In this document: positions 1 through 12,890 of the stretch, piece by piece
Layout of the letters: the number at the start of each line of letters is the position of its first letter
How positions within the stretch are numbered: position 1 is the first letter of the stretch
NCBI GenBank assembly: GCA_964247135.1
Contig: CAXTTL010000137.1
Coordinates: 1 to 12,890, forward strand
Reading direction: 5' to 3'
Length of the DNA stretch: 12,890 nt
Source: an uncultured Deinococcales bacterium
GTDB lineage: Bacteria; Deinococcota; Deinococci; Deinococcales; JAAFIG01
The notes under the pieces: model-generated
Databases searched by the model: none
What the model was told of the DNA's origin: nothing
What the model saw: the letters and a program-made list of their open reading frames with translations, nothing else
Program-made: the position numbers and the translations under genes

Positions 1-488
1 TCGTCGATTGTATCGTCGTGTTTTTTGTTGCGTTTGCGTAGTTTTGGTTGTAAAGGTTTGCGCATTCTGTTGTTTAAATTCCACAAGTATTTAACGCAAC
101 TTTCTCGAGGAAGGTTGGTAACCAACATGCAAAGTTTGAGAATACCTTTGGCCTCTTCGATCGGCGTCAGTTGCTCGCGTTGAAGGTTTTCGATCATGGT
201 GATGTCGAGCGCTTCGGCGTTGCTCGAGTCTCTGATGATGGCTGGCACTTTTTCGAGGTTGGCTTGTCGTGCGCTCTGCCATCGGCGTTCGCCTGCGATG
301 ATCTCAAATTTGTCTTCGACCTGACGAACAATAATGGGGACGAGAACGCCGCGCCTCTTGATGCTTTCGGTCAGGGCAAGTTTGGCTTCTGGGGTAAATC
401 GTGATCTTGGTTGATCGAGGCTGATGTTGATTTGTTCGATTGGAATCCAGGTGATTTGGTATTCCAGTGTGTTGGTTTGGTTTGGCAT
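1..488 (-). CDS. parB: ParB/Spo0J-family protein (ParB-1); 3' end lies beyond the left edge; absent from the ORF track
   Basis: Manual translation from ATG at 488, open to the edge: MPNQTNTLEYQITWIPIEQINISLDQPRSRFTPEAKLALTESIKRRGVLVPIIVRQVEDKFEIIAGERRWQSARQANLEKVPAIIRDSSNAEALDITMIENLQREQLTPIEEAKGILKLC... Contains ParB motifs QPR, GERRW and ENLQRE-L. Confidence 0.93.
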   Translation of the reverse strand, partial: MPNQTNTLEYQITWIPIEQINISLDQPRSRFTPEAKLALTESIKRRGVLVPIIVRQVEDKFEIIAGERRWQSARQANLEKVPAIIRDSSNAEALDITMIENLQREQLTPIEEAKGILKLCMLVTNLPRESCVKYLWNLNNRMRKPLQPKLRKRNKKHDDTID

Positions 489-493
489 GGTTG

Positions 494-537
494 ATGTTAC
501 CCGTGTTTTTTTGGAACGTTCGAGTTTTTTTCACAGG
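494..537 (-). promoter_or_regulatory. Putative parB-1 promoter: CRP-type half-site plus -10 box, leaderless
   Basis: - strand ccTGTGAaaaaaa (TGTGA 535-531); TAACAT at 499-494; 5 nt to the ATG; no SD. Confidence 0.55.
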
Positions 538-588
538 TCGTGCTTATTTAGCCAGTCGATTCTGTAGATAGTCAATGGCGAGAACGAT

Positions 589-629
589 AAAATGAAGCTT
601 GGTAGAAATCAAAAATGACTTCTACCAAG
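589..629 (-). terminator. Intrinsic terminator-like hairpin after CDS 690..1466
   Basis: CTTGGTAGAA(598-607)/TTCTACCAAG(620-629); the stem extends through a position that is G-U only on the - strand; followed by CUUCAUUUU on -. Confidence 0.6.
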
Positions 630-689
630 GAACATGATTAACGGTTCATGCTCAAAACCTGAACCACGCGCTGATCTATTCGATTGAAT

Positions 690-1466
690 TTAGACCATGT
701 ACGTGGGAATGCGGCACACTTCGTAGCCCGTGACGCTGTCGTGCAAAGCAATTGCTTTGACTCGAGCGCCGTCTTTTACCTCGGTTATTTCTTCAGTGAG
801 GAGTTCAAGCAGCACGTTACTTCGGCTGTCCAACATGCCCTGAATTTGTAGGGTTTCGGCGACCTCGTGAAGACTTGCGTATTCGTAAGGGTTAAAGCCG
901 ATACCGCTTTCTTCAAGGCGTTGTTGAAGCCATTCTGGAAGGAGCGTTTCCGTTGAGCTGACGTAAGGTGAGTCGTTTTGCTCGAGCTTGCTCAAGCCGT
1001 AGACTTCCGTCTTAAACGCGAACAGTCTGCTGAGTTCCTGTTTGGCTTCCAGGACGTTGGGGTCAACTTTGTCAAGGTCAACATCTGTCCGTAAATCCCG
1101 TTGATGCACTGGGATCGCCTTGTTTTTGAAGTCCTTCACGGTTCGTACCACTGGTCCTTTTGCTGGGATAATGTCTTCCAATGCGCTTTCTGTCGCTTGG
1201 ACTGACACTTGCTTCGACATCCGGTGACAGGCTTCGTTCAGTGCTTTACCCAAAGCTGTGACTGGACTCGAGAAGGCGAGGCGTTCAAGGTTTTCGCCTT
1301 GGGATTTCGCTTTTTGGGTCATTGCGTAGAGTTCAATCCGAAAATGCGGATTTTTTCGCAGCATGTTTCCCAACGCCGACAAATATGCGTCTTGAAAAAT
1401 CTCCTTTCCTGTGAGAAATTCTGAGAGGGCTTCGGTGACTTGCCGTATAATGATTTTGGTTTTCAT
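690..1466 (-). CDS. Hypothetical protein (258 aa)
   Basis: Long ORF with protein-like composition and a downstream hairpin. ATG at 1466 (MKTKIII) preferred over TTG at 1523, whose extension crosses an inverted repeat and -10 box. No family recognised. Confidence 0.8.
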   Translation of the reverse strand: MKTKIIIRQVTEALSEFLTGKEIFQDAYLSALGNMLRKNPHFRIELYAMTQKAKSQGENLERLAFSSPVTALGKALNEACHRMSKQVSVQATESALEDIIPAKGPVVRTVKDFKNKAIPVHQRDLRTDVDLDKVDPNVLEAKQELSRLFAFKTEVYGLSKLEQNDSPYVSSTETLLPEWLQQRLEESGIGFNPYEYASLHEVAETLQIQGMLDSRSNVLLELLTEEITEVKDGARVKAIALHDSVTGYEVCRIPTYMV

Positions 1467-1476
1467 GACAGAAACC

Positions 1477-1520
1477 AGTTTAGCCAAGCCCACAGGCTTG
1501 GCTAAATGTTTTTTCACAGG
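1477..1520 (-). promoter_or_regulatory. Putative promoter: CRP-type half-site plus -10 box
   Basis: - strand ccTGTGAaaaaa (TGTGA 1518-1514) and TAAACT (1482-1477); same 36-nt offset as at parB-1. Confidence 0.55.
1479..1506. repeat. Perfect 12-bp inverted repeat (terminator or operator)
   Basis: TTTAGCCAAGCC-caca-GGCTTGGCTAAA, 30 nt downstream of the stop of 1537..1923. Confidence 0.8.
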
Positions 1521-1536
1521 CAACTCGTTTTTGAGT

Positions 1537-1923
1537 TTAGTTTGAGCGTTGCGGTTTGGGTGGTGGGCGCAGGTTGACCGCGTTGTACAGAGGCTCGAGG
1601 TCGCGGATGTTGCGTTCGAGCATCATTTTGGCTTTTTCAAACTCGTCGATTGCCGCGTCGTAGCGCTCGTGAAACAGGTGATCGCTGGCGTTGAACAGAT
1701 GGTCTGAGATCATTTTTTCATGGTGCAGACCGTAATCCTCGACCAATTGTTGATCTTCGAGTTCTTGGAGTCGGTAAATGATGCGCAAGCGTCTGACTTC
1801 GGTCATCGCGGCTTCTTGATCTTGACCCCGCGAAGCGCTGATGGCCAGTTCAAGCCATTGGAGTGGTTGGAGTTGTTCGAAGGTGTACCCTTCCAGGGTT
1901 GGTGGGGATTTTTCGTGATTCAT
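1537..1923 (-). CDS. Hypothetical alpha-helical protein (128 aa)
   Basis: ATG preceded by GAGG and an extended -10 TGcTAAACT (1953-1945); E/L/R-rich helical composition. Confidence 0.8.
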   Translation of the reverse strand: MNHEKSPPTLEGYTFEQLQPLQWLELAISASRGQDQEAAMTEVRRLRIIYRLQELEDQQLVEDYGLHHEKMISDHLFNASDHLFHERYDAAIDEFEKAKMMLERNIRDLEPLYNAVNLRPPPKPQRSN

Positions 1924-1952
1924 GGTGTGCCTCGGTTCGGGTTTAGTTTAGC

Positions 1953-1991
1953 AAAAAAAAGCATAAACGATGGGAAGATCATCGTTTATGC
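1953..1991 (-). terminator. Intrinsic terminator of the sigma-like gene
   Basis: 12-bp stem GCATAAACGATG/CATCGTTTATGC followed by T8 on the - strand, 11 nt after the stop. Confidence 0.9.
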
Positions 1992-2002
1992 GGCAGGCTT
2001 GG

Positions 2003-2749
2003 TTAAGCCTGTAGAGCGATCCAGAGACGTTTAAAGTTCTCTTTGGCGCTTTGTAACTGGTCTTGATCGCAGTCCTCGTCGGTGAACGACTTTTCGATCA
2101 AATCCTGGTCCCATTGTGGAAGTAGCTTGAGCACATTGTTGATTTCTTCACGCAACCCGTTTTTTACTGGGGCTGCGATCAAATCTCCAAGTGTTCCGCC
2201 TTCCTCACTTAATTCCTGTTCGAAGGACATTATTGCTCCTTCGATTTGAAGAATCTCCTGCACTTGCTCGAGAGTGCTCCCGCATTCAAACGCGATTTGC
2301 TCGAGGTTCACTGTGCCCTTTTCCAGAAGCTTAAAACGAATTGCTTGTATTTGTTTTAGTTTCTGTAAGGTTTGTTGTGGAACACCTAACATACCGTGCC
2401 TTTCTTGCGAGACGAATCTCTCAAGTTTTTCTCGCATCACCCGAATGACCCAGTGTGATGGTCTGACGCCCTTCATGTACGACAAGTCGATGCTCTTGAT
2501 TGCTTCCCAGACTGCAACTGTTGCTGTCTGAATCAAGTCCATTAACGTGTCATAACAGGTGGAACCGTAACTTGTGGCGAGTCTGAACGCGTCACGAATG
2601 GCGACCGGTTGGTAAAACTGAACCAGTGCGTCGGTTGCTTCACGAACTTCCATCTCATTGCCGAATTTTCGCGCCGTAAAATAACGGAGTTCTTGCTCGG
2701 TGGTGAGTGCCTTAAAGCTGCCGGTTGCCAATTTCAATAATTCGTTCAT
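2003..2749 (-). CDS. Divergent sigma-70 family protein (RpoD/RpoS-like regions 1.2-3, truncated region 4)
   Basis: LTTEQE (region 1.2), MDLIQTATVAVWEAIKSID (2.2), LEQIAFECGSTLEQVQEIL...MSFEQEL...TLGDLI (3), LREEINNVLKLLP (4.1); SD GAGGTG. Confidence 0.85.
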   Translation of the reverse strand: MNELLKLATGSFKALTTEQELRYFTARKFGNEMEVREATDALVQFYQPVAIRDAFRLATSYGSTCYDTLMDLIQTATVAVWEAIKSIDLSYMKGVRPSHWVIRVMREKLERFVSQERHGMLGVPQQTLQKLKQIQAIRFKLLEKGTVNLEQIAFECGSTLEQVQEILQIEGAIMSFEQELSEEGGTLGDLIAAPVKNGLREEINNVLKLLPQWDQDLIEKSFTDEDCDQDQLQSAKENFKRLWIALQA

Positions 2750-2765
2750 GTGTCACCTCAAAAGA

Positions 2766-2833
2766 AGCCTAGGGTGAATCTCGAATTTGGGTGTTGCTTT
2801 TCTCACAGCTTTGTTTTGGTGATGCTTTAAGAT
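2766..2833. promoter_or_regulatory. Divergent promoter pair around one CRP-like box
   Basis: TGTTG-cttttc-TCACA (2792-2807, 8/10 to TGTGA-N6-TCACA); TAGGCT on - (2771-2766) and TAAGAT on + (2828-2833) each start 28.5 nt from the box centre. Confidence 0.6.
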
Positions 2834-2887
2834 TGGAATAGCTCAAGTCTTTGGGCCAATCGGTGTTTCTCAGATTTGTTGGCGCGA

Positions 2888-2909
2888 TTTGGGATTCGTT
2901 TGGGATTCG
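2888..2909 (+). repeat. Tandem direct repeat TTTGGGATTCG x2
   Basis: Exact copies at 2888-2898 and 2899-2909. Confidence 0.85.
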
Positions 2910-2958
2910 TTCAACCTCAGCCAGGTGCCGCCGGTCGTCTGGCAAAATTTAAATTCTT

Positions 2959-2988
2959 GACCGTGGTTGTGTCTGCGGTCTTTTTTTT
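2959..2988 (+). terminator. Intrinsic terminator on the + strand
   Basis: GACCGUGG-uugugu-CUGCGGUC (two G-U pairs valid only on +) followed by T8 (2981-2988). Confidence 0.8.
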
Positions 2989-3043
2989 ATGTCATGGTGG
3001 TGAACGTGTTTGGAGTTTGATACGGTTCCTTTCGAATTGCATG

Positions 3044-3076
3044 AAAAAGGGGAGTGAACTTGATTCACTCCCCTTT
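3044..3076 (-). terminator. Intrinsic terminator of the primase gene, possibly bidirectional
   Basis: AAAGGGGAGTGAA-cttga-TTCACTCCCCTTT with a T5 tail on -, 18 nt after the stop. Confidence 0.85.
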
Positions 3077-3094
3077 GCTTTTCATATTTTCGGG

Positions 3095-4168
3095 TTATTG
3101 AATGGTTTGGATTCGTTTCTTTAGGTTGTCTGCTCCGTGAATGATCAAAATGTCGTTGGCGTCTAAATTTTGGTTTGGCTGGTTGATGCTCAGCCGTCGA
3201 GCCTTGATTCCTTTGCGCTCGAGTCTTTCCGAGAGGTCTTTTTGGTGGTGCTCTCCCGCCTTGTCATGGTCGGTGATGATGATGCAGTCTCGAGATTCAA
3301 GGTTGGTTTCCCAACCCATCGGCAAGCGTCCTCCTGGCAGCCCGATGATGGGGTATTTGTCTCCGAGCGCAACGACCAGCGCTGCCGCGTTCAATTCACC
3401 TTCGATCAAGATGACGGCTCCGGGATGCTCGAGGCTCGAGGCGTGATACGGTGCTGGTAAAATGCAGTCTCCCACGGTGGGACCGTCGTAGCGAAGGATG
3501 TTCTTTTGTTTGAGTTCGCATTTGCTCTCGAAACCTTGATACCGGACTTTAAACCAGACGGTTTGTTGCCCTTGAATAAAGGGCATGACGATTCTGCCGT
3601 ACCAGGTTTTGATTCGTTTTGGGGCGCCGAGTTCAAGACTTTCTTGAATTAAATGCCATTCCATGACGCCAAAGCGCATGGTGGTGACGATTGAATCTAG
3701 TGCTCGTCGTTGTAGGTACTCAAATGCTGTGCGTGCGGCTTTTGATTGTGGCTCGAGCAGCGCCTGATGACTTTTTTCGATGATTGGTTGCATCCAGGGT
3801 TCGGTGGTTGCGGGTACGAAGACTTTGTTTTGGGGGATGGATTTAAAGGTTTTGGTGGTTGTGCCCGTGTTGGTGATTCCAGCCAACTCTAACGCTCGGC
3901 GATACGCGCCTTTCTGGTCGTAAGCACCGCCGTATGATGATTGCAACCAATTGAAGACATTGCCCTTTTCGTGGCAGCCAAAGCAGTAGTAGTGGTCTTG
4001 CCAAACCCTGAAACTCGGTGAACGTTCGGCGTGAAATGGACACAGCGACTCGAGGATACCCTTGCGGGAGGGCAGTCCAAGGTCGCTGGCGATGATTTCA
4101 CGTAAATCAATGGCTTGAATCGCGCTTTGACGAAGTGCTTTAAAGTGGTCGTTTGCGGTGGTGAGCAC
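3095..4168 (-). CDS. DnaG-type primase (CHC2 zinc finger + TOPRIM), no C-terminal helicase-binding domain
   Basis: CPFHAERSPSF...YYCFGC zinc finger; GRIVMPF; IEGELNA and DHD TOPRIM motifs; DAND near the end. GTG at 4168 (preceded by AGGA) preferred; the ORF track start is 4261. Confidence 0.88.
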   Translation of the reverse strand: MLTTANDHFKALRQSAIQAIDLREIIASDLGLPSRKGILESLCPFHAERSPSFRVWQDHYYCFGCHEKGNVFNWLQSSYGGAYDQKGAYRRALELAGITNTGTTTKTFKSIPQNKVFVPATTEPWMQPIIEKSHQALLEPQSKAARTAFEYLQRRALDSIVTTMRFGVMEWHLIQESLELGAPKRIKTWYGRIVMPFIQGQQTVWFKVRYQGFESKCELKQKNILRYDGPTVGDCILPAPYHASSLEHPGAVILIEGELNAAALVVALGDKYPIIGLPGGRLPMGWETNLESRDCIIITDHDKAGEHHQKDLSERLERKGIKARRLSINQPNQNLDANDILIIHGADNLKKRIQTIQ

Positions 4169-4262
4169 AAAATTTCCTATTGTTAAAACGTTTGGATGGT
4201 TAATTGGTGTGGTAATTACCTTGCTGGGTGGCGTTTCGAGTACAATTTTTTTGGAGGTCACG

Positions 4263-4451
4263 GTGAAAAATATGTTTTTGTCTCGTGCGGCAAGCGGTTT
4301 GGTGCTCGGTTTGGCTTTGGCATTCTGCCCTGCGGTGGCGATTGTGGCGGCTGAGTTGGCAATTGGCGCTTTTATGGTTCGTGAACTCAGCAGGCTCGTG
4401 CCTCAACTTGCCGCGAAGTTTCAAGGTCTGGCTCGACCCGTTACGGCTTGA
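4263..4451 (+). CDS. Small hydrophobic protein (62 aa), probably membrane-associated
   Basis: TACAAT(4241-46)-tttttt-GGAGGTcacg-GTG; MKNMFLSRAASGLVLGLALAFCPAVAIVAAELAIGAFMVRELSRLVPQLAAKFQGLARPVTA; fills the gap between primase and lipoprotein genes. Confidence 0.6.
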   Translation: MKNMFLSRAASGLVLGLALAFCPAVAIVAAELAIGAFMVRELSRLVPQLAAKFQGLARPVTA

Positions 4452-5160
4452 GGGTTATTTTGGCGTTGGCGGTGACGGTGTTGATGTTGCCGGCGCTGCT
4501 CGGTCCGGTCGCGGTGATCACTACATTCAAATCTTCACTGGCGGTAACCGTGTTTGCGGTTGCCGTTATTTTTTGACTTTTGTCGGCTTGCTCGGTCACA
4601 GAGACGGTTCCAGCCCCGAGCGCGGTGGCGGAGAGCACGTATTCTTTGGGATCGATGCGAAACTCCAAACCGTAAGCGGAGACGTCAATCTCACCCGATG
4701 TGCCAGAGGTGAGTTCTTTCGGGGCGCTGTTGATCTCGAGTTTGGCGAGGCTCGCCCGCAGTGGAATGCTGAGCGTGGTGTCTTCGATGATCGTGGCAAA
4801 TTGTGCGCCGACCCCCTCGATGACGCCCGTGGTGCCGAGCAGGTTTAAACGAAATGTGTAACTTCCGCTCGAGGGCACTTGTATCACGGTTTGACTTTGC
4901 GCTCCGTTGGTGGTGACTGGTGTCAAAGCGCCGCCGCCTAGACTTTCGGTCACCAGGGACACGTTTAAGAGTGCCTTGGGGACATCCTCGAATTTTTGGT
5001 TGTTGAGGTTAAGGTATTGAAAGTTTGGCACGGTGTAATTGATGGTGACTTTATGACCTTGGCTGTTTGGCTTTTGGTTGATGAGGCTGCCGATTAAATT
5101 ACAACCGGTGCTTGAAACAACTATCAGCAATCCAAGCAGGGGTTTTGCGAATCTGTTCAT
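4441..5160 (-). CDS. Putative lipoprotein, beta-rich (Ig-like by inference)
   Basis: MNRFAKPLLGLLIVVSSTG-C signal/lipobox-like sequence; T/S/V-rich strand pattern; ATGA overlap with the upstream gene. Confidence 0.8.
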   Translation of the reverse strand: MNRFAKPLLGLLIVVSSTGCNLIGSLINQKPNSQGHKVTINYTVPNFQYLNLNNQKFEDVPKALLNVSLVTESLGGGALTPVTTNGAQSQTVIQVPSSGSYTFRLNLLGTTGVIEGVGAQFATIIEDTTLSIPLRASLAKLEINSAPKELTSGTSGEIDVSAYGLEFRIDPKEYVLSATALGAGTVSVTEQADKSQKITATANTVTASEDLNVVITATGPSSAGNINTVTANAKITLKP

Positions 5161-5372
5161 GAGCGTGCTCGAGCGAGCAAGAACTGAATTGCCTGACTTT
5201 GGCTTTGTCCGAGTTTTTGGGCTTGCTCGATCATCGAGTTTACGAACTTGGCCGACATGCCCGTCTGTTCTTTGAGAATCTCAAGTTGCAGAATGTTGAT
5301 TCGGGTGCCGTCAAATTGAGAGCTGCGGGTTCGGATGCCACAAATGCTCGAGCTGGTGGTGAGTTGATACAT
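5157..5372 (-). CDS. Small hypothetical protein (71 aa); C-terminus weakly resembles a ribbon-helix-helix
   Basis: SD AAGGAG 5 nt before the ATG; stop overlaps the next start (ATGA); QAQKLGQSQSQAIQFLL pattern. Confidence 0.75.
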   Translation of the reverse strand: MYQLTTSSSICGIRTRSSQFDGTRINILQLEILKEQTGMSAKFVNSMIEQAQKLGQSQSQAIQFLLARARS

Positions 5373-5381
5373 GTTTGCTCC

Positions 5382-6305
5382 TTATTCGTGTGATGCTTCG
5401 AGCGCACGCTCGAGGGCTTGGGTTACGTCTGCCATGTCGTCCTCAAAATCGTCTTGCATGAAGGCCTCGAGGGTGAAGGTCGCCTGACAACGGGCTATGC
5501 CTTGCTTGGTGAGGTCGTATCTATGTTTGTCGACCTTGATAAAGCCTTGAACCTGCAATTCGTTGAGTTTCTTGCAGATGCTTTCACGTTGGGCGTTGAT
5601 GATCGATGCCAGCCAGCGCTGGTTTGAGGCTGGTCCAGTTTTCCAAAGGGCGTGCAAGATTCGGGTTTCGATGTCCGCCGATTTTGAGATTTGCCACGAG
5701 ATCAAATCGGCCAGCGCATCGAGCGTCTCGGTGCTTAAATTGGTTTCGCGCACGATTCGACATTCTCCCGCAGCCTCGAGGTTAAAGACTTCATGGACTC
5801 GGTCTGCGCCCGGCCAGATGCAATTGACTGCCAAACTCATGCTCGGTTTTTTGCCGTCTGAGGAGTAGAGCAAAACTGCTCCGGTGACGATCCGAAAGAC
5901 CTCGCTCGAATCGATCACGCTGCCCTCCTCGAGCACGAAATGATCGTCCTCGCTCGGGGTGTAGATTCGGGTGCCGACCTTGATCTTCTTGCTCGTGCTC
6001 CAACCACTTGGGATGGTTTCGTCGTAAAGCACAACTTCTTTCTTGTGGCGGTTGGCGTAGTGGATGCCTTCACGCGTTCCGATGTCGTAATCGCCTCGCT
6101 CATTGGCAATGATCACAGCGTCGCAACCACGAATGATTTCTTTTTGTGATTCTTTGAGTTCAACTTGATTGGTGCGCACTTGGATGGCAATGACTTCTTT
6201 GGAGTCGAGTTCGGCTTGTACCGCTTCGAACGGAGCCGTAAATTGATTGCCGATGATGGCAACCGTTTGATTTTTAAAGAACCGATCTGCCCGCACTTGA
6301 TTCAT
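5382..6305 (-). CDS. CRP/FNR-family regulator with an N-terminal NDT/deoxyribohydrolase-like domain
   Basis: C-terminal HTH NQRWLASIINAQRESICKKLNELQVQGFI; barrel remnant VFRIVTGAVLLYSSDG...LEA; N-terminal IRGCDAVIIANERGDYDIGTREGIHYANRHKKEVVLY. ATG 6305 (GGGGG upstream) preferred to TTG 6326. Confidence 0.75.
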   Translation of the reverse strand: MNQVRADRFFKNQTVAIIGNQFTAPFEAVQAELDSKEVIAIQVRTNQVELKESQKEIIRGCDAVIIANERGDYDIGTREGIHYANRHKKEVVLYDETIPSGWSTSKKIKVGTRIYTPSEDDHFVLEEGSVIDSSEVFRIVTGAVLLYSSDGKKPSMSLAVNCIWPGADRVHEVFNLEAAGECRIVRETNLSTETLDALADLISWQISKSADIETRILHALWKTGPASNQRWLASIINAQRESICKKLNELQVQGFIKVDKHRYDLTKQGIARCQATFTLEAFMQDDFEDDMADVTQALERALEASHE

Positions 6306-6401
6306 ATTGCCCCCCGTTTGAATCAATGTATCCAGTCAGACCGAGGGGTTGTAAAGTTTTTGGTTTTTGAGGTTTTTTTCTTTGGCTTGATGCTTAAATT
6401 G

Positions 6402-6467
6402 AAATTAGGCACAAGCTTAAAGTTGCGGCTTGTACCTGATTTGGTTTCCTTATGCACTGGGCATAAG
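6402..6467 (-). terminator. Two hairpins after CDS 6491..6862, probable terminator
   Basis: Imperfect stem 6402-6416/6428-6442 and CTTATGC/GCATAAG at 6449-6467. Confidence 0.45.
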
Positions 6468-6490
6468 TGGTATTAAACGTCGTTTTTAAG

Positions 6491-6862
6491 TTACGGTGTG
6501 ACCATTAGTTGATTTAAGTAAACGTTTTGTTTTTGAAGTTCTGAATGCAATTGCCAATCATGGGCTGGATTTTGCTTCTTGCTTGGTGAAATTCCATACA
6601 AAAGAATTAAATCCAGTTCTTGACCACGGCGTTTGAAATCGGTTCGAAAACCCATGCTACAAACTTCCTTTTCAATCCTGTCGATATGAAATGGCTCGAG
6701 TTCTTTTGGATCAAAGATCAGCGCGTGGTTGCCATTGCCATCGACGAAGACGGTGTTTGAATGAATGCCGAGAACAGCCAACGAGCACTTGATGGCGTTG
6801 GCAATGTTCGTAAACGAGGGGGTTAGTCCGTGGTACGAGGCGTTCTCGATTTCGTTTTTCAT
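6491..6862 (-). CDS. Hypothetical protein (123 aa)
   Basis: Clean ORF co-oriented with neighbours, 45 nt after the DGC stop; no family recognised. Confidence 0.75.
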   Translation of the reverse strand: MKNEIENASYHGLTPSFTNIANAIKCSLAVLGIHSNTVFVDGNGNHALIFDPKELEPFHIDRIEKEVCSMGFRTDFKRRGQELDLILLYGISPSKKQNPAHDWQLHSELQKQNVYLNQLMVTP

Positions 6863-6907
6863 GACTTATCTTGCACAACTCGAGTGCCAAGCTGTCAAAT
6901 ACCGCCT

Positions 6908-8530
6908 TTATGACGAGGTTTGGACTTGATTTTTGCCGTTGGCTTTGGCGCGGTAGAGCGCCTGATCGGCTGCCTCAAGCATGACTTTCGGGTGGTCGCG
7001 CCGGTCGGTCAAACCAAAACTCGCAGTCACTTTGAGGTCTGGATTGATTTCCTGCCAAGTGTGGTTTTGGATAGCCAATCGCATTCGTTCACAAATGGAT
7101 TTTGCCGTACCCAACGTCGCACCCTTGAAGATGATCACAAATTCCTCGCCACCATACCGCGCATAGAAATCCATTTGCCTGAGCACCGATTTGGTGATTT
7201 TGGCCAGCATCTTCAAGACCTCGTCGCCGGTGGTGTGACCGAAGGTGTCGTTGACTTTTTTAAAGCTGTCGCCATCAAAGAGCGCCAGACAGAATGGTCC
7301 ACCCAAGTCATGAATGTTTTTCAGCGTCTCGTCAAAGAACCTGCGGTTTGGTGCCAGGGTCAAGCCGTCTAGGCGCGAAAGCTGGTCGAGCGAACGCACT
7401 TGGGTCTCGAGGTTTTGACTGTGAACCTCCAGCCGTTCCGCCTCGCGTTTGGCACGCTCCAGGGCCAGTTTGGTCTCAAAACGTGCCGCCTCGCGGCTGG
7501 CTTCGGCGCTGTGGAGGTCCAGCATGATCGCGAGGTAGGTTTTGTGGTGTTCGAGGGCTGATTTGAAGTCAGCGAGCTGCTCAAAGGTCTGGCTCATCGT
7601 CAGCTCTGCCCGAGATTTGAGGTCGGCTGGCAGGTCACGCTCGAGCGCAGCCTCGAGCAGGGGCAAGGCGCGTTGCGGCTCATTGGTTTCGAGGTACATG
7701 ACGGCCAGATGCGTTTGAGCTTGCGCCAGGGCAATGCCCCTAGGCGCAGTCGGCTCAAAGTCGTATTTGGCTCGTGCCCGCTCGAGCGATGTTTCGAGGA
7801 TTTTGAGGGCTTCTTGGTTTTGACCGAGCGCCCGGTAAATTTGGGCGCTCGAACTGTACGCCGATTCGGCCAAAGTATGGCTTTTTAATTCCCTCGCTGT
7901 GGTGAAAGCGAATTTTAAGCTTTTTTTGGCGGATTCAAACCAATTGTTGGCCCGGTTAGGGTTGTCTTCTTTGAGGGCGTTCTGACCGAGGTTTAAATAG
8001 GCAAACGCCAGGTTGGCACTGGTCACCGCCTCACGGTATTTGTCACCTTTTTTGCGAAATATCTCTTGGGCTTTGCGGTGTTCGGTTAGCGCCATTTCGT
8101 TCTCGCCCAATCGCTGGTGCAATCCGGCGATGTTGTTGAGCACGATGCCCTCGAAGATGACAAGCTTATTCTGATTGGCAAGTTCAAGGGCATTCATAAA
8201 ATGTCTCGAGGCGTCGCTGTAATCTCCGAGGTTGACGGTGATCTCGCCAAGCGCGTTGAGGGCTTTGACTTGGTACTCGATGTTGTTGACATCTTTGCCG
8301 TGCTCGAGCGATTGATGCCAGGCGATGCTGGCGCCGCTCGAGTCTCCGTTGACCTGGCAGCAGCGTGCCAGCGTGGCATAGGCGAGGCTTAAGAGTGCCG
8401 TGTCGCTGAGTTTCATGGCACTGTCGAGCGTGTCGTGTGCCAATTCCAGCGCTTTTGATGGTTGCGTCTCGAGGTATTCAAGGGCTTTGGCGCACCTGGC
8501 TTCCTCGAGGGAGATGGCTTTATCTTTCAT
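6908..8530 (-). CDS. TPR-repeat diguanylate cyclase (GGDEF)
   Basis: TPR/MalT-like repeats (ALNALGEI, VLNNIAGL), coiled-coil linker, DGLTLAPNRR, DGDSFKKVNDTFGH..GD, I-site RQMD, A-site RYGGEEF, ADQALYRAK. Confidence 0.95.
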   Translation of the reverse strand: MKDKAISLEEARCAKALEYLETQPSKALELAHDTLDSAMKLSDTALLSLAYATLARCCQVNGDSSGASIAWHQSLEHGKDVNNIEYQVKALNALGEITVNLGDYSDASRHFMNALELANQNKLVIFEGIVLNNIAGLHQRLGENEMALTEHRKAQEIFRKKGDKYREAVTSANLAFAYLNLGQNALKEDNPNRANNWFESAKKSLKFAFTTARELKSHTLAESAYSSSAQIYRALGQNQEALKILETSLERARAKYDFEPTAPRGIALAQAQTHLAVMYLETNEPQRALPLLEAALERDLPADLKSRAELTMSQTFEQLADFKSALEHHKTYLAIMLDLHSAEASREAARFETKLALERAKREAERLEVHSQNLETQVRSLDQLSRLDGLTLAPNRRFFDETLKNIHDLGGPFCLALFDGDSFKKVNDTFGHTTGDEVLKMLAKITKSVLRQMDFYARYGGEEFVIIFKGATLGTAKSICERMRLAIQNHTWQEINPDLKVTASFGLTDRRDHPKVMLEAADQALYRAKANGKNQVQTSS

Positions 8531-9534
8531 CGAGCGATTTTTACGGCTTGTGAGATGAGGTCGCCCTCATGGCTGATGACGTTTGGCGTCACAACAGGCA
8601 GATAGGCTGTACCGTTTGTTTCGTACACCTGGGCGGTGGTGACTTGGACTTTGTCGCCGTTGCTTAGGTCATAGACGACAGAACTGGTATTGCCAACACC
8701 ATAGGTGGTTTCACCGATGATCGGGTGCGTTGAATACAGTTGAATGTCTTGAGCGAAAAATTCCGCACAGCTTGCGGTTACGCGGTTGACCATGACTGCC
8801 AACTTTCCCGTCCACTGCGTTGGGTTTTCGAGTGTTAATACTTCTTTGGCGGGTTTGCCTGCGATCTGCTCATAATAGACGCCGTCGCGGTAGCCCTCGA
8901 GCTTTTGATTGTACTTTTCGACACTCAGCCGCTCAAAGTTGCCGATGAAGGCTCCAACCCCTGCCGCACATTGCTTTGGCGTGCCACCTTGGTTGTCGCG
9001 CAAATCGACGATGATGGTCTCGCCTTTTTGGGCATTGACCAGATTGACGAGTTGGTGGATCCGATCTGCGGTTTTCTCGTTGTTAAAGGCTGGTATTTTC
9101 AAACGGTAAACACCGATCGTCACCAGCTCGAGACTGGGCAACTGTTCGCTGTCGTCAATGGAAGAGCTTGCCGTTTGACGGCTGTTTGGGTGTTTGGTGC
9201 TCGCTTTTTGGGTCGGATTGAGGTTGATGGACAAGTAGTTCGTGTGTTTGTCGCTAATCTCGAGGACCATCGATTGCAGGATTGGCACTGATTTCTCAAT
9301 CGCGCATTGGGCATTCGTGTGGCATTCCGCCTCGAGCTGCGCCTGGTATTTGGCTTGCAATGCCTCAAGATCAACATTTGAGAATCCGTTGTAGAGCTTC
9401 ATGCGGTTCGTCGCCTCGGTAAACAGGGCTTGGGCTGGCGAAGCTTTGTTCTGGTTGTTGCCTGTGGCTTGACTGATCCCACAGACCATTAACATGATGA
9501 GCAAAATGGCGTAATGAGTTGATTTGTTTTTCAT
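8527..9534 (-). CDS. Secreted S41-family peptidase lacking a PDZ domain
   Basis: Signal peptide (..VCGISQA), DKH, VDLRDNQGG, TASCAE, GETTYGVG; SD AGGAG; ATGA overlap with the DGC gene. Confidence 0.9.
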   Translation of the reverse strand: MKNKSTHYAILLIMLMVCGISQATGNNQNKASPAQALFTEATNRMKLYNGFSNVDLEALQAKYQAQLEAECHTNAQCAIEKSVPILQSMVLEISDKHTNYLSINLNPTQKASTKHPNSRQTASSSIDDSEQLPSLELVTIGVYRLKIPAFNNEKTADRIHQLVNLVNAQKGETIIVDLRDNQGGTPKQCAAGVGAFIGNFERLSVEKYNQKLEGYRDGVYYEQIAGKPAKEVLTLENPTQWTGKLAVMVNRVTASCAEFFAQDIQLYSTHPIIGETTYGVGNTSSVVYDLSNGDKVQVTTAQVYETNGTAYLPVVTPNVISHEGDLISQAVKIAR

Positions 9535-9630
9535 GGTTGCGCTCCTGCGTTGACGTTGCTTGAGAAGACCTTGTGGTTATTCTATGTGACTTTGGCTTTT
9601 ATTTTAGTGTCTTTTCCTGTTGGGATGGCA

Positions 9631-9659
9631 AACGACCCCACAGGAAATGTGGGGTCGTT
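9631..9659. terminator. 12-bp hairpin between the two S41 genes (terminator or stability element)
   Basis: AACGACCCCACA-ggaaa-TGTGGGGTCGTT; only a short U tail on -. Confidence 0.6.
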
Positions 9660-9684
9660 AGGGGTTTAAAAATGTTTGGGTTCT

Positions 9685-10956
9685 TTATTTGGCGACTTCG
9701 ACCGCTTTTTCAAACAGCGTGTCTTGTCCCGTCGCCGCGAAAGTATCGAGGTCATCCGACTGGGCGATGTCGGGTGTGACTGCCTCTGGATAGGGATCGC
9801 CGTTGACTCGGGTGCTTCTGAGAGTTGCGACTTGTACCCCGCCTTTGTTGATCAATGGAAAGATGAAAGTCCCGGTGTTTCCCACCCCAAAGGTTTTCTC
9901 GCCAATGACTGGGGCGCGCTTAGCGAATTGCACGTCGGCCGCGAAATACTCGGCGCACGATCCGGATTCTTTGTTGACGATCACACTGAGCTTGCCCTTC
10001 CACAGGGCGGGATTGGCGATGGTGTAGACCGTGCCAAGTTTGGTTCCATCCGGGGTTCGTGTGTAGACCTCCCCGTTTTTGTAGCCATCAATTCTCGAGC
10101 CTGTTCGGCTGCTTCTGAGGCGCTCGAGGTCGCCGATGAACGCCCCTACGCCACTGAGGCATTCCGTGGATAGCCCACCACCGTCGTTTCTGAGGTCAAC
10201 GATCAGGCTGGTGACGTTTTTGGCTTCGGCGTCATGGACAAGTTGATGAATGGTTTTGCCTGTGTCGGGATTGATGAAACTGGGGATGTTGAGTCGGTAC
10301 ACTCCATTGCCCTGATCCTCTAAATAGGGCAATTGGGTGTATTGGAAGACGGCTGGAGTGGCGGTCAGTTTTATGGTTTGGGTGCCGCGCTCGACCACGT
10401 ATTCGATTGGTTTGCCCTCTTGGGCCATCGCCGCGTGTTCAACTGACAATGTCTCTCGTGTGTTGCCCCATTGTTTGCCGTTAAAGCTCAAAATCAGGTC
10501 GCCACGTTTGAACCCTGCGCCTGCACCAGGGCTTCCTGGCAAGACTTCCAAGATTCTGACAGCATTGCGTTTGAACAATGGGGTCAAGCGAACCCCGAGT
10601 ATTGGTCTGGGTGTAACTACGCCGCCCGGTGTCGTGCTGTCCATTAAGTTTTTGTAATCCTCGGGTGAGTAGTAGTTCACGTGGTTGTCGTTGAGGTCTT
10701 TGAGCAAATTTTCAATGATTGGCTCTGCCGTGGCGAAGGGACACGCTGGATCAACCCCACATTTTTCGCTGAGCTGGGCGCTGTACTTTTGATCAAGCGC
10801 CTTTAGATCAGCCGTTGAAAACCCGTTGTACTGGCTGCTCACGTAAAAAATGGCTTGGTCGTACAAATCCCTGGCGGGGCTGTTGACAATGGTTTGTGCG
10901 TAGCCTGCCCCTGCGAGCAGCAAAACAGCCAGGGTTGTTGCGATGGTTCGTCTCAT
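9685..10956 (-). CDS. Secreted S41-family peptidase with PDZ domain
   Basis: Signal peptide (..AGAGYA), DNH, PDZ (LGVRL...VLPGSPGAGAGFKRGDLILSFNG), VDLRNDGGG, SGSCAE, GEKTFGVG; SD GGAGG and -10 TACAAT (10979-10974). Confidence 0.93.
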   Translation of the reverse strand: MRRTIATTLAVLLLAGAGYAQTIVNSPARDLYDQAIFYVSSQYNGFSTADLKALDQKYSAQLSEKCGVDPACPFATAEPIIENLLKDLNDNHVNYYSPEDYKNLMDSTTPGGVVTPRPILGVRLTPLFKRNAVRILEVLPGSPGAGAGFKRGDLILSFNGKQWGNTRETLSVEHAAMAQEGKPIEYVVERGTQTIKLTATPAVFQYTQLPYLEDQGNGVYRLNIPSFINPDTGKTIHQLVHDAEAKNVTSLIVDLRNDGGGLSTECLSGVGAFIGDLERLRSSRTGSRIDGYKNGEVYTRTPDGTKLGTVYTIANPALWKGKLSVIVNKESGSCAEYFAADVQFAKRAPVIGEKTFGVGNTGTFIFPLINKGGVQVATLRSTRVNGDPYPEAVTPDIAQSDDLDTFAATGQDTLFEKAVEVAK

Positions 10957-11014
10957 ATTTTCCTCCGATTTTGATTGTATGACCCTTGGCTGTGCGTTCA
11001 GTGTGATGTGGCTT

Positions 11015-11956
11015 TCAAGTCAAAAACCTTTCGAGTTGACTGATTTTTTGCTCGAGCGACTGCTTTGCGATCTCGAATTCCTGCCTCGCTGTCTCGAATT
11101 GTCTGCGTTTTTCGCCACGAAATTTCGCTTTTTTACTTCGGGTTTCAATCGATTTGAGCCGACGCTCGAACGATACTGTGGAAACCCGTGATTCACCCAA
11201 AGTTTCGTTGATTTTTTGCAGTAAGTCTTTGCGTTTGAGCTTGCCCTTTTCCAGTGCCGTAATTAATTCGCGTCGGGTTTTCTCAGATGTAATGCGGTTG
11301 AGTTCAAACACATCTGTGCGTCCAATCAGATTGGTACGGTAGGCATCTCGGATGTCTTTGTCCATGCTCACAATAGGTAAGTAGTTCCGCACGTAAGTTG
11401 GTAACTTTTTCCAAGAGTACGAGTCAAAAGCTTCCAGTATTTTTTTGACGGTGTTGGCGTAGGTCGCACCACCTGTTTCACCATCCAGAAGTTTCTTTAA
11501 GCTTTTGTTTTCGATGTGAAACTTGGTTTGATTCAGTATTTTGATCAGGTTTTCAGCCGATAGTGTCGTCCGATCCAGCAAATTTAAGAACAGGTATTCG
11601 GCTTTGTCCAGGTCGTGCAGATTTTCACGCTGTATGTTTTCATTCCACGCCACTTGAGAGCGTTCCAACATGCCCTCGAGTCCTGAGTGTTCAAATTCCA
11701 AAACTTCCACTTTAACGCTGGTTAAGCCTGCCAATTCAACCGCGCGTCGTCGTCGTTCACCGCCGATCACTGCATAGGGTTTTTCTTTGCCTCCAACGTG
11801 CTCAACTTGAATAGCAACGGTTACATCTCCGTCTAGTTTGATTGCTTTTGCCAAGTCTTTGATGCTTTTTTTATCGTAGGTAGTTCTTGGCGACACTGCA
11901 CTTGGCGCAATCAATTTCGGATCGATGTATTCGATTCTCGACTTTTGTTTTGGCAT
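11015..11956 (-). CDS. parB: ParB-family protein (ParB-2)
   Basis: SPRTTY, LAKAIKLDG, IGGERRRRA, ENIQRENL motifs; basic coiled-coil C-terminus. Confidence 0.9.
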   Translation of the reverse strand: MPKQKSRIEYIDPKLIAPSAVSPRTTYDKKSIKDLAKAIKLDGDVTVAIQVEHVGGKEKPYAVIGGERRRRAVELAGLTSVKVEVLEFEHSGLEGMLERSQVAWNENIQRENLHDLDKAEYLFLNLLDRTTLSAENLIKILNQTKFHIENKSLKKLLDGETGGATYANTVKKILEAFDSYSWKKLPTYVRNYLPIVSMDKDIRDAYRTNLIGRTDVFELNRITSEKTRRELITALEKGKLKRKDLLQKINETLGESRVSTVSFERRLKSIETRSKKAKFRGEKRRQFETARQEFEIAKQSLEQKISQLERFLT

Positions 11957-11962
11957 GGTTTG

Positions 11963-11971
11963 AGTTTATCA
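11963..11971 (-). promoter_or_regulatory. Extended -10 box of a leaderless parB-2 promoter
   Basis: TGaTAAACT followed by 6 nt (caaacc) and then the ATG; no SD. Confidence 0.6.
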
Positions 11972-11990
11972 CTTTTGTTTTTCACATTCC

Positions 11991-12889
11991 ACGTCGAGTG
12001 CTAGGGGATATTCATCGTAAAAGGTGAAGCTGGTGGTATGTCCAGTACACGCCAGCTCCTCACCCAGCATACCCTCGAACACCTCTTCACCATCGTCTAC
12101 ACCGTCACGGACGATTACCTCAAGCAATCTCAGCAAGCAAACCGATTTAAACTCTGCGAAGCCAAAAATCAAAAAGCCACTTACGCCGAACTTATGACCA
12201 TCGCTTTGGTTGGTGAACTCTTAAATCAACCCGAAACTGGGACTTGGTTCATGCTAATTCGCAACGAGTTCAAACATTTATTCCAAAAGCTCCCAGATGT
12301 CACCCGTTACTACCGTATTTTGCGTAATCTTGAACGTGTTTGGGCTGATTTTGCCTTGTGTTTAGCCAACAGTGTTGATGATGAAACCACCTACAGCACA
12401 GACTCGAAACCAATACCAATTTGTAAATTGAAACGCAGTAAGTTCCCTCGAGCAATGACCGAAGCCAGCAAGGGTTTCAGCACAATGGGCGGTGTGTACG
12501 GCTTTAAATTACACGCAGTGGTGAACAATCTCAAAATGCTATGTCGCTTTGCGATTGTTCCAGCAAATGAAGCGGATGTCAGTGTTGCTCGAGCTTTAAT
12601 CAATCCTGATTGGGATGAGTTGGATCGGATTTTAGGGGATAAAGCTTATGTGGGTATGGGCATTTTTACGCCACCTAAAGTCAACTCGAAGCATCCAGGA
12701 GCGTGGACGAAATTGATGGATTCGGCACGGAAGTTGGTCGAGACTGTTTTCTCCAGTTTAAGTCGGGGAAAACATTTGGTGTTAGGGCAGTTAAATTCGT
12801 TCTGGTCGGTACGGGCGAGTACGTGTCGGAAGATTGCAGCTCATAATTTAGGGATTTGGTTAGGGCTATGAACCGATAGCACTCGACGT
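11991..12889 (+). mobile_element. IS982-family insertion sequence, 899 bp
   Basis: Perfect 13-bp terminal IRs ACGTCGAGTGCTA (11991-12003) and TAGCACTCGACGT (12877-12889), 5'-AC ends, single transposase ORF. Confidence 0.9.
12038..12871 (+). CDS. IS982-family DDE transposase
   Basis: DSKPIPIC, YGFKLHAVV, LGDKAY, RKLVETVFSSL motifs; 277 aa, uninterrupted. Confidence 0.93.
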   Translation: MSSTRQLLTQHTLEHLFTIVYTVTDDYLKQSQQANRFKLCEAKNQKATYAELMTIALVGELLNQPETGTWFMLIRNEFKHLFQKLPDVTRYYRILRNLERVWADFALCLANSVDDETTYSTDSKPIPICKLKRSKFPRAMTEASKGFSTMGGVYGFKLHAVVNNLKMLCRFAIVPANEADVSVARALINPDWDELDRILGDKAYVGMGIFTPPKVNSKHPGAWTKLMDSARKLVETVFSSLSRGKHLVLGQLNSFWSVRASTCRKIAAHNLGIWLGL

Positions 12890-12890
12890 A

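Follow-up and report, generated by a model that had tools for sequence, protein, structure and literature searches.

A divergent spacer upstream of a truncated sigma-70-like gene in an uncultured Deinococcales bacterium probably encodes a small RNA. Judged from the sequence, this RNA acts, with a probability of roughly 0.7, as a non-overlapping, divergently transcribed antisense repressor of the translation of its neighbor. For the loci of Thermaceae that carry homologous genes, the same antisense reading is highly probable from sequence comparison. The window analyzed here is a whole contig of 12.9 kb (12,890 nucleotides) from a genome (G000) that is 84% complete. The predicted non-coding RNA (2840..2988, + strand, about 149 nt) is defined by a promoter, a terminator, the lack of a coding signal and an arrangement resembling that of homologous loci. 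The initial annotation had tied a divergent small RNA to the sigma-like gene, with co-induction through a shared CRP box and a possible role as ligand of the sigma-like protein. The statistics of terminator and -10 element, together with the recurrence of the layout beside homologous genes, uphold the link to the gene; the co-induction and ligand ideas are not upheld.

The intrinsic terminator of the RNA (2959..2988, +) consists of a stem at 2959-2980 followed by T8 at 2981-2988, with a hairpin energy of -10.8 kcal/mol. As first described, it is a strong + strand signal: the region folds to -12.0 kcal/mol on the + strand and -6.5 kcal/mol on the - strand, and when the spacer is shuffled with its dinucleotides kept, an equally good terminator arises in 6 of 5000 cases (9 of 5000 given the T8). 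The statement that no credible + strand gene lies upstream of it also stands, and the frames 2851-2952, 2863-2952 and 2876-3124 are rejected, all being negative on a coding model trained on the genome. Across G000, 11 of 471 co-directional spacers contain a terminator on the antisense strand, against 0.45 expected. A tRNA or T-box on the same strand precedes 5 of the 20 fetched terminators that lack a same-strand upstream gene. Three others without an Rfam match mark further sRNA candidates in G000, namely L145 (contig C79, ~11640), L146 (C109, ~6100) and L148 (C68, ~7975).

The predicted -10 element of the RNA, TAAGAT (2828-2833, +), places the start at about 2840-2841, and the same hexamer occurs at the homologous locus L207. 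Together with TAGGCT on the - strand, it is one of the two best -10 sites in 2700-3100 according to a matrix trained on 354 leaderless-type promoters of G000. Both sites are weak (15th and 17th percentile), and the one preceding the RNA has no evident -35 element. The two boxes are mirrored as initially annotated, each lying 28.5 nt from the center of a CRP-like box (2792..2807, unstranded) that matches 8 of 10 consensus positions.

Ensemble folding predicts a 5' stem-loop in the RNA (2844..2891, +). The hairpin GCUCAA/UUGGGC proposed for this end can form, but the ensemble favors a longer stem, 2844-2860/2878-2891. The repeated 11-mer pointed out in the initial annotation is present as two tandem copies (2888..2909, +) starting at 2888 and 2899. 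The second copy overlaps the antisense segment described below (the seed) and the first repeats part of it. Shuffling yields a comparable tandem repeat in 3 of 5000 cases, but 15 of 2731 real intergenic windows contain one. On its 3' side the seed is followed immediately by a GC-rich stem, an order that the homologues share; this stem corresponds to the second hairpin of the initial annotation (2920..2943, +) and is recovered with pair probabilities of 0.63-0.85. Folding of the whole RNA is not above that of shuffles (z -1.12 and -0.96). The suggested cmscan comparison with Rfam gave no match above the gathering threshold for the window, nor for 10 homologue loci. At the DNA level, the spacer has only chance matches in its own genome, in 18 genomes of the family, and in plasmids and phages. 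A protein sponge of the CsrB/RsmZ type is rejected: the RNA has two GGA motifs, neither in a predicted hairpin loop, and CsrA, like Hfq, was not found in the 84%-complete genome.

The predicted target of the RNA is a sigma-70-like gene on the opposite strand (2003..2749, -) that encodes 248 aa. Regions 2 and 3 are present in its product (Pfam Sigma70_r2/r3), with PDB and fold matches to SigA and RpoS, and the protein scores under every NCBIfam cut-off. In sigma factors, the region 4.2 recognition helix mediates -35 recognition, and region 2.3 contains a tryptophan pair. Alignment with SigA indicates that the window protein stops short of the sigma4.2 recognition helix (RERIRQIE) and does not keep the YATWW motif with the region 2.3 pair. 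The predicted structure of the product is a helical sigma fold, not a small hydrophobic peptide. Its predicted -10 element, TAGGCT (2771-2766, -), leaves a leader of about 10 nt, compared with 10-13 nt in homologues, and lies 22 nt from the ATG, compared with 23-25 nt in relatives. An intrinsic terminator (1953..1991, -; -15.4 kcal/mol, T8) closes the gene, which is therefore likely transcribed singly.

Relatives of this protein form a truncated family. Word-index and representative searches with a single protein query returned only a 98% variant and ordinary sigma factors; full-length matches with equal size and truncation emerged in a per-genome search of the phylum (364 genomes). These relatives are about 240 aa long and lack the sigma4.2 recognition helix. 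A profile matched 22 of the 364 genomes: G000, 18 genomes of family f5, and three with weak partial matches, set aside as probably ordinary sigma factors. Relatives from another family of the same order bear Meiothermus and Thermus names, which puts the host among the Deinococcota. The profile also matched 65 protein clusters, and a protein search matched 11 plasmids of Thermus and Allomeiothermus, where the relatives are annotated only as 'sigma-70 domain-containing protein'. The genes sit on Thermus/Meiothermus conjugative plasmids as well as on chromosomes. On the Thermus plasmids, a type IV transfer region precedes the sigma-like gene, which heads a run of small genes that includes ssb in two plasmids and, in one, also ardC and Rad52-like genes. 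In the viral contigs and phages searched, neither relatives of the protein nor the RNA motif were found. At locus L012 of genome G042, a short frame (L012:7730-8140) lies about 2 kb downstream of the sigma-like gene, and its start is RRXRR-like.

The window protein is likely, although not proven, to be orthologous to this Thermaceae family. In length, N-terminus and point of truncation it agrees with the family proteins. It scores 57.6 bits on a profile of the family from which it had been left out, against 55.0 bits for the best ordinary sigma factor. A tree groups it with the family at a support of 99/97, but joins long branches in doing so.

The contig itself encodes two ParB-like proteins, a CHC2-Toprim primase and a transposase. 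Relatives of the primase within the same family are neighbors of ParA/ParB or conjugation-like genes, and the contig is therefore likely to derive from a plasmid-like element. The primase gene (3095-4168, -) encodes a stand-alone CHC2-Toprim protein of about 357 aa; a relative in genome G005, on a contig with ParA/ParB, has a fused helicase-like domain. When the primase was used as a search anchor, none of its relatives was found beside a sigma-like gene. Its terminator (3041..3076, -) bounds the module of small RNA and sigma-like gene. Downstream of the sigma-like gene lie two orphan genes (690-1493 and 1537-1923, both -), each bounded by a terminator; neither has a convincing family match, and the longer one has no Atlas match. 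Elsewhere on the contig, the product of 5382-6305 (-) has a C-terminal winged helix and weak CasR/CARF-type matches, and is possibly a ligand-sensing regulator of the element. A TPR-GGDEF gene preceded by two S41 peptidase genes (6908-10956, -) is unusual cargo for a plasmid-like contig, and a long imperfect hairpin between two genes (6389-6456) came up as a chance match to a miRNA model. Three G000 spacers (C36 at 15785, C48 and C131) contain an identical 16-nt hairpin with a T-tail, possibly a small repeat element or RNA family.

The homologous loci supply the expectation against which the window is read. Counting the window, 27 loci were fetched, 18 of them distinct. In 17 of the 18, a segment antisense to the start of the sigma-like gene lies 45-240 nt upstream on the divergent strand. 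It is equaled in 0-9 of 100 shuffles; the step of the scan was coarser for the shuffles, which favors the real sequence. The remaining locus, L199, was wrongly taken to lack the RNA, which is displaced 1.3 kb upstream and was found by a covariance model (R1) built from 14 RNAs other than that of L199 (E 2e-4). Over the full 3.7 kb of the L199 locus, no segment pairs better with the start site than this seed does. Loci L238 and L260, considered as further RNA loci, proved to be chance matches inside coding genes. In all 15 listed homologues, a divergent -10 element is followed by 6 nt and then by a hairpin region starting with G. The layout continues with a pyrimidine-rich single strand and a GC-rich stem, and TTG-type -35 hexamers occur at the Thermus loci. 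Conservation beside homologous genes, which the initial annotation had named as a check, takes the form of a recurring divergent structured RNA with a self-matched seed.

The single strand of each homologue complements the Shine-Dalgarno sequence, spacer and start codon of its own gene. The codons that come next are paired by a second arm, and the extended duplexes, of -40 to -68 kcal/mol, are ones that are often bulged at or beside the start codon and that follow lineage-specific first codons. The spacers AAAAC, ACAAA, CAAAA, ACAAC and ACAUC are each met by matching RNA letters. Over the spacer columns, cognate partners form 38 of 50 possible Watson-Crick pairs, against 27.3 for permuted partners (0 of 20000 permutations as good), a contrast that the permutation counts overstate because the homologues are kin from about four lineages rather than independent. 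A test for G-U asymmetry is flat (11 vs 8). Covariation at homologous loci is seen in the spacer pairs between RNA and mRNA; in the stems, it is modest for the Meiothermus type, with three double-sided changes, and not above shuffles for the Thermus type. The RNAs of different lineages have little in common beyond the seed and the 3' stem. On the sense strand, the copied Shine-Dalgarno sequence is not followed by an ATG in 12 of 14 copies; the L207 copy retains its ATG, and in L198 the ATG stands too close. In the Meiothermus-type copies, an A-for-G change spoils the sense Shine-Dalgarno sequence and keeps a G-U pair in the antisense reading.

Gene and RNA also occur together. Among 68 genomes of family f5, the gene is present in 18 and a strong RNA match in 18, with 17 common to both, a count to be read knowing that R1 matches its training loci by construction; an unfiltered search adds G215 as an 18th genome with both. 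One orphan RNA and no confirmed orphan gene were seen. The orphan, a Thermus-type RNA in genome G244 (L237:1470-1553), has a -10 element and an anti-Shine-Dalgarno seed with no adjoining sigma-like gene, and the G244 genome has no match to the sigma-like gene at E 1e-8. It may be a relic, or may confer immunity to incoming plasmids.

Several features of the Thermaceae loci stand beside this pattern. On Thermus plasmids, a hypothetical gene of about 330 aa that follows the sigma-like gene (L225:15228-16220; L226:23376-24356; L227:28471-29463) shares its promoter layout and ribosome-binding site, and is a co-top predicted target of the RNA. In these three plasmid stretches, the sigma-like gene and the next gene rank at the top among 453-574 candidate starts, whereas on pMESIL02 first place among 344 goes to the sigma-like gene alone. 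The second target gene has no counterpart in the window. The Thermus-type 3' stem (alignment A4, columns 55-94; L207:1308-1395, -) has a nearly invariant GAGUA/GAAA internal loop resembling a loop E or sarcin-ricin bulged-G motif, and the Meiothermus-type stem has GNRA-type loops. Inverted repeats lie in the 70 nt upstream of the sigma-like ATG at L203, L207, L209, L210, L197 and L214. According to folding predictions, they would hide the ribosome-binding site in read-through transcripts and so act as a second brake. The opening cost in such transcripts is up to 18 kcal/mol. Occlusion is strong in several Thermaceae loci; in the window it is ordinary, with 294 of 907 genes as high.

In the window, the seed (2904..2919, +) is mostly single-stranded, with an opening cost of 2.25 kcal/mol. 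It pairs with a target site at 2739..2760 (-) made up of the Shine-Dalgarno sequence (2760-2755), a looped-out stretch of 6 nt (2754-2749) that ends at the A of the start codon, and codons 1-4 (2748-2739). The pairing comprises 10 bp with the codons and 6 bp with the Shine-Dalgarno sequence (5 bp if the start is 2759). The duplex, at -18 to -19.4 kcal/mol, is much weaker than those of the homologues. Shuffled sequences match this pairing in 11 of 1000 cases, and real intergenic segments do so in 17 of 1500. Two further contacts are predicted: a weak one (-10.1 kcal/mol) between the 3' arm of the 5' stem-loop and codons 6-10, and one between the first 11-mer and the codons bound by the seed (-8.9 kcal/mol). 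The suggestion that the repeats are pairing seeds is therefore half right, the second repeat supplying the 5' half of the seed.

Among 4575 start regions of the genome, the cognate sigma gene ranks 9th with a 17-nt seed, behind eight chromosomal start sites, and 32nd with a 21-nt seed; the next gene of the contig ranks 349th or lower. An earlier query (2892-2916), which truncated the seed, gave nothing above shuffles and placed the sigma gene 1936th of 4560. In an 18 x 18 matrix of short seeds, the best partner of the window RNA is the window mRNA (-19.4, next -13.2), and the reverse also holds (next -12.0). In longer windows this specificity is lost: the window mRNA reaches -27.6 and -29.0 with two Thermus RNAs, against -27.7 with its own. 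Among G000 genes with an upstream spacer of at least 200 nt, an equally good divergent self-complement exists for 13 of 403 with a Shine-Dalgarno sequence and 54 of 991 overall.

The pairing in the window is thus only moderately significant by itself. The R1 model has no match at 2840-2988 (E up to 5) or anywhere in G000 (E up to 1), and the seed limits were taken from the homologues, hence chosen after the fact. For these reasons, the argument for the window is built on how promoter, terminator and seed position coincide with each other and with what the family leads one to expect. The window has the layout of the R1 family: the RNA is divergent from a gene truncated before sigma4, and a start-site seed precedes a 3' stem. 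The seed also sits between the best -10 site and a significant terminator, in a single strand just before the GC-rich stem, the position it has in the relatives.

The proposed mechanism follows from this layout. Once transcribed, the RNA would pair with the short leader (10-13 nt) of the sigma mRNA and block loading of the 30S subunit. The conserved complementarity to the mRNA argues for repression rather than co-induction. Its probable origin is a duplication of the 5' end of the gene, riddled with deletions and read from the other strand. Long bulged duplexes may dispense with Hfq and CsrA. The protein, by analogy with sigma factors, would retain the core-binding regions 2-3 without -35 recognition, compete with the host sigma factor and be harmful unless restrained, a proposal whose chances we put slightly below even. 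A core-binding sigma factor blind to the -35 element could displace the host sigma, which would explain the tight guarding of the gene. The pair would then be a type I toxin-antitoxin-like module, with the RNA as antidote. Alternatively, it would be a switch that fires briefly after plasmid transfer until the RNA builds up, with the RNA as a timer that ends the burst of expression. In its sequence, the RNA is complementary to the translation signals of the partner mRNA, as expected of a type I antitoxin. The pair is nevertheless not filed as a type I system, since toxicity is the defining feature of such systems and is here a conjecture. More broadly and more tentatively, conjugative elements of Deinococcota may carry type I-like or zygotic-induction modules in which the toxin is a -35-blind sigma factor that seizes RNA polymerase. 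The antidote would be a small RNA that is an inverted-read duplicate of the gene's 5' end and co-evolves with its ribosome-binding site, and in Thermus plasmids it would also silence the next gene of the ssb/ardC-type cluster.

Other explanations of the window deserve weighing. Its terminator could merely insulate the primase gene from stray + strand transcription or end a non-functional transcript, with the match to the sigma start arising by chance and the Thermaceae system, itself real, lost or never present here. This is unlikely but far from negligible: an equally good divergent complement accompanies 3-5% of comparable genes, neither sequence nor model matches the Thermaceae RNAs, the whole RNA folds no better than shuffles, the -10 element is weak with no evident -35, and the orthology of the protein is marginal. 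Against it, the complement falls between the best -10 site and a significant terminator, in a single strand before a GC-rich stem as in the relatives, and the protein has the length, N-terminus and truncation point of the family. It is also conceivable, though improbable, that the RNA is a trans-acting regulator with several host targets, activated by a CRP-family protein and co-induced with the sigma-like gene from the central box. The attraction of this account is that an 8/10 box stands exactly 28.5 nt from each of two weak -10 sites; this puts the box center near -41.5 of both starts, the norm for class II boxes (PMC3688515). G000 has at least six CRP/FNR-family proteins, DdrI of Deinococcus is described as binding this consensus (PMC11253593), and some host start sites pair with the seed as well as the cognate one. 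Yet the consensus is not enriched in G000 spacers over control spacings, its rise at class II distance from -10 sites is weak and non-significant, -10 sites on both sides accompany 4 of 316 intergenic 8/10 boxes, and no such box was seen when the homologous spacers were read by eye. The promoters of the homologous RNAs are of the plain -35/-10 or the extended -10 kind, and their -10 spacings are not those of the window. For the repeat region, the best host target (-24.9) is no better than those of shuffled seeds (-23.7 to -30.2), and Hfq and CsrA, as noted, were not found in the 84%-complete genome. Co-induction through the box is thus not borne out, and a function of 2792-2807 is unsupported.

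Two further accounts set the RNA or its DNA in a different role, and both are very improbable, the second slightly more so. The RNA could be a ligand or guide of the sigma-like protein that stands in for the missing -35 recognition, as in dCas12f-sigmaE systems; the absence of a sigma4.2 recognition helix and the joint travel of gene and RNA would fit. The variable part of the RNA, however, tracks its own translation start and not a DNA target elsewhere, and the RNAs of different lineages share little beyond seed and 3' stem. A partner gene of the kind that a dCas12f/TldR guide RNA has was not seen either: PF07282 was not found in the 84%-complete G000, and no TnpB/Cas12f family appeared among the scanned window proteins. 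The ligand idea of the initial annotation gained nothing from the comparison, the conserved feature being complementarity to the mRNA. The match could instead be a direct repeat at the DNA level, that is, an operator, a duplication relic or the relic of a small upstream ORF: the sense strand of the seed copies the start region, differences compatible with G-U pairing are not in excess, and the L207 copy keeps its ATG. Such a repeat would not readily explain a copy that lies within its own promoter-hairpin unit on the opposite strand, stays matched at a distance of 1.3 kb (L199) and survives without the gene in G244. Deletions around the ATG break the copy, and the A-for-G change of the Meiothermus type damages it as a ribosome-binding site and preserves it as an antisense partner.

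Antisense repression of the sigma-like gene therefore remains the preferred reading, and it has precedents in mobile elements. The c4 RNA of phage P1, which pairs in a bipartite manner, and the sar RNA of P22 occlude the ribosome-binding site of a harmful early gene. The RNAs described here differ in having no Rfam match and in targeting a sigma-like gene. Neither the RNA nor its pairing with the sigma gene was found described in Rfam or in a literature search that covered mostly open-access main texts; supplements of Thermus/Meiothermus transcriptome studies could list such RNAs. If confirmed, the family would offer an unusually clear case of RNA-mRNA co-evolution in a phylum where G000 shows no Hfq. 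It would also be a natural case of a mobile element turning a crippled sigma factor on host transcription. Culturable and genetically tractable hosts exist: homologues are carried by T. aquaticus YT-1 (p61), T. thermophilus JL-18 (pTTJL1802) and A. silvanus (pMESIL02).

A small hydrophobic toxin is usual in type I systems but not universal, as SymE and RalR illustrate. The pairs tisB/IstR-1, shoB/OhsC, zorO/OrzO and dinQ/AgrB likewise combine a divergent, non-overlapping small RNA with short complementarity, 21 nt in the case of IstR-1, and a block of translation, as outlined in PMC4147584. As characterized in that source, the antitoxins of these pairs attach to long 5' UTRs at a distance from the start site, whereas the leader here measures 10-13 nt and the Shine-Dalgarno sequence and first codons would be covered directly; TisB is a small hydrophobic peptide, whereas the protein here is a sigma derivative of 240-250 aa that may be toxic (PMC4147584). 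SymR, in the same account, lies opposite symE and overlaps it fully, whereas the RNA here is at least 80 nt away and forms an imperfect, bulged complement (PMC4147584). The dCas12f-sigmaE systems also join a sigma factor to a non-coding RNA, but here the complement of the RNA lies in the sigma mRNA and not in a DNA target, and no Cas12f/TnpB partner was found in the 84%-complete genome (compare PMC12259090 and PMC12259091). A parallel in the target is SigN of the B. subtilis plasmid pBS32, a plasmid sigma factor likewise restrained by antisense RNA and not by an anti-sigma factor, and described as a full-length protein that is toxic by out-competing SigA for core polymerase (PMC10601692). By that description, SigN is an active sigma factor with a regulon, whereas the protein here has no -35 recognition helix; the SigN antisense RNAs are long cis transcripts from promoters downstream of the gene, whereas a discrete structured small RNA is predicted to act here at the start site (PMC10601692). 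If confirmed, the pair would bear on the question raised by SigN of why plasmids keep harmful sigma factors.
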